A stretch of DNA of 62,200 nt, filler included. It is 4 parts of 4 records of this genome, joined end to end, with 100 filler letters (N's around TTAATTAATTAA, not from the genome) between each part and the next. Parts side by side here need not be neighbours in the genome. Positions count along the whole stretch, not along the records: positions 28,815 to 51,467 come from SRR20825019_3110; 3 more parts are not named here. The stretch is one strand, 5' to 3'. The position numbers and the translations under genes were made by a program. Positions 1-62,200 of the stretch are shown here, piece after piece. Under the pieces are notes generated by a model. That model searched no databases. It was given only the letters and a program-made list of their open reading frames with translations, and had not been told where the DNA came from. How positions within the stretch are numbered: the first letter of the stretch is position 1; the number at the start of each line of letters is the position of its first letter.

Positions 1-1
1 G

Positions 2-241
2 CCCTCGGCCAACGAAATCAGCCCCGAGGCTTTGGCCAAGGTCAGCGAGATCGAGAAAAAGGCCAAGCGTCTGAGCCTGATGGAACTGACCGAGCGGACG
101 TGCAAATGGCCGGTGGGTGATCCCGCGACGGATGACTTCTGGTTCTGCGGCCTACCCGTGCAGGCAGGCAAACCCTATTGCGAGGCGCATGTTGGCGTCG
201 CGTTCCAGCCGATGTCCTCGCGGCGCGACCGCCGCCGCTGA
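2..241 (+). CDS. gcrA: GcrA cell-cycle regulator, C-terminal part (5' truncated at window edge)
   Basis: Open frame from base 2 (PSANEISPEALAKV...), with the GcrA C-terminal signature LMELTERTCKWPVGDP...FWFCG...PYCEAH..VAFQP. Confidence 0.92.
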   Translation, partial: PSANEISPEALAKVSEIEKKAKRLSLMELTERTCKWPVGDPATDDFWFCGLPVQAGKPYCEAHVGVAFQPMSSRRDRRR

Positions 242-266
242 AGCACGCCAGAGCTGCAAGATACGG

Positions 267-300
267 AACGGTCCGACACTGTCGGGCCGTTTTGCGTTTG
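267..300 (+). terminator. Probable intrinsic terminator after gcrA
   Basis: Stem AACGGTCCGAC / GTCGGGCCGTT (one G-U), 3-nt loop, followed by TTTGCGTTTG. Confidence 0.6.
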
Positions 301-519
301 TGGTGCCGCGATGCGGTGGTCCATCGGACTTTCCAGAACGCGGCAGGCATTTGCCGCACTGCACGGAATCCGACCCTCCCCTTCTGGTTTTCCAGCTTGC
401 GACCTCACCCGCCAGGCAAAGTTGTCCGGGCTTTTGACGCAGGGTTATTTGCGCTGGTCTTTGGGGCGCGTTCCAGCTAGGGCCGCGCCACTGCAAAAGT
501 CCAAACAGGGGAAGTTTTC

Positions 520-813
520 ATGTCCGAGCGTCCAGCCATTCGTCATGTCGTTTTCTTCAGCGCGAAAGATCCGGCTGATGTCGCGCGCATCATCGAGGGG
601 TTGTCGCTGTTGGCAGATATCCCGCACAGCGATGTGTTCGAAGTGCGCCGCAACATCCGCGATGATGCGCTTTCGGGCGAAGCCGATGTGGTCGTCTACG
701 CCGAATTTGCAAGCGTCGAGGCGCTGACGGCCTACAAGGCCCATCCGCTGTACCAGGAATCGATCAACCGCGTGCGTCCCCTGCGCGATCTGAGAATCGC
801 AGCGGACTTCTGA
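520..813 (+). CDS. Dabb family (stress-responsive alpha/beta barrel) protein
   Basis: 97 aa; IRHVVFF...VVYAEFAS.EAL.AY..HP.Y...ADF pattern. Confidence 0.85.
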   Translation: MSERPAIRHVVFFSAKDPADVARIIEGLSLLADIPHSDVFEVRRNIRDDALSGEADVVVYAEFASVEALTAYKAHPLYQESINRVRPLRDLRIAADF

Positions 814-829
814 GTTGAACCGCTGAGCG

Positions 830-1942
830 ATGCCGCATCAGGTCATATTCGACGGTGGGCCGTGCCCAGGCGGCACGGCCTTTGTTGATCCTGTCCGTGT
901 TATCCGCGCCGACACGCCCGACGCAGTGCCCGCCGCCTTTGCCGCGATGGAGGCCGCCAAGGCACAGGGCTGTTGGCTGGCGGGCTATGCGAGTTACGAG
1001 CTGGGCTATGCGTTTTCGCACAAGCTTCATGACCTCATGCCACCGGATCGCACCACGCCGTTGCTTGAATTCGGTGTCTTTGATGGGCCAGCCCCGGCGC
1101 AGGTTGCGCTGTCTGAAATCGGCGCCTTTCTGAGCGACCCGCACCCGGTTTGGGATCTCACGACCTATTCAGACGCCTTTGATCGGATCAAAGCCTATAT
1201 CGCGGCGGGGGATATCTATCAGGCCAACCTGACCTTTCCCCTCAATGCGCGTTATACAGGCACGCCGCTGGAGCTTTATGCCACGCTGCGCAACAGGCAG
1301 CCCGTGCCGCATGGGGCCTTTGTCGATCTGGGCGGTCCGGTGCTTTTGTCACGCTCGCCCGAGCTTTTTTTTGCAATCGACCGTACAGGCGGGATCGAGG
1401 TGAAGCCGATGAAAGGCACCGTCGCGCGCGGGCAGACACCCGATGAGGACGCGGCGCAGGTCGAATGGCTGCGCGGGTCGGTGAAAAATCAGGCGGAAAA
1501 CCTGATGATCGTGGACCTGATGCGCAATGATATCAGCCGACTGTCCAAGGTTGGTAGCGTGCGGGTGCCTGAACTTTTCAAGGTCGAAACCTATGTGACC
1601 CTGCACCAGATGACATCGCGTATCGTCGCGCAATTGTTGCCGGATATCGGTCTGCACGACATTTTCGCGGCGCTGTTTCCCTGCGGATCGATCACCGGCG
1701 CCCCCAAGATCCGGGCAATGCAGATCCTTCGCGCACTGGAAGCGCAGCCACGCGGGGCGTATTGCGGAGCAATCGGCTGGATCGCGCCGCAGGGTGACAT
1801 GCAGTTCAACGTGGCGATACGCACCGTGCTGTGTCACGCTGACGGCACCGCTCAGCTGAATGTCGGGGGCGGGGTCGTGCATGACAGCACCGCCAATGAT
1901 GAATATACCGAGGCTCTGCTGAAATCACGCTTTGCGTTCTAG
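830..1942 (+). CDS. pabB: Aminodeoxychorismate synthase component I
   Basis: Chorismate-binding motifs GDIYQANLT, SPELFF, PMKGT, AENLMIVDLMRND, FPCGSITGAPK, FNVAIRT. Confidence 0.92.
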   Translation: MPHQVIFDGGPCPGGTAFVDPVRVIRADTPDAVPAAFAAMEAAKAQGCWLAGYASYELGYAFSHKLHDLMPPDRTTPLLEFGVFDGPAPAQVALSEIGAFLSDPHPVWDLTTYSDAFDRIKAYIAAGDIYQANLTFPLNARYTGTPLELYATLRNRQPVPHGAFVDLGGPVLLSRSPELFFAIDRTGGIEVKPMKGTVARGQTPDEDAAQVEWLRGSVKNQAENLMIVDLMRNDISRLSKVGSVRVPELFKVETYVTLHQMTSRIVAQLLPDIGLHDIFAALFPCGSITGAPKIRAMQILRALEAQPRGAYCGAIGWIAPQGDMQFNVAIRTVLCHADGTAQLNVGGGVVHDSTANDEYTEALLKSRFAF

Positions 1943-1964
1943 CGCTGAGCGGACCGGGGCCGCT

Positions 1965-2351
1965 TCAGCTTTTGGCCAGCTTGTCGATGATCGGGCAATC
2001 GGGCCTGTCGTCCCCGGCGCAGCAATTCACCAGATGGGCCAGCGTATCGCGCATCTGGTGCAGTTCAGACAGCTTGCGGTCGATCTCTTCCAGATGGTCC
2101 GTTGCCAGCTTGCGCACATCGCCGCTGGCGCGGCTGCGGTCTTCCCACAAGGCCAGCAAGGTGCGGCAGTCTTCGATGGAGAACCCCAGCGACCGCGCGC
2201 GCGACAAAAAGGCCAGCTTGTGCGCGTCCTGATCGGAAAAGGCACGGTAGCCGTTGGCGCTGCGGGCGGGGCGGATCAGGCCGATGTCTTCGTAATAGCG
2301 GATCGTTTTGGCGGGCAAGCCCGAGGCGGTGGCGACTTGGGAAATGTTCAT
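1965..2351 (-). CDS. cueR: Cu(I)-responsive MerR-family regulator CueR
   Basis: True start ATG at 2351 (MNISQVA...KTIRYYEDIGLI.P.RSANGYR); C-terminal metal loop CCAGDDRPDCPII; 128 aa. Confidence 0.93.
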   Translation of the reverse strand: MNISQVATASGLPAKTIRYYEDIGLIRPARSANGYRAFSDQDAHKLAFLSRARSLGFSIEDCRTLLALWEDRSRASGDVRKLATDHLEEIDRKLSELHQMRDTLAHLVNCCAGDDRPDCPIIDKLAKS

Positions 2352-2392
2352 GGGACGGTTCCTTGATGGCCCGGGGGCATTGCCTGACAGAT

Positions 2393-2416
2393 GGATTCCC
2401 AAGACTGGAAGGTCAA
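2393..2416 (-). promoter_or_regulatory. CueR operator overlapping the -35 box of the cueR promoter
   Basis: Minus strand reads TTGACCTTCC-AGTCTTG-GGAATCC: -35 TTGACC plus imperfect ACCTTCC-N7-GGAAGGT dyad, about 40 nt upstream of cueR. Confidence 0.75.
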
Positions 2417-2507
2417 GCCCGCCTCTCTGACACAAAGCTGGCGGTATGGTGAATTGCGCCCCTCGCCTGCCCAATGCACTGTTGCGCCAACAAGCGATGA
2501 GGATGTG

Positions 2508-4118
2508 ATGACCAAGACGATCAGGGCCGCCGATGCGGTGGCGCGCAGGCTGTATGACGCCGGGTGCCGGATGGCGTTCGGGATGCCGGGGGGTGAGGTT
2601 CTGACCATGGTGGACGCGCTTGAGGCGGCGGGGATCACCTTTGTGCTGTGCAAACACGAAAACGCGGCGGCCTTCATGGCCGAGGGCGCGTGGCACCGCA
2701 CCGGCGCGCCGGGGGTGCTGGTGGCCACGGTCGGTCCCGGCGTGCTGAACGGGGTCAACGCGGTGGCCAATGCGCGGCAGGACCGCGTGCCGCTGATCGT
2801 GCTGGCCGGTGCGGTCGATGCGGACGAGGCGCAGACCTATACCCATCAGGTGCTGGACCAACGGGCAGTCTTTGCCCCGATCACCAAGGCCACCTTTCTT
2901 CTGGATGCCGGTGCCGCCCATGTGATCGTGGACAAGGCCGTTGGCATCGCCACCGAGGGCCAACCCGGTCCGGTGTTCATCGACATCCCCATTCGTGTGG
3001 CCGAGGCGCAGGTGCCCGCCAGTGCGCCCACGCCCCGTGCGACGGCGGCTGAGGTGGTACCTGATGCTGCCGTCATGGATCAAATCGCAGGCTGGCTGTC
3101 GCAGGCGGCGCGGCCCATCATCGTCGCCGGTGTCGATGCGCTGAACGAAAACGCCGATGTGGCCGGACTTGCGCGGCGTTTTGGCGTGCCGGTGATTACC
3201 ACCTACAAGGCCAAGGGGATGCTGCCTGAAGATGATCCGCTGTCCCTTGGCGGTGCGGGCCTGTCACCGCTGGCGGACAAGACCTTGTTGCCGCTGGTGC
3301 AAAGCGCCGATCTGGTGCTGTGCCTGGGCTATGATCCCATCGAGATGCGTACCGGCTGGCGCGATGTCTGGGACAGTACGGCCCAGCGTGTGGTCGAGGT
3401 GACAGCGGTGCCGAACCACCACTACATGCATCAATCCACGGTCAACATTGTCGGATCCGTGCGCGCCACTGTGGCCGCCCTGATGCTGGCCGCGACACCG
3501 CGCGCAACATGGGCGGGTGGCGAAGTGGCCGCCGCGCAAGCCGCATTGGCTGCAGCCTTTCCCACAGATGAGGATTGGGGACCCGCCGCCATCGTCGCCA
3601 CATGCCTCACCGCCCTGCCCCGCGACACGCTGGCCACCGCAGACAGCGGCGCGCATCGCATCCTCCTCAGCCAGATGTGGCAGTGCTACGCGCCGCGTGG
3701 GCTGATGCAATCCTCGGCGCTGTGTACCATGGGCTGCGCCGTGCCGCTGGCGATGGGCGCGGCGCTGGCGTCGCCGGACCGCACGGTGGTCAGTTTCAGC
3801 GGGGATGCCGGTTTTCTGATGGTCGCGGGGGAACTGGCCACGGCCAAAGAACTGGGTCTGCGCTGTATTTTCGTCGTGTTTGTCGACGCATCGCTGGCGC
3901 TGATCGAATTGAAGCAACGGCAAAGACAGCTTGGCAACCACGGGGTCGACTTTGGCACCCACGACTTTGCCGCGATTGGCCGCGCCTTTGGCGGGGCGGG
4001 CGTGGATGTGCGCAGCCGTGCGGAACTGCAGTCAGCGCTGCAAGAAGCCCAAAGCGCCGACACCTTTACCGTGATCGCCGCCCATATCGAGAAAGGAGCC
4101 TACGATGGCCGCATCTAA
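2508..4118 (+). CDS. Thiamine diphosphate-dependent enzyme (acetolactate synthase-like family)
   Basis: Start ATG 2508 after GAGGA; FGMPGG, KHENAAAFMAEG, GPGVLN, C-terminal GDAGFLM TPP-binding motif. Confidence 0.88.
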   Translation: MTKTIRAADAVARRLYDAGCRMAFGMPGGEVLTMVDALEAAGITFVLCKHENAAAFMAEGAWHRTGAPGVLVATVGPGVLNGVNAVANARQDRVPLIVLAGAVDADEAQTYTHQVLDQRAVFAPITKATFLLDAGAAHVIVDKAVGIATEGQPGPVFIDIPIRVAEAQVPASAPTPRATAAEVVPDAAVMDQIAGWLSQAARPIIVAGVDALNENADVAGLARRFGVPVITTYKAKGMLPEDDPLSLGGAGLSPLADKTLLPLVQSADLVLCLGYDPIEMRTGWRDVWDSTAQRVVEVTAVPNHHYMHQSTVNIVGSVRATVAALMLAATPRATWAGGEVAAAQAALAAAFPTDEDWGPAAIVATCLTALPRDTLATADSGAHRILLSQMWQCYAPRGLMQSSALCTMGCAVPLAMGAALASPDRTVVSFSGDAGFLMVAGELATAKELGLRCIFVVFVDASLALIELKQRQRQLGNHGVDFGTHDFAAIGRAFGGAGVDVRSRAELQSALQEAQSADTFTVIAAHIEKGAYDGRI

Positions 4119-5307
4119 GGGCGCGCTTGACGGGCTGTTCGTGCTGGACCTCAGCCGCATTCTGGCCGGTCCCACGGCAACACAGATGCTGGGTGATCTG
4201 GGGGCCACGGTGATCAAGGTCGAGAACCCGAAAACCGGTGGCGATGACACCCGGGGATGGGGGCCGAACTATGCCCGCGATGAGGATGGCGCGCCCACGG
4301 ACCTGTCCGCCTATTTCATGGCCGCCAATCGCAACAAGCTGTCCGTCGCCGTCGATCTGTCCACCAAAGAAGGCCAGGACACCCTGCGCCAACTGGCGGC
4401 GCGGGCCGATGTGGTGGTCGAGAACTACAAACCTGACGGGCTGGTCAAATACGGGCTGGACCACGCCACGCTGCTGCAACGGCATCCCGAACTGGTCTAT
4501 TGCTCGATCAGCGGCTTTGGCCAGACCGGGCCGAACCGCGCCCAGCCGGGCTACGACCTGATGGCGCAGGGCTATGGCGGGATCATGTCGCTGACCGGCG
4601 CGCCCGACGGGGCGCCGATGAAGGTGGGCGTGGGCATCGCCGATGTCATGTGCGGCATGTATGCGACCATCGGGATATTGGCCGCCCTGCGCCACCGCGA
4701 CCGCACGGGCCAAGGCCAGCACATCGACCTGAGCCTTGTGGATGCGCAAATGGCCTGGCTCGTGAACGAGGGCACCAACTATCTGACCAGCGGTCAGGTG
4801 CCCGAACGGCGCGGCAATGCGCACCCCAACATCGTGCCCTATGACGCCTTTGAATGCAGCGACGGCCATGTGCTGCTGGCGGTGGGCAACGACCCGCAGT
4901 TTGCGCGGTTCTGCGATGCGGTGGGGCTGGCGGGCCTCAACAATGACCCGCGCTTTGACACCAACCAGCACCGGATCGAGAACCGCGCGGCGTTGATGGA
5001 ACGGCTGTCGCCCGCGATGAAGACGCTGAAACGCGCCGAGGTGATGCAGCGCCTGCATGCGGTCAAAGTCCCCGTGGGGCCGATCCACAACGTGGCCGAG
5101 GCACTGACGTCGGATCAGGCGCAGGCACGCGGGGCGGTGATCGAAGTGCCCTGCGACGGCGTGACGGACGGCCACGTGCGCCTGTTGGGCAATCCGCTGA
5201 AGCTGTCGGCGACGCCTGTGACCTATCGCCATGCACCGCCATCCTTCGGTCAGGACACCGATGCCGTGTTACAACTGCTGCGCCAGCCCCCGGCCAAGAC
5301 AGACTGA
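4105..5307 (+). CDS. Class III CoA-transferase (CaiB/BaiF family)
   Basis: LDLSRILAGP...LGDLGA.VIKVE, NRNK.S, ENYKP, GFGQTGP, PGYDLMAQG; overlaps the TPP gene stop. Confidence 0.93.
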   Translation: MAASKGALDGLFVLDLSRILAGPTATQMLGDLGATVIKVENPKTGGDDTRGWGPNYARDEDGAPTDLSAYFMAANRNKLSVAVDLSTKEGQDTLRQLAARADVVVENYKPDGLVKYGLDHATLLQRHPELVYCSISGFGQTGPNRAQPGYDLMAQGYGGIMSLTGAPDGAPMKVGVGIADVMCGMYATIGILAALRHRDRTGQGQHIDLSLVDAQMAWLVNEGTNYLTSGQVPERRGNAHPNIVPYDAFECSDGHVLLAVGNDPQFARFCDAVGLAGLNNDPRFDTNQHRIENRAALMERLSPAMKTLKRAEVMQRLHAVKVPVGPIHNVAEALTSDQAQARGAVIEVPCDGVTDGHVRLLGNPLKLSATPVTYRHAPPSFGQDTDAVLQLLRQPPAKTD

Positions 5308-5469
5308 CAGATCGGTTTTGCCCGGAAATATTGCAAAATCCCCGCCCGTCCTCACGAAAAAGGGTGCGCCCTGTCACACCTGCGTGTGAGGCCCCCGCAG
5401 CACCGCAAATCATGGGTAAGTTACAGGCAACGCACGGGTCCCACCGTGCCCTGAAGAAAGGTGCCCGTA

Positions 5470-6816
5470 ATGCGCAACGATATATGTGACAGCCCCGTTT
5501 CCCTGACGGACCCGCTTCTGGCAGACCATTGGAACGGGGTTATCACCGGTTTTCTCGCGCATGGCACCCAGACACCTGTGCATCTGGGCAAGGTGCTGGA
5601 AGGGGCGCCCGACTTTGCCATGGGACATGCCGCACGTGGGTTGTTTTCGCTGATGATGGGGCGTGCCGAACTGATCGCCGTGGCGCGTGACGCCCATGTC
5701 GCAGCGCTGGCGGCCCTGACCCGGGCGGGGGGTGCCCCCCGCGAGCGGTTGTGGGTGCAGGCCCTGGGCGAATGGCTGCAAGGGCGGCCCTCGGGGGCGG
5801 TGGCGGCAATGGAGGCTGCGCTGCGTTTGCAACCACGGGACACGATCTCGGCCAAGGTCGGCCACGCCATCCGTTTCATGCTGGGCGATGCTCGCGGTAT
5901 GCGTGCCTCGGTCGAGGCGGTGCTGGACGCGCACCGCATCCACCCGCTGCGCGGCTACCTGCTGGGCTGTCACGCCTTTGCGCTGGAGGAAACCGGCGAT
6001 TATGCCGCCGCCGCACGCACCGGATTGCGCGGGCTGGATCATGCGCCAGACGACGCCTGGGGGCTTCATGCGGTGGCGCATGTCTATGACATGACCGCGC
6101 GGCCCGATGCGGGCATTGCCCTGATCGAAGGCCACACCCGCGCGTGGGACCACTGCAACAACTTTCGCTATCATGTCTGGTGGCACAAGGCGCTTTTGCA
6201 CATGGACCGGGGCGAAATGGACGTGGCGCTGGCCCTCTATGACAGCCAGATTCGCGCCGAAAAGACAGATGACTACCGGGACATTGCCAATGCCACCTCG
6301 CTGTTGATGCGACTGGAGCTGGAAGGTGTGGACGTGCGCGACCGCTGGGACGAACTGGCGGCATTCTCGGACGCGCGGGTCGAGGACGGCTGTCTGGTTT
6401 TCGCCGACCTGCATTATATGCTGGCCCTGTCCGGCGCCCAAAAAGGCGAGGCCGCCGAAGCGATGTGCGCCCGCTTTGCCCGTGACGCGATCCGTCATGG
6501 TGAAATGCCTCAAAGGGTTGCCGATCCGGGGCTTGCTGCGATTGCCGGGCTGACCGCCTTTGCCGAAGGGCGCTGGGATCAGGCCTTTCAAAACCTGGCG
6601 GCGACGCGGGTGTCATTGCAGTCGATCGGTGGCAGCCATGCCCAGCGTGACGTGTTTGAACGCATGACGATAGATGCCGGATTGCGCGCCGGTCGGGTTG
6701 AGCGTACAGCCCAGATTCTGGCGCAGCGGACGGCCCAGCGGGGCGGTCACGAGGACCGGTTCGCCCAAACCCGTGGGGCGTCGATTTCCCGCGCACGGCG
6801 TATTGCCGCCCAATGA
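5470..6816 (+). CDS. TPR protein of the TTC38-like family
   Basis: AFALEETG, DAWGLHAVAHV, H.WWHKAL, DIANATSLL.RL, IGGSHAQRDVF motifs. Confidence 0.8.
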   Translation: MRNDICDSPVSLTDPLLADHWNGVITGFLAHGTQTPVHLGKVLEGAPDFAMGHAARGLFSLMMGRAELIAVARDAHVAALAALTRAGGAPRERLWVQALGEWLQGRPSGAVAAMEAALRLQPRDTISAKVGHAIRFMLGDARGMRASVEAVLDAHRIHPLRGYLLGCHAFALEETGDYAAAARTGLRGLDHAPDDAWGLHAVAHVYDMTARPDAGIALIEGHTRAWDHCNNFRYHVWWHKALLHMDRGEMDVALALYDSQIRAEKTDDYRDIANATSLLMRLELEGVDVRDRWDELAAFSDARVEDGCLVFADLHYMLALSGAQKGEAAEAMCARFARDAIRHGEMPQRVADPGLAAIAGLTAFAEGRWDQAFQNLAATRVSLQSIGGSHAQRDVFERMTIDAGLRAGRVERTAQILAQRTAQRGGHEDRFAQTRGASISRARRIAAQ

Positions 6817-6863
6817 GAAAAGTCAATGAAGACAACCGACACGATGCAGATTAAGAGGCGCGG

Positions 6864-8150
6864 ATGAGCCATTCCGAAACCGCATCCGCTGCCATGACCA
6901 AGACCCTTCAACGCCCCCCTGCCCCCGCCCAGGACGAAACCGCCCCCATGCGCGCCAAACCGGCAGCGCGGGTGCGAGATCTGCGCCTGGATTTCTTTCG
7001 TGGTCTTGCGATGTTCATCATCCTGATCGCCCACACACCCGGCAATTTTCTGGCCGGCTGGATTCCCGCGCGCCTGGGGTTTTCCGACGCGACCGAAATT
7101 TTCGTGTTCTGCTCGGGCATGGCCAGCGCCATCGCCTTTGGCGGCGGGTTTGACCGCGTCGGCTGGCGTCTGGGCAGCGCGCGCGTGCTGTTTCGTGTCT
7201 GGCAGGTCTATTGGGCGCACATCGGTTTGTTTTGCGCCACCGTCGCGCTGACCGTCTGGATGACCGATCTTCAGATCACTGGAGTCAACTATTGGGGGCA
7301 ACTCAACCTGTGGCCGGTCTTTGAAGAGAGTGAAAAATGGGCAAACCCCAATATTTTTCTCAGCTTTATGACTTTGCGCTATGTGCCCAATTACTTTGAT
7401 GTTTTGCCTATGTATATGGTCGTTTTGCTGTTCATGCCGATCATAATGCTGCTTGTGCGAGTGAACCTTTTCGCAGTTGCAGCGTTCGTGCTTTGCGTGT
7501 GGTTGATGGCACAGGAGACTTGGATGCATTCGGTGGGACTAGGAGCGTGGCATTTGGCCCTGCCTGCCGAGCCGTGGAGTGACCGTATCTGGTTTTTCAA
7601 CCCGTTCGGCTGGCAGCTGATCTTCTTCACCGGCTTCGCCTTCATGCGCGGCTGGCTGCCCAAGCCGCCCGTTTCGATGACGCTGGTGATCCTTGCGGCG
7701 CTGGTCGTATTGGGCAGCGTGGTGCTGTCGGACGTGAGCGTGCGCGAGTTTGATATGCCTTGGGTCAAGGCCTGGCGCGCCGAATACGCGCCGTGGTTCG
7801 ACAAGACCGCCTTTGCGCCGCTGCGTTATCTGCACTTCCTGTCGCTGGCCTATCTTGGTTGGGTCATCGCAGGCGACAAGGGCGGACGGCTTTTGGCACG
7901 TGGCACAAGCGTACTGGCGCGGGCCTGGGGCGGGTTGGTCACCATTATCCTGAAAGTTGGCCAGCAGTCGCTGGCGGTTTTCGTGGTCAGCATGTTCACC
8001 GCGCGGCTGATGGGCTTTGGCATCGACCTGACCGACCGCAGCGCGCTGCCCGTTCTGTTGATCAATCTTGCCGGATGCATGGCGCTGGTCGCCACCGCTT
8101 ACGGCGCTGGCTGGTTCAAGAGCCAGCCTTGGAAGAAGGCGATTGCATGA
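6864..8150 (+). CDS. opgC: OpgC family membrane protein (periplasmic glucan succinylation)
   Basis: RDLRLDFFRGLAM, GFSDATEIFVFCSG, FNPFGWQLIFF, GQQSLAVF; multiple TM helices; start could be a few codons downstream. Confidence 0.88.
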   Translation: MSHSETASAAMTKTLQRPPAPAQDETAPMRAKPAARVRDLRLDFFRGLAMFIILIAHTPGNFLAGWIPARLGFSDATEIFVFCSGMASAIAFGGGFDRVGWRLGSARVLFRVWQVYWAHIGLFCATVALTVWMTDLQITGVNYWGQLNLWPVFEESEKWANPNIFLSFMTLRYVPNYFDVLPMYMVVLLFMPIIMLLVRVNLFAVAAFVLCVWLMAQETWMHSVGLGAWHLALPAEPWSDRIWFFNPFGWQLIFFTGFAFMRGWLPKPPVSMTLVILAALVVLGSVVLSDVSVREFDMPWVKAWRAEYAPWFDKTAFAPLRYLHFLSLAYLGWVIAGDKGGRLLARGTSVLARAWGGLVTIILKVGQQSLAVFVVSMFTARLMGFGIDLTDRSALPVLLINLAGCMALVATAYGAGWFKSQPWKKAIA

Positions 8151-8378
8151 TGTTGCGACGCGAAGTTTTAGCCTCGATCGCGGCCTTTGCCGCAGCAACC
8201 CCCACCCTTGGTTGGGCGGATGAGCCCGGCTTGCAGGTCGGTGGGCCCGCGCGGTTCGACCCCCGCAGCCTGATCCAGCGTGCGCGCGCGCTGGCGGCCG
8301 AAGCCTATACCCCCCGCCCCCAGATCCCCAAAAGTTGGCGCGACCTGTCCTATGACCAGTATCGCAAGATCTGGTTCG
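8147..8378 (+). CDS. opgG: Periplasmic glucan biosynthesis protein G/D, N-terminus (truncated by contig end)
   Basis: ATGA overlap with opgC; Tat-like signal (LRREVL), then ARALAAEAY...LSYDQYRKIWF typical of MdoG/MdoD. Confidence 0.8.
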
Positions 8379-8478
8379 NNNNNNNNNNNNNNNNNNNNNN
8401 NNNNNNNNNNNNNNNNNNNNNNTTAATTAATTAANNNNNNNNNNNNNNNNNNNNNNNNNNNNNNNNNNNNNNNNNNNN
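8379..8478. other. Artificial contig spacer
   Basis: 44 N + TTAATTAATTAA (stops in all six frames) + 44 N; composition changes abruptly across it. Confidence 0.99.
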
Positions 8479-8479
8479 G

Positions 8480-11400
8480 TGCATGTTCTTGTTCTTTGTG
8501 TTTGGAATCGTTGCGCTGCAGATGTGGAAGGGAACCTTTCACCAGAGGTGTATGAACTCCGCGGGTGAACTCGAGAGTGATGACCCCGTTGAGCTGTGTT
8601 ATCTGGGGGACGCGAAGACATTCGGGGATGGATTCGATATGCCGTTTGATTGCGATGTCCTGGGCCCGGGACGTGCTTGCAACACCACTGCTGGCTATTC
8701 GTGCGACATTTACTCGAGCAACCCCAACTATGACATCACGTCTTTCGATAACATTGCGATTGCTTTCTTGACTATTTATCAATGCATCACCCTTGAGGGA
8801 TGGGTGGATGTGATGTACTGGACCAAGCAGGCCAATGGCTACATTACTGTGGTGTACTTTCTTGCGTTGATTATGTTTGGGTCTTTGTTTATGCTCAACT
8901 TGGTGGTCGCTGTCATCAAGTCAAAGTTCGATGGAGCGAAGGAAGAAATCCTTGCCAAAGCATCTGAGACTCGCATGCTGGAGACGCAGATGGTTATCAA
9001 TATTGAGGAGAATGACGAGGACTGGCCCGATCGCTTGGAATATTGGAATCTGCCACAGAATTCCCATATGATCGAGCCGCTGTTGAGGGCACTCGTGAAG
9101 ATTAAGGGTAGCGAGAAGGTGAATCTTGAGCCCTCAAGGCCCGCCACAAAGATGAATAACGTCCGCCCAGGTGTGGGCGCCATTGAGGCTTTCCCTGCTG
9201 CGACTGAAGGTGACATGATGACTGCGACGCATCCTAGCGATGGTGTCACGGCTCCAGCAAGCACTGAGATTGATATGATCAAGGAAGCCGCTGTTCTTGA
9301 TTTTGAACGAAGGGCGGGTGAACAGCTAATGGGTGCAGAGGTGGAGGCGCTGCCTCAGCAGCAGGTTGGGGAGTCCGCGACTGTCCTGGAGCACAATCAG
9401 TCGGGTGAGAGGATTGAGACAATGCCGATATCAGCGTCAAATGTGGATGCCGACAATCGTCCGGAAGGAATGCTCGAGCAGGGAAGTACGGAGTCGCAGC
9501 ACTCGCACGAGGGCTACTTGACTCCAAAGGGCTTGGGCGAACGCGGGAACCCTGGAAATTTCATCATGACGTCGGATATGATTGATACGACTGGTGTTGC
9601 GAAAAGGAGGACATCTGTGACTGACAAGATGCACGATACGTACTTGTCCTATCAGGTGCAGAAAAAGAAGGTGAAGGCGAAGGTGGCCAAGAAGGTGGTG
9701 AAGTTGTTCAAGGGCAATGATGATCCGAATGTTGAGAAGGTGGAGTTTGTCAAGACGAAGTTCCGTTATCCCCTCCAGATCTACTTCCACAAGCTTATTA
9801 TGTGGAAGTGGTTCGATCGCTTTTTTATGTCACTAATTATTGTGAATACACTCGTGATGGCGGCGGAACATCACGATATGGACACCACCTTTGCGGATGT
9901 CTTGACATACACAAACTACACTCTCACATTCCTCTTCACGGTGGAGTTGGTGGTCAAGCTATTTGCCCTGGATATTGATTATTTCAGGGACGGGTTCAAT
10001 ATTTTCGACTTAGTAATTGTCGTGCTGTCTATTGTTGAGGTTGCTATCACCCTGGCAGCATCTGGAGCTGGCGGCGGACTGTCCGCTTTCCGGTCCGTCC
10101 GTATTTTCCGACTGTTCCGTGTCCTTCGAGTGATGAAACTTGTCCGTTACCTAGACGAGCTGCAGAAGATTGTGGCTGTTATTCTTGGTTCTGTGATGAG
10201 CCTTATCTACATTATGATGCTCCTTTTCCTCTTCATGTTCATCTTTGCTATTCTTGGCATGCAGCTATTTGGAGGACATTTCCGAGGCAGCCAGTACTTT
10301 GAGAATGATAAGTATGGCAATGAAGGGATCCCACGGGACAACTTTGACAACTTCTTGTGGTCCATGGTCACCATTTTCCAGATTCTGACCGGTGAGAACT
10401 GGAACACCCCAATGTACAATGCCATCCGGATTCTGGGTTGGTATTACTGTCTCTACTTTGTTGTTTGGAGTATTATTGGGACCTATATCTTGCTGAACTT
10501 GCTTCTTGTCATTATTCTGGACAAGTTCGACGAGGAGGATCCTGCCGAGGATGTTGTCGTTGAAACGCCTGCTGTGCAGGAGGCCGAAGAAGAGGACGTG
10601 AGCAAGAAGAATATGCTGATGTCCCGGGATAGCGCGGCATTCCTGGCTGGTGGTTACGAGGAGCATTCGAAGCGCTTTGACACAGATGCAGGCAAGATCG
10701 ATGTGCTGACCAACCAACTTGTCGACCCTGTTCAGATGGTCCCGGCGCGAAGGATGAAACGTGCCCCGAGTATGGCGGCGCTGGAGTTTGTGCACATCTC
10801 CGACGCACCCGCAGAGGGTAAGGAGGAAATTACGGCCGCGGAACGCCAGAACATAAGGATGAATTTGAAGAAACAGCAGCGTCGTGAATCTGCCGTGTGG
10901 TCGAACGCAGGTTTGAAGGATATGTTGGACAACCCAGAGCACTGGGGAGGGAAGAAGCTGCCTGACAACAAGCCCGTTGTTGTGATGGATGCCCCGAATG
11001 AAGATGTTAAGGTCACGAAGGTGGAGGCCAATGAGAAACCTCTTCCCACGCTGCGTGAGGGCATGCTGGGGAAATCTTTCCGGGTTGATCCCGATGCGCA
11101 GACAGACTATCCCGACAACAAAACGACGAAGACTGGTGCGGTGACCAACCCCGATCTGGAGGCTTTAGCGAAGATGAAGATGACTTTGCTCAACGATGGA
11201 GGCGACGAAGAGAATGAAAATGTGCCCACGATGGAAGAAGTCCAGCTCAAGTCTTTGAGGAATTGGAAGGTGGCGGTGGCCGTAATTGACACGGATGGTT
11301 ATCCTGTGGCCAAGCTGACCCAGAAGGGCACTCTGTACATTGGTCTCCAGAACATTTCGGGGCGCTTTGTCCCCTTGGAACCGATGAAGAAATCTCTCTT

Positions 11401-14107
11401 CTGCCTCTCGCCAAACAACCGGTTTAGGACCATTTTGTTCAATTTTACGTATCACCGTTACTTTGAGTGGTTCATCCTCTTTTTAATCATGTGCTCATCG
11501 ATCGCCATGGCTGCGGAACACCCGGATATTAGCGACACCGAGAAGACCATCTTCTTCAGCCTTGATGTCACATTCGCCATCATCTTTTTCTTTGAATGCT
11601 TGTTCAAGATCGTGTCTCTTGGCTTTGTAATTGGCAAGCAGACTTACCTTCGTGGATACTGGAACCAACTAGACTTCTTCATTGTCATTGTCTCGTTCCT
11701 TTCCCTCATGCTGGTGAACGTCGAGATTTCTTTTGTGCGCGCCATCCGCCTGCTCAGAACCCTCCGTCCGCTTCGTGTGATCTCGCGATCTCGTGGCATG
11801 CGTGTGGTGGTGGGCTCATTGTTTAAGTCCGCATTTGCTATTCTTAATGTGGTGGCAGTGTGCCTGCTCGTATGGCTTATTTACGGTATATTGGGAATCA
11901 ATCTCTTCGCAGGAAAGCTCTACTACTGCGAGAATGACATCAACCTTGACCGTGACGAATGCACCGGTACTAATTCGGAAGGGGAAACGAGACAATGGGT
12001 TGTTCCCCTGGCGAATTTCGACAACATTTTGAATGCGTTCCTGACCCTTTTCGAAGTTGCTTCTCTGGAGCAGTGGCTCGATATCATGTTCAACTGCGTG
12101 GATTCAACAGAGGTTGACTGCGCCCCCGAGCGTGATGCAGCGCCATATTGGGTGATCTACTTCATCTCTTTTGTGTGCCTGTCGAGCTTTTTCTTCATCA
12201 ATCTGTTCACGGGCGTTGTGTACTCCAAGTACCGGAAGGAGTCACTCGAAGAGAGCGGATACGGCTTTTACACACCAGAGCAGCGAGAATGGGTCGATAC
12301 ACAGAAGGTACTGCTTCGAGCGAAGTCATCACCAAAGCCACAACCGCCCAAGCAATGGATACGGAAACCATTCTTCTACTTGTCATATTGGCCCACGTTC
12401 GATTATTTCATTATGTCCTGCATCATCCTGAACGTGCTCCTTATGTCTACGTCGCACTACAACGAGCCCGCATGGTTCACCTTAAGTGTGGAGTATATCA
12501 ATTTCGTGTTTTCCTTCATATTCTTGTGCGAAGCGGTCATTAAGCTTATTGGGCTTGGGATCATGAATTATTTTAAGGATTCATGGAACCGGTTCGATTT
12601 CCTAATTGTTCTCGTCTCGATCATTGACTTTGTTACAACCGTGGCCAACTTCAGCTTCTCGTTCTTGACCATATTGAGAGTTGTAGGCCGCATCTTCCGT
12701 GTTACGCGGATGATGCGCCTTGTTAAGAGCCTGAAAGGGCTGCGAGTGCTGTTCAAGACCCTGTGGATCACCTTGCCATCCCTCATGAACATGGGAGCAC
12801 TCCTGTTCTTGCTACTATTCATTTACTCTGTCCTCGGCATGAACCTGTTTGGACAAGTTATTTCGGGTGAATTCCTCAATGACGATGCAAACTTCCAGAG
12901 GTTAGGAATCGGCATGCTTACTCTCTTCCGTATGTCTACCGGTGAGAACTGGAACGGTCTCATGCACGACTGCCAAGTGGAACAAGATGATGATTGCACT
13001 GGAGAATCGTGTTGCAGAAACTCTGATGACAACTGCGGCGACAAATACGCCGCGGCCCTGTACTTCCCTTCTTATATTATCGTGGTTGGGTTTGTGGTGT
13101 TGAATCTTTTCGTGTCCATTATTTTGGAGGGCTTCGATTCGATTGACAAGAACGAGAATATGATCGTGAATGAGGGCGAGATAGAAAACTTTAAGTTGGC
13201 ATGGCAGCGATATGACCCCAGGGCAACGAACTGGATCGCTATGGGCGACCTCCCGGACCTCCTGTCAAGTATTAACCCGCCGCTTGGTGCTGGAGAGAAG
13301 TGCAAGGGTGCTGCTATGATGAAGCACTTACAACGTCTTGATATCCCCAGTCACATTAATGACGGTATTGTTGAGGCACACTTTAGGGAGGTGTTGTTTG
13401 CATGTGCGAAGCTGGCTGTAGGACAGAAGCTTCCCAGCTCTATGGTTAAGAGGGATATTGAAACTGCATTGATGAAATTCCTGCCCTCCCTCTTGAATCC
13501 TAGCCATGGTGCTCTCACGATTGGCGAGGTATATTCAGTAACACACATTCAGAAGACATGGAAGGACAGAATGAAGAAGAGGATGGAGAAGAAGCTGTCC
13601 CAGGTGAAACTGCAAACCTCGAAGGGTGTGCTGGAGGAGATGGGCATTATCGACGAGGAAGCAGAGAGGGTCAAGAGTATTCTTGCTGCCAACAAGGCCA
13701 AGCGTCTTGCGGCAATCGCAATGAAGGAAGCCGACGGAGGTATATCGGAAAATCAGTCTGCATTGGGGACGCCGAAGCTTCCTAATGTTCTTGAGGGGCT
13801 CAGTGCACTGCCTGTGGCAGAAGAGCCGCAGATGCCTACCCTCTTGTTTGGCAAGGCTGCCATGGCTAGTGTTCCTGAGAACAACGCCCTCGAGATCTCA
13901 TTCGAAGCGAGCGAGAATGCGCCACCTCCCTTCAGCGCTGCTGCTACTGACGCGCTTTCGCCCGAAACCGAGCAGGTTTTCGATGCCCCTGCACCTACTT
14001 CACCGAACGGCAGTAGTGGGGATGGGAGTGGAAGCAACAATGACAGTGACGATAGGGAGCCGCCGCCCGCAGCGGAGCAGGAACCCTCCGAACCCCCACC
14101 TTCATAA
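8480..14107 (+). CDS. Four-domain voltage-gated calcium channel alpha-1 subunit (eukaryotic; 5' truncated within domain I)
   Basis: Intron-free frame of 1874+ aa; pore loops TLEGW, TGENW, SLEQW, TGENW (EEEE); S4 Arg repeats in DII-DIV; C-terminal EF-hand-like (FKLAWQRYDP) and IQ-like (IQKTWK) segments. Confidence 0.93.
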   Translation, partial: CMFLFFVFGIVALQMWKGTFHQRCMNSAGELESDDPVELCYLGDAKTFGDGFDMPFDCDVLGPGRACNTTAGYSCDIYSSNPNYDITSFDNIAIAFLTIYQCITLEGWVDVMYWTKQANGYITVVYFLALIMFGSLFMLNLVVAVIKSKFDGAKEEILAKASETRMLETQMVINIEENDEDWPDRLEYWNLPQNSHMIEPLLRALVKIKGSEKVNLEPSRPATKMNNVRPGVGAIEAFPAATEGDMMTATHPSDGVTAPASTEIDMIKEAAVLDFERRAGEQLMGAEVEALPQQQVGESATVLEHNQSGERIETMPISASNVDADNRPEGMLEQGSTESQHSHEGYLTPKGLGERGNPGNFIMTSDMIDTTGVAKRRTSVTDKMHDTYLSYQVQKKKVKAKVAKKVVKLFKGNDDPNVEKVEFVKTKFRYPLQIYFHKLIMWKWFDRFFMSLIIVNTLVMAAEHHDMDTTFADVLTYTNYTLTFLFTVELVVKLFALDIDYFRDGFNIFDLVIVVLSIVEVAITLAASGAGGGLSAFRSVRIFRLFRVLRVMKLVRYLDELQKIVAVILGSVMSLIYIMMLLFLFMFIFAILGMQLFGGHFRGSQYFENDKYGNEGIPRDNFDNFLWSMVTIFQILTGENWNTPMYNAIRILGWYYCLYFVVWSIIGTYILLNLLLVIILDKFDEEDPAEDVVVETPAVQEAEEEDVSKKNMLMSRDSAAFLAGGYEEHSKRFDTDAGKIDVLTNQLVDPVQMVPARRMKRAPSMAALEFVHISDAPAEGKEEITAAERQNIRMNLKKQQRRESAVWSNAGLKDMLDNPEHWGGKKLPDNKPVVVMDAPNEDVKVTKVEANEKPLPTLREGMLGKSFRVDPDAQTDYPDNKTTKTGAVTNPDLEALAKMKMTLLNDGGDEENENVPTMEEVQLKSLRNWKVAVAVIDTDGYPVAKLTQKGTLYIGLQNISGRFVPLEPMKKSLFCLSPNNRFRTILFNFTYHRYFEWFILFLIMCSSIAMAAEHPDISDTEKTIFFSLDVTFAIIFFFECLFKIVSLGFVIGKQTYLRGYWNQLDFFIVIVSFLSLMLVNVEISFVRAIRLLRTLRPLRVISRSRGMRVVVGSLFKSAFAILNVVAVCLLVWLIYGILGINLFAGKLYYCENDINLDRDECTGTNSEGETRQWVVPLANFDNILNAFLTLFEVASLEQWLDIMFNCVDSTEVDCAPERDAAPYWVIYFISFVCLSSFFFINLFTGVVYSKYRKESLEESGYGFYTPEQREWVDTQKVLLRAKSSPKPQPPKQWIRKPFFYLSYWPTFDYFIMSCIILNVLLMSTSHYNEPAWFTLSVEYINFVFSFIFLCEAVIKLIGLGIMNYFKDSWNRFDFLIVLVSIIDFVTTVANFSFSFLTILRVVGRIFRVTRMMRLVKSLKGLRVLFKTLWITLPSLMNMGALLFLLLFIYSVLGMNLFGQVISGEFLNDDANFQRLGIGMLTLFRMSTGENWNGLMHDCQVEQDDDCTGESCCRNSDDNCGDKYAAALYFPSYIIVVGFVVLNLFVSIILEGFDSIDKNENMIVNEGEIENFKLAWQRYDPRATNWIAMGDLPDLLSSINPPLGAGEKCKGAAMMKHLQRLDIPSHINDGIVEAHFREVLFACAKLAVGQKLPSSMVKRDIETALMKFLPSLLNPSHGALTIGEVYSVTHIQKTWKDRMKKRMEKKLSQVKLQTSKGVLEEMGIIDEEAERVKSILAANKAKRLAAIAMKEADGGISENQSALGTPKLPNVLEGLSALPVAEEPQMPTLLFGKAAMASVPENNALEISFEASENAPPPFSAAATDALSPETEQVFDAPAPTSPNGSSGDGSGSNNDSDDREPPPAAEQEPSEPPPS

Positions 14108-14169
14108 TAGATATATGTTTTAGCCATATAGTAAATCGTGGTAATAGAATATCGTGTTTCATTCTTGGT

Positions 14170-15390
14170 TTAGTCGTCGTCGGAGTCGCTTCGGATGTCC
14201 TTTTCTACTTCCTTTTTGGTGATGGCCCTATGAGTCCTAAGTCAGCACACATCCCCTTGGCACTGAGCGCCAACATACCTGTACACCATCCGAATAATGA
14301 GCATGTACCAGAAAATATGGAGGCAGAGCAATATGGAGAGCAGTACGCCAAGAAGATTAACAATGAAGTCATTGGGGTCATGGCCAAGACGCTCCCAGAT
14401 AGCTCGACGCTCCCAAACAACGCTGTAAATAGTCACAGGAAAGATGCCCAGGCGAGACACTCCGAAGCACAGGGCGAAGCAACCAAGCCTGATTCATATA
14501 TCGTCAGTATCCTACAGGGGCACACATGAGGTTGCGCAGACACGTACACAACGTCAGCCAAAGTTTTCAACTTGCAGTAGACAATCAGCTTTCCGCCATA
14601 GAGCAATACATCGCTCACATCGTGTAGGACAAGAATAGCAAAACCAACGCGGTGATGATTACTGAAACTGGAGATTCCAGTGAGCAGGATTCTGTTAGGT
14701 GAGGCAGACAGTGGTTAGCCAAGATGACTCGAGAAAGTGACGACAACTCATACGTGACAATATGGTGGATCAACATCTCCATGAAGTCGCTGCGCTTCTC
14801 CTCGATCATAACCACAAGGAGAGCGTGAATGTAGAAGGACGTCTCAAAAATATAAAAGAGTTTCAATTTCAAACTCAAAGGAGCAACCGGCCAGTATTGC
14901 CACCATGAGAGCCGGTCAAACACCCAAGACTCCTATAGTTAGTCAAAAGCACAATAAGCCAATCTTGATCCGAAGAGCAAATTCCCACCTTACCCGCTCA
15001 TCCAACACAATAAATGCTACGGCAAATGCGAATGCTATGGTATAGTACACGTAGAACCAAGCAGTCTCTGCAAACTTCTGAGCCTTGCGATGCTTCTTGA
15101 TGCCAAGGATAGTCTTTGCGAACGGCTATTTCATTAATGTGAGACTTCGGCACTTCCCATCCAGGACACTAGCCCCAAGACAAACATACCCGCAACCCAA
15201 AAATGAAGAGGAACCGCAAAACAGTGAGTGCCAAAGCGGCCCCGAAAAAGAGCTGAAGGTCATCGAACACTATCTCATACGGAGCAATGGAGAGTGGTGT
15301 GCCCGGTTGGGTCGTTTTTGCACCCGGGACAAAGGCAACAACTGGAGCTAGAGCCTCGTCCAGGATATCCAGGTATGTGTTCGTGGACAT
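14170..15390 (-). CDS. Ceramide synthase (Lag1/TLC domain), multi-exon
   Basis: Spliced through short GT-AG introns (e.g. 15126-15189, 14933-14993): KFAETAW, Lag1 motif KRSDFMEMLIHHIVT, LHDVSDV, RLGIFP, LHIFWY, C-terminal DIRSDSDDD*. Confidence 0.88.
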
Positions 15391-15746
15391 TACGCCTGGC
15401 CGGTTGAACCATTCATTTCATGGCAGTGCCATATATATGAAGAATATGAAAAAAATTAAAACCAGTGCCCAGCTCACCGGACCAACCATGTATTCTCGTC
15501 ACCGACTCTCGATACACAACCGCGTACTCCGCACGAGTTGGCACCGTTCCGGCTGGCCTGCAGCGCCGGGCCTGCGCGCCCCCTTCGAGGCCGGGGCCCG
15601 GGCCCGGCCGCTCGCGGGCCGTCGCGGCAGCCGGCCCGCCGCCGGGGGCGCCGGGGCTCCGCCGGCGCGGCGCGAGCGGCCCCCCCAAGCGCCGCCGGCG
15701 GTGGCGGCGCTTCGCTGGCAACGGGCGGGCGGCGAAAAAAAATGAA

Positions 15747-15833
15747 CGCGAAGAAGGAGGAATCGAGCCCCTGTGACTTTCGCCACCAACGGATTTGAAG
15801 TCCGTCCCCAGGACCACCCAGGATCATCCTCGC
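15747..15833 (-). tRNA. tRNA-Sec (anticodon TCA), eukaryotic 9/4 type
   Basis: GCGAGGATGATCCTGGGTGGTCCTGGGGACGGACTTCAAATCCGTTGGTGGCGAAAGTCACAGGGGCTCGATTCCTCCTTCTTCGCG: 87 nt, 9-bp acceptor with U-U pair, 6-bp D stem with TGGT loop, 6-bp anticodon stem, loop CTTCAAA, long variable arm, 4-bp T stem, G discriminator; T8 Pol III terminator directly downstream. Confidence 0.96.
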
Positions 15834-15858
15834 AAAGGCCTTTTCCCAAAAAACCATG

Positions 15859-15865
15859 ATTTATA
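15859..15865 (-). promoter_or_regulatory. TATA box upstream of tRNA-Sec
   Basis: TATAAAT at -32 to -26 relative to tRNA-Sec start; upstream TATA promoters are typical of eukaryotic tRNA-Sec genes. Confidence 0.7.
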
Positions 15866-16520
15866 CCCCCTGAATAAGAACTTGAGGATAGCTCTTTTAT
15901 GCATGGGTACTCTACCCAGACTCTGGAAGGCCCCCTGACCCGACTCACCTGGAGCGGCCAAGCGATCATCCGCTTCAAATCAGCGGCCCGCGGACGTCCA
16001 CCCACTCGCCGCAGGTGGCCCTGCCACGTGGTGCTGCCGCTTAATCGAAGTGCCGCCGGCCCAGCTGGCCCACTGGGTGGCCATGCCGAGGCCTGGGGGC
16101 GCGCGCCGCCGCCAGAACCTGGGGTCTGGGCCGTCGAGCCTTGCCTTGATTTTCAACTGGAGTCGTCGGTTGCCGGGTGCCCCGTTGGGGCGCCAACGCA
16201 CGGGCGGCCGGCCTGGTCCCGCCAGGATCCGCGCCCGCGGCCCGGGCTCGGACGCGACGGGGCGAGATGAGACGGCCGGACGGGATGCCGGGTCCGTTTG
16301 GTCAGCTGGGCGGGTCTCCCCCGCGCGCCGGCCAGGCAAGTGGGCCCGTGTCGGACATTGGCGCCGTTACATTGCCCAATAGCGCCAGCCGGTGCCGGTC
16401 CTTGGGTTACTGAAGGCTTGCCCAGCCCGCACGGACAGGTAGTAAGAGTTCGTAGAGTATATTCAAATCTACGCCCACATAATCGCTAACAGCACAGTTT
16501 CAATTCAAAGATCTGTTGGT

Positions 16521-17892
16521 ATGCCACCCCAGCATAACGAAAAGGCCGTCACGGCCACCAAAGTGGAAGGGAAGAATGAAATGCTGATTGATGGCCGCTG
16601 GTATGATGTAACCAGCTTTACTAAGTGGCACCCAGGGTATGTGACAAGTTGTTTCGGGTAATAGATTTTAGGGCTCTGACTTCTGTACCTGCAGAGGCAA
16701 CATCATTAAGTTCATGTATGGCCAGGATGCATCTGAGGCTTTTAGGGAGTTCCACAACCGCTCGGACCGGGGTAAGTTTTAAGTCAAAGTTGGAGTATAT
16801 ACCTAATCATTTGCACAGCCAAGAAAAAGTTGAATGCGCTCCCTTCTCGTCCAGCCGTCTCTGTGGAGTCGAAGAAGGACCCTTTGGTGGAGGATTTTTT
16901 GAAGCTGAGGAAAGAGCTTGAAAACGAGGGCTACTTTGATCCTTCCCCAGCACATGTGGCATACCGATACGTAGAGCTCATTGTTATCCACTTGATTGGC
17001 TTCTACATGTTCACTCATGGGTGGGTATACAGCGGAGTGTTCGTGTTTGCTATTGGGAACGGCCGGTGCGGTTGGGTTATGCACGAGGCCGGACACGGCA
17101 GTCTTACTGGAGTCCCTAAGATCGACTCCTTTTTGAATGCCATGACGTTTGCTCTGGGCAACGGAATGTCTGGGGCGTACTGGAACAATCAACATAACAA
17201 GCACCATGCCACTCCCCAAAAGCTGAAGCACGATGTTGACCTCAACACCCTCCCACTCGTTGCCTTCAACAAGTTCACCGCTCGCGAGGCCAAGGATCCT
17301 ATCTCTAAGGCGTATCTCCGCCTCCAGGCTTACATTTTCGCTCCCGTTAGCACTTTAATGGTGACGCTGGGCTGGGCATTTTTCCTTCACCCTCGCTACA
17401 TGTGGAGGAAGAAGCTTTGGACAGAGCTGTTTTTCCTCATGGTTCGTTGGGTGTTTGTTTTTTCTTACTTCGACTTTGTCATGTTTATGGAGCTGGGTAT
17501 GTTCACAACAGATTTTACATGCTTGACACTTTGAGCTAACTAGATGTGCAGCCTTGGTTGGCGGAACGTACATCTTCCTGAACTTTGCCGTATCGCACAC
17601 ACACAAGCCTGTTTTGCAGCCGCATGAACACACAGACTGGGTGAGATACTCGGGTCTCTTCACCACCAACATTACCGACAACATCTTTGTGAATTGGTGG
17701 ATGGGATACTTGAACTTCCAGATCGAACACCACCTGTTCCCAAGCATGCCTCAGTTCCGCCAGGCACAGATTGCCCCTCGCGTGAGGGCTCTGTTCAAGA
17801 AGCACAACTTGGAGTATGACTGCTGCACATATTGGGATGGTCTCCGCCGCACCTTCACCAATCTCAACGAGGTCGCCGCCGAGATCCAGTAA
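16521..17892 (+). CDS. Cytochrome b5-fused front-end fatty acid desaturase (delta-5/delta-6 type), 4 exons
   Basis: HPGG (split by intron 16637-16694), His boxes HEAGH, HNKHH, QIEHHLFP; three short GT-AG introns. Confidence 0.92.
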
Positions 17893-17998
17893 AAGCTCGT
17901 TTCTTGCGTTCTCGATTGGTCGAGCTCGCAACCGAACCTGTACTAATTGAAACAGAGTAATGATTGGATTGGAAAGCTTTATGAATACATCAACCCCT

Positions 17999-20436
17999 TT
18001 ACACATTGGAGTTGGACCTAGCCTGGTTAATGCTGGTCCTGCGCTGCTCGTGGGCGCGCTTCTCCATCTCAAGTTTGAGCTCCTCCATCTTCTCCATGGC
18101 AAGCTTCTCCTTGTACTCGTCACGGGCAATACCCATACGGACAGCATCAACCTGGTCGGGGATGAGCCTGGTCATCAATATCTTGCCGCAGATGAGGAAG
18201 TGCTCAATGCCGACCACAATCAACATGCGCCACTTCCAGTCTTTCACTCCAAACTTCTCGGGAAGCTGGTCGGATGTAAACAGGATGATGAGGCAGTTGG
18301 TGACGGTACAAGCAAGTGCCATGAACTCGAACACGGCAAACCACGAGCCGATGTCCTCGCCACCAAGGTAGTGGGGTTTCTTGGCGGAGAGAATCTTGTA
18401 GGCGTCAGTGCGGATCTCGATCAAGTTGTTGAGCAGAGCGGCAAGGGCAGCAAGAGGGAACGCAGCGGCGAAGAGAGTCACGTAGCCAAACTGGACAGCC
18501 ATTTCGTTGAAGTCGTCGCGGACATTCTCGTATCCGGGCCAGCCAGCCTCGCGCATAGCTCCCTTAGTTGCGGCGTCGTCACCCTTACTGGAAGCCTTGC
18601 AGAGAGTGCCCTTAATGAGGCCACCAATGAACCTGCGCAGACACAGTAACATCAGTTTACATCCACGACTAACCTGCGAGATCGCACTTACCACTTGATG
18701 AAGGGCTTGATGAACTCAAGAGTCTGGCCCACAATGATCATCGAGATGAACATAGAAGCCAACTGGGCGCTCAGTGCATTCATGCTGCGCTCCTTGTATG
18801 CCAACCAACACAACGAGGAATAGGAATTGCAGAACTGGAAGGCAAAGGACTTAACGATGTATGAGTCCTCCCAATCGGTCGGGGTGCGGTGGTTCTCAAA
18901 GTCGTTCAGGATCCATGCGATCTTCTTGAAAATCTTATTGGTGATGATAATGAGGAAGGAGTTAAGAATGCCAGCGCCGACCTTCCACTTGCCACCGTCA
19001 AGGTTGCGGAGCTGAGGTAACTAGATGTCAGTCGCAGCGCATAACTCTCAGACATTACAAGACTTACCAATATAATACCATACGTAGCGCCAAGGACAAT
19101 TGCGAGCATGAAGAGCAGGATGGGAATCGTGGCGAACAAGGTCTTCAAGATCCGCTTCCACTCCGGGTAGTAAATCTCATCAGTGCCGGTAATGGGGGAA
19201 ATCCTGTCACGACCAGTGTACTGGGGGCGGGGCTCCTCCTCCTCCTCATAGTCAAGCATGTCCCACTGGAAGGCAAGGAAGGACTGCTGCCTCTTCCAGA
19301 ACTCCAAGAATATGGTGGCCCAAATGGCCAAGAATACGGCATAGACAATAGTTCCAACGTAGTCGTTTGACTTCAAACCAACACCAATTACGAACACAAT
19401 TAAACCCACGATAGCAGGGGCCCACTGCAACAGAAGACTTAGAGAATGAACCAACGTAATACGGATACAGGTACGCACAAGCCAGGTGGTATAGAACCCA
19501 AGGAAAGAGAAGTACAGGGCAACTTGCTCTCCAAAATAGTCGCGAATCTTATCAATAGGTTGCATCCATTTCTGCAAACTTTTGTTAGCGCGCGCGGTTT
19601 GCAAGTCAGCGAAAAGAACTCACGAAAGGATTAATGTTGACCCAGCCGAAGACCCACTCCCGCATGAGCTCCCTGCGAACAGGCTCGTTGTGAAGAGGGA
19701 AAACATCAAGGAAGAGCTTGCGGTGCTTCAACTTGGGATCTTCATCATTCCAGGACCGGTACACAGTCTTCGAAGAGCAATCCAAGCCGGCCCCGCCCTT
19801 GTTCACCTTGCGGCTAAGGAGCGTGTAGATAAGGCGCTGGCGCTCAGACTTGTCGAAAAGGGTACCGTTGTCGAGCACTTCCTGGGTAACGAAGTCGTCC
19901 CGCTTGAAGCGGAAGTACTCCGTGTAGTTCGGGATGATCGACTCGGTGGAACCGTCAAGTTTGAGGCCCATATCTAAGGCCACCAGGGTCCGAGCCTCGC
20001 GCGAGAGCTCCTTGGACATACCAATCTCCTCGGCGGTCCTTTCGATGGTCTCCTCGTCAGCTCGAATCTTATAAATAACACGTTTGCCATCGGGGCTTAG
20101 AGACGACGGCGAGATGTGCAGCCCAGAGTTTTCAATCCGGCGGAGCACAGCGCGACGGTCGGAGTTCATCATTTCATTGTTCTTACGGTCAGTCTCAGAG
20201 GCGTTTTCCTTTTCCTGAGGGACCTTAAACATAATGACATAGTCCCAGGTATCGTCGTCGTCGTCGTCATATTCATCTTCGCCGTGCAGAGGCTCGTTAA
20301 GCGGTTTGCCCATATTGTCTTGGGACATCCTCTTCAGCTCGGTATCCATCTGCAGCAAAAAAAAATCAATTTCGTTAATCGATTATTTCAACAAACCACT
20401 CACCTTGAGATTATACTCTTTTTCGGTAAAGGGCAT
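17999..20436 (-). CDS. Anoctamin/TMEM16 family channel or scramblase, multi-exon
   Basis: VFPLHN, QPIDKIRDYFGEQVALYF, FLEFWKR, DDFNEMAVQFGYVTLFAAAFPLA, NNLIEIRTDAYK, IGSWF; start inferred from short first exon MPFTEKEYNLK then GTGAGT. Confidence 0.9.
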
Positions 20437-21819
20437 GCTCTGTGGTGTTCTCTTGAGACAGCAGAACTTTTTCACCTTAGCTAACACACGTGCCCGCTGT
20501 CCGCCCTGTACACAACCCCAGAGTTGGTTCTTCAGCTCGCTGAGTAAGTGGATCAAGTGGCGCCCGCCTACCACAGTCCTGCCAACTGGATCGCAGGAGA
20601 CACTAGGGGGCTTGTGCATTCGTTTAGGCCGCCATGGTTTCGCTCACTATCACAGTCAAGGGATGAGTGCCTCGGGGATGGTCATGAGACGGAGAGGAGG
20701 GGCGGGAGGAGGGATCTCAGTGATGACTCGAGGGGCGGTGTCGGCCGTTGAGCCTCAGGACTGCCGGAGCCGACCGAGACGGGACGGTGTACCCAACTTG
20801 CTGCAGCAAAGATCGAGGTCCAGCGAGCACGGCATCGTCGACGTGCCACCGTCGGGACGATGGACGCGCTGACGCCGTCCGGCCCGCGCCCGGCCGGCCC
20901 GGGGGCGCCGAGCGCCTGCGGTCGCTGCTGGGGACTGCGGAATCGGGCGACGACTGGACGCAGGCGGCCGCAGCCGGAGCCGCCCCCAGTACTCCGCGTG
21001 ACCGGCCCCGGCCCGCCGGAGTGCCGCTGAAGCACGGGGGTGGTCGAGGCGGCCTCGGGCCGGAGATTGAGTGTGAGGGCCATATAGATACAACATATAT
21101 TTTCAGGACGTAATCACATTCACACACTTATGTTACTCGTGTCCAAAGTAAATTCAAATTTTTTTGAAGGGCTACCGAGTGGATTGGGGCCGCATGGCGC
21201 TCAAACCTCCGGGCGGTCTCTCAGTGAAGGCCGGGCACCCCCGGCGCACCCCCGGCCCCGGCGCGCGCCCCCGCGGCGCCCGGCGGGCGGCCGGGCGCAA
21301 AGTGCCGGGGGGGCCTGCCCCGGCGTGGCGTGGGCCGGCCGGCGCGCCCGGGCCGCCCACCCGACTCACCCGGCCAGACGTCCGGCTTTCTGGCAGAGCA
21401 TTGCGCGCCCGTCGCCAGGCTCCGAGCGTACAGTCGCGGTGACTATCGCGCCCACAACCTTGGCCCAGTCCACGGCCCCGCCGCTGACCGGGCCGGCCGG
21501 CCGGCTCGTCCGCCCTCGCAGGCCTGCACACTCCGCCTCGGGATGATAGGGGCGGGCAGGGTGCCACCCGTGAGCTCCTCGTCGAGGTTAGCCCGGTCCG
21601 TCCCCGGATATCCACCGCGAGGCCGCCGGCGGGCCGCCGGCGGCCGCCCCACCGGGACGTGAACTGCCCGTGGGCTGTCGGCGCTGGAACACTCGAGTTA
21701 CCAGGACGTTCTACTGACAGCCGCTGGCTGGTCCCATGCTACGGCCGAGAGAGCCAGGGAAGCATAAGTATTGGAGTCGCCGATGGATGACTTAAAGCGT
21801 TGCTGCCACAAAGAAGGCC

Positions 21820-23686
21820 ATGTCGGGCCGTGACGTTGACTTTTGTGTCGAGTCGACCTTTCACAATGTCGAATATACCGTCAGTGTGTACACTAGCAAC
21901 AATGAGAGTCTTGTGGTGCTTATAGAGGAGAAGAGCAGTGGACACACGTGGCGTGGCGAGTTCTCCGCCAGATGTGAGTTGCACGAAGATATCTAGTGGT
22001 CGCTGTTTCTGACTCTACTCTGCAGACATCGAGGAGATTACGCACAAGACGGGAAACTTCAAGAAGTTTGGTGTTTTCGTGAAGATGCTGGTTACCTCGC
22101 TGACGCAGTCTAGCGAGACTGTGTTCTGTGACTTGTTGACGTATGCTGACTTGGAGGTGTTGAAGAACCGCAGAAATGTGCGGAAGGGGGGCATGAACAA
22201 CAGCACCATGAGCAATGCCTCGGGGGCAGCTGGGCATGGTCAGAAGAGCTCAAAGAGGTACCTCATCCTTACTTATGCTGTGGAGTTTGACCGCGTGCAT
22301 TACCCGCTGCCGCTGTCGTTCGAGGAGGTGCCAGATGCTCGCACTCTTCAGAAGACTGTGAAGAGACTCCGGGGTGAGCTGGAGCAGCGGCGTGCGGCCG
22401 AAGGTGACTTGAGCAGCTATGAAGCAAACAAGCTGGTTAAGGAGAACGAAGCGTTGAAGATGAAGCTTCGAAGCATGGAGACCTATGAGGGTGGTCTGAA
22501 GGTGTCGACCAAGGTCCACAACGATGAGATCAAGATGTTGCAGGAGGAGCTGGCCCTGAGCAACCGGGAGAAGGAGGAGCTCGAGGCGACCCTGGACCGG
22601 ACCCGCCGGGAGTCCAACAAGCAGATCCGGGCTATGCAGAAGGAATGCGAGGCATTGGCGGACAAACTCGATGCGCAGGCGATGGACATGTCTGGTCTTC
22701 GGCGGAGAATGATTGAGGATGGGACACTGCCGGGTGATGTGAGGAATCTGCAGAAGCAGATTGTGAACCTGCAGGACCAGATGACGGAGGAGCGGAGCTC
22801 CCACAAGAAGGCCATGACCAAGAAAAAGAAAGAGCTCGATCAGGTACTGGACGAGCTTGATAAGGTGCGGGATAGTGAGCGCAAGCTGCGGACAAAAATC
22901 AGGGAGCTCAACCACGAGATGGAGCTACAGAGGAAGAGGAATGCAGTTGCATCCAGGGGCCGGCAGACGTATCAGCCCCCGTCGCGAAACTCGGGCGGAC
23001 GGGCCAACACCCCTTCATACATGGCTCCTGTGCATAGGCCCAGCTCGGCCCCGACTAACTATGGCAGGACTCCTTCGGCCGAGCGTGCGCGCCGGCCATC
23101 ATCAGCGTCATCACGCGCGAGCAGTACAGGATCCCGGAATGGATCGACCGACAGGCAACGCCCCATTCGCCCCAGCTCCGCTGAACGTGCGAGGAAAGAG
23201 AGCCCCTCGGCAGGGCGCCCCAGCAGCGCCGATCGGCAGAGACAGCTAGAGCGCCAGAGAGCTGCAGCCAACAGGTCAATTGAGCGGCAGCGTGCGGCTC
23301 GTGGAGAGCTGAAGCCCTCGTCCGCCCGGGACACTAGTGTTCGATCAGACAGATCTGGAAGGGCGACCCCAACCAGGTCGGCGAGGACCCCTTCGCCGGG
23401 CCTGCGCGAGCGCAAGACGCAGCGGCACTCTGGCGAATACAATAGTAACATCTACACTGGCGCACAAGCATCGGGGACTGGGAAGCGCAGCGCTAAGTCC
23501 CCGGGATCTCACGGGATGAATCGGGTTGCGGGGTCTTCTGGGGGCGCGGGTCAGGACGAGAATTCGAGGATGTATGGGGCAGCAAAAGACAAGACCTCGG
23601 CGGAGATTTCAGACATAGATGCTCGTCTCAATGCTCTCCAGAACTTCTTGAAGCAGGCCAAAGCCAACAGTGGGCGCTATAAGTAA
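21820..23686 (+). CDS. CCDC61: Centrosomal/basal body protein CCDC61 (VFL3), 2 exons
   Basis: Exon 1 21820-21973, intron 21974-22025; WRGEF...IEEITHKTGNFKKF..F..ML, DLLTYADLE, KRYLILTYAVEFDRVHYPLPL; long coiled coil; C-terminal IDARLNALQNF. Confidence 0.9.
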
Positions 23687-24087
23687 ACATGAAATATGCT
23701 CGTATCATTAGTCGAAGACATTTGTAATGCTTCTAAATATAGTATCATATTTAAGACGTCTTGTTGTGGGCTGGCCGCCGCAGGCCGCAAATCTTCGGCC
23801 TCGAGCGGTGCGGGGGAGCAGGGGCCGCTCGGTCACTCACTCGGCGCGGGGCCGAGCCCCGGGGGCGGATCGCTCGGGCGCGCGCCCCCCGGGCCGGCGT
23901 GGCCGGCCCGCCCTGCAACGCGCCGGGGCGGCTGAGCCCCCGGAGGACTCCGAGGCTCAGCTCCCGGCCTGCCTTCCTGCGTCCGGCCCCGGGGGGGTTG
24001 GGAGCCGCTTGCACCCAGCCTCCGTCCAAGGTTGCATTCAGGCGTTTACAAGAAAGAGTGTCGACAGTCTTGTAAAACAAGACAACT

Positions 24088-25638
24088 ATGCAACACAACG
24101 AAACCACAGCAGAACCCGAGTGGGAGGGCGGTGAGCACGTGAGTTGGATGTTAGAGTGCTATCACTCTTAGTACCTAATGTAGTTGTACAGGGGGGGGAA
24201 TATGACGAAGAATATGACGAAGAATATGACGAAGAAGAAGCGGACTTGTCTGAGCAGCTGAGAACAGGGGTGGTGTTCCAAAAAGGGGCCGGGGTAAGAT
24301 AATGAGGTGAGATGCTTGACGGATTTCTTAGATCAACGACCCCATGCAGTATGACCCGAACGTTTGGGACGACAGCGCTCTCATTAATGCGTACGAGGCT
24401 TCCATACGCGAGTACCAGGACGCCCATGCACCAAATAACAAGCAGAAGGCCAGTCCGAAAGATCGCAGTCACCAGCCGAAACCCGCTGCGCCAGAACCGA
24501 AGGCGGCGAACTTGCGGGATGTGAAGACACAGGTCCGGCCGAACACGAGGAGTGCTGGCCGAACTAGGGGCGGTGGAGATGGTAAAGAGAAGAGAGAGAA
24601 GGCACAGCCGCCGGCAACTGGGCGCGGGTTGTTCGCGGAGGCGGATAGGCCACATGCCTTCAAGCCCCAACGTGAGGACACGTGTCGCCAGTTTGGCTCT
24701 GTTTGTTTGGCGCCTTGCTGACTACCCAATCTTGGCAGTGATGCCGGGCTTAGAGATGTTCGATTCACACCACCCGACCAACGCATGGTATGAGAACCAT
24801 CCCTGCTTCCCGTTGTTGACTGTCATATGACACTGAGAACAGGGTGGAGTCTATTCCGACGGGACCTGCACAGGCGCAGGCTGTGCAGTCTGCCCAGTAT
24901 TACGCGAGCATCGGTGCTGCTTGGCAGGACTATGCGCAGCAGTTCTATGACCCGTCACAAGCTCACATGGCCGCGAGGATGAACTCATGGGGAGGGTACG
25001 GACCGCAGCAACCGCGGCAACAGCAATACCACCAGGGATACCCGTCAGAATATGGGAGGCCGTCTCAAGGCGGTCCGCCCCCTTACCATACCACTCAAGG
25101 CCACCCTCCGCCCAGTCACTATCGCTATCCGCAGCCACATTACGCAGCACCACAACCGACGAATAAGATGGGGGGCCATTCTCTTCCCAGGCCTATGTCA
25201 TTTGGCGGGGGGCGAACGTGAGTGTTGAGGGATGACGTGGCTGCGGTCCTCTATTGCTGATTGAACCGCCGCAGGCCAACCCCGAACAACATCGAGTTTT
25301 ATGAGAATGGACAAAGGATTCCCAGGGATGAGATACCGTCGACTTCAGCAGGAAATGTCCCACCATGTGGCCCTGATGCTGGTGCCGCGGCCAACACAGC
25401 GGCCCCCGGGGGTATGATGGGCCCAGGTGAGTCCATATTGGTGTATATTGCGCATGGCATGTGACTTCAGGAGCAGGAATGCCCTTGCCAGAGGACGAGT
25501 CCTTGGCAAACTTGTGTCTTGCTTGGTATTATAGGTAAGAGCAAGGTGTACCGAGTAGTGTGGATCTCACCTTCCTCTAGTGGATTTTATACTGGCCAGT
25601 ATCAGGCAATGAGGCAACAGAATTCTCAGAACCGCTAA
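24088..25638 (+). CDS. SMN: Survival motor neuron (SMN)-like protein, multi-exon
   Basis: Gemin2-binding motif VWDDSALINAYE and C-terminal YG box LANLCLAWYY/SGFYTGQYQA after splicing; Pro/Gln/Tyr-rich middle; several short GT-AG introns. Confidence 0.82.
24198..24233 (+). repeat. 3 x 12-bp coding tandem repeat (GAATATGACGAA, encoding EYDE)
   Basis: Three exact copies inside the second SMN exon. Confidence 0.85.
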
Positions 25639-25752
25639 AATATGCGAAGCAAACAGCGGCAGCTGCTAGCTCCCTCTCAGTTTATGCAAGTGGATTCAAG
25701 GAGGATAGTGAATAGAATAGAGTGAATTCCCAATTTTTGCTTTAATCGCGAC

Positions 25753-28410
25753 TTAATGATGATTCTGGCTAGCAGGCTCAGGCTTAGTGGCTTTCTCTAG
25801 AGCCGCGCAGGCACTCTGGAAAACTTCAGAGCCGCCAACAACATCATTAAGGTTCCTCTTTGCAATCTCGCCAACCGAGGCGGTCCTGGCAGCGTGCTCA
25901 CCAGTAGACTTGCCAAGAGCATGGCAGTATTTCCTCATTTCATCAACCTTCATGTTGTGCTCTTCCTCCACCTCATCATGCGTTGGCACCCGTGCCAATG
26001 CTACGTTAAGCTTAGCATGAACGTCACTGATAACCCCAGAGACAGCCTTGCGCTGCTTCTCAAAGTCTGCCTCCAACGCCTTGTTCTTCAGGTCAAGGTT
26101 GCTAATTGTCGACATCAGGCTCTCCAGCTTGGTGTTGGTAGTGGCAAGTGCGGTCTGGAGACGATCCAACTGCCCGAGCTGAAGATTCTCAATGCTTTTA
26201 GAGCGAGTCTCAATCTTAGTCTCGTAGTTGTGGGACTTGTGTTGGGCATCCTTCTCCAATCCAAGGAGTTCCCCATCCATTGAGGCCTTATTCTGCGACT
26301 CGGCCGAACCGAGATCATTCTTCAAGACTCCGACGCGAGCCTTCGTGTTCTCAAGATCTTGGCCCATGTGGGTTTCCTGCGTGTGTGCCTTGTTCTTCAT
26401 CTCTTCCAACTGCTGCTTGATCTTCAACAGATGCTGATACTCCTCAATAGCGATTTCAGCAAGACCCTTCTTAACAGACTGAATCACGTGGTGCATATAG
26501 TCCTGACGGTGCTGCAAATTACGAATATTGTTGTTTTGGAAGTTCTCATGGGTGTCGGCAAGCCGCTTCACCTTGATTTCAGTCCTCTTCTTGTAATCAT
26601 TGGCCATTCGCACAGCGTTTTCTTGCAAATCGCGCTTGGCGCTCTTAATCCTGTGCGCAGTATCGATCTTGAACCTGGCCGTCAGTGCCTTCAGCAGCGT
26701 GCGCAGAGAGCGCAACTCTCGGTGGTGCTTCCTCTTCAGGCGGAAGCGTCTGATGTAGAATCCCGTCAGCGCATGCAGGGCCTTGTGCAATGGTTCCTTT
26801 GAAGCTCTAACAATAACGGCATCATCCTTACGAATTTCCTTGACCTCTTTCTTGATATCCTCGGTGAATTCCTTGGAATTATGATTGCCCGCAGTCTGGA
26901 CCTTCACGGAATCGCGACGGACGTACTTGTCAGGGGATCCCACCAAAACATCTTGAATCTTCTTGGACACAGTGTTGAGATCAGCGATGTGGTCTCGCAC
27001 TCGCGTGGACTCCTCGTCGAGGCCGTCTGCCATGGACTCCTGCACATGGTGAGAACGACGTTGAACAGCCTCAGACTGGGTAAATTCATTCTGGTCCCTG
27101 GCAAGAGCACCAGAAACATCACCAATCCGACGCTTGTGGCTGCCACGCTTCTCTTCTATGGCGCCAAGCAAAGCGTGGAGTTTTTCGGCACGCCGAGCAG
27201 ACTGTTCCTTCTCGTGACTGACAGCGGCCATTTGCGACTCCCTGATCCGCTTGTTCCTTTCCCAAGGCATCTCACCGCTAAATCCAAGGAACTGCTTGAA
27301 CTGCGTGATTGCCCTCTTCGAGTTTTGGGCCTGCCCAGGCATTGGTGGCATCATATTGACATCCATAAGCAGACGCATGCGATCGTTAACGGATCGCATA
27401 CGCGTCAGCAGATGGGTTACATCAATACCAGTCAGATCGGATACAGTCTGAGGTACTTGCATGGAGCTGTGCAGGAAACCGGAGGAGCGCAACCAGCGGA
27501 CACAATTGTTGGTGCCGTGCTGGCGCTGCTGCAGCTGCCGTAGTCCTGAAGTAATCTCACCAACGCCATGGAATTGGGAAATGGCAAATCCGAACGCTGC
27601 TTGCATGATGTTGACGGGGACCTGCTGATGACGAGCCTGTTGCTCAATCAGGGCGTTGATGTCACCCTGCAGAGATGAGCAAGACCTCTGGATCTCACGC
27701 TCGCAGTTACGGCCTGTCCAGATTCCCCTGCACCTACAGACGCAGCCCCTCCACGGAGAGCTGTGATGGCCACCATGCTGACACCTACCGATACTGCACG
27801 CTTGCATAACATTGTTAATGTTGGTCCAATGCACATATCTGTCGGGAAGGCCAGCAGTACGACAGGCCATGACGGCACTATTGTGGTTAAAGCCGTCATC
27901 GCAAACAGAGCCCCACTGTCCGTGGTGATAAAACTCAAGACGACCAAAGCCCTGGCGATTGAGGGTGGCCACGCGCATCCGCTTGCCGGCAGCATGTCCC
28001 TTGTAACAGTCCTGGTGCTGATGCCACCTACAACAAAGCGCCACGTCTTCGTGATGGCCGCAATTGTGGTGCCCAATCCTTGTATGGTGGCAGTAACGAA
28101 CCAAGTCATTACCGTGCATGTTGCACGACCATACATCATCCAACCAAATACGACGAGGAGTGGGCGACACCCAGCTTGACTGGGCTTGTGCCTGCTCCGC
28201 ACTCAAAGCCTTCTCCTGCGTTTTGACCATAGAACCAGCCTTAGATGAAGTCATCACCTTAGCAAACGCGTTTGTTGAGGCTGCTGCATTAGCAGCTTCA
28301 GAAGCCTTCTCTCCAGCCCGGGCGAACGCCTCCTCACTGGTTGCGAGTGACACGCTCACCAAGGCGAGCCCGATCAGGACAACTGCCCCAGTTGCCACGT
28401 GCCGACCCAT
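25753..28410 (-). CDS. Secreted protein: signal peptide, permuted SRCR-like domain, EGF-like module, long coiled coil
   Basis: 885-aa intron-free ORF; hydrophobic N-terminus; IWLDDV..C, HNCGHHEDVALCC, GRLEFYHHGQWGSVCDD; CQHGG...CVCRC..IWTGRNCE; heptad-rich C-terminal two thirds. Confidence 0.8.
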   Translation of the reverse strand: MGRHVATGAVVLIGLALVSVSLATSEEAFARAGEKASEAANAAASTNAFAKVMTSSKAGSMVKTQEKALSAEQAQAQSSWVSPTPRRIWLDDVWSCNMHGNDLVRYCHHTRIGHHNCGHHEDVALCCRWHQHQDCYKGHAAGKRMRVATLNRQGFGRLEFYHHGQWGSVCDDGFNHNSAVMACRTAGLPDRYVHWTNINNVMQACSIGRCQHGGHHSSPWRGCVCRCRGIWTGRNCEREIQRSCSSLQGDINALIEQQARHQQVPVNIMQAAFGFAISQFHGVGEITSGLRQLQQRQHGTNNCVRWLRSSGFLHSSMQVPQTVSDLTGIDVTHLLTRMRSVNDRMRLLMDVNMMPPMPGQAQNSKRAITQFKQFLGFSGEMPWERNKRIRESQMAAVSHEKEQSARRAEKLHALLGAIEEKRGSHKRRIGDVSGALARDQNEFTQSEAVQRRSHHVQESMADGLDEESTRVRDHIADLNTVSKKIQDVLVGSPDKYVRRDSVKVQTAGNHNSKEFTEDIKKEVKEIRKDDAVIVRASKEPLHKALHALTGFYIRRFRLKRKHHRELRSLRTLLKALTARFKIDTAHRIKSAKRDLQENAVRMANDYKKRTEIKVKRLADTHENFQNNNIRNLQHRQDYMHHVIQSVKKGLAEIAIEEYQHLLKIKQQLEEMKNKAHTQETHMGQDLENTKARVGVLKNDLGSAESQNKASMDGELLGLEKDAQHKSHNYETKIETRSKSIENLQLGQLDRLQTALATTNTKLESLMSTISNLDLKNKALEADFEKQRKAVSGVISDVHAKLNVALARVPTHDEVEEEHNMKVDEMRKYCHALGKSTGEHAARTASVGEIAKRNLNDVVGGSEVFQSACAALEKATKPEPASQNHH

Positions 28411-28714
28411 GTGTTATCAGGTGTGACTCGTGACTACAGAGCCTAACAACTTGACAACTAGTTTTGGACTATTGGAACAGATCTTTGCAGAACGGATACT
28501 AATAATGGATACCTGGCCTGCTTCGCGCATGCCTCATCTCCGGCTTCCAGCTGTGGGATCTCGTACCCCTCCACTGCTAACAAGCTTAGTAAGTGTTAGT
28601 GCCCGGACGGGGCCTAGCGCCCCTAGTCTTCACTGTGCGATATTGTGTTATTGAGTAAGTGTGCAGTAGCCCGGCCAAAGAGCCTCCACGCCCCCCCCCC
28701 CCCCCCCCCCCCCC

Positions 28715-28814
28715 NNNNNNNNNNNNNNNNNNNNNNNNNNNNNNNNNNNNNNNNNNNNTTAATTAATTAANNNNNNNNNNNNNNNNNNNNNNNNNNNNNN
28801 NNNNNNNNNNNNNN
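28715..28814. other. Artificial contig spacer
   Basis: 44 N + TTAATTAATTAA + 44 N. Confidence 0.99.
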
Positions 28815-29186
28815 AGTTTTCTTCATTTTTTGAAGAATCATCGCGCTTAATTCTTGTGGTGTGTACAAACGTCCGTCAATATCTACACGAGCAGTGTCAT
28901 TATCACCTTTTACAACTTTATATGCTGCGTGTTCCGCTTCATTTTTAGATTCGGAATATTTATTCCCCATAAATCTTTTTATGGAGCTGATTGTTTTTGT
29001 AGGGTTTGTAACCGCCTGACGCTTTGCAGGATCTCCTACTTTAATTTCGCCGCCTTCCACAAATGCAATTACAGAAGGGGTTGTTCTTTTTCCTTCGGCA
29101 TTAGGAATAACCGTTGGCTCGCTACCTTCCATTACGGCAACACAGGAGTTGGTTGTACCTAAGTCGATTCCAATTATTTTACTCAT
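28815..29186 (-). CDS. dnaK: Chaperone DnaK, N-terminal part (truncated by contig end)
   Basis: [21 protein letters not shown]...[10 protein letters not shown]...AKRQAVTNP. Confidence 0.97.
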
Positions 29187-29243
29187 ATCTATTGTTTATT
29201 GTTATTATTTATTTCTAAATTTTTTATTTACGGACTGTATAAG

Positions 29244-29258
29244 ACAATGATTGTGCCA
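29244..29258 (-). promoter_or_regulatory. Possible sigma-54-like -24/-12 promoter upstream of dnaK
   Basis: Minus strand TGGCAC-AATCA-TTGT versus consensus TGGCAC-N5-TTGC, about 60 nt before the ATG. Confidence 0.4.
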
Positions 29259-29346
29259 GCGAAAAGATTATGACATGATGGCAGAGATTCATTAAAAAGT
29301 AGTAATAGCAATAGTCAAGCGCTAAATTTCAAATATCAATGCTCGT

Positions 29347-30624
29347 TCAATTATTTTTAGAATTTATCTTTAGAAGCTCCCCCCACTGCGTAGTATAGCG
29401 TGAGCTTCGTTCTTTTTTAATAAGTTCCCACTCACTAACGCGTGTTCCCACCAAACCAGAAGATATTGTAGCTTTTCCAAACTTCTGATTGATGGCATCA
29501 AAGGTTTTTATTAGCTTTTCATTGTTTAGTTTTGAGGGTTGATGAAACAAATTGCCCTGTACATAATCCTGCGGAAGTATTCCTGTAAGGTTCACCCCTA
29601 CTTTTTTATAGCGATATCCCGGTTTATAAATTGCTATTAAAGCCTTTCGTGCAGCGGAAATAAGCTTAAACGTATCATTTGTTGGAATGTCCAGAGTAAT
29701 TGTCAAGCTGTTTGAATATTGCTTATCTACGTTGCTATGATAATTAGTTACAATAAAAACCTGAATATGGGTAGCACAGGATTTTTGAGCACGTAACACT
29801 TCACTTACTTCACTAATGTAATAGGCACAAGCCTCTTCAATACGCTCTAAATCGGGCAATTTTATGCCGAAGGATTTTGCAGTTCCTATTCCTTTTTTGG
29901 GGGGTGGCTGGGTTACAAATTCAGTACACGATTCGCCTTTAAGCTCACGCCATGTACGCTCGCCTACCACAGTCATTTCTTTTCGAACCCATTGTAACGG
30001 TAATTCCGTAAACTGAAAAGCATCAAAAACGCCTATATTTTTTAAGCGTTTAGCATGCTTGTTACCAATACCCCAAACATCACCAATTTTACACCACTTT
30101 AATGCTTCTATCCTTTTTTCTTCAGAATCAATTACAAAAACATGGTTGCTTTTCGCTATTTTCTTTGCCATTTTATTGGCAAGTTTAGACAGTCCCTTTG
30201 TCGGGGCAATTCCCACTCCAACCGGCAATCCTGTGTTCTTAAAAACAGTATCTTTTATTTGATGCCCGTATTCTTCTAAAGTAACATTTTTAATTCCAGA
30301 TAAATCTGCAAAAGCTTCGTCGATACTGTACACTTCTACATTTGGAGAAAATGCTCCTAAAATATTCATTACTCGCTGCGACATTTCGCCATAAAGTGTA
30401 TAATTGGAAGAGAAAAAATTCACTTTATGTGCTATTAACTGTTCTTTAATTTTAAAAACAGGCTCAAACATGGGGATATCTGCAATGGCTTTAGCTTCTT
30501 TATTGGCTGCAATTATACAACCATCATTATTACTAAGTACCACCACGGGTTTGCCCAAAAGATCGGGGCGAAAAACTTGCTCGCAGCAAGCGTAAAAACT
30601 ATTGCAATCTACCAAGGCAATCAT
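29347..30624 (-). CDS. umuC: Y-family DNA polymerase, Pol V UmuC subunit
   Basis: Start MIALVDCNSFY at 30624 (TGATG overlap with umuD); VVVLSNNDGC, YSIDEAF, C-terminal S.RYTT.W.EL. Confidence 0.93.
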   Translation of the reverse strand: MIALVDCNSFYACCEQVFRPDLLGKPVVVLSNNDGCIIAANKEAKAIADIPMFEPVFKIKEQLIAHKVNFFSSNYTLYGEMSQRVMNILGAFSPNVEVYSIDEAFADLSGIKNVTLEEYGHQIKDTVFKNTGLPVGVGIAPTKGLSKLANKMAKKIAKSNHVFVIDSEEKRIEALKWCKIGDVWGIGNKHAKRLKNIGVFDAFQFTELPLQWVRKEMTVVGERTWRELKGESCTEFVTQPPPKKGIGTAKSFGIKLPDLERIEEACAYYISEVSEVLRAQKSCATHIQVFIVTNYHSNVDKQYSNSLTITLDIPTNDTFKLISAARKALIAIYKPGYRYKKVGVNLTGILPQDYVQGNLFHQPSKLNNEKLIKTFDAINQKFGKATISSGLVGTRVSEWELIKKERSSRYTTQWGELLKINSKNN

Positions 30625-30989
30625 CAGACGTAATGAATTATATAAGTGATAATTCCCCATACAGTAAATTCGTCTTCAGAAAAACCGCGTGGAATACGCT
30701 GTATTTTAAATTCTCCATCCTGAATAACCAACGCTAAAGCATCAAAATTTCGTGGTAAAGAACGGTCAATAATCAACACATCTTTATCTAGAATAGTATG
30801 TTCTTTAAAAGCATCTCCATCAATCCTTACAAAAAACGTTGCGTCTCTATTTACTATTAACTCCTGGTTTAAATCGATAGTTGGCTCTAAATAATGTGTG
30901 GCGGGGCTTGCAAAACCAGTTTGTTTTGAAACGCCAGGCTTATGCCTGCTTTTTACCTTTGTTAGTTTCCCAGATGTGATTATTTCCAT
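30624..30989 (-). CDS. umuD: UmuD-like S24-fold protein lacking the catalytic Ser/Lys
   Basis: TGFASPA..Y....IDLN..L......TFFVR..GD, LIIDRS; translationally coupled to umuC. Confidence 0.8.
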   Translation of the reverse strand: MEIITSGKLTKVKSRHKPGVSKQTGFASPATHYLEPTIDLNQELIVNRDATFFVRIDGDAFKEHTILDKDVLIIDRSLPRNFDALALVIQDGEFKIQRIPRGFSEDEFTVWGIITYIIHYV

Positions 30990-30996
30990 GATTCAA

Positions 30997-31032
30997 AAAT
31001 AGGAATATTTCCTATTTCATGGAATAATTCCA
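30997..31032. promoter_or_regulatory. Two tandem GGA-N5-TCC SOS-type operators upstream of umuDC
   Basis: Dyads AAATAGGAA-TAT-TTCCTATTT (30997-31017) and TGGAA-TAA-TTCCA (31020-31032); GGA-N5-TCC is a known binding motif of non-canonical Bacteroidetes LexA-like repressors. Confidence 0.8.
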
Positions 31033-31111
31033 ATAATAATTATCAACAATTAATCTATTCCGTTTAGCAGATTATCTTAAATTTTCTTAGGTTTGAGTCA
31101 AGATTGAATTT

Positions 31112-32536
31112 ATGGAAAGTATTAGTGTTTTTGACATGTTAAAAATAGGTGTGGGTCCGTCAAGTTCGCACACATTAGGGCCTTGGCGCGCTGCATTAAG
31201 GTGGATTGAAGAACTTAAAGAAAAGAATCAGTTTCAAGATGTTGTAGGAATTTCAGTAGACCTTTACGGTTCGTTATCGCTTACCGGAAAAGGGCATGCT
31301 ACAGATATTGCTGTAATGCTAGGTCTTTCTGGTTTCGACCCAGTAACATTTCCTATTGAAAATATTGAAAAAGAAATTGAATTTATCAATGCTGAAAAAA
31401 TACTAAAACTAAACGGCGAATTGGAAGTTTCTTTTTTTCCAAAGGAAAACATCATTTTCAATCGAAAGTTTTTAGAGTTTCACCCCAATGGAATGACTTT
31501 TAGAGCAACCTTAAAAGACGGCTCTAAAAAATCTTCTTCATTTTATTCTATTGGTGGCGGATTTACAGTAAAAAAAGAACGAAAACGCAAAAAAATAAAG
31601 CAAGAGAAATTTGCACGATTCCCTTTTCCTGTTGAAAAAGGCACAGAGCTTCTTGCCTATTGCAAAGCGGAAGGAAAATCAATTTCAGAGCTAGTCCTTG
31701 AAAACGAAAAATCGCTTAGAACCGAAGCTGAAATAAACGACAGTTTAAAGAAAATTTGGGATGTAATGCTAGATTCTATGTACGTGGGGGCACATACCGA
31801 AGGCACTTTACCAGGAGGACTCAACGTAACACGAAGAGCATTTGAGATGAATAAAAACCTTATAGGCAACACTCAATACACAAATGCTGAAGAATGGACT
31901 GCTGCAATTAGAAATACAGAAGTTAAATTTCGTCAAATTCTTAAATGGGTTTCCTGTTTTGCACTCGCCGTAAATGAAGTAAACGCATCCTTAGGTCGTG
32001 TGGTTACTGCTCCAACAAATGGAAGCGCTGGCGTAATTCCTGCCGTTATGATGTATTATATGGTTATTGAAAACCACGATGCAAACTTTGATGATGTTAA
32101 GAAGTTTTTACTTACAGCTGGAGAGATAGGAAGTATTTTCAAGAAAGGTGCAACTATTTCAGCAGCAATGGGTGGCTGCCAAGCAGAAATTGGCGTTTCA
32201 TCCTCAATGGCTGCAGGAGCACTTTGTGAATTAATGGGCGGTACTCCCGAACAATGCTTAATGGCTAGCGAAATAGCAATGGAACATCATCTTGGACTTA
32301 CCTGCGATCCAATTGCAGGTTTGGTACAAATTCCGTGTATAGAACGCAACGCAATGGGCGCCATAAAAGCTATTAACGCCTGTGAAATGGCATTAGATAG
32401 TGACCCAAGTAAAGCGAAGGTTCCTTTAGATAAGGTGATAGCCACTATGTGGGAAACCGCAAAAGATATGACTTCTAAATATAAAGAAACCAGTGAAGGT
32501 GGCTTGGCGGTTCAAGTGAATATTAGTGACTGCTAA
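31112..32536 (+). CDS. sdaA: L-serine ammonia-lyase (Fe-S, single chain)
   Basis: [68 protein letters not shown]. Confidence 0.96.
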
Positions 32537-32539
32537 CTC

Positions 32540-32998
32540 TTAATTACAACCATCTTTTCTTCGAGAATCGATGACGTGAATGATTTTCCAACCGTCATCA
32601 AGTTTTGCCAATGTGAAGGAATTAGCACCACAATGCATTAAACTCCCATTAAACCAAAACTCATAAGGAGTCCAAATATGCGCTAAATTTCCGTCAATTT
32701 CTACTTTATAACTTAGCAAACGCTCTTCCCATTTCTGGTCTGTTGGGCGATTTGCTATATTATTTACAAAACCATCTGGATCATCGTTATTTATTTTATG
32801 GGTTCCTTTTTTATCTGTATAAGCAGTTTGCATAACCATACCTTTTGCCATTACAGATTTCATTACAAGCGTATCTCCACTGTGAAATCCTTCAAAAAAA
32901 GTATTAATAACATTCTTGGCTTCTTCTTCAGAAAAAGCGTTTTGAGAAAATGAATTTATAGAAACAGTGAACAATAATAAAAAAACAAAAAACTTCAT
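32540..32998 (-). CDS. Secreted NTF2-like (lumazine-binding-like) protein
   Basis: Signal peptide; LAHIWTPYEFWFNG..MHCGANSF.L.....GWKI..VIDSRR. Confidence 0.75.
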   Translation of the reverse strand: MKFFVFLLLFTVSINSFSQNAFSEEEAKNVINTFFEGFHSGDTLVMKSVMAKGMVMQTAYTDKKGTHKINNDDPDGFVNNIANRPTDQKWEERLLSYKVEIDGNLAHIWTPYEFWFNGSLMHCGANSFTLAKLDDGWKIIHVIDSRRKDGCN

Positions 32999-33059
32999 AT
33001 GTATATATTAAAAGTGTGAACTTCAAAATTAGTACTTTTATCCTTCAATTGTTACATAT

Positions 33060-33878
33060 ATGTCAACTGCAAAAAAAGAATATAAGCGTATCACCACCAA
33101 AACGTTGGTAGATATGAAGAAAAAAGGGGAAAAAATTTCCATGCTTACTGCCTATGATTTTACGATGGCGAAAATTGTAGATAGCGCCGGAATAGACGTA
33201 ATTTTAGTAGGAGATTCCGCCAGTAACGTGATGGCTGGCCACGAAACTACGCTCCCAATAACCTTAGATCAAATGATTTATCATGCGGCTTCCGTAGTTC
33301 GCGCTATAGAACGGAGTTTGGTTGTGGTAGATTTACCCTTCGGAAGTTACCAAAGTGACCCTAAAGAAGCACTACGTTCTGCAATTAGAATTATGAAAGA
33401 AAGCGGGGGTCATGCCGTAAAACTTGAAGGTGGAAAAGAGATAAAGGAATCTATAAAACGCATCTTAAATGCTGGAATTCCTGTGATGGGGCATTTGGGA
33501 TTAACACCGCAATCCATCTATAAATTTGGAACATACACCGTTCGCGCTAAAGAGGAAGAAGAAGCTGAAAAATTAATTGAAGATGCGCTTTTGCTTGAAA
33601 AGGCAGGTTGTTTTGCAATTGTTTTAGAAAAAGTACCCGCCAAACTTGCTAAGGAAGTTGCAGAAAAAATAAGCATCCCTGTCATTGGTATTGGTGCTGG
33701 AAATGGTGTAGATGGTCAAGTTTTGGTAACGCATGATATGCTTGGAATGACGCATGAATTCAACCCGCGTTTTCTTCGTAGGTATTTAGATTTATATACA
33801 GATATGAAAAATGCTTTTAGTAAATATAGTGAGGATATAAAAAGTGGTGATTTCCCTAATGAAAGTGAACAATACTAA
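33060..33878 (+). CDS. panB: 3-methyl-2-oxobutanoate hydroxymethyltransferase
   Basis: [49 protein letters not shown]. Confidence 0.97.
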
Positions 33879-33968
33879 AATTACAAGCACCAAATTCCAA
33901 ATAAAACTCAAAAAACAAATCCTCTATTAAGATGGACAGTCTTATAAACATCTAAATTTTTTCAACTT

Positions 33969-34667
33969 ATTAATTCAAAAACACATAGTACCAAAGACAA
34001 TCTTCAGGTTTTATTTGAAGACAATCACCTAATTGTTATTAATAAACGTCCAGGTGATATTGTACAAGGCGACAAAACGGGTGATGCCCCACTTTCTGAG
34101 GTCGTAAAAGAATACATCGCTGAAAAATACAACAAACCAGGTGCTGTTTTTTTGGGTGTGGTGCATCGTTTGGATCGCCCAACAAGTGGGATTGTTATGT
34201 TTGCAAGAACATCTAAAGCCTTGGCGCGCTTAAACAAAATGTTTTCAGAAAGAGAAACTGAAAAAATATATTGGGCAGTTGTTAAAAATATTCCTCCTAA
34301 AACGGAAGATACGCTAAAGCATTTTTTAAAGAGAAATACAAAACAAAACAAATCGTATGCGCATAGTAAAGAGGTGCCAGATAGCAAAAAAGCAGTGCTT
34401 CATTACAAGCTTCTAAGAAAACTGGATAATTATTATTTGTTAGAAATTACTTTAGAAACAGGAAGACATCATCAAATTCGCTCGCAGTTATCGGCAATTG
34501 GCTGTGCAATAAAAGGTGATTTAAAATATGGTTTTGACCGAAGTAATGCTGATGGAAGTATTCACCTTCACGCAAAAAAATTAACCCTACTACACCCTGT
34601 TCAAAAAGAGGAAATTAGCATTGAAGCTCCTACACCCAATGATGCCATTTGGAATGCTTGTAATTAA
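33969..34667 (+). CDS. RluA family pseudouridine synthase (start codon uncertain, probably non-canonical)
   Basis: Frame open from 33948: LFEDNHLIVINKRPG, HRLDRPTSG, ETGRHHQIR, GDLKYG, LHA; first ATG/GTG/TTG only at 34152. Confidence 0.88.
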   Translation: MNSKTHSTKDNLQVLFEDNHLIVINKRPGDIVQGDKTGDAPLSEVVKEYIAEKYNKPGAVFLGVVHRLDRPTSGIVMFARTSKALARLNKMFSERETEKIYWAVVKNIPPKTEDTLKHFLKRNTKQNKSYAHSKEVPDSKKAVLHYKLLRKLDNYYLLEITLETGRHHQIRSQLSAIGCAIKGDLKYGFDRSNADGSIHLHAKKLTLLHPVQKEEISIEAPTPNDAIWNACN

Positions 34668-34691
34668 GTATTTATATTTTTAAAAACACAG

Positions 34692-35819
34692 CTATTTTTC
34701 GTGCAGTGCATTCAAGGCATATATTGCAAAACTCCCTAACCAATGACCTCCTTCATAACTATCGCCCACTAGGTTTGGGTACGAATATGCCACGTGTTCA
34801 TTAGCACTATTTGTAAGATGATTGTATTTTGGAAACTGTTTTGCCAAGCCATAAAAAACCCATGCGCGACTAAAATTCAAACCATCCAAATGCACTAATT
34901 TTCCATCGGTACGATCGCTAACCTCTCCTACTTTTAAATGATAGTTATTTGCTGCAAGTTGTGGTAAAAAAGCATCAATCCAAACTAAAAATTCTTCCGA
35001 AGAAAGTACGCGGCGCATAATATCTATTTCTTCTAAACAAGGAGAAAGAAAATCATAACCACTCGGTTCCCAATCAATTGGGCAATTTTCATCAGTAAAA
35101 TAAAAATCGCGCGCCCGTTCACTAATTAATTGCTTTAATTCTATGTCGTTTATAACGTGGGCATAATCGTATGCAAATGTGAGTCCAAAAGCGGTATTTG
35201 TATGTTCCCCAACGCGGATTGGATACTTTAATTTTGGAAGAAATTCTTTATATCGAAGCACGATAATGTCTGCTAATGGTTTTAGGTTTTGTTCCAACTC
35301 TTTCGCCAGTGGGTCATCCCAGTTATAAAGTGTTTCAGAAAGCTTCAATAACCACGCCCAACCATAGGTCCTTTCGAATGATTTATTTATGGGTTTTTCA
35401 AAATAAGCTACTTCAATTGCAACATTTTCGGCTGTAATTTTCTCTTTTAATATCTGCCGAACCGCTTCAGCCTTATCCATATCTGGAAATTGCTGCAATA
35501 AGGTTACCATAGACCAATAGCCATGTACAGCGCTATGCCAATCAAAACAGCCATAAAAAATAGGGTGTACCGAAGCTGGTTCCACTAAATCTGCTTTGCT
35601 TTCTAAAGTTTCTCCAGGTTTGTATGGATACGCTATGCCCACACAATGCAAAGGAAGTTCAATTAACTTATTTGCTTCTGCTAGAGTGAAGGTTGGTTCT
35701 GCAAAAGTTTTTATAGCAAGCTCCTCATTATTAATCGGTGTTGTAGAAGTTTCAGTTTGATTGTTGTTGCAGCTTAAAAAAAGAAATGCAACACTAAAAA
35801 GCAAATAGTATTTAACCAT
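34692..35819 (-). CDS. DUF2891-like lipoprotein
   Basis: Lipobox FLSC; HPIFYGCFDWHSAVHGYW, FERTYGWAWLL, HLDGLNFSRAW, YEGGHWLGSFA. Confidence 0.82.
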   Translation of the reverse strand: MVKYYLLFSVAFLFLSCNNNQTETSTTPINNEELAIKTFAEPTFTLAEANKLIELPLHCVGIAYPYKPGETLESKADLVEPASVHPIFYGCFDWHSAVHGYWSMVTLLQQFPDMDKAEAVRQILKEKITAENVAIEVAYFEKPINKSFERTYGWAWLLKLSETLYNWDDPLAKELEQNLKPLADIIVLRYKEFLPKLKYPIRVGEHTNTAFGLTFAYDYAHVINDIELKQLISERARDFYFTDENCPIDWEPSGYDFLSPCLEEIDIMRRVLSSEEFLVWIDAFLPQLAANNYHLKVGEVSDRTDGKLVHLDGLNFSRAWVFYGLAKQFPKYNHLTNSANEHVAYSYPNLVGDSYEGGHWLGSFAIYALNALHEK

Positions 35820-35857
35820 AACATATAATTTCAAATAAAGGTAAAAATATAAAACCA

Positions 35858-35893
35858 CGAATGCACGAATTAAATAATCAATTCGTGCATTCG
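35858..35893. repeat. Perfect 14-bp inverted repeat (terminator or REP-like hairpin) after the M16 peptidase gene
   Basis: CGAATGCACGAATT-N8-AATTCGTGCATTCG. Confidence 0.7.
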
Positions 35894-35921
35894 GGATTAA
35901 TATTATAAGACAATTAAAGTC

Positions 35922-38789
35922 TTACAATTTCACATCTTTAAGTTTTACTTCTTCCCCATTTTTATCGAGAAGTTTTACTTCATCAAAGCCCATTTTTTTG
36001 AATTGTGCATATTGAGTTGCAGCATCCCCAACAACCACATAAGCCATTTTAGAAGCGTCCAAATATTTATTTGCCAAAGCTTTATGTTGCTCTAAAGTCA
36101 TGCCTTTAACTATTGCCTCTTCGTTTTCAATATAATTTGAAGGTAAGTTATATTCATTCATTTCTTGCAACATTCCTAAAAGCGAACCTTGTGTTTCAAA
36201 ACGACGTGCATTCGATTTTATAAGTGCGTTTTTAGTGAATTCAAGATCTTCAGGTGAAATTCCTTCTTTATACTTTGAAATTTCGTCTCTAAAAATCTGA
36301 ACAGATTCGCCTGTTGTATTGGTTCTAACGCTTGAAGAAGCAGTAAAAGTTCCTGGTATTTTGCTTCCGCTGAAATTAGTTCGTGCACCATAGGTATATC
36401 CTTTTTCTTCACGAAGAATTAAATTTACATTTCCTGAAAAGGAACCTCCCAATTTATAATTCATCACTTCAGCAGGATAGAAATCTTTATCGGTTCGTGG
36501 CAATGCAATATAACCTATATCGATAACAGACTGCTTGGCATTCGGGATATCTACAAAATATAAGGAAGCTTTATCGCGGTTATTTGCAACTGGATATTCT
36601 GGAATTGTAACTTCTTTTGCAGCCCACTTTTCTTCCATATTTTTTAAATCTTTCAGCACATTATCTTTATCAATTTTTCCAACAACTTGGAATGTACTTA
36701 TTGAAGGTGAAAAGTTTTTGTTATAATATGACTTTAAATCTTCCATTGAAATTTCTTTTACAGAATCAACTGTTCCATAGGTTGGGTAGCTAAAAATATG
36801 ATCTTCGCCATAAAGTAATTTGCTAAAAACTCTATTTGCAACCACATTCGGGTTTGCATCTGAACGTTCTATTTCATTAATCGTTTTTGTTTTAATTCGC
36901 GCTAATTCGGCTTCATCCCAACGTGGTTCAAGAAGTATTTCGGTAACCAAATCCATCGTTTTATTGAAATTACGAGTTAAGGTATTTCCACGAATTACAA
37001 TAGATTCATTAGTTGTGTACATTCGTATACTTGCACCCAAAAGATCAATGGCTTCTTCTAATTGTTCTGGCGTTTTATTGGCAGTACCTTCCATCAGGAT
37101 ATCGCTCATTAAATTTGCAACACCATTCTTTTTCAAATCGTCTAGCAAATGACCGCCTTCAACTACTAAACTAAAGTTTACTGTTGGAATTTCGTTTTGT
37201 TCTATTCCAGAAACTTTCAATCCATTTGCTAAAGTTGTACTCCACATTTCAGGAATTTTCAAAGCTGGTGATTCTCCTTGAACTGGCGGCGTTGAACGGT
37301 CAAATTTAGAAGGAGTTTTTACAATTTCTGCATTTGCTGCTTCAACTTTTTTAGTTACATTTTCTTTAATTTCTTCTTCAACAACTGCTGCTTTTTCAGA
37401 ATTTTCAGCAATAAGTTCAACTTGTCCTTTAGGTACAAAACTTGTCATTACATACGGTTTATCTTTTATGTATTCATTATACACCCGCATTACATCGTCT
37501 TTTGTAACTTTTTTAATATTTTCAATATCTTGGGTAATAAAACCTGGATCGCCAGCAAAAACATTGTAATTAGCAAGCTGGAATGATTTTCCTAAAACAC
37601 TGCTAATTCCATTGTAAAATTGGGTTTCTAAGCCTGCTTTAATTCTTTCAATATCACGTTCGGTAACGCCATCTTTTTCAAAAAGTGCAAAGGCTTCAGA
37701 AATACCTTTTTCAACTTCATCAAGATCAACACCATTGTTTGCTGTAACTTTTATTTGAAAATCGCCAGCCAATTCACTTGAATTATTGTAAGCGCGTGGT
37801 CCAGCGGTAAGGTTTTTTTCTTTTACTAAAACTTTATAAAGTGGTGCTTTTTTTCCTTCGGAAAGAATTTCACCCAAAAAATCTAAAGCATACGCATCAT
37901 CGGTGTATTGTTGCACAGTTGGCCAAACCATATTTAGCTGTGGCGCGGTTGCAAAATTATCTTCATGATACAACCTTTTAGTTTCTGCAAGTGTAACCAG
38001 TTGTGGTTTTAGCGGTGTTACTTCTTGACGACGCTTTATTTCGCCAAAATATTTCTCAATCATTTTTTTAGCTTCGTCTGTATCAAAATCTCCAGCTAAA
38101 ACTAATGTTGCGTTATTTGGACCATAAAACTGATCGTAAAACTCCTTTACATCTTCTACAGTTGCATTTTGAAGGTCTTCTAATTCTCCAATAACCTGCC
38201 AGTTATACGGGTGCCCTTCTGGATAAAGGCTCTTGTCTATCACCCAACTAGTGTGTCCATAAGGATTATTATCTACACGTTGGCGTTTTTCGTTTTGTAC
38301 AACTTCCTGTTGATTTTCAAAAGCAGCTTCAGTTACAGTGTTTATTAAAAATCCCATTCTATCGCTCTCCAACCACATTACAGTTTCCATTGCATTTTTT
38401 GGTACTATTTCGTAATAAACGGTACCATCTTTCCAAGTTCCGCCGTTTAGCGTACCGCCAGCATCTTGTATTGTTTTAAAGAATTGATCCTGCGGCACAT
38501 TTTCAGATTCTTGAAAAAGCATGTGTTCAAACAAATGTGCAAAACCTGTTCTACCCGTTTTTTCACGATTAGAACCAACACCATATTGAATGGCAAGTGA
38601 TACTATTGGATCACTTTTATCTAGATGAAGAATAACATCGAGTCCGTTTTCAAGTTCATATTTTTCAAAAGGAACTGAGAGTTTTGCACTTTCATCTGCG
38701 TTTACATTTTTTTCGTTTTTGCATGAAATAGCAAAAAGAGCAATGGACGCTATGGCTACAAAGCTCACTTTAAGAGATTTTTTAAACAT
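35922..38789 (-). CDS. M16 family (pitrilysin-like) zinc metallopeptidase, lipoprotein
   Basis: Lipobox AISC; inverzincin motif GFAHLFEHMLF; LREEKGYTYG; duplicated M16 domains, 955 aa. Confidence 0.93.
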   Translation of the reverse strand: MFKKSLKVSFVAIASIALFAISCKNEKNVNADESAKLSVPFEKYELENGLDVILHLDKSDPIVSLAIQYGVGSNREKTGRTGFAHLFEHMLFQESENVPQDQFFKTIQDAGGTLNGGTWKDGTVYYEIVPKNAMETVMWLESDRMGFLINTVTEAAFENQQEVVQNEKRQRVDNNPYGHTSWVIDKSLYPEGHPYNWQVIGELEDLQNATVEDVKEFYDQFYGPNNATLVLAGDFDTDEAKKMIEKYFGEIKRRQEVTPLKPQLVTLAETKRLYHEDNFATAPQLNMVWPTVQQYTDDAYALDFLGEILSEGKKAPLYKVLVKEKNLTAGPRAYNNSSELAGDFQIKVTANNGVDLDEVEKGISEAFALFEKDGVTERDIERIKAGLETQFYNGISSVLGKSFQLANYNVFAGDPGFITQDIENIKKVTKDDVMRVYNEYIKDKPYVMTSFVPKGQVELIAENSEKAAVVEEEIKENVTKKVEAANAEIVKTPSKFDRSTPPVQGESPALKIPEMWSTTLANGLKVSGIEQNEIPTVNFSLVVEGGHLLDDLKKNGVANLMSDILMEGTANKTPEQLEEAIDLLGASIRMYTTNESIVIRGNTLTRNFNKTMDLVTEILLEPRWDEAELARIKTKTINEIERSDANPNVVANRVFSKLLYGEDHIFSYPTYGTVDSVKEISMEDLKSYYNKNFSPSISTFQVVGKIDKDNVLKDLKNMEEKWAAKEVTIPEYPVANNRDKASLYFVDIPNAKQSVIDIGYIALPRTDKDFYPAEVMNYKLGGSFSGNVNLILREEKGYTYGARTNFSGSKIPGTFTASSSVRTNTTGESVQIFRDEISKYKEGISPEDLEFTKNALIKSNARRFETQGSLLGMLQEMNEYNLPSNYIENEEAIVKGMTLEQHKALANKYLDASKMAYVVVGDAATQYAQFKKMGFDEVKLLDKNGEEVKLKDVKL

Positions 38790-38875
38790 AATGGAATTTA
38801 TTTTTAGAAAGTTTTAAAGATACTATGAGAAGTTACTTTTACTCTTAAAAATAAGTTAAAAACATCTTTTTTGAA

Positions 38876-39517
38876 TTATTCGGCATACCCATTTTTAAGT
38901 GCATAAACCGCTAAACCTACGCGTGTTTTAAGCTCAAGTTTCTCAAAAAGGCTGTCTCTGTAGTTTTCAACTGTTCTGGGACTACAGAACATTTTTTCAG
39001 AAATCTCTCTGTAGTTCATCTCTGTAACCGTGTACCGAAGAAATTCTTCTTCACGATTCGTTAAGTCAATTTTAAGATGCCCATTTATGGTATCATCGCT
39101 TATACTTGTAAATACTTTGCTTCGAGCCCATTCTGGAAAATAACTTCCATTTAAAATTAAACCGTTTAAAGCCTTTTCTAATTCTGTGGGGTGAACATTT
39201 TTAAGCATATATCCTTTAGAGCCATTTTTAATCATTTTTATTAAACTCTGATCGTCTTCTTGCATACTCAAAACCATTACTAAAATACTTGGATGTGTAT
39301 TTTTTATCCATTCAGCTGTTTCAAAACCATCCATTATGGGCATACTAATGTCTAATAATACAATGTCTGGAATTTTTTTTAGTTTTAGTTTCTCTTGAAA
39401 ATCGAGCCCGTTTTCGCAAGTGTATAAAACTTCAAATTGCTTAAAATTTGAAATAATACTGCTCAACGCATTAGCGATTAAAACATGATCGTCAATAATA
39501 ACTATAGAGTTTTTCAT
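38876..39517 (-). CDS. NarL/LuxR-family response regulator
   Basis: REC (IIDDH, LLDISMP.MDG, GYMLK) plus HTH (LTNREEEFL...SPRTVENYR..LFEKL). Confidence 0.93.
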   Translation of the reverse strand: MKNSIVIIDDHVLIANALSSIISNFKQFEVLYTCENGLDFQEKLKLKKIPDIVLLDISMPIMDGFETAEWIKNTHPSILVMVLSMQEDDQSLIKMIKNGSKGYMLKNVHPTELEKALNGLILNGSYFPEWARSKVFTSISDDTINGHLKIDLTNREEEFLRYTVTEMNYREISEKMFCSPRTVENYRDSLFEKLELKTRVGLAVYALKNGYAE

Positions 39518-40296
39518 GGTGAAAAAGGTATTTCAATAATTAGAGTAGTTCCTATATTTTCGAGGCTATTTAAAGTAGAGAAACCACCTATAAGTTCCGT
39601 TCTTTTTTCAATGTTTTTAAGTCCGATTCCATTAGATTTAACCTTTTCGATATTAAAACCCTTGCCATCATCTTCAAGTTTTAGCACTATGTTAGTTTGT
39701 GCTTTATATAAGGAAACCTTTATGTTTCTACACGCAGCGTGTTTTATACTATTCTGAATAAATTCCTGTGTAATTCTAAATAGTACACTTTTTATTGCGT
39801 AACTGCCAGCTTCCACTTTATCTTTATGTTCAAAACTAACTTTAGCAACATTTAAATCATTAATTCTTACACACTCATTATTTATTAATACAGAAAGTGC
39901 ATTGTGGTCGATAGTATTTGAAGTTAGAGATTTGGATAATTCGCGTAAGTCTGACAAAGACTGGTTTATTATATCGCTAATATTCGTAATGTTTTGGTTT
40001 ATATGTGGTGCTTTATTTTCAAAAGCCAACTGTTGCATATAAAGACTTGCAAGCGTAAGTTTTTGCCCCACATTATCGTGAATTTCTCTTCCTATATGTC
40101 TCATGGTTTGCGATTGAATCTCCATTTCAGTTTCTAAAAGTTCCTTTTTGTGAATCTCGTCAATAGTATGAATTTCAGATAAATGTGCTTTCTTCTTAAT
40201 ACGATATTGGCGAACAAAAATGATTATTGCACTTAGGAATGCAATAAATATAATACTGAAAAGTATTAATGAAATTATAATTGTTGTTTTCCCCAT
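39514..40296 (-). CDS. Sensor histidine kinase (HisKA_3) with a single TM and no sensor domain
   Basis: One N-terminal TM; IGREIHDNVGQKL, FRITQEFIQNSIKHA, DDGKGF, GIGLKNI. Confidence 0.92.
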   Translation of the reverse strand: MGKTTIIISLILFSIIFIAFLSAIIIFVRQYRIKKKAHLSEIHTIDEIHKKELLETEMEIQSQTMRHIGREIHDNVGQKLTLASLYMQQLAFENKAPHINQNITNISDIINQSLSDLRELSKSLTSNTIDHNALSVLINNECVRINDLNVAKVSFEHKDKVEAGSYAIKSVLFRITQEFIQNSIKHAACRNIKVSLYKAQTNIVLKLEDDGKGFNIEKVKSNGIGLKNIEKRTELIGGFSTLNSLENIGTTLIIEIPFSP

Positions 40297-40922
40297 ATAA
40301 AAGATGCTCCAAATAGTAAATACATAATGCAGTTAGCTAATAAAAAATAGAGGTAATAAAAATCCCATATTATAGGATACTCTTCATAAAATAAATTTCC
40401 AAAAACATGAAAAGGAAAAGTTCCTAAGTAAAATAGTACGATTCCTATGTTTATATAAAACATTTTGTTTTCACGAAATTTTAGAATATCATCATTCTTA
40501 ATTTGTTTAATAAATTCTAAGATAATTAAAAGTGTAAGTATTAAAGTGCCAACTGTCATGCTTAAAGAAGTAGCTGATTTAATATCTACAAAATAAACTA
40601 TTAAGAAAATTGTGGCTAAAAAAATAATTGAGCAACTAAAGAATAATTTTTTATTCTGTAGCGATTTAAAAGCAATTAGCCAATACAAAAAAATATATTG
40701 AAGCGGTACACCAATGAAGAGATAATATTGATGAAAAGATATAAAATATGTAGTATTATTTCCAATCCAGAAATACTCTTGTAGAAAAATAAATATTAAG
40801 TAGATTGAAAACCATTTCCAATAACTATTTCTTAATTTATAAAAATAAAATACACCCATTAGGGCAGAAAAGAATTCTGCCCATAATAAAGCGTCATTTA
40901 ATATGAATTGTAACTCTTGCAT
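40275..40922 (-). CDS. Integral membrane protein (about 7 TM), unknown function
   Basis: 215 aa, strongly hydrophobic and aromatic-rich; overlaps the kinase start by 22 nt. Confidence 0.8.
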   Translation of the reverse strand: MQELQFILNDALLWAEFFSALMGVFYFYKLRNSYWKWFSIYLIFIFLQEYFWIGNNTTYFISFHQYYLFIGVPLQYIFLYWLIAFKSLQNKKLFFSCSIIFLATIFLIVYFVDIKSATSLSMTVGTLILTLLIILEFIKQIKNDDILKFRENKMFYINIGIVLFYLGTFPFHVFGNLFYEEYPIIWDFYYLYFLLANCIMYLLFGASFIWGKQQL

Positions 40923-40934
40923 TGTATAATACTA

Positions 40935-41642
40935 TTAAAAACCCAATCCAGATGAAACCCTTGGCGGATATAATCCTCCATGGTTTTGTGCGCCTGGTCT
41001 AGGGTCTCCAGAATCGTTGTTTGTTCCTCCAATTGCTGCAGTTTGTAGCGGATTACGGTAAATATATGCTTGAGAAGGATCCACACCCACAGCATCCTTT
41101 GGGTTTGTATAATCATAATCATTGATTGCTCCTAACCCCAGCTGGTAAGTATTAATATCTAATGGATTAAAATCAACTTCTTCTCCATTTATGCGTTTCG
41201 TTGGTATTATAACTAAAGTGTGATGCTTCTCATATCCTTTACCTGCCAAATCACCTAACTCAGGGTCGGTGGGAGATATTACCTCAGGATAACTAGCATA
41301 ATAAATACGTAGTCCTAAATCTTCAGTAGTAATTGTATTCTCGAGCTTTTTGGTATTGAATTCAAGATGGTATATAAATTTCTTAATTGTTTCTAAATCG
41401 AACCAAATAGACTCTGCATCTTTAATTAAAGGTTCTGATGTTTCAATATATCTAAGTTGTCTATCTCTATACTCATTTACTATTTCATGCACCAGTCCAG
41501 AACTTAAGGTATTCATTTCTAAATTAGAGTAACGCATACAAATTTGGTCGTCTGGAATAGAAACAGGTGGATATTTATAAACATACATTCCAAAAGCGAA
41601 TAAAACCACTGCTAAAGTCAAAGTTAAAAGTCTAGTTTTCAT
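40935..41642 (-). CDS. Exported or membrane-anchored hypothetical protein with C-terminal NHGGLYPP motif
   Basis: 235 aa; N-terminal hydrophobic segment; SIWFDLETIKKFI, GLRIYYASY, HTLVIIPT, NHGGLYPP; Bacteroidetes -7 promoter element TACTTTTG at 41691-41684. Confidence 0.8.
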   Translation of the reverse strand: MKTRLLTLTLAVVLFAFGMYVYKYPPVSIPDDQICMRYSNLEMNTLSSGLVHEIVNEYRDRQLRYIETSEPLIKDAESIWFDLETIKKFIYHLEFNTKKLENTITTEDLGLRIYYASYPEVISPTDPELGDLAGKGYEKHHTLVIIPTKRINGEEVDFNPLDINTYQLGLGAINDYDYTNPKDAVGVDPSQAYIYRNPLQTAAIGGTNNDSGDPRPGAQNHGGLYPPRVSSGLGF

Positions 41643-41843
41643 ATTGTTAAATTTAAATTGATTAAAGTTACTTTTTATTTTGTCAAAAGTAAGCTGTCAT
41701 CCCATTTTTATCTACCGCACTGAAACCTAAATACATAGGGTTAAAAAACCTTTTTTATTTCCGTTGAACCTACTTCTCTATTTAAGTGAATCGCTCATAG
41801 ACTGAACCTGAGTGTTTTATGAGATTTGTAAAGCAAAAAACAG

Positions 41844-41873
41844 GGAAGCCGAAAACTGTATTATAGAGTAGGT
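41844..41873 (+). promoter_or_regulatory. Candidate structured cis-regulatory leader, copy 1
   Basis: GGAAGCCGAAAACTGTATTATAGAGTAGGT, 22 nt before the vWA ATG; near-identical to 43160-43193. Confidence 0.65.
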
Positions 41874-41895
41874 AAAATATTAAATATTAGAAATT

Positions 41896-43143
41896 ATGGG
41901 GAAACAACGGAAAAAAGTCGAAAATAAAAAGGCTGCCGAAATTTCAAAATCAATTATGGTTAAGAAAGATATAGAAAAAGAAAACTATAAAGAGTGGACT
42001 GAAAAAACTAATGCTATCCTTGATGAGTTATCAGCATCAAAAGTAAACACTTTATCACATTGTGATGAAGATGAAAAAGGTTGTGGGTGTGGAGGCCATG
42101 GCGACTCAACAACCAGTGGAACAAAGACAGATTTAATTGTTTTGATTGACACAAGTGGATCAATGGGTTCTTCTGCTAAAGCGGTTTCTGATGCGGTTTC
42201 GATTGCAATTGAAAAGGCTAAAGCTGCTTGTGATCCCGATCTCGAAATTACTTTTTTAGGGGTTGATGGAATATGGGCAGGAACTGCTTTTACAAAAAGT
42301 CATCGCAGTTATATTACAGGAATACATGGATCCGTATCATTGGCAGCAGACAGACCACCTTCAGGATATAAACAAGAACAAGGTGCAAATGCTATTGAAG
42401 ATTTATCAAAATACGCTAAATGGAGAAAAGATGCCTGTAGAGCAATCTTTTATATAAGTGATGAGGAATTGGATGGAAGTAGTCCGAGAAATGATTTTGC
42501 TAATGAAGCAGCTGAAACCAATGCTGCAATTGCAGAAGCAAATACAAATAATGTTACAGTTTTTGCGCATCATTTAACATATCAAAATTTACATGCAAAT
42601 ATTTTAGAGAATTATAAAGATCTATGCCATAAAACTGGAGGGGAAGTATATTTCAGTAGTGCTCCAAATAAGGAAGAGTATATCAATCTTTTAAAAGAAG
42701 TTATATGTAACGCTTGTGGAATTGATAGATGCAAAGAAGTAGATATGACAGAAATTCAACCTTGCATCTCGATAAAATGGGGCGATAGTGATTGTGACTG
42801 CGTTGAATCATCGGACTATGAAGTCATGACAATTACTGTATGTAACTGTTTCACAAACTTAAAATTTTCAAACTTTAAAATTTCTATGATTGAGGTTTTG
42901 AACGAAAATGGTAAACCTGTCCCTACTTTACCTAATGGCACTCCATCTGTAAAACTCCATCCTATCGGAGTATATTGTTTTGGAGATATTGAGCCTTGTT
43001 CATGTGTTTCAAGAGAATTTGTACTTATTAATGAAGGTGCAAAAGAAGGCAAGTATCAAATAAAACTTAATGGTGTTTGCTACGGTATTAATAAACTGGA
43101 AGAGACAGAAGAATGCTTCTCATTTACAATATGTAAAGATTAA
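41896..43143 (+). CDS. vWA-domain protein with Cys-rich C-terminal domain
   Basis: DLIVLIDTSGSMG MIDAS motif, AIFYISDE; 20 Cys in total; no signal peptide. Confidence 0.85.
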   Translation: MGKQRKKVENKKAAEISKSIMVKKDIEKENYKEWTEKTNAILDELSASKVNTLSHCDEDEKGCGCGGHGDSTTSGTKTDLIVLIDTSGSMGSSAKAVSDAVSIAIEKAKAACDPDLEITFLGVDGIWAGTAFTKSHRSYITGIHGSVSLAADRPPSGYKQEQGANAIEDLSKYAKWRKDACRAIFYISDEELDGSSPRNDFANEAAETNAAIAEANTNNVTVFAHHLTYQNLHANILENYKDLCHKTGGEVYFSSAPNKEEYINLLKEVICNACGIDRCKEVDMTEIQPCISIKWGDSDCDCVESSDYEVMTITVCNCFTNLKFSNFKISMIEVLNENGKPVPTLPNGTPSVKLHPIGVYCFGDIEPCSCVSREFVLINEGAKEGKYQIKLNGVCYGINKLEETEECFSFTICKD

Positions 43144-43159
43144 GCTTTTTAAAAAAGGA

Positions 43160-43193
43160 GGAAGCCGAAAATCCTGTATTAAATAGAGTAGGC
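43160..43193 (+). promoter_or_regulatory. Candidate structured cis-regulatory leader, copy 2
   Basis: GGAAGCCGAAAATCCTGTATTAAATAGAGTAGGC, 23 nt before the next ATG. Confidence 0.65.
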
Positions 43194-43216
43194 ATTTTTT
43201 TAAATATATAGAAATT

Positions 43217-44032
43217 ATGACAAGTTCAGAAGAAGCAATGGAAAGAGCTGGTGATGTTCAAAACTTAGGTTTTGTAGAATTCACTTCCGATTTAGTACGA
43301 AATGTATACAAGGTAATAACAGATTCAGCATTAGATCAATTAAAAGCGTATGGTGAATTAGTTCAAACTGTTTCAAAACCATTAATTGAATATCAAAAAG
43401 AAGTAACAGGGATTACATTTAATGACTCAGAAATGCTGACAACTAGTGGAAATGAAACCCAACTTAATAATTATATAAATGAAGTCTTGGGATTAAGTAC
43501 AGATACTGATGAAATTTCTCTTGATAGTTCTCAGACAAATGTTTTAACTGAACAATTTTCAGGTGTTAAAATTAAGGATGGAACCACTAGTAAAGAAATC
43601 AATGAATCAATTGACACTGATAAAATTACAAAAACGGACTTGCAAAAATTTGTTTATCAAAAATTAGCAGAAACCACTAAGGAAAGCTACTCTATGCTAG
43701 TTACAATTCTAAAATTAGGAATGCAGAAAGTTGAAGTTGTGGATGGACAAATACATACCAAACTTGTTTTTCATGTAGACTCAACAAATCAACGTTCTTC
43801 GGAAATGAATGATGTAGAATCAAGAGCCAGTAATTGGGGTGTATCTGGTTCTGCATCGGCGAGATGGGGTTGGGGAAGAGCAAATGTAAGCGGACACTAT
43901 AATTCTAGTGCTGTAAAAGTTCGTGTAGTCAATGAAAAATCATCTTCAGCAGTAAATCTTAAAACAGATATAATAGGAAGTGTGACCATTAATTTTAGAA
44001 GCGGCTCATTTCCTTCAATAGACGCAAATTAA
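43217..44032 (+). CDS. Hypothetical protein (helical N-half, Ser/Gly-rich beta C-half)
   Basis: 271-aa ORF in AT-rich DNA with typical Flavobacterial AT-rich initiation region. Confidence 0.8.
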   Translation: MTSSEEAMERAGDVQNLGFVEFTSDLVRNVYKVITDSALDQLKAYGELVQTVSKPLIEYQKEVTGITFNDSEMLTTSGNETQLNNYINEVLGLSTDTDEISLDSSQTNVLTEQFSGVKIKDGTTSKEINESIDTDKITKTDLQKFVYQKLAETTKESYSMLVTILKLGMQKVEVVDGQIHTKLVFHVDSTNQRSSEMNDVESRASNWGVSGSASARWGWGRANVSGHYNSSAVKVRVVNEKSSSAVNLKTDIIGSVTINFRSGSFPSIDAN

Positions 44033-44037
44033 TTATC

Positions 44038-44517
44038 ATGGAACTATCTAATTTTATTTCAATGGTTCAGTATGAAATACTGAAAAGTTTTGATTTTGCA
44101 TCTATAATGCAAGACGATTTGCAGAATGATTTGGACACAAAAATTCAATTAGCAATAGAGGCAGCAGAAATTGAAATTCCCTTAATATTTGAAATGGAGA
44201 GAAAAAGTGTTAATCCTTCTGATATTAAGTCTAAATATCCAGCAAAAACTTCATTAGAAGTACCTTTTAATACTAACTTGGAAAAAATTAAAATTGGCAG
44301 TAAAAATGTTATTTTAAACCCTATTTCTAAGGAATTGGATAAACCACAAAAAACCGCCAAGTTAGTCAAACTAGAAGAAAATACTCCAGATGAAAGTAGT
44401 ATTGAAGGAGATATAATTTTAGTTAAAATAGCTAATACTAACAGTAAAAAGGATTCAAATTTTGATGCAAGTTTGGTTGGGAAAATTAAATTAACCATAA
44501 AACCAATTTTAAAATAG
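44038..44517 (+). CDS. Hypothetical protein
   Basis: 159-aa ORF 5 nt after the previous stop, followed by a terminator. Confidence 0.75.
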   Translation: MELSNFISMVQYEILKSFDFASIMQDDLQNDLDTKIQLAIEAAEIEIPLIFEMERKSVNPSDIKSKYPAKTSLEVPFNTNLEKIKIGSKNVILNPISKELDKPQKTAKLVKLEENTPDESSIEGDIILVKIANTNSKKDSNFDASLVGKIKLTIKPILK

Positions 44518-44556
44518 AGCCCAAGAATAAAATAAAAAAGCAGTTCTATATTACTT

Positions 44557-44591
44557 AGCCCTCATACCTGTTTATATCTATGAGGGCTTTT
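44557..44591 (+). terminator. Intrinsic terminator between the vWA operon and convergent comM
   Basis: AGCCCTCATA-N12-TATGAGGGCT followed by TTT. Confidence 0.75.
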
Positions 44592-44625
44592 CATTCTTTA
44601 TGATAATACATCTTGGAAAATCACA

Positions 44626-46167
44626 TCACCCAAACCATCCATCCCTATCTAAACTTCTATATTGAATGGCTTCCGCAATGTGAGTGCCATTTATTGTTTT
44701 AGAAACTTCTAAATCGGCGATGGTTCTAGATACTTTCAAAATACGATCATAAGCACGGGCGGAAAGATTTAAGCGCTCCATTGCGGTTTTTAATAGTTGT
44801 AGGGAAGTTTCGTCAAGCTTGCAAAATTCACGAATCTGCTTCACTCCCATTTGGGCATTGTAATGCACATTTTCAAACATTAAAAAACGTTCGGATTGAA
44901 TTTTACGAGCTTTGGTAACACGCTCACGAATAATAATGCTAGATTCTCCACGGCGTTCTTCGCTAAGTTTTTCAAAAGGCACGGGTGTTACTTCTATATG
45001 AATATCGATTCGATCCAATAACGGACCTGAAATCTTGCTTAAATAACGTTGCATTTCTGCAGGTGAAGACATTACCGGTGCATTTGGATCGTTAAAATAA
45101 CCCCCAGGACTAGGGTTCATACTAGCCACCAACATAAAACTTGAAGGATAGGTAACCGTAAATTTTGCACGCGAAATGGTTACATCTCTATCTTCAAGCG
45201 GTTGGCGCAATACTTCCAAAACACCACGTTTAAACTCAGGCAACTCATCTAAAAATAAAACACCATTATGTGCCAAACTGATTTCACCAGGCTGCGGATA
45301 TTGCCCTCCACCAACAAGCGCCACGTCACTAATAGTATGGTGCGGACTTCTAAAAGGTCTTGAAGTCATCACTCCACTACGCTGCATAGTACGCCCAGCC
45401 ACACTATGAATTTTGGTGGTTTCAAGACTCTCTTGCAGTGTCATTGGTGGCAAAATACTTGGCAAACGCTTTGCGAGCATCGTTTTTCCTGAACCAGGTG
45501 GACCTATTAAAATAATATTATGACCGCCAGCTGCTGCAATTTCCATACAGCGTTTTATGGATTCTTGGCCTTTTACATCTGCAAAATCAAATTCTGGATG
45601 CTCTAGATGGTTGTAGAATTCGGCTTCCATATCTACTTCGGTTTGTTCTAGCGGACTGTTTTCATTGAAAAAATCGATCACTTCTTTTATGTTATCAATT
45701 CCAAAAACATCAATTCCTTCAACAATAGCTGCTTCTTTTGCATTTTGCTTCGGAAGTATAAATCCTTTAAAACCTTCTTCTTTTGCCTTTATAGAAATTG
45801 ATAATGCACCACGAATAGGCTGCAGATTGCCATCTAAAGACAATTCGCCCATAATAATGTACTCTGAAAGTGGGTTTTGTTCTTCAATCTGACCCGTAGC
45901 CACAAGGATTCCCATTGCCAAAGTAAGATCGTATGCAGAGCCTTCTTTCCGAAGGTCGGCAGGAGACATATTGAGAATCAGTTTCTTCCCAGGAATTTTG
46001 TATCCGTTGTTTTGCAGGGCAGCGGCTATGCGGAAATTACTTTCGCGAATAGCGTTATCGGGCAGACCAACCAGGTGATACCCGATACCATTATCAACAT
46101 TCACTTCAACAGTAATTGTTGTGGCTTCTACCCCAAATACAGCACTTCCATAAACTTTTGTAAGCAT
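44626..46167 (-). CDS. comM: YifB/ComM family Mg-chelatase-like AAA+ ATPase
   Basis: VGLPDNAIRES, GPPGSGKTMLA, PFRSPHHT, GEISLAHNGVLFLDELPEF, ISGPLLDRIDI, LSARAYDR. Confidence 0.93.
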   Translation of the reverse strand: MLTKVYGSAVFGVEATTITVEVNVDNGIGYHLVGLPDNAIRESNFRIAAALQNNGYKIPGKKLILNMSPADLRKEGSAYDLTLAMGILVATGQIEEQNPLSEYIIMGELSLDGNLQPIRGALSISIKAKEEGFKGFILPKQNAKEAAIVEGIDVFGIDNIKEVIDFFNENSPLEQTEVDMEAEFYNHLEHPEFDFADVKGQESIKRCMEIAAAGGHNIILIGPPGSGKTMLAKRLPSILPPMTLQESLETTKIHSVAGRTMQRSGVMTSRPFRSPHHTISDVALVGGGQYPQPGEISLAHNGVLFLDELPEFKRGVLEVLRQPLEDRDVTISRAKFTVTYPSSFMLVASMNPSPGGYFNDPNAPVMSSPAEMQRYLSKISGPLLDRIDIHIEVTPVPFEKLSEERRGESSIIIRERVTKARKIQSERFLMFENVHYNAQMGVKQIREFCKLDETSLQLLKTAMERLNLSARAYDRILKVSRTIADLEVSKTINGTHIAEAIQYRSLDRDGWFG

Positions 46168-46251
46168 GGTTCGTTTTATATAAATGGGGAGATTAAATAG
46201 GAAAGGTACTGAAATACTCGATACTAATCACTTAAAATCTTATGTTTAGCG

Positions 46252-47820
46252 TCAATTTTCTAAATATTTATTCAATAAATTTTCGTTCAACTTAGACTTA
46301 AGTTGTAATGATTTCTTTTCTTCAATCACTTCCAAGATATCTTTTGCAACAACTTTACCCAATTCCACGCCCCATTGATCATAACTGAAAATATTCCAAA
46401 TAATACCTTGGACGAAGAGTTTGTGCTCGTATAGGGCTATCAAGCTTCCAAGATTTTTGGGGGTTAATTTTTTTATTAAAATTGTGTTTGTGGGTTTGTT
46501 TCCTTCAAAGAATTTATAAGGGTTTTCTATATTTTCACCGTATGTTCCTTTCCAAAGTGATTCCGTTTGGGCAAAAAAGTTTGCCATTAAAATATTGTGA
46601 TTTTCAGTATTTCCATGAAGAGATTCACTAAAACCTATAAAATCGGTTGGAATTATCTTTGTTCCTTGATGCATCAATTGAAAATAGGCATGTTGCGAAT
46701 TACTTCCCACATTTCCCCATACTATTGTACCGGTTTGATAGCTTATTTTCTCACCATTTCTATCAACATTTTTTCCGTTACTTTCCATAATAGCCTGTTG
46801 TAAATACGGAATTAGTTTATTAAGATATTGTGAATATGCAACAACAGCTTCACTCTCAGCTTTAAAAAAATTATTATACCAAATGGAAAGTAATGCAAGT
46901 ATTACGGGGATGTTTTTATCAAAATTAGTGTTTCGGAAATGTTTATCCATTTCGAAAGCACCTTTTAGCATTTTTTCAAAATTATCAAAACCAACAGCAC
47001 AGCAAATAGAAAGCCCAACAGAACTCCAAAGTGAAAACCTACCTCCTACCCAATCTTTCATCGGGAAAATGTTTTCTTTGGAAATACCAAAATCTATCGC
47101 CCCACTTTCATTTGAAGCTACTGCTACAAAATGTTTTTGAATATCCTTTTCTCCAGTTTTTTGAAGAAACCAATTTCTAATAAACGAAGCATTTGTAATG
47201 GTTTCCTGAGTTGTAAAACTTTTAGATACAATTATAAAAAGTGTCGTTTCAGGATTTAAACCCTTTAAAGTTTCTTGAACATGATCTCCATCAATATTTG
47301 CAACAAAATGAATTTTTAAATGATTTCTGTAATATTGAAGTGCTTCTACAACCATATCTGGTCCCAAATGACTTCCCCCAATACCAATGTTTACAACATC
47401 TGTAATTGCTTTTCCAGAAAATCCTTTATGAGAGCCACTGCTAATTTTTTCGGAAAAAATCTTCATTCTCTGAAGTGTGGTTTTCACCTCAGGTTTCATA
47501 TTTTCGAAATCACGCAACGCAGTGTGTAGCACAGCTCTGCTTTCTGTTTCATTTATTTTTTCTCCAGCAAATTGCTGCTTAATTGCTTCATCTAATTTTA
47601 CTTCTTCAGCAAGTTTTAATAATGACGAAATGGTTTTGTCTGTAACTCGGTTTTTTGAATAGTCCAAATAAAAATCCTGCCACGCAATACTCAAACGATT
47701 CGCTCGGTCTGGATCTTCTAAAAAAATATCCTGCATCTTTTGAGCTTTGATTTCTTGAAAATGAGTTTCAAGTGCTTTCCAAGCTTCGGTTTTTGTAGGA
47801 TTAATTGAAGGTAAAGACAT
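46252..47820 (-). CDS. pgi: Glucose-6-phosphate isomerase
   Basis: RAVLHTALR, NIGIGGS.LGP, SKSFTTQET, DWVGGRFSLWS, MESNGK, DQWGVELGK. Confidence 0.97.
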   Translation of the reverse strand: MSLPSINPTKTEAWKALETHFQEIKAQKMQDIFLEDPDRANRLSIAWQDFYLDYSKNRVTDKTISSLLKLAEEVKLDEAIKQQFAGEKINETESRAVLHTALRDFENMKPEVKTTLQRMKIFSEKISSGSHKGFSGKAITDVVNIGIGGSHLGPDMVVEALQYYRNHLKIHFVANIDGDHVQETLKGLNPETTLFIIVSKSFTTQETITNASFIRNWFLQKTGEKDIQKHFVAVASNESGAIDFGISKENIFPMKDWVGGRFSLWSSVGLSICCAVGFDNFEKMLKGAFEMDKHFRNTNFDKNIPVILALLSIWYNNFFKAESEAVVAYSQYLNKLIPYLQQAIMESNGKNVDRNGEKISYQTGTIVWGNVGSNSQHAYFQLMHQGTKIIPTDFIGFSESLHGNTENHNILMANFFAQTESLWKGTYGENIENPYKFFEGNKPTNTILIKKLTPKNLGSLIALYEHKLFVQGIIWNIFSYDQWGVELGKVVAKDILEVIEEKKSLQLKSKLNENLLNKYLEN

Positions 47821-47842
47821 TTTTAGATTTACGATTTTAAAA

Positions 47843-48700
47843 TTAAGATTTGGAATTTAATTTTTTATAATATTCAATAAGCCCATCAATAGGTCGTTGA
47901 ACTATTCTCCCCAGTTGTAAGTTATTTTCAATTAAACATTCTTGTATTATTTCTTCTGAAAAATGTGCTATTGAGCCAATAAAATGAACTGGAACTTGAT
48001 GTGCTTTTTCATAACAAAGAACCCTACATTTAATAAAAGTTGAAATCCCTTCTTTTATGAGGGCGTAAAAATATGGGTTTATTTTTTCTTGAGTAAATAT
48101 GAATTGCGCAAATGATGCTAAATATGCATTCGGATTTGGTTTTTTGTATAAATTCGTTTTAATTTCATCGGCTTCCAAGTTGAAAGATTTTTGAAATTCT
48201 AAAGCAATTTCTGGAGGCATTTTACAGTAATAAAAATCGCGAAGCAATCTTTTTCCGAAGTAATTACCACTGGCTTCATCCATTAAAATATAGCCCAAAG
48301 ATGGAATTGGCGTATGTATTTTGGTTCCATCAAAATAGCAACTATTACTCCCAGTACCCAAGATGCACACAATTCCTGGAGTGGCGGTAACAGCATAAAC
48401 TGCTGCTTCCAAATCTTCAAAAACACCAATTTTAGCATTTGGGAAAAGTGCTTCCAAAACTTCTTTCAAAATGTTTCGAGGCGTTTCAGTGCCACATCCA
48501 GCTCCATAAAAATCTAATAATTCAACTTCCTGAAAAACACCTTTCAATTTTTCATTTGAAGCAATACGAAAAATTAATTCCTCCTTCGGAACTACTGTCG
48601 GATTCAAACCCGAAGTAGTAGTTTTAAAAACAATAGTGCCCGAAGAATCCAACAATACCCAATCACATTTGGTGGAACCGCCATCGGTTAGTAGAATCAT
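47843..48700 (-). CDS. BadF/N-acetylglucosamine kinase-like ASKHA protein
   Basis: DGGSTKCDW, FYGAGCG, CILGTGSNSC, LGYILMDEASG. Confidence 0.87.
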   Translation of the reverse strand: MILLTDGGSTKCDWVLLDSSGTIVFKTTTSGLNPTVVPKEELIFRIASNEKLKGVFQEVELLDFYGAGCGTETPRNILKEVLEALFPNAKIGVFEDLEAAVYAVTATPGIVCILGTGSNSCYFDGTKIHTPIPSLGYILMDEASGNYFGKRLLRDFYYCKMPPEIALEFQKSFNLEADEIKTNLYKKPNPNAYLASFAQFIFTQEKINPYFYALIKEGISTFIKCRVLCYEKAHQVPVHFIGSIAHFSEEIIQECLIENNLQLGRIVQRPIDGLIEYYKKLNSKS

Positions 48701-48703
48701 ATT

Positions 48704-49702
48704 TTATAGAGTTGCGAAATGTGAGGCCAAATCTACTAATTTTGCGGAATAGCCATATTCATTATCATACCAAGCCACTAACTTAAAGAAATTATTATTA
48801 AGTGCAATGCCAGCGTTGGCATCAAAAGTACATGTATGCGGGTCTGACACAAAATCCTGTGAAACAACTTCGGCTTCAGTATAGTTTACAATCCCTTTGT
48901 ATTCATTTTCGGAAGCATTTTTAAAAAGTGATTTTATTTCTTCATAAGTCGCAGGTTTTTCTGTGCGAACCGTTAAGTCTACCACCGAAACATCTGTAGT
49001 GGGTACTCGAAAAGCCATCCCGGTTAGCTTATCCTTTAACTCAGGAATTACTTTTGTAACAGCAACCGCCGCCCCAGTTGTTGTTGGAATAATATTGCTG
49101 AGTGCACCTCTACCCAATCTATAGTTTTTGCGTGAAGGCTGATCAACAGTAGATTGCGTAGCTGTTACAGAGTGAACCGTTGTCATTAATCCTTCAATTA
49201 TTCCAAATTCATCATTTATAATTTTTGCTAGTGGTGCGAGGCAATTTGTGGTACACGAGGCATTTGAAATTATACTATCTGTAGCTTTTACTTGCTTGTG
49301 GTTTACCCCCATTACAAACATTGGGATTGTTTTGGAAGGAGCAGAAACTACTACTTTTTTAGCACCAGCTTTTAGATGTGCTGAAGCAGAATCCATTTCT
49401 TTGAAAATTCCGGTGCAATCGATTACGATAGTAGCTTGAACAGCATCCCATTTTAAATTTTCAGGATTTTTTTCTGAAGTAACCCTTATCTTATTGCCGT
49501 CTACAATTAAATTACCATCCTTAACTTCTATTGTACCAGGATATTTTCCGTGTACTGAGTCATATTCTAATAAATATGCAAGATGAGCTACATCTAGTAA
49601 ATCGTTTACGGCAACTACTTCAATATCTTTTCGTTGTGAAGCAATTCTAAAGGCTATTCGCCCAATGCGTCCAAAACCGTTTATTCCTATTTTCGTTTTC
49701 AT
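48704..49702 (-). CDS. gap: Glyceraldehyde-3-phosphate dehydrogenase type I
   Basis: [39 protein letters not shown]. Confidence 0.98.
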
Positions 49703-49713
49703 TCTTTTTTCTT

Positions 49714-50697
49714 TTAAATTGAAATAATATCCGCCACGCGAATTAAATCTACATCAATTTCGTTATTTCCTTTCATTGTTTCAGAAAAGGAAACAGAGGT
49801 TACTTTGTTATGAACAATACCTATCATAACATTTTTTTTACCACCCAATAACGCATCTATAGCACCAACACCCAATCTGCTTGCAAGTACGCGATCGTAA
49901 CAACTAGGGGAACCGCCGCGTTGAATATGACCTAAAACAGTGACTCTTACTTCATATTCTTTTAAGTTTTCTTCAATATATTCAGCAAGCCCAAAAATAT
50001 TTTTTCCTATTTGATCGCCTTCTGAAACAACAACAATACTTGAAGTTTTACCAGACTTTTTACTTCTACTTAAAGATTCCAACAACCGTTCACGCCCCAT
50101 ATTTTGTTCGGGAATCAATATTTCTTCTGCTCCCGCTCCAATTCCAGCGTTTAAAGCAATATCACCCGCATCACGCCCCATAACTTCTACCAAAAAAAGA
50201 CGATTATGAGAGTTTGCAGTATCCCGAATTTTATCAATAGCCTCAACAACTGTATTCAAAGCCGTGTCATAACCAATGGTAAAATCTGTGCCGTTTATAT
50301 CGTTATCTATTGTTCCCGGAAGCCCAACAATTGGGAAGTCAAATTCATTTATAAACACCGAAGCGCCAGCAAAAGTTCCATCCCCGCCAATAACAACCAT
50401 AGCATCAATGTTTTCATTCTTAAGATTATCAAACGCTTTTTTTCTGCCTTGAGCAGTCATAAATTCTTTAGAACGTGCAGATTTCAAAAAAGTGCCCCCT
50501 CTGTTTATGATATTTTTTACAGACCGCGCATCAAGTTGTTTAAAATCTCCTTCTATTAAACCTTGGTAACCGCGATAAACACCAACACATTCAATAGAAT
50601 GATATACACATGCACGAACCACAGCTCGAATTGCTGCGTTCATTCCTGGTGCATCTCCTCCACTAGTTAAAACGCCTATTTTTTTTATTGATTTCAT
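49714..50697 (-). CDS. pfkA: ATP-dependent 6-phosphofructokinase
   Basis: [38 protein letters not shown]. Confidence 0.97.
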
Positions 50698-50901
50698 TTG
50701 TAGGAAATTTTTAATGCTTTTTTACCTTATAAAATACAGTTTTTATATAAAAATACGTGTTAGTACGTATAGTATTGACCGTTTTCATGAGTTATATTTG
50801 AAAAATAGAATTAGTGGATAATGCATCTGAGATTATTTTTTGTGGGGATAAAGAATATTCTATATGCACATTAAAGTTTACTAAGTTAGGTTTGTTAAAG
50901 G

Positions 50902-50930
50902 AATCCCGGCCATTGGTCGGGATTTTATTT
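50902..50930. terminator. Hairpin/terminator downstream of the CocE-like gene
   Basis: AATCCCGGCC-ATT-GGTCGGGATT with a T-rich flank on the + strand. Confidence 0.55.
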
Positions 50931-50940
50931 TACACCTATT

Positions 50941-51467
50941 TTATTCTTTTTTCAAAACTGTAAATTCGATTGACGAATCATTATAAACACGATGCGTTTG
51001 CTTTTTAAAGTCAGTTGCTTTGGCTTCAAAAATGTTTGGCACAAAAGTTTGCGGATTCAAGTCGATTAATGGAAACCACGTACTCTGTACTTGAATTTGA
51101 ATTTTATGCCCTTTTTTGAAAGTGTGATTTACATCTTGAAGCTTAATTGAAACAGTCGTTTTTTCATTTGGAATAAAGGCTTCCGGAGTACTGAAACTAT
51201 TTCTAAAGCGTCCGCGCATTACTTCACTTCGGACCATCATAAAATAATTATCCATTTTTAAATACGCTTGTGTTTCAGGAAAATCTTCTGCATCACTAGG
51301 AAAAACATCTATCACTTTTACAACCCAATCTGCATCTGTTCCAGTTGTTGAAACGTTTAATTTTGCCAAAATTGGACCCGCCATTGTTACATCTTCAGTA
51401 AGAATAGGCGTTTCAAAAACCAAAACATCTGGACGGCGCGCAGCAAAACGCTGATCGTCGGTCATAT
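50941..51467 (-). CDS. CocE/NonD (alpha-amino acid ester hydrolase-like) C-terminal domain, truncated by contig end
   Basis: DQRFAARRPDVL, TGTDADWVVKVIDV, RGRFRNSF, HTFKKGH.IQIQVQSTWFPLIDLNPQ. Confidence 0.87.
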
Positions 51468-51567
51468 NNNNNNNNNNNNNNNNNNNNNNNNNNNNNNNNN
51501 NNNNNNNNNNNTTAATTAATTAANNNNNNNNNNNNNNNNNNNNNNNNNNNNNNNNNNNNNNNNNNNN
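51468..51567. other. Artificial contig spacer
   Basis: 44 N + TTAATTAATTAA + 44 N. Confidence 0.99.
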
Positions 51568-52971
51568 GGCGCCATCGGCAAGCGCGGAGACGCGTGAATC
51601 GAGCAGGCCACCAATCTTCTCGGTGGCTTCGTCCGTCCTCTGCGCGAGGGTGGCCATCCGTGTGTCGAACAAGGTGGCGAGGTTATGGGTCGCATCTTCC
51701 GTGCCCTTGGTCAGGGAGGCGATGCGGGTATCGAGAAGGCTTGCCACGGCATCGCCCGACGTCGTGATCCGCTCCGAAAGGCTTTGGATCCGATCGTCAA
51801 TGCCCTTGTGGAGGTTTCCACCCGTGCCCTCGAGCTGCTTCAGAAGGGCCTCGCTCGATGCGTTCACCGAGGCTGCAAGTTGTCGGGATGCATCGGCAAT
51901 GGTCGCGCGGATGCGCTCGCCGGCCGTATCCAGTTCATCTTTCAGAATCTCGTGTGCGCCGGCAATGGACGCACGAACGCGTTCTGCGTGGCCTACAATG
52001 CCTTCGCGCTCAGATCCGAGGCCATCCACCAGATGGCGGATGCGCGTTTCGTTTTCCGAATAGGCGCGCTCAAGTTCACTTACCTCGGTGTGTACCAGTG
52101 TTTCGAGTTCCACGGCGCGCGAGAGGGTGCGATCCATGCCGTCACCCATCGCCTGCACTTCGCGACGAACCGCCTGGCCAACGGTCATAATGCGTTCGTG
52201 GGCAAGGTTTTCTGGTTCGGCAAGGCGGAAGGCTGCCTCAGCCATTGATTGCGCGGCCAGCCTCATCTCCTGAGCGCGGCGCACCATGACGGCAAAGCCC
52301 CAGAACAGGATGACCGGTACGACAATGCCTACGAGCAGCGCGATTGCATGCGGTGCCGCCAAAAGGGCATCGGTAGAGCGGATTTGCCAAAGATCGGGGC
52401 CATAGAGCATCTGGCCGAGGAGAAGGCCGCCGCCAATCCAGAGGGCCGAAAGGATGGCGACGAGCCAATAGGCAGTGTTCGGGGCGCGACGGTCGAACTT
52501 GCGCATGACTGCACTGAAGTCGCCGGCCCGGTCGTCGTTGGCGGGCGCAAATGGCTGGGCAGCAGTGTGCTCGGGCTCGGGATCGACCGGTGTGAGGTTC
52601 TTCCGGTTGGCAGGGGTTTCCTGGGATTTCTCGGGCCTGGCGACGGTGCTGCTGGCTTTCTCAGGCGCAGCGGCGGTCGAAACCGGAGTGCTCGCCTTTG
52701 CGCCCGGGGCATTTTTAGCCGTTTCCTTGGAGGATGGCGCGGTGTCTTTCTTCTCGCTCACGGCGACTTTCTCGTCTCCGTTCTGATCGCGATTTTCGCG
52801 CGCGAGTTCCTCGGCCGCTGCAGAAATCTGCGCTTCCAGGTCCTCCATGGAGGCGGCGATGTCCAGGTCGCCATTCTCCAAGCCGTCTGCAAGCTCCAGG
52901 TCGAGGGCATCCTCGAGTTCCTTCGCAAAATCGCGCTTGGGTTGATTCTTCTTTGCTACTGTACGCGCCAT
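51568..52971 (-). CDS. Growth-pole ring (GPR/RgsE-like) apolipoprotein-repeat membrane protein, N-terminal part
   Basis: Acidic N-terminus, PANDD, two TMs, RRAQEMR..A.SM.E.A.RLAEPE, VGQAVRREV, ELE.LVH.EV..LERAYSENE; helical repeats; truncated by contig end. Confidence 0.78.
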
Positions 52972-53120
52972 ACCGCCAAACCTCAGCTACTCTCTGCCGG
53001 AGCCTCATACGCAAACCAGAGGAACCTCGTACTCCGACACTATGCCCAAAATGAGCCAAGCGTATCGTAATGGGACAAGGCTCCGTTGAAAACACGCAAT
53101 CGGTCGGATGTGTAAAAGTT

Positions 53121-53136
53121 TAAACATAAGGTTAAC
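53121..53136. promoter_or_regulatory. Possible CtrA box in the divergent GPR/Hpt intergenic region
   Basis: TAAA-CATAAGG-TTAAC, one mismatch to TTAA-N7-TTAAC; further TTAA half-sites nearby. Confidence 0.45.
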
Positions 53137-53240
53137 GACGTTTATGGTGAAACAGTCGCTTTGCACTGAAGCCGTTAACCCGTTGTCCATCCGGCATTAA
53201 TAGGGTGTGAAAGGTGACGTAGAGGAAGTCGGGGATCAGG

Positions 53241-53594
53241 GTGCAGATCATTTCAGGTGGGCTTTTTGACGAGGGGCATTCAGCAACGGGCGTGATACCG
53301 TTCGATCTGAAGCATCTGGCACGTCAAACCATGGGCGATGAAATGTTGGCGCTGGAAATCCTTGGTATGTTTCGGCGACAGATCGAGGGAATGAGCGAGC
53401 GCATGCGTGGATGTGACCTTCAATCGAGACGCGAGATGGCACATGCGCTTGTCGGTTCTGCGCGAGGAGTTGGAGCAGGGGCGATTGCTGCCTGCGCTGC
53501 GGCGATCGAAAAGAATCCGGCAAATGATGAAGGCATAACGCAATTGGCGAAATTAATCTGCGAAGCCAATGAATTCATTTCGAGATTGCGATAA
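53241..53594 (+). CDS. Stand-alone Hpt domain protein
   Basis: DLKHLARQTMGD..L..EILGMF, AHALVGSARGVGA. Confidence 0.82.
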   Translation: MQIISGGLFDEGHSATGVIPFDLKHLARQTMGDEMLALEILGMFRRQIEGMSERMRGCDLQSRREMAHALVGSARGVGAGAIAACAAAIEKNPANDEGITQLAKLICEANEFISRLR

Positions 53595-53743
53595 TCTTTC
53601 ACCGCAGGCGCAGCCATGGATTGCCTTTGCGGTCCAAAAAACATAAGTGAAACGCGAAACTTGGGCGTAGTGGCCTATGTGCTGTTGCCTCCAGTGCCTC
53701 GCCCCGCAATTTGCGACAATCCCACCAACTGCTGAGTGCCCGC

Positions 53744-54064
53744 ATGCCGAAGATCACCTATATCATCCCCGATGGCACGCGCTTCGATGTCGATGCCGAC
53801 AACGGATCCACGGTCATGGAAAACGCAATTCGCAACGCCGTGCCCGGCATCGAAGCGGAGTGTGGCGGGGCCTGCGCCTGCGCGACTTGCCACGTCTATG
53901 TGGGTGAAGAGTGGTCTGACACGGTCGGACAGCCTGAAGCCATGGAAGAGGACATGCTGGACTTTGCCTACGAGGTTCAGCCGACGTCACGTTTGTCCTG
54001 TCAGATCATTGTGCGCGACGAACTGGACGGTCTCGTTGTTCGCATTCCCGAACGACAAGCCTGA
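53744..54064 (+). CDS. 2Fe-2S ferredoxin (adrenodoxin/putidaredoxin type)
   Basis: [28 protein letters not shown]; start MPKITY at 53744. Confidence 0.94.
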
Positions 54065-54105
54065 CTTGTTGGCTTTCGCAAGCCAAGGGGGTGTATCGAA
54101 GCGCT

Positions 54106-54720
54106 TTACCCGGGGTTTCGCCCTTTTTCGAGCTGCTCCAGCCGGTAGTTTAGCAGGCGCATCAATCGCCATTCGAAATTGCCGCTTTCGATCCGGTCGA
54201 ATCGCGCTTGTGCTGCATCGTGTTCCTCGAGCTTCTTCTGTGTCACGCGTTCGGCGCGCGCCTGGAGCGTTTCACACGAGGCGTGCGGGGCAAGATCTCC
54301 GATTTCGCGTTCTATGCTGCGTGCGTAGCGTTTGGCGATCCCCAGATGGCTCTCTTCATGGCGCTTGATGTCTTTGGAGAGTGTGTCCCAGACTAGAGCG
54401 GTTTCCGGGCCAGCGGTCTTGCGGTTGCGCCAGCGCGGAAGGAAAACACGCGCATCGACTGTGACTTTCACGTCGGCGATGCGGCAACGGCGCTTGTGTT
54501 CCTTGTACGTAATCTTGGTCTTAAACTCCATACGCGTGGCGCCGGGGTGACGTTGCCCGGTGCTTTGCACATGGGGCCCCCGTGAACGGAGCTGTTGCTC
54601 TATCTCGCTCAGCGTTTTCCCGCCGATCGAGAAGTAAGTATAGGTACGGGAAATGTCGGCGCTTTCGGCGGGCCATGCAGCAAAGGCCAGCAGGGCGAAT
54701 GTCAGCGTGATGCGTTTCAT
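54106..54720 (-). CDS. DUF922-like secreted putative Zn-dependent protease
   Basis: Signal peptide from ATG 54720; RHPGAT, LPRW, IKRHEESH (HExxH). Confidence 0.8.
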   Translation of the reverse strand: MKRITLTFALLAFAAWPAESADISRTYTYFSIGGKTLSEIEQQLRSRGPHVQSTGQRHPGATRMEFKTKITYKEHKRRCRIADVKVTVDARVFLPRWRNRKTAGPETALVWDTLSKDIKRHEESHLGIAKRYARSIEREIGDLAPHASCETLQARAERVTQKKLEEHDAAQARFDRIESGNFEWRLMRLLNYRLEQLEKGRNPG

Positions 54721-54872
54721 ATTGTCTCCCAAAAACACCCTGCGACTTCGGCCGCACGATGACAAGCCTGGCCTGAGCGGTTTCCGACTCGATCCGTCAA
54801 ACACATTGCGGTTGATTTTGGCGGCAATGAGCCGCAAAAACGCCTGATTGTGATCCGGAGGCTGAAAGCCCT

Positions 54873-55709
54873 ATGACTTTTCCTGTCTGGAGACTTGCGC
54901 ACGGGCGCGAACTTGTTCTCGGACCAGATGCCATCATCATGGGCATTTTGAACGTTACACCGGACAGTTTTTCCGATGGTGGCGCTTTTGTGAGTCTGGA
55001 GGCTGCGCTCCATCAGGCCAAACGATTAATCGGAGACGGGGCACATATCGTCGATATTGGCGGTGAATCGACGCGTCCAGGCGGTGCCCCTGTGTCCGCA
55101 AGCGAAGAGCAGGACCGGATCTTGCCGGTGTTCGAAGCGCTCGCCGGCCGCGATGACATTTTGCTCTCTGTAGACACCTATCGGGCCGAGACAGCCCGGC
55201 TTGCGGTCGCGGCGGGAGCGCATATCGTCAATGATGTCTGGGGGCTCCAGCGTGAGCCGGGTATTGCGGCTGTTGCTGCGAAAAGCGGGGCAGGGCTTGC
55301 CATCATGCACACGGGCCGCGAGCGTGAGAAGCTGCCTGATGTAATTGCAGACCAGTTCTCGTTCCTGCGGCTCTCTCTGGAGATTGCTCGTCAGGCAGGT
55401 GTCAGAGACGAACAGATCATACTGGATCCGGGATTTGGCTTTGCCAAGGATACGGCGGAGAATGTCGAGATCATGGCCCGTTTCGAAGAATTGGCAGGGC
55501 TTGCCTTTCCTCTCCTTGTCGGTACATCGCGGAAGCGCTTTGTCGGGGCTGTCACAGGCCGGGAGAGTGCCGAAGCGCGGGATGTGGGAACAGCCGCGAC
55601 CAGTGCGCTGCTGAGAATGAAGGGCGCGGCCGTTTTTCGCGTGCACAATGTCGCAATCAACAGGGATTCCCTGAGAATTGCGGATGCTATGCTTGCAGCT
55701 CAGAGATAG
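54873..55709 (+). CDS. folP: Dihydropteroate synthase
   Basis: MGILNVTPDSFSDGG, DIGGESTRPG, LDPGFGF, GTSRKRF, FRVHNV. Confidence 0.97.
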   Translation: MTFPVWRLAHGRELVLGPDAIIMGILNVTPDSFSDGGAFVSLEAALHQAKRLIGDGAHIVDIGGESTRPGGAPVSASEEQDRILPVFEALAGRDDILLSVDTYRAETARLAVAAGAHIVNDVWGLQREPGIAAVAAKSGAGLAIMHTGREREKLPDVIADQFSFLRLSLEIARQAGVRDEQIILDPGFGFAKDTAENVEIMARFEELAGLAFPLLVGTSRKRFVGAVTGRESAEARDVGTAATSALLRMKGAAVFRVHNVAINRDSLRIADAMLAAQR

Positions 55710-55721
55710 GCCGGTGAGGCG

Positions 55722-56084
55722 ATGATGTATGTAATCCGGATGAAGAACTGCGCTTTCTTCGCGCGACATGGCGTGCATGACGAAGAGGAGCGCCTGGGGC
55801 AGCGTTTTTATGTGGACGCGGAGCTGACCGTAGAGCCCGAGCGGGCACTTAGCGACGATTCCCTTGAGGGGACAGTTGATTACGGCGCCGCCTTCAAGGT
55901 CATTGAAGAGATCATTTCCGGCAAACGCCGCTTTCTGATCGAGGCGTTGGCACTCGAGGTAGCGAAGGCCCTTGCTTCCCGTTTCCCGCAGATCGCGCGC
56001 TCCGAAATCACGATACGCAAGCCCAACGCACCCGTTCCCGGGGTCTTGGACTATGTCGAGGTTTCCCTGGCCTGGCCCCAATAA
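55722..56084 (+). CDS. folB: Dihydroneopterin aldolase
   Basis: FFARHGV..EE..LGQRF.VD, TVDYG, LIEALA, IRKPNAP. Confidence 0.96.
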   Translation: MMYVIRMKNCAFFARHGVHDEEERLGQRFYVDAELTVEPERALSDDSLEGTVDYGAAFKVIEEIISGKRRFLIEALALEVAKALASRFPQIARSEITIRKPNAPVPGVLDYVEVSLAWPQ

Positions 56085-56085
56085 G

Positions 56086-56595
56086 ATGCAGGATGTCTAT
56101 TTGGGGTTGGGTGGCAATGTCGGCGATCCACGTCGCGCGATGCAGATGGTTTTGTCCACGTTGGATGCCAGGGATGATACTGAAGTCCGTTTAGTTTCAT
56201 CGCTCTACCGAACGCCGCCGTGGGGTAAGCTTGATCAGCCTGATTTTCTCAACGCCGTTGCCTGGGTGCGCACCAGTCTTGCTCCGCACCCGCTCCTTGA
56301 ACAATGCCTGACGATTGAGCGCGCGCTCAAGCGCGTGCGCCAGGAGCGGTGGGGACCGCGCCCCATCGACGTGGACATACTTTTTTATGGAGACAGGGTC
56401 GTGGATGACGCCGGGTTGACAATACCTCATCCGCGCATGGCTGAGCGTGCGTTTGTCCTGGCTCCGCTGGCCGAGATCGCGCCGGCGCTGGAGATCGGCG
56501 GACGATCAGTCAGGACACTTCTGGAAACGCTTGATCAGAGCGGCATGGAGCGCATCACACGGGACGGATGGTGGTGGCGCGAGGGCAGCGCATAG
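56086..56595 (+). CDS. folK: 2-amino-4-hydroxy-6-hydroxymethyldihydropteridine diphosphokinase
   Basis: Start ATG 56086; YLGLGGNVGD, QPDFLNAV, RWGPRPIDVDIL, PHPRM.ERAFVL.PL. Confidence 0.96.
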   Translation: MQDVYLGLGGNVGDPRRAMQMVLSTLDARDDTEVRLVSSLYRTPPWGKLDQPDFLNAVAWVRTSLAPHPLLEQCLTIERALKRVRQERWGPRPIDVDILFYGDRVVDDAGLTIPHPRMAERAFVLAPLAEIAPALEIGGRSVRTLLETLDQSGMERITRDGWWWREGSA

Positions 56596-56658
56596 AAGGC
56601 AGTCGACAAGGGATTCTCACTCTATAGAGGCGAGAACGCCTCTCTATCGTGCAGTCGG

Positions 56659-57204
56659 TTATTGGCGAGCGATGGCTTCAATGCCACCGGAATCCGTGCG
56701 CTTCAGCTTCATTCCGATCACAGGAACCATGTCATCGTTCACCTGCACGGATATCGTGATGTGCATGGTATTTTTGTCGCTGATGCGCGCGCGCATGGCA
56801 CCGCTCAGTGAGGAGCGGTGAAGCGCGAAGACCACATCGTTCCCAATGACCTTGCCTCCGGTAACATCGAGACCCTTTCCGGCTGCGCCATCAAGGAATG
56901 TGCCACGGTAGCCGCCTTTTTCGCGGACAACACTGGCCTTCATTGGTTGCGTGAAAACCCCGACACGGCAAGTTCCGTCCAGCGCCATCCCGATATTTTT
57001 CTCGGGGGTGCCGCCGTCGAAATTGCAGACGAATTTCGTTCCCTTGTACTTGCCGGCGACGATTTCGCCCGGGCCAGACCAGCTTCCTTCGACGGACTGG
57101 AAAAAACGCCTCTCGCTTTCTGAAGCTTCCGCCGCGCCGGCCAATCCGGACATTGGGGCTGCAGCAGCGGCCAAAAGGGCAAGCTTGAGCGCGAATTTCA
57201 GCAT
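56659..57204 (-). CDS. Secreted hypothetical protein
   Basis: 181 aa with signal peptide; GSWSGPG, two Cys, beta-rich. Confidence 0.75.
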   Translation of the reverse strand: MLKFALKLALLAAAAAPMSGLAGAAEASESERRFFQSVEGSWSGPGEIVAGKYKGTKFVCNFDGGTPEKNIGMALDGTCRVGVFTQPMKASVVREKGGYRGTFLDGAAGKGLDVTGGKVIGNDVVFALHRSSLSGAMRARISDKNTMHITISVQVNDDMVPVIGMKLKRTDSGGIEAIARQ

Positions 57205-57404
57205 GAGCTAAATGACCAGGTCTGGTTGAAACAAAATCTGACGGGAATCCTGCCGCAGATTGGTTAAGGCTTTATCTACCATACCGGGGCGATTCGGTGC
57301 AGCCGCTGTGCGCATCAAACCCTGGCGCCCAGACATGATAGTTGCCGGGTGTGTCTTTTGAGACTCACCTGGCTGCCTCGTGTGTGCGGAAGAGTCGTTT
57401 CCGC

Positions 57405-58463
57405 CTACGCGCTGTCTTTGCTCGCATTCTTGGTTGCAGTGAAACTCGTCAGCGCTTTTAGGAAATCTCCCACACCAGGCCGCGGAATGGCGTTGAAGGG
57501 CAGCGGCCGGGCTGCATCCATTGCAGCAATGCCGATGCGCGCCGTCATCATGCCATTGACCACGCCTTCGCCGAGTTTTGCAGACAGGCGCGCAGCGAGC
57601 CCGTGGCCGACGACCTGCTGCACAAGGGTTTCACCCGCAGCCATGGAGCCGGTGATTGCAAGATGTGCGAGAATGCTGCGCACGAGACGCATGAATCCTA
57701 GAAATCCGGGCCGCGCGCCGTAGAGGTCGGCGATGCGTCGCGTCAGCCGTGCGGCCTCGAAAAGCACATAGACGATATCAACAAGTGCACGGGGGGAGAC
57801 GGCTGTTACCACCGAAACCCGCTTGGCAGCATTCAAAACTTGCGTGCGCGCCAACGCATCAAGGGGGGCAAGGAGTTCCTTCTCGGCAACTGCGAGCAGG
57901 TCCGCGCCGTCGATCACATCATCGTTCAGACCGTGGAGAGTCTTGCGTCCGGCCGCCGTCTCGGGCTTTTGCGCGAGAAGACCCACGAGATGTGCCACCG
58001 TTTTCCGGGCTTCTCTGGCGTCATTTCGAAGGATCGCATCCGTCGCATCCCGACGCAGGGCTTCGATGGAAGCGAGCCGCATGATGCCGAGCACCTCCCG
58101 AACGATGATTGCCACGAAGGCAGTCAAAGCGATCGCGGCCACGCCCAGCGCCAGCCAGCCAAGCCAGTCGGCACGGTTGAAAAGATCTCGGATCAACCGG
58201 TCGGTCCAAAGGCCGATCGCCAGCGAAATGAGAATTCCGAATGCTGCGAAGAACACACGCCCGAGGAGGGATCGGCGGCGAGGCGGGACGGGTGGTGGGT
58301 CAGTGAATGCCGGGTCCGGGCTGGCAAAGAAATCGTCGCTTTCGGCGACCACCGCTACCGCCTTGCCCGGCTCGATTGACCGGGGTTTCCGTTTGGTCGC
58401 CGGCTTTTCGGGATTGGCGGATTTCGGTGGATCGATGCGAAATGAAGCGGGCGCTCTCTTCAT
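57405..58463 (-). CDS. ycjF: YcjF family membrane protein
   Basis: Two TMs; AKRVSVVTAVSPRA, LYGARPG, LSAKLGEGVVNG.MTARIG..AM...RPLPF; overlaps ycjX. Confidence 0.9.
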   Translation of the reverse strand: MKRAPASFRIDPPKSANPEKPATKRKPRSIEPGKAVAVVAESDDFFASPDPAFTDPPPVPPRRRSLLGRVFFAAFGILISLAIGLWTDRLIRDLFNRADWLGWLALGVAAIALTAFVAIIVREVLGIMRLASIEALRRDATDAILRNDAREARKTVAHLVGLLAQKPETAAGRKTLHGLNDDVIDGADLLAVAEKELLAPLDALARTQVLNAAKRVSVVTAVSPRALVDIVYVLFEAARLTRRIADLYGARPGFLGFMRLVRSILAHLAITGSMAAGETLVQQVVGHGLAARLSAKLGEGVVNGMMTARIGIAAMDAARPLPFNAIPRPGVGDFLKALTSFTATKNASKDSA

Positions 58464-59941
58464 GCAAGATGGTCTCCGACGAGAAACTGAAGGGCCCGGT
58501 CAAGTCTGATATGCGGTAGTGAAAGGGTAATGCCTTCTGCCGTCCGTTCCAGCCGCGGTGGACGGAACCGCACAAAACGAAGCGATTGTTCTGGAGCGGG
58601 GCTGCTGCTGTCTTGATCCGGTTTCGGCTGTTGAAAGATCAGGCCGGGCTTTTCGGGCAGGTCGCCCGGAAAAACAGCCGTTTCCGTTTCGCCGTCGAAT
58701 GTGTCGCCGGCGATGGTCTCACCCTCGAGAGGTGTTCCGATAATGACAGGCAGTGTTTCCCTGCCTTGTCTCACTGTTCCTTCGCGTGTGGCCCGTACGG
58801 CTGCCATTGCGAGGACGTCCACCGTGGCGCCGGAGAAATCGGCCCTGGCAATGGCGCGGTCGGCGAGCCTTCGCACGATCGCCTGCAACCGGTCATGGCT
58901 CTCATGATGAATATGATCTGCCTTGGTCGCAGCGACGAGTATCCGGTCAATGCTATGGGAAAACAGCCCGGTCAGAAGATTTCCACGCCCCTGACGAAAG
59001 CACGAAAGGATCTCCGCCAGTGCCCGTTCGAGGTCGGTCACCGCCTCAGCTCCGGCGTTCATGGCCTGCATTGCGTCAATCAGAACGATCTGGCGGTCGA
59101 GCCGGGCGATGTGCTCGCGGAAGAATGGGCGAACTACATGCGTTTTGTAGGCCTCGTAACGTCGCTCCATCATGGCGTGGAGTGAACCGGACCTGGCCTT
59201 TGTGCCAGGCTGGACGTTGAGAGGAGCAAAAGTCAGGGCTGGAGAACCTTCAAGCTCGCCAGGCATCAAAAACCGGCCGGGCGGCAGTGTCGAGAGTGCA
59301 CGGTGATCGGATTTGCAGGCACGCAGATAGGATGAGAAAGCCTCGAAGAGTCTACGTGCCGTCATTTCATCGGCTGGTTGGTCCGGGTCGCAATCGCGCG
59401 TCTGGCCACGCCACTCCTCCGAGAGATCGGCTCGTACAGGCAGGACTGCCATCTCCAGCGCCTCACGGCTGAAAGTCTCGTAATCCTTCAACAGGAGGGG
59501 GAGATCGAGAAGCCATTCTCCAGGATAATCAACGATATCGAAGGACAATTTTCCGCGCGACAGCAGTCGATTCCATGCCGATGCGGACTCAAACTCCACG
59601 GTCAGGCGGAGTTCGGAGATGGCGCGCGTGGATTCTGGCCAGACGCGGTTTTCAACAAGCGCGGCAATGTGATCTTCATATTGAAAACGAGGTACGGCAT
59701 CGTCGGGCTGATGTTCGAGATAGGCTTTTGAAATCCGACCCGAGCTTTGTGCTTCGAAGAGGGGCAGGCGACCGCCATGCAGCAGATTGTGCACGAATGC
59801 GGTGATGAACACGGTCTTGCCTGCGCGCGAAAGCCCGGTGACCCCAATTCTAAGCGAGGGCGAAACGAGACCGGCAGCGCGACCGGCGAGCGTGTCGAGA
59901 GCAATCCGCGCTTCGTCTGTGTATGTGGTCAATGAAGCCAA
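58460..59941 (-). CDS. ycjX: YcjX family P-loop NTPase
   Basis: LRIGVTGLSRAGKTVFIT, DIVDYPGEWLLDL, AATKADH, LPHIRLDRALQFL. Confidence 0.92.
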   Translation of the reverse strand: MASLTTYTDEARIALDTLAGRAAGLVSPSLRIGVTGLSRAGKTVFITAFVHNLLHGGRLPLFEAQSSGRISKAYLEHQPDDAVPRFQYEDHIAALVENRVWPESTRAISELRLTVEFESASAWNRLLSRGKLSFDIVDYPGEWLLDLPLLLKDYETFSREALEMAVLPVRADLSEEWRGQTRDCDPDQPADEMTARRLFEAFSSYLRACKSDHRALSTLPPGRFLMPGELEGSPALTFAPLNVQPGTKARSGSLHAMMERRYEAYKTHVVRPFFREHIARLDRQIVLIDAMQAMNAGAEAVTDLERALAEILSCFRQGRGNLLTGLFSHSIDRILVAATKADHIHHESHDRLQAIVRRLADRAIARADFSGATVDVLAMAAVRATREGTVRQGRETLPVIIGTPLEGETIAGDTFDGETETAVFPGDLPEKPGLIFQQPKPDQDSSSPAPEQSLRFVRFRPPRLERTAEGITLSLPHIRLDRALQFLVGDHLA

Positions 59942-60011
59942 ATGGCGAAATCCTCAAAAATCGCAAGACCTTGCATATAGGAACCCGAAGCCGTGATTGA
60001 AGAGCGTTCCC

Positions 60012-60518
60012 TCAACGATCCGGTTTCAGGAAGACTTCGAGGCGCCCGCCATTCCGTCGCACCTTGGAAAGCGGGCCCTCGAAGCTGATCACCGCGAGGC
60101 CGCAAGTGGGAAAGCCGGAAGCCGTTGCCTGCATGGCCTGTTGATCCCCCGCGGCAGGAAGTTCGAATGCAAGATCCTCCATCATCGGATTGTGCCCTAC
60201 CACCAACAGTGTGCTGGCCGCCGGAGCTTCGCGCACGGCCTGGAGGTAATCGGCTGCGTCGGAATTGTACAATTCCCGGATCATATTCGTTTTGGGCGGT
60301 TGCTCGAAGAGCGTTGAGACGACGGACTCCAGGGTTTCGACGGCACGCCTTGCCGGCGAACACAAAACCAGATCGGGAATCAATCCGCTGGTGCGCATGC
60401 GCTGACCGAGTTTTCTGGCGTCAGTCTGTCCCGAATGGGTCAAAGCGCGCTCGAAATCCGACATGCCGGGCGCCGCCCAGCCGGCTTTCGCGTGACGGAG
60501 CAGGAGGAGCCGGGACAT
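60012..60518 (-). CDS. sixA: Phosphohistidine phosphatase SixA
   Basis: LLRHAKA, D.ER.L, SPA.RA.ET, VVGHNP. Confidence 0.88.
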   Translation of the reverse strand: MSRLLLLRHAKAGWAAPGMSDFERALTHSGQTDARKLGQRMRTSGLIPDLVLCSPARRAVETLESVVSTLFEQPPKTNMIRELYNSDAADYLQAVREAPAASTLLVVGHNPMMEDLAFELPAAGDQQAMQATASGFPTCGLAVISFEGPLSKVRRNGGRLEVFLKPDR

Positions 60519-60783
60519 TAAAGAAATCCGGAAAAAACTGGAGGAAACGTGCCTGATACACTCCAGATTAAGCCGAGAATGGGAAGTTTTTCTGTCATTT
60601 CACTCTCCGTAGAACTCCTTCCAGCCTTATCGGGAGTTTATACGCATCGCGCATCTGGAGTAGGAGATATCCACTTTTTCCGCCGCAATTAACAAAAGCG
60701 TGAAGCATGCGGCCTTTGTGCTTGTGGTTGTGGGGGCGGGTGAATATATAGGCGCGGGCGTCACAACATCTCAGGGTGACTCG

Positions 60784-61200
60784 ATGAATGAGCTCAGTAA
60801 TGCCGAATACGTGCCCACCGAGGACGAGCCCTTCATGAATGAGCGCCAACGTTCATATTTCCGTGCGAAATTGTTGCGTTGGAAAAGCGATATTCTGAAA
60901 GAAGCGCGTGAGACCCTCGAGGCACTGCAACAGGAAAGTGCAAACCACCCGGACCTCGCAGACCGAGCGTCGTCCGAAACGGATCGTGCAATCGAATTGC
61001 GAGCGCGTGACCGTCAGCGCAAGCTGATCTCCAAGATCGATGCCGCCCTGCAGCGGATCGAGGAGGGGACTTACGGGTATTGCGAGGAGACGGGTGAACC
61101 AATTTCACTGAAACGTCTCGATGCGCGCCCGATCGCCACGTTGTCGATCGAGGCACAGGAACGTCATGAACGTCGTGAGAAAGTCTATCGCGACGATTGA
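60784..61200 (+). CDS. dksA: RNA polymerase-binding protein DksA
   Basis: Start ATG 60784; EPFMNERQ..YF, DLADRASSE, RDRQRKLI.KID, YGYCEETGEPI..KRL.ARPIATLS. Confidence 0.95.
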   Translation: MNELSNAEYVPTEDEPFMNERQRSYFRAKLLRWKSDILKEARETLEALQQESANHPDLADRASSETDRAIELRARDRQRKLISKIDAALQRIEEGTYGYCEETGEPISLKRLDARPIATLSIEAQERHERREKVYRDD

Positions 61201-61241
61201 TTTTTGTTACAGGCTTGGACGGAAGTTTGTCTTGTTTGTAC

Positions 61242-61269
61242 GCGCCACCCTCCGGGTTGGCGCTTTTTT
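61242..61269 (+). terminator. Intrinsic terminator after dksA
   Basis: GCGCCACCC-TCC-GGGTTGGCGC followed by T6. Confidence 0.75.
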
Positions 61270-61323
61270 CTTGCCTGGAATGCGCTCGAATGGGAGGTGC
61301 CCGAAAAGGGCTGTCGCCAATCG

Positions 61324-62187
61324 TCAGTGCTTTTGCTCCGAAAGCTCTTCGAGCAGCCTGCTCATTTCATCTTCGAGTGTGTGCTCGCTGGCGCTCTCCT
61401 GAGGGCTGGAACGCTCCGCGCGTGAAACATCGAGGTCGACAACAGGGGCGTCACTGGTGCGGGGCGCCTGCACCTCGTCCTGTGTTTGCGGGCGTTCACT
61501 CAAATGATCGGCTGCTGGCTCGCGCTTTGGGGCGGAGGGCGTTACCGCGGCCAGAGTACCAGCCGACGTTGCAGCAACGGCGGGCCGTGCAGAGATCGAT
61601 GTGACAGATTCACGGAGAGGCTGCGCCCCCTCTGCCGGGTATCGACGCGGGGCGGGTACTGGGGTTGGGGCCGGAGCGGACGCTGGTGTCGGCCGGCTGG
61701 CTATCTGGATCTCACGGTGCGGCGTTGCAGGCCTGCGCTCGGGCTCCGGCGTTTCTTTTTCTCCCGAAGAGGGCGCGGAGGAGGTCGTATCTCCCTCGCT
61801 GTCCGGTTCACCGACGATCAAAGGTTCCGGTTCCGCCGGTGACGGTCGCTCTTCGCGGGTATGGACACTGGGCTCAGATTGAGCAGAAGGCGTTCCTCCG
61901 ATATTGGCTTCAATCACCAGATCGGTCGGTCCGCCTATGAGAATAAGATGTTCGACCTCGTCGCGGCGCACCAGGACAAGGCGCCTGTTATTGTCCACAG
62001 GAGTGGCGTCCGTTACTGCCAGACGTGGCTGCCTGCCCCGTGTACCAGAAATGAAGGTTCCGGCAGTAAAACGACGATTGACCCGTACAAAAACGAGAAG
62101 AACAATCGCGACGGCAACGAGAATGATCGTCCAGAAGGCCGCGGTTGCGTAAGCCTCTCCAAATATTCCCACAAGCCAATCGCGCAT
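61324..62187 (-). CDS. FliO-like single-TM protein with Pro-rich tail
   Basis: N-terminal TM; RQPRLAV.D..PVD..RRLVLVRRD.VEHLILIGGPTDLVIE; C-terminal LEDEMSRLL helix. Confidence 0.75.
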   Translation of the reverse strand: MRDWLVGIFGEAYATAAFWTIILVAVAIVLLVFVRVNRRFTAGTFISGTRGRQPRLAVTDATPVDNNRRLVLVRRDEVEHLILIGGPTDLVIEANIGGTPSAQSEPSVHTREERPSPAEPEPLIVGEPDSEGDTTSSAPSSGEKETPEPERRPATPHREIQIASRPTPASAPAPTPVPAPRRYPAEGAQPLRESVTSISARPAVAATSAGTLAAVTPSAPKREPAADHLSERPQTQDEVQAPRTSDAPVVDLDVSRAERSSPQESASEHTLEDEMSRLLEELSEQKH

Positions 62188-62200
62188 TCGTTCACTCCAC

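What the first reader, a model, noticed from the sequence alone, without database searches (positions are those of the whole stretch)
41844..43219. Duplicated structured 5' leader (GCC-GAA ... AGTA-GGY) before two consecutive genes
Seen: both the vWA gene and the next gene are preceded at the same distance (22-23 nt) by GGAAGCCGAAAA-(TC)-CTGT-loop-ATAG-AGTAGG(T/C), then TAAATAT(A)TAGAAATTATG, although the two proteins share no evident similarity. The element folds as a GCC/GGY stem, a GAA/AGUA internal loop and a CTGT/ATAG stem of variable loop length. Known: GAA/AGUA is the loop E (sarcin-ricin-like, bulged-G) motif, often bound by proteins. Inference: a cis-regulatory RNA (antitermination, processing or translational control) that coordinates subunits of a structural operon; I do not recognise it as a named family.
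Basis: partly seen in the sequence, partly recalled or inferred. Interest (0 to 1): 0.8.

Follow-up and report, generated by a model that had tools for sequence, protein, structure and literature searches.

The report
Known DUF805b leader pseudoknot, two copies
The repeated leader is real and structured, but it is two ordinary copies of an already catalogued Bacteroidota mRNA element (Rfam DUF805b), a tiny pseudoknot about 22 bases ahead of start codons whose function is still untested.

Summary
Both copies exist as described (41839-41874 and 43155-43194, + strand). Each ends 22-23 nt before an ATG.

The proposed fold is half right. On 44 distinct family members, the GCC/GGY pairing is 97.7% paired and shows all four Watson-Crick combinations. 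The invariant GAA/AGUA is arranged as in a loop-E (S-turn) motif. The conserved partner of that strand is the 5' flank (ACAG/CUGU in copy 1, AGGA/UCCU in copy 2), which is 92.9% paired. The element is therefore an H-type pseudoknot.

It is common: 98 of 151 sampled Flavobacteriaceae genomes have a hit. It precedes unrelated genes (28 families among 43), mostly exported proteins and peptide precursors. The distance to the start codon has a median of 22 nt.

The best-supported mechanism is control of translation initiation, one cistron at a time. This is inferred, not shown. Earlier reports of this scan reached the same verdict on other genomes. Nothing new; low interest.

The parts
41839..41874 (+). 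DUF805b RNA, copy 1. P1 5' strand ACAG 41840-41843; loop GGAAGCCGAAAA 41844-41855; P1 3' strand CUGU 41856-41859; linker AUUAU 41860-41864; tail AGAGUAGGU 41865-41873. Loop GCC 41848-41850 pairs with GGU 41871-41873.
   Evidence: Rfam RF02914, 42.1 bits, cut-off 35.6, E 1.3e-8; sequence read; pairs counted.
41874..41895 (+). 22-nt A/U-rich spacer of copy 1, with AAA at -14..-12 and A at -3 relative to the ATG. This is a Bacteroidota-type translation initiation region.
   Evidence: for the sequence; for the family-wide A enrichment at -13..-11 and -3; PMC6847099 section 15 (read) for the role of these adenines in F. johnsoniae.
41896..43143 (+). 415-aa vWA-like protein (P0001). It has a DTSGS MIDAS-like motif and a Cys-rich C-terminal half.
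   Evidence: ORF, translation. Only weak Pfam VWA_4/VWA_2 hits (E 0.037 and 0.12). Best relative is Aeqsu_2559 of Aequorivita sublithincola at 82% identity, which UniRef names a VWFA domain-containing protein.
43155..43194 (+). DUF805b RNA, copy 2. P1 5' strand AGGA 43156-43159; loop GGAAGCCGAAAA 43160-43171; P1 3' strand UCCU 43172-43175; linker GUAUUAAAU 43176-43184; tail AGAGUAGGC 43185-43193. Loop GCC 43164-43166 pairs with GGC 43191-43193. The element starts 12 nt after the vWA stop codon.
   Evidence: Rfam RF02914, 48.7 bits, E 8.1e-11; sequence; pairs counted.
43194..43216 (+). 23-nt A/U-rich spacer of copy 2, with AAA at -15..-13 and A at -3.
43217..44032 (+). 271-aa protein of unknown family (P0002).
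   Evidence: No Pfam or NCBIfam family. 88% identical to Aeqsu_2558. Homologues in Bacteroidota loci also carry a DUF805b or DUF805 leader.
44038..44517 (+). 159-aa protein of unknown family (P0003). It starts 5 nt after the P0002 stop codon and has no leader of its own. It is a conserved partner of P0002.
   Evidence: tblastn finds it directly downstream of the P0002 homologue in L001, L002, L003, L004, L005 and L009.

Best explanation
The two elements are ordinary members of the catalogued DUF805b RNA family (Rfam RF02914), a roughly 35-nt mRNA leader of Bacteroidota. The RNA folds into an H-type pseudoknot. A 3-5 bp hairpin (P1) closes a conserved 12-nt loop, G-N-A-A-NCC-GAAAA. The NCC of that loop pairs with GGN' in the conserved 3' tail AGAGUAGGN'. 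This brings the invariant GAA and AGUA opposite each other in the arrangement of a loop-E/S-turn module, stacked on P1.

The knot ends about 22 nt before the start codon. That is just 5' of the A-rich tract at -13..-11, which Bacteroidota ribosomes use in place of a Shine-Dalgarno sequence. My preferred mechanism is that each copy acts in cis on translation initiation of the cistron directly behind it. It would do so as a docking or recognition surface at the 5' edge of the ribosome-binding region, for the 30S subunit itself or for an as yet unknown RNA-binding factor.

Shown here: family membership, the pseudoknot pairings, the fixed spacing, gene orientation, and the diversity of downstream genes. 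Inferred: action on translation, and the S-turn geometry. Unknown: whether it activates or represses, and what binds it. My confidence in family membership is about 0.97. The confidence figure of this field (0.5) refers to the translational mechanism.
For: Membership:
- Both copies score over the curated cut-off of RF02914 across the full model, positions 1-35.

Structure, on 44 distinct elements (2 from the window, 42 from other genomes; alignment A2):
- P1 is 92.9% paired and the loop-tail helix 97.7% paired.
- All 7 pairs show changes on both sides.
- 95.0% of cells are paired, against 71.6 +/- 1.7 in shuffles (0 of 500 shuffles reach it). Slid controls reach at most 45.3%.
- The first loop-tail pair occurs as GC 24, AU 6, UA 6, GU 3, CG 2, other 3.
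- The Rfam model scores the loop-tail positions as single-stranded, so this covariation is not a by-product of hit selection.
- The vWA orthologue in G215 carries ACC/GGU where the window has GCC/GGU.

Spacing:
- The gap from the tail to the start codon has a median of 22 nt. It is 19-24 nt in 33 of 43 cases and 15-26 nt in 41 of 43.
- The distance from promoter-like motifs to the element is far less uniform.

Initiation signals in the spacer, among the 41 elements with a 15-26 nt gap:
- A at -12 in 35 of 41, at -13 in 29, and at -3 in 32.
- These positions raise translation in F. johnsoniae, and the -14..-11 region is predicted to lie near protein S1 (PMC6847099, section 15 read).

Per-cistron use:
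- Copy 2 begins 12 nt after the vWA stop codon.
- Close tandem copies before consecutive genes also occur in G002, in L039 and L046, and in G027 and G069.
- No terminator-like hairpin lies between an element and its ATG, or between the two window genes.

Lineage rather than gene specificity:
- P0002 homologues carry the leader in the 3 loci that are Bacteroidota or have Bacteroidota-type leaders (L001, L009, L012).
- None was found in the 10 other loci, from Bacillota, Myxococcota and Bryobacteraceae. One of these, L013, has too little upstream sequence to judge.
Against: - No experiment on this family is in the searched literature. No RNA run holds the stretch. The level of action is therefore inferred only from anatomy.
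- Single-sequence folding energies are no better than shuffles. The knot is intrinsically weak and may need a partner.
- In 10 of 44 cases a sigma-54-type motif ends 13-16 nt before P1. That places the knot at the very 5' end of the transcript, which would also fit a role in stability or processing.
- The 42 non-window elements are top-scoring Rfam hits and also passed my regex, which requires GAA and AGUA. The invariance of those bases and the quality of P1 are therefore partly selected for.
- Two of 43 spacings are outliers (32 and 56 nt).
- The 22-nt spacing could simply reflect the minimal unstructured ribosome landing site downstream of any structure.
Confidence: 0.5

Rival explanations
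1. The element stabilises or processes the mRNA. The knot would protect the 5' end from exonucleases or pyrophosphohydrolase, or would mark a cleavage site that frees each cistron of a polycistronic mRNA as a stable unit.
For: In 10 of 44 cases a sigma-54-type -24/-12 motif ends 13-16 nt upstream of P1, so the knot would start within a few nt of the transcript's 5' end (position of the start site from recalled knowledge of sigma-54 promoters). Copies between genes, such as window copy 2, L039 and L046, would fit processing into separate units.
Against: A protective hairpin does not need about 20 invariant nucleotides or a fixed distance to the ATG. Spacing to the ATG is much tighter (33 of 43 within 19-24 nt) than spacing to promoter-like motifs.
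Confidence: 0.17
2. The element is a very small riboswitch, comparable in size to the preQ1-I class. It would bind an ion or signalling molecule and modulate initiation of a dispersed regulon of exported proteins and peptides.
For: It is a compact H-type pseudoknot with many invariant unpaired bases (G8, A10, G15-A19, A36-A39 of alignment A2) next to the initiation region. The downstream genes are heterogeneous, 26 of 43 signal-peptide-like and 8 of 43 small GG-leader-like peptides (crude heuristics). That pattern recalls second-messenger riboswitch regulons (recalled comparison).
Against: No alternative or mutually exclusive pairing with the start region is conserved. The knot does not overlap the -13..-11 or -3 determinants. 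Downstream genes share no metabolic or transport theme. No ligand is suggested by context.
Confidence: 0.12
3. The element acts on transcription, by attenuation or antitermination, or by binding a regulator that acts on RNA polymerase.
For: The element lies in 5' leaders, and some follow regulated sigma-54-type promoters.
Against: Only about 22 A/U-rich nt separate the element from the ATG, and no terminator-like stem lies there or between the two window genes. One copy per cistron at a fixed distance from each ATG is not expected for a transcriptional device.
Confidence: 0.05
4. The element is a DNA site, either a promoter for an alternative sigma factor (GGAA... / ...AGTAGG as -35/-10-like boxes) or an operator, and base pairing is irrelevant.
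For: The conserved blocks GGAAGC and AGTAGG lie 17 nt apart in copy 1, which superficially resembles an ECF-type promoter (my own comparison, recalled).
Against: The distance between the blocks varies with the linker. The linker is 5 to 14 nt across the 44 elements, and the blocks are 17 nt apart in copy 1 against 21 nt in copy 2. Compensatory changes occur in two interleaved helices, one of them non-palindromic. Genuine promoter-like motifs lie upstream of the element.
Confidence: 0.03

Closest known systems
DUF805b RNA motif (Rfam RF02914, type Cis-reg, clan CL00115). By my recollection it comes from the comparative survey of Weinberg et al. 2017 (PMC5737381). That paper's main text does not contain the word DUF805 and its supplements are closed.
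   Same: Both window copies match the full model over the curated threshold. They have the 4-bp hairpin, the 12-nt loop GGAAgCCGAAAA and the tail AGAGUAGGcA. They lie upstream of genes in Bacteroidota-like DNA.
   Different: Nothing structural differs. The name-giving DUF805 gene is not downstream here, and it followed only 1 of 43 sampled elements. The printed Rfam consensus line shows only the hairpin. I could not check whether the loop-tail pseudoknot is annotated in the original description.
DUF805 RNA motif (Rfam RF03081, same clan)
   Same: It shares the core, with loop ...ACCGAAAA and tail GAGUAGGA, and the position before genes. It precedes the P0002 homologue in the Flavobacterium MAG locus L012.
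   Different: It is a 68-nt model with an extra 5' hairpin. The window copies lack that hairpin and are not reported as DUF805 (only the best match within a clan is kept).
Loop E / sarcin-ricin (bulged-G, S-turn) motif, AGUA opposite GAA (recalled structural knowledge)
   Same: The same two consensus strands are present. The 3' A of AGUA and the G of GAA abut a Watson-Crick helix (GCC/GGY), as in canonical examples.
   Different: Here the two strands are brought together by a pseudoknot rather than lying in a continuous internal loop. The non-canonical pairs cannot be tested by covariation, and there is no 3D evidence.
Small H-type pseudoknots next to ribosome-binding sites, for example the preQ1-I riboswitch and the E. 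coli rpsO/S15 operator pseudoknot (recalled)
   Same: Similar size, topology and location at the edge of the initiation region. They offer a plausible way of working, in which a ligand or protein is bound or 30S docking is modulated.
   Different: There is no sequence relationship. Those elements include or mask the SD or the AUG, whereas DUF805b ends about 22 nt upstream and leaves the A-rich initiation signals free. No partner is known.

Membership tests
Rfam RF02914 DUF805b RNA | Covariance-model score at or above the curated gathering score (35.6 bits) over the full model | tested here: met
   48.7 bits (43155-43194) and 42.1 bits (41839-41874), model positions 1-35 of 35.
Rfam RF02914 DUF805b RNA | Short hairpin closing the conserved loop GGAAgCCGAAAA, followed by the conserved tail AGAGUAGGcA | tested here: met
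   Alignment to the model. The stem differs between the copies in a compensatory way (ACAG/CUGU against AGGA/UCCU). P1 is 92.9% paired across 44 elements.
Rfam RF02914 DUF805b RNA | Lies in gene orientation in the 5' leader of a protein-coding gene of Bacteroidota | tested here: met
   22 and 23 nt before the ATGs. The downstream proteins are 82% and 88% identical to Aequorivita sublithincola proteins. 98 of 151 sampled Flavobacteriaceae genomes have a hit, against 0 of 14 control genomes.
Rfam RF02914 DUF805b RNA | Association with DUF805-domain genes. This gives the family its name, and by my recollection it is not obligatory for the 'b' motif. | tested here: not met
   The downstream genes here are a vWA-like protein and an unknown protein. 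Only 1 of 43 sampled downstream proteins is PF05656 DUF805. I do not treat this feature as defining.
H-type RNA pseudoknot | Loop nucleotides of a hairpin pair with sequence 3' of the hairpin, supported by covariation | tested here: met
   Columns 12-14 pair with columns 40-42. 97.7% are paired and 3 of 3 pairs change on both sides (GC, AU, UA, CG, GU all occur). Slid controls are far lower.
Loop E / sarcin-ricin S-turn motif | AGUA opposite GAA, with a flanking Watson-Crick pair next to the A-G sheared pair | tested here: met
   At sequence level, GAA and AGUA are present in 44 of 44 aligned elements and abut the covarying GCC/GGY helix. Both the filter I used and the Rfam model favour these bases.
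Loop E / sarcin-ricin S-turn motif | Bulged-G, cross-strand stacked three-dimensional geometry | not testable with these tools
   This needs chemical probing or a solved structure.

The most novel reading that the evidence does not exclude
DUF805b could be a Bacteroidota-specific initiation module that works without a Shine-Dalgarno sequence. The pseudoknot with its S-turn would dock on the 30S platform or S1 side, or bind a dedicated and still unidentified factor. It would set the translation of a dispersed set of mostly exported proteins and peptide precursors, one copy per cistron. That would be a new kind of bacterial translational enhancer or operator in a phylum whose ribosomes ignore SD sequences.
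Probability: 0.3. Interest if true: 0.65.

Novelty: already known. Interest (0 to 1): 0.15.

Why it matters
For this window it matters little. The finding is two more members of a catalogued family, and the scan has already reported the same family on several other genomes. The family itself remains an orphan. It is widespread in Flavobacteriaceae (98 of 151 sampled genomes). It has a well-supported pseudoknot and a strict position relative to start codons, in a phylum that does not use Shine-Dalgarno pairing. A functional test would be informative about translation control in Bacteroidota, but that question is not opened by this window.

Tried and rejected
- Own-genome search: no genome is held for this window.
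- Literature: 'DUF805b' gives 1 paper, a structural-alignment benchmark. 'DUF805' plus 'RNA' gives 11 papers, none on the motif's function judging from titles and abstracts in the listing. The Weinberg 2017 main text has 0 occurrences of DUF805, sarcin or loop E. The motif descriptions are presumably in the supplements, which are closed, so I could not check whether the pseudoknot or the gene associations were already described there.
- Expression: no RNA holder is listed for 41650-44600. Five contig-only runs hold the stretch.
I rejected this as evidence either way.
- Further degenerate copies: a permissive Rfam scan of 28000-52500 finds only the two. The 12-mer with up to 2 mismatches gives 13 hits against 8.8 expected, and only the two exact hits are real.
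- Function of the regulated genes: Pfam and NCBIfam give nothing significant for P0001-P0003. PDB sequence search of P0001 gives nothing. The AlphaFold model of P0002 is mediocre (pLDDT 62.7) and Foldseek against PDB has no hit at E<=0.001. The ESM Atlas gives only unnamed clusters plus a weak DUF2589 lead at 0.85. The 'structural operon' idea is therefore unsupported, not disproved.
- Sigma-70-type promoter scan: 16 sites against 13.4 expected, which is uninformative and does not cover Bacteroidota promoters.
- Bacteroidota -7 box (TAnnTTTG, recalled consensus): it is found upstream of only a few elements and at variable distances. Window copy 1 has a one-mismatch version, GAGATTTG, at 41821-41828 (read).
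Full report
**1. The observation**

- GGAAGCCGAAAA occurs exactly twice in the window, at 41844 and 43160 on the + strand.
- Each copy is followed, after 9 or 13 nt, by AGAGTAGG(T/C).
- A further 22 or 23 A/U-rich nt lead to the ATGs of a 415-aa ORF (41896-43143) and a 271-aa ORF (43217-44032).
- The two proteins do not match each other at blastp E<=1e-5.
- A third ORF (44038-44517) follows 5 nt after the second and has no leader of its own.

**2. Identity**

A scan of the whole window against Rfam 15 at curated thresholds returns three hits. One is a tRNA-Sec elsewhere in the window. The other two are the leader copies, both assigned to RF02914 'DUF805b RNA' (Cis-reg, clan CL00115). They score 48.7 bits (43155-43194, E 8.1e-11) and 42.1 bits (41839-41874, E 1.3e-8) against a gathering score of 35.6 (repeated).

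**3. Structure**

The Rfam consensus is a 4-bp hairpin that encloses the 12-nt loop GGAAgCCGAAAA, followed by a conserved tail, uAAaAGAGUAGGcA. The stem uses the 5' flank. It is ACAG/CUGU in copy 1 and AGGA/UCCU in copy 2, so the two window copies already differ in a compensatory way.

- 9 hits in three genomes that encode relatives of the 271-aa protein;
- the 30 best-scoring loci from 151 sampled Flavobacteriaceae genomes.

After removing duplicates this gave 44 distinct elements, including the two from the window, which I aligned (A2). Every fetched Rfam hit was recovered by my regex. Two caveats apply: the regex requires GAA and AGUA, and these are top-scoring hits.

Pair counts:

| Helix | Paired | Pairs with changes on both sides |
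|---|---|---|
| P1 (5' flank with the strand after the loop) | 92.9% | 4 of 4 |
| Loop GCC with tail GGY | 97.7% | 3 of 3 |

- The first loop-tail pair occurs as GC 24, AU 6, UA 6, GU 3, CG 2, and unpaired 3.
- Overall 95.0% of cells are paired, against 71.6 +/- 1.7 in shuffles (0 of 500 reach it). Slid controls reach at most 45.3%.
Single-sequence folding does predict it for the two window copies, but with energies no better than shuffles.

The family fold is therefore an H-type pseudoknot. The invariant GAA and AGUA then face each other next to that helix, in the strand arrangement of a loop-E/S-turn motif (recalled structural knowledge; the 3D geometry is untested). The first four loop bases read G-N-A-A.

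**4. Context in the family**

*Frequency.* Hits at E<=0.001 occur in 98 of 151 sampled Flavobacteriaceae genomes. They exceed the cut-off in 66 of 151, and 0 of 14 control genomes have a hit. A genome usually has 1-10 hits.

*Downstream ORFs.* Of the 44 elements, 43 have an ORF of at least 45 aa starting within 150 nt on the same strand (L051 does not).

*Spacing.* The gap from AGAGUAGG to the start codon has a median of 22 nt. It is 19-24 nt in 33 of 43 cases and 15-26 nt in 41 of 43. The outliers are 32 and 56 nt.

*Initiation signals in the spacer.* Among the 41 elements with a 15-26 nt gap, A is present at -12 in 35, at -13 in 29, at -11 in 32 and at -3 in 32. T is present at -1 in 30. Adenines at -12/-13 and at -3 are experimentally supported positive determinants of initiation in Flavobacterium johnsoniae, and the -14..-11 region is predicted to lie near protein S1 (PMC6847099, section 15 read).

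*Downstream proteins.*
- They fall into 28 blastp clusters.
- 26 of 43 have a signal-peptide-like N terminus and 8 of 43 are small peptides with a GG-leader-like motif. Both figures come from crude heuristics of my own.
- Pfam recognises few of them: Por_Secre_tail 3, DUF6520 2, and one each of DUF805, a methyltransferase, Lipocalin_4, ComC and Bacteroid_pep.

*Promoters.* In 10 of 44 cases a sigma-54-type GGCAY-N5-WTG motif ends 13-16 nt before P1, against 0 in two control sets. In those transcripts the knot sits at the very 5' end.

*Tandem copies.* Copies before consecutive genes recur elsewhere: G002, 1.4 kb apart; L039 and L046; G027 and G069, about 0.5 kb apart.

**5. The genes in the window**

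The 415-aa protein has a DTSGS motif and weak VWA_4/VWA_2 hits (E 0.037 and 0.12). It is 82% identical to Aeqsu_2559 of Aequorivita sublithincola, which UniRef names a VWFA domain-containing protein. The 271-aa protein is 88% identical to the neighbouring Aeqsu_2558. It has no Pfam or NCBIfam family, a mediocre structure model (pLDDT 62.7) and no PDB fold match.

The 271-aa and 159-aa genes form a conserved pair that also occurs in Bacillota. Homologues of the 271-aa gene also occur in Myxococcota. Only the three Bacteroidota-type loci carry a DUF805b or DUF805 leader.

The vWA gene is not part of that module.
- It is absent from the 13 related loci.
- It was found in 1 of 401 sampled Flavobacteriaceae genomes (G215).
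- In G215 it again has its own DUF805b leader, with ACC/GGU in the pseudoknot helix, and no 271-aa homologue was found within the locus fetched.

Each gene thus carries its own leader independently. Nothing supports a 'structural operon'.

**6. Mechanism**

Several features argue for action on translation initiation of the cistron directly downstream:
- one element per cistron;
- a fixed distance to the ATG rather than to the promoter;
- placement just 5' of an optimal SD-less initiation region;
- the absence of any terminator-like structure between element and ATG.

The knot would serve as a recognition surface for the 30S subunit or for an unknown factor. This is an inference, and I give it about 0.5. 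The rivals are:
- a role in mRNA stability or processing (0.17);
- a small riboswitch (0.12);
- transcriptional control (0.05);
- a DNA site (0.03), which is contradicted by covariation in two interleaved helices and by the variable spacing between the conserved blocks.

No RNA-seq holder was listed, and no functional study was found.

**7. Verdict**

The element is nonetheless an ordinary pair of members of a catalogued orphan family. Earlier reports of this scan reached the same conclusion on other genomes, including the pseudoknot, the roughly 20-nt spacing, the sigma-54 association and the peptide-precursor association. My tests reproduced these points independently. I could not see the supplements of Weinberg et al. 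2017, where the motif was presumably described. I therefore cannot say whether the pseudoknot is in the published drawing.

Noticed in passing
window 1-62200; sharp changes near 28500 and 51650: The window is a G+C mosaic: 61-65% (1-8 kb), about 50% (8-20 kb), 54-62% (20-28 kb), 30-40% (28.6-51.6 kb) and 58-59% (52-62 kb). The jumps occur within about 200 nt. An ORF on the minus strand (51520-52971) spans the right-hand jump. The low-GC block is Aequorivita-like (82-88% protein identity). The window may be a chimeric or concatenated assembly, or it may hold a large foreign insert.
   Followed up: partly
window 41650-44600: Five public runs, labelled as five different organisms from two studies, each hold all sampled words of this stretch. 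This would fit a shared contaminant or co-cultured flavobacterium. I did not pursue it.
   Followed up: no
window 43217-44517; loci L001-L011: The 271-aa and 159-aa genes form a two-gene module of unknown function that is also found in Bacillota. Homologues of the 271-aa gene occur in Bacteroidota, Bacillota (Syntrophomonadaceae, Metabacillus, Alkalihalobacterium) and Myxococcota, where it is tandemly duplicated. The model shows long N-terminal helices, a long beta-hairpin, and a Gly/Ser/Trp-rich segment at 187-248 with pLDDT below 50. There is no PDB match.
   Followed up: partly
window 15748-15833 (-): A tRNA-Sec gene (Rfam RF01852, 73.2 bits) lies in the roughly 52% G+C part of the window.
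   Followed up: no
loci L033, L034, L037, L038, L039, L042-L045, L047: A family of about 210-240-aa exported proteins (motif ...ERGIEFLIFPDG...) and a 148-aa exported protein are preceded in many Flavobacteriaceae by a sigma-54-type promoter motif followed 13-16 nt later by DUF805b. This is a conserved promoter-plus-leader cassette.
   Followed up: partly
window 38876-41642 (-): Divergent from the vWA gene lie a 235-aa exported protein, a 215-aa multi-pass membrane protein, a HisKA_3 histidine kinase and a LuxR-type response regulator. They could regulate the neighbouring genes, but this was not tested.
   Followed up: no
L001 5992-6813: The P0002 homologue in this MAG locus has an open frame of only 214 aa, while the tblastn match runs to residue 269. 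This could be a frameshift or an assembly error.
   Followed up: no
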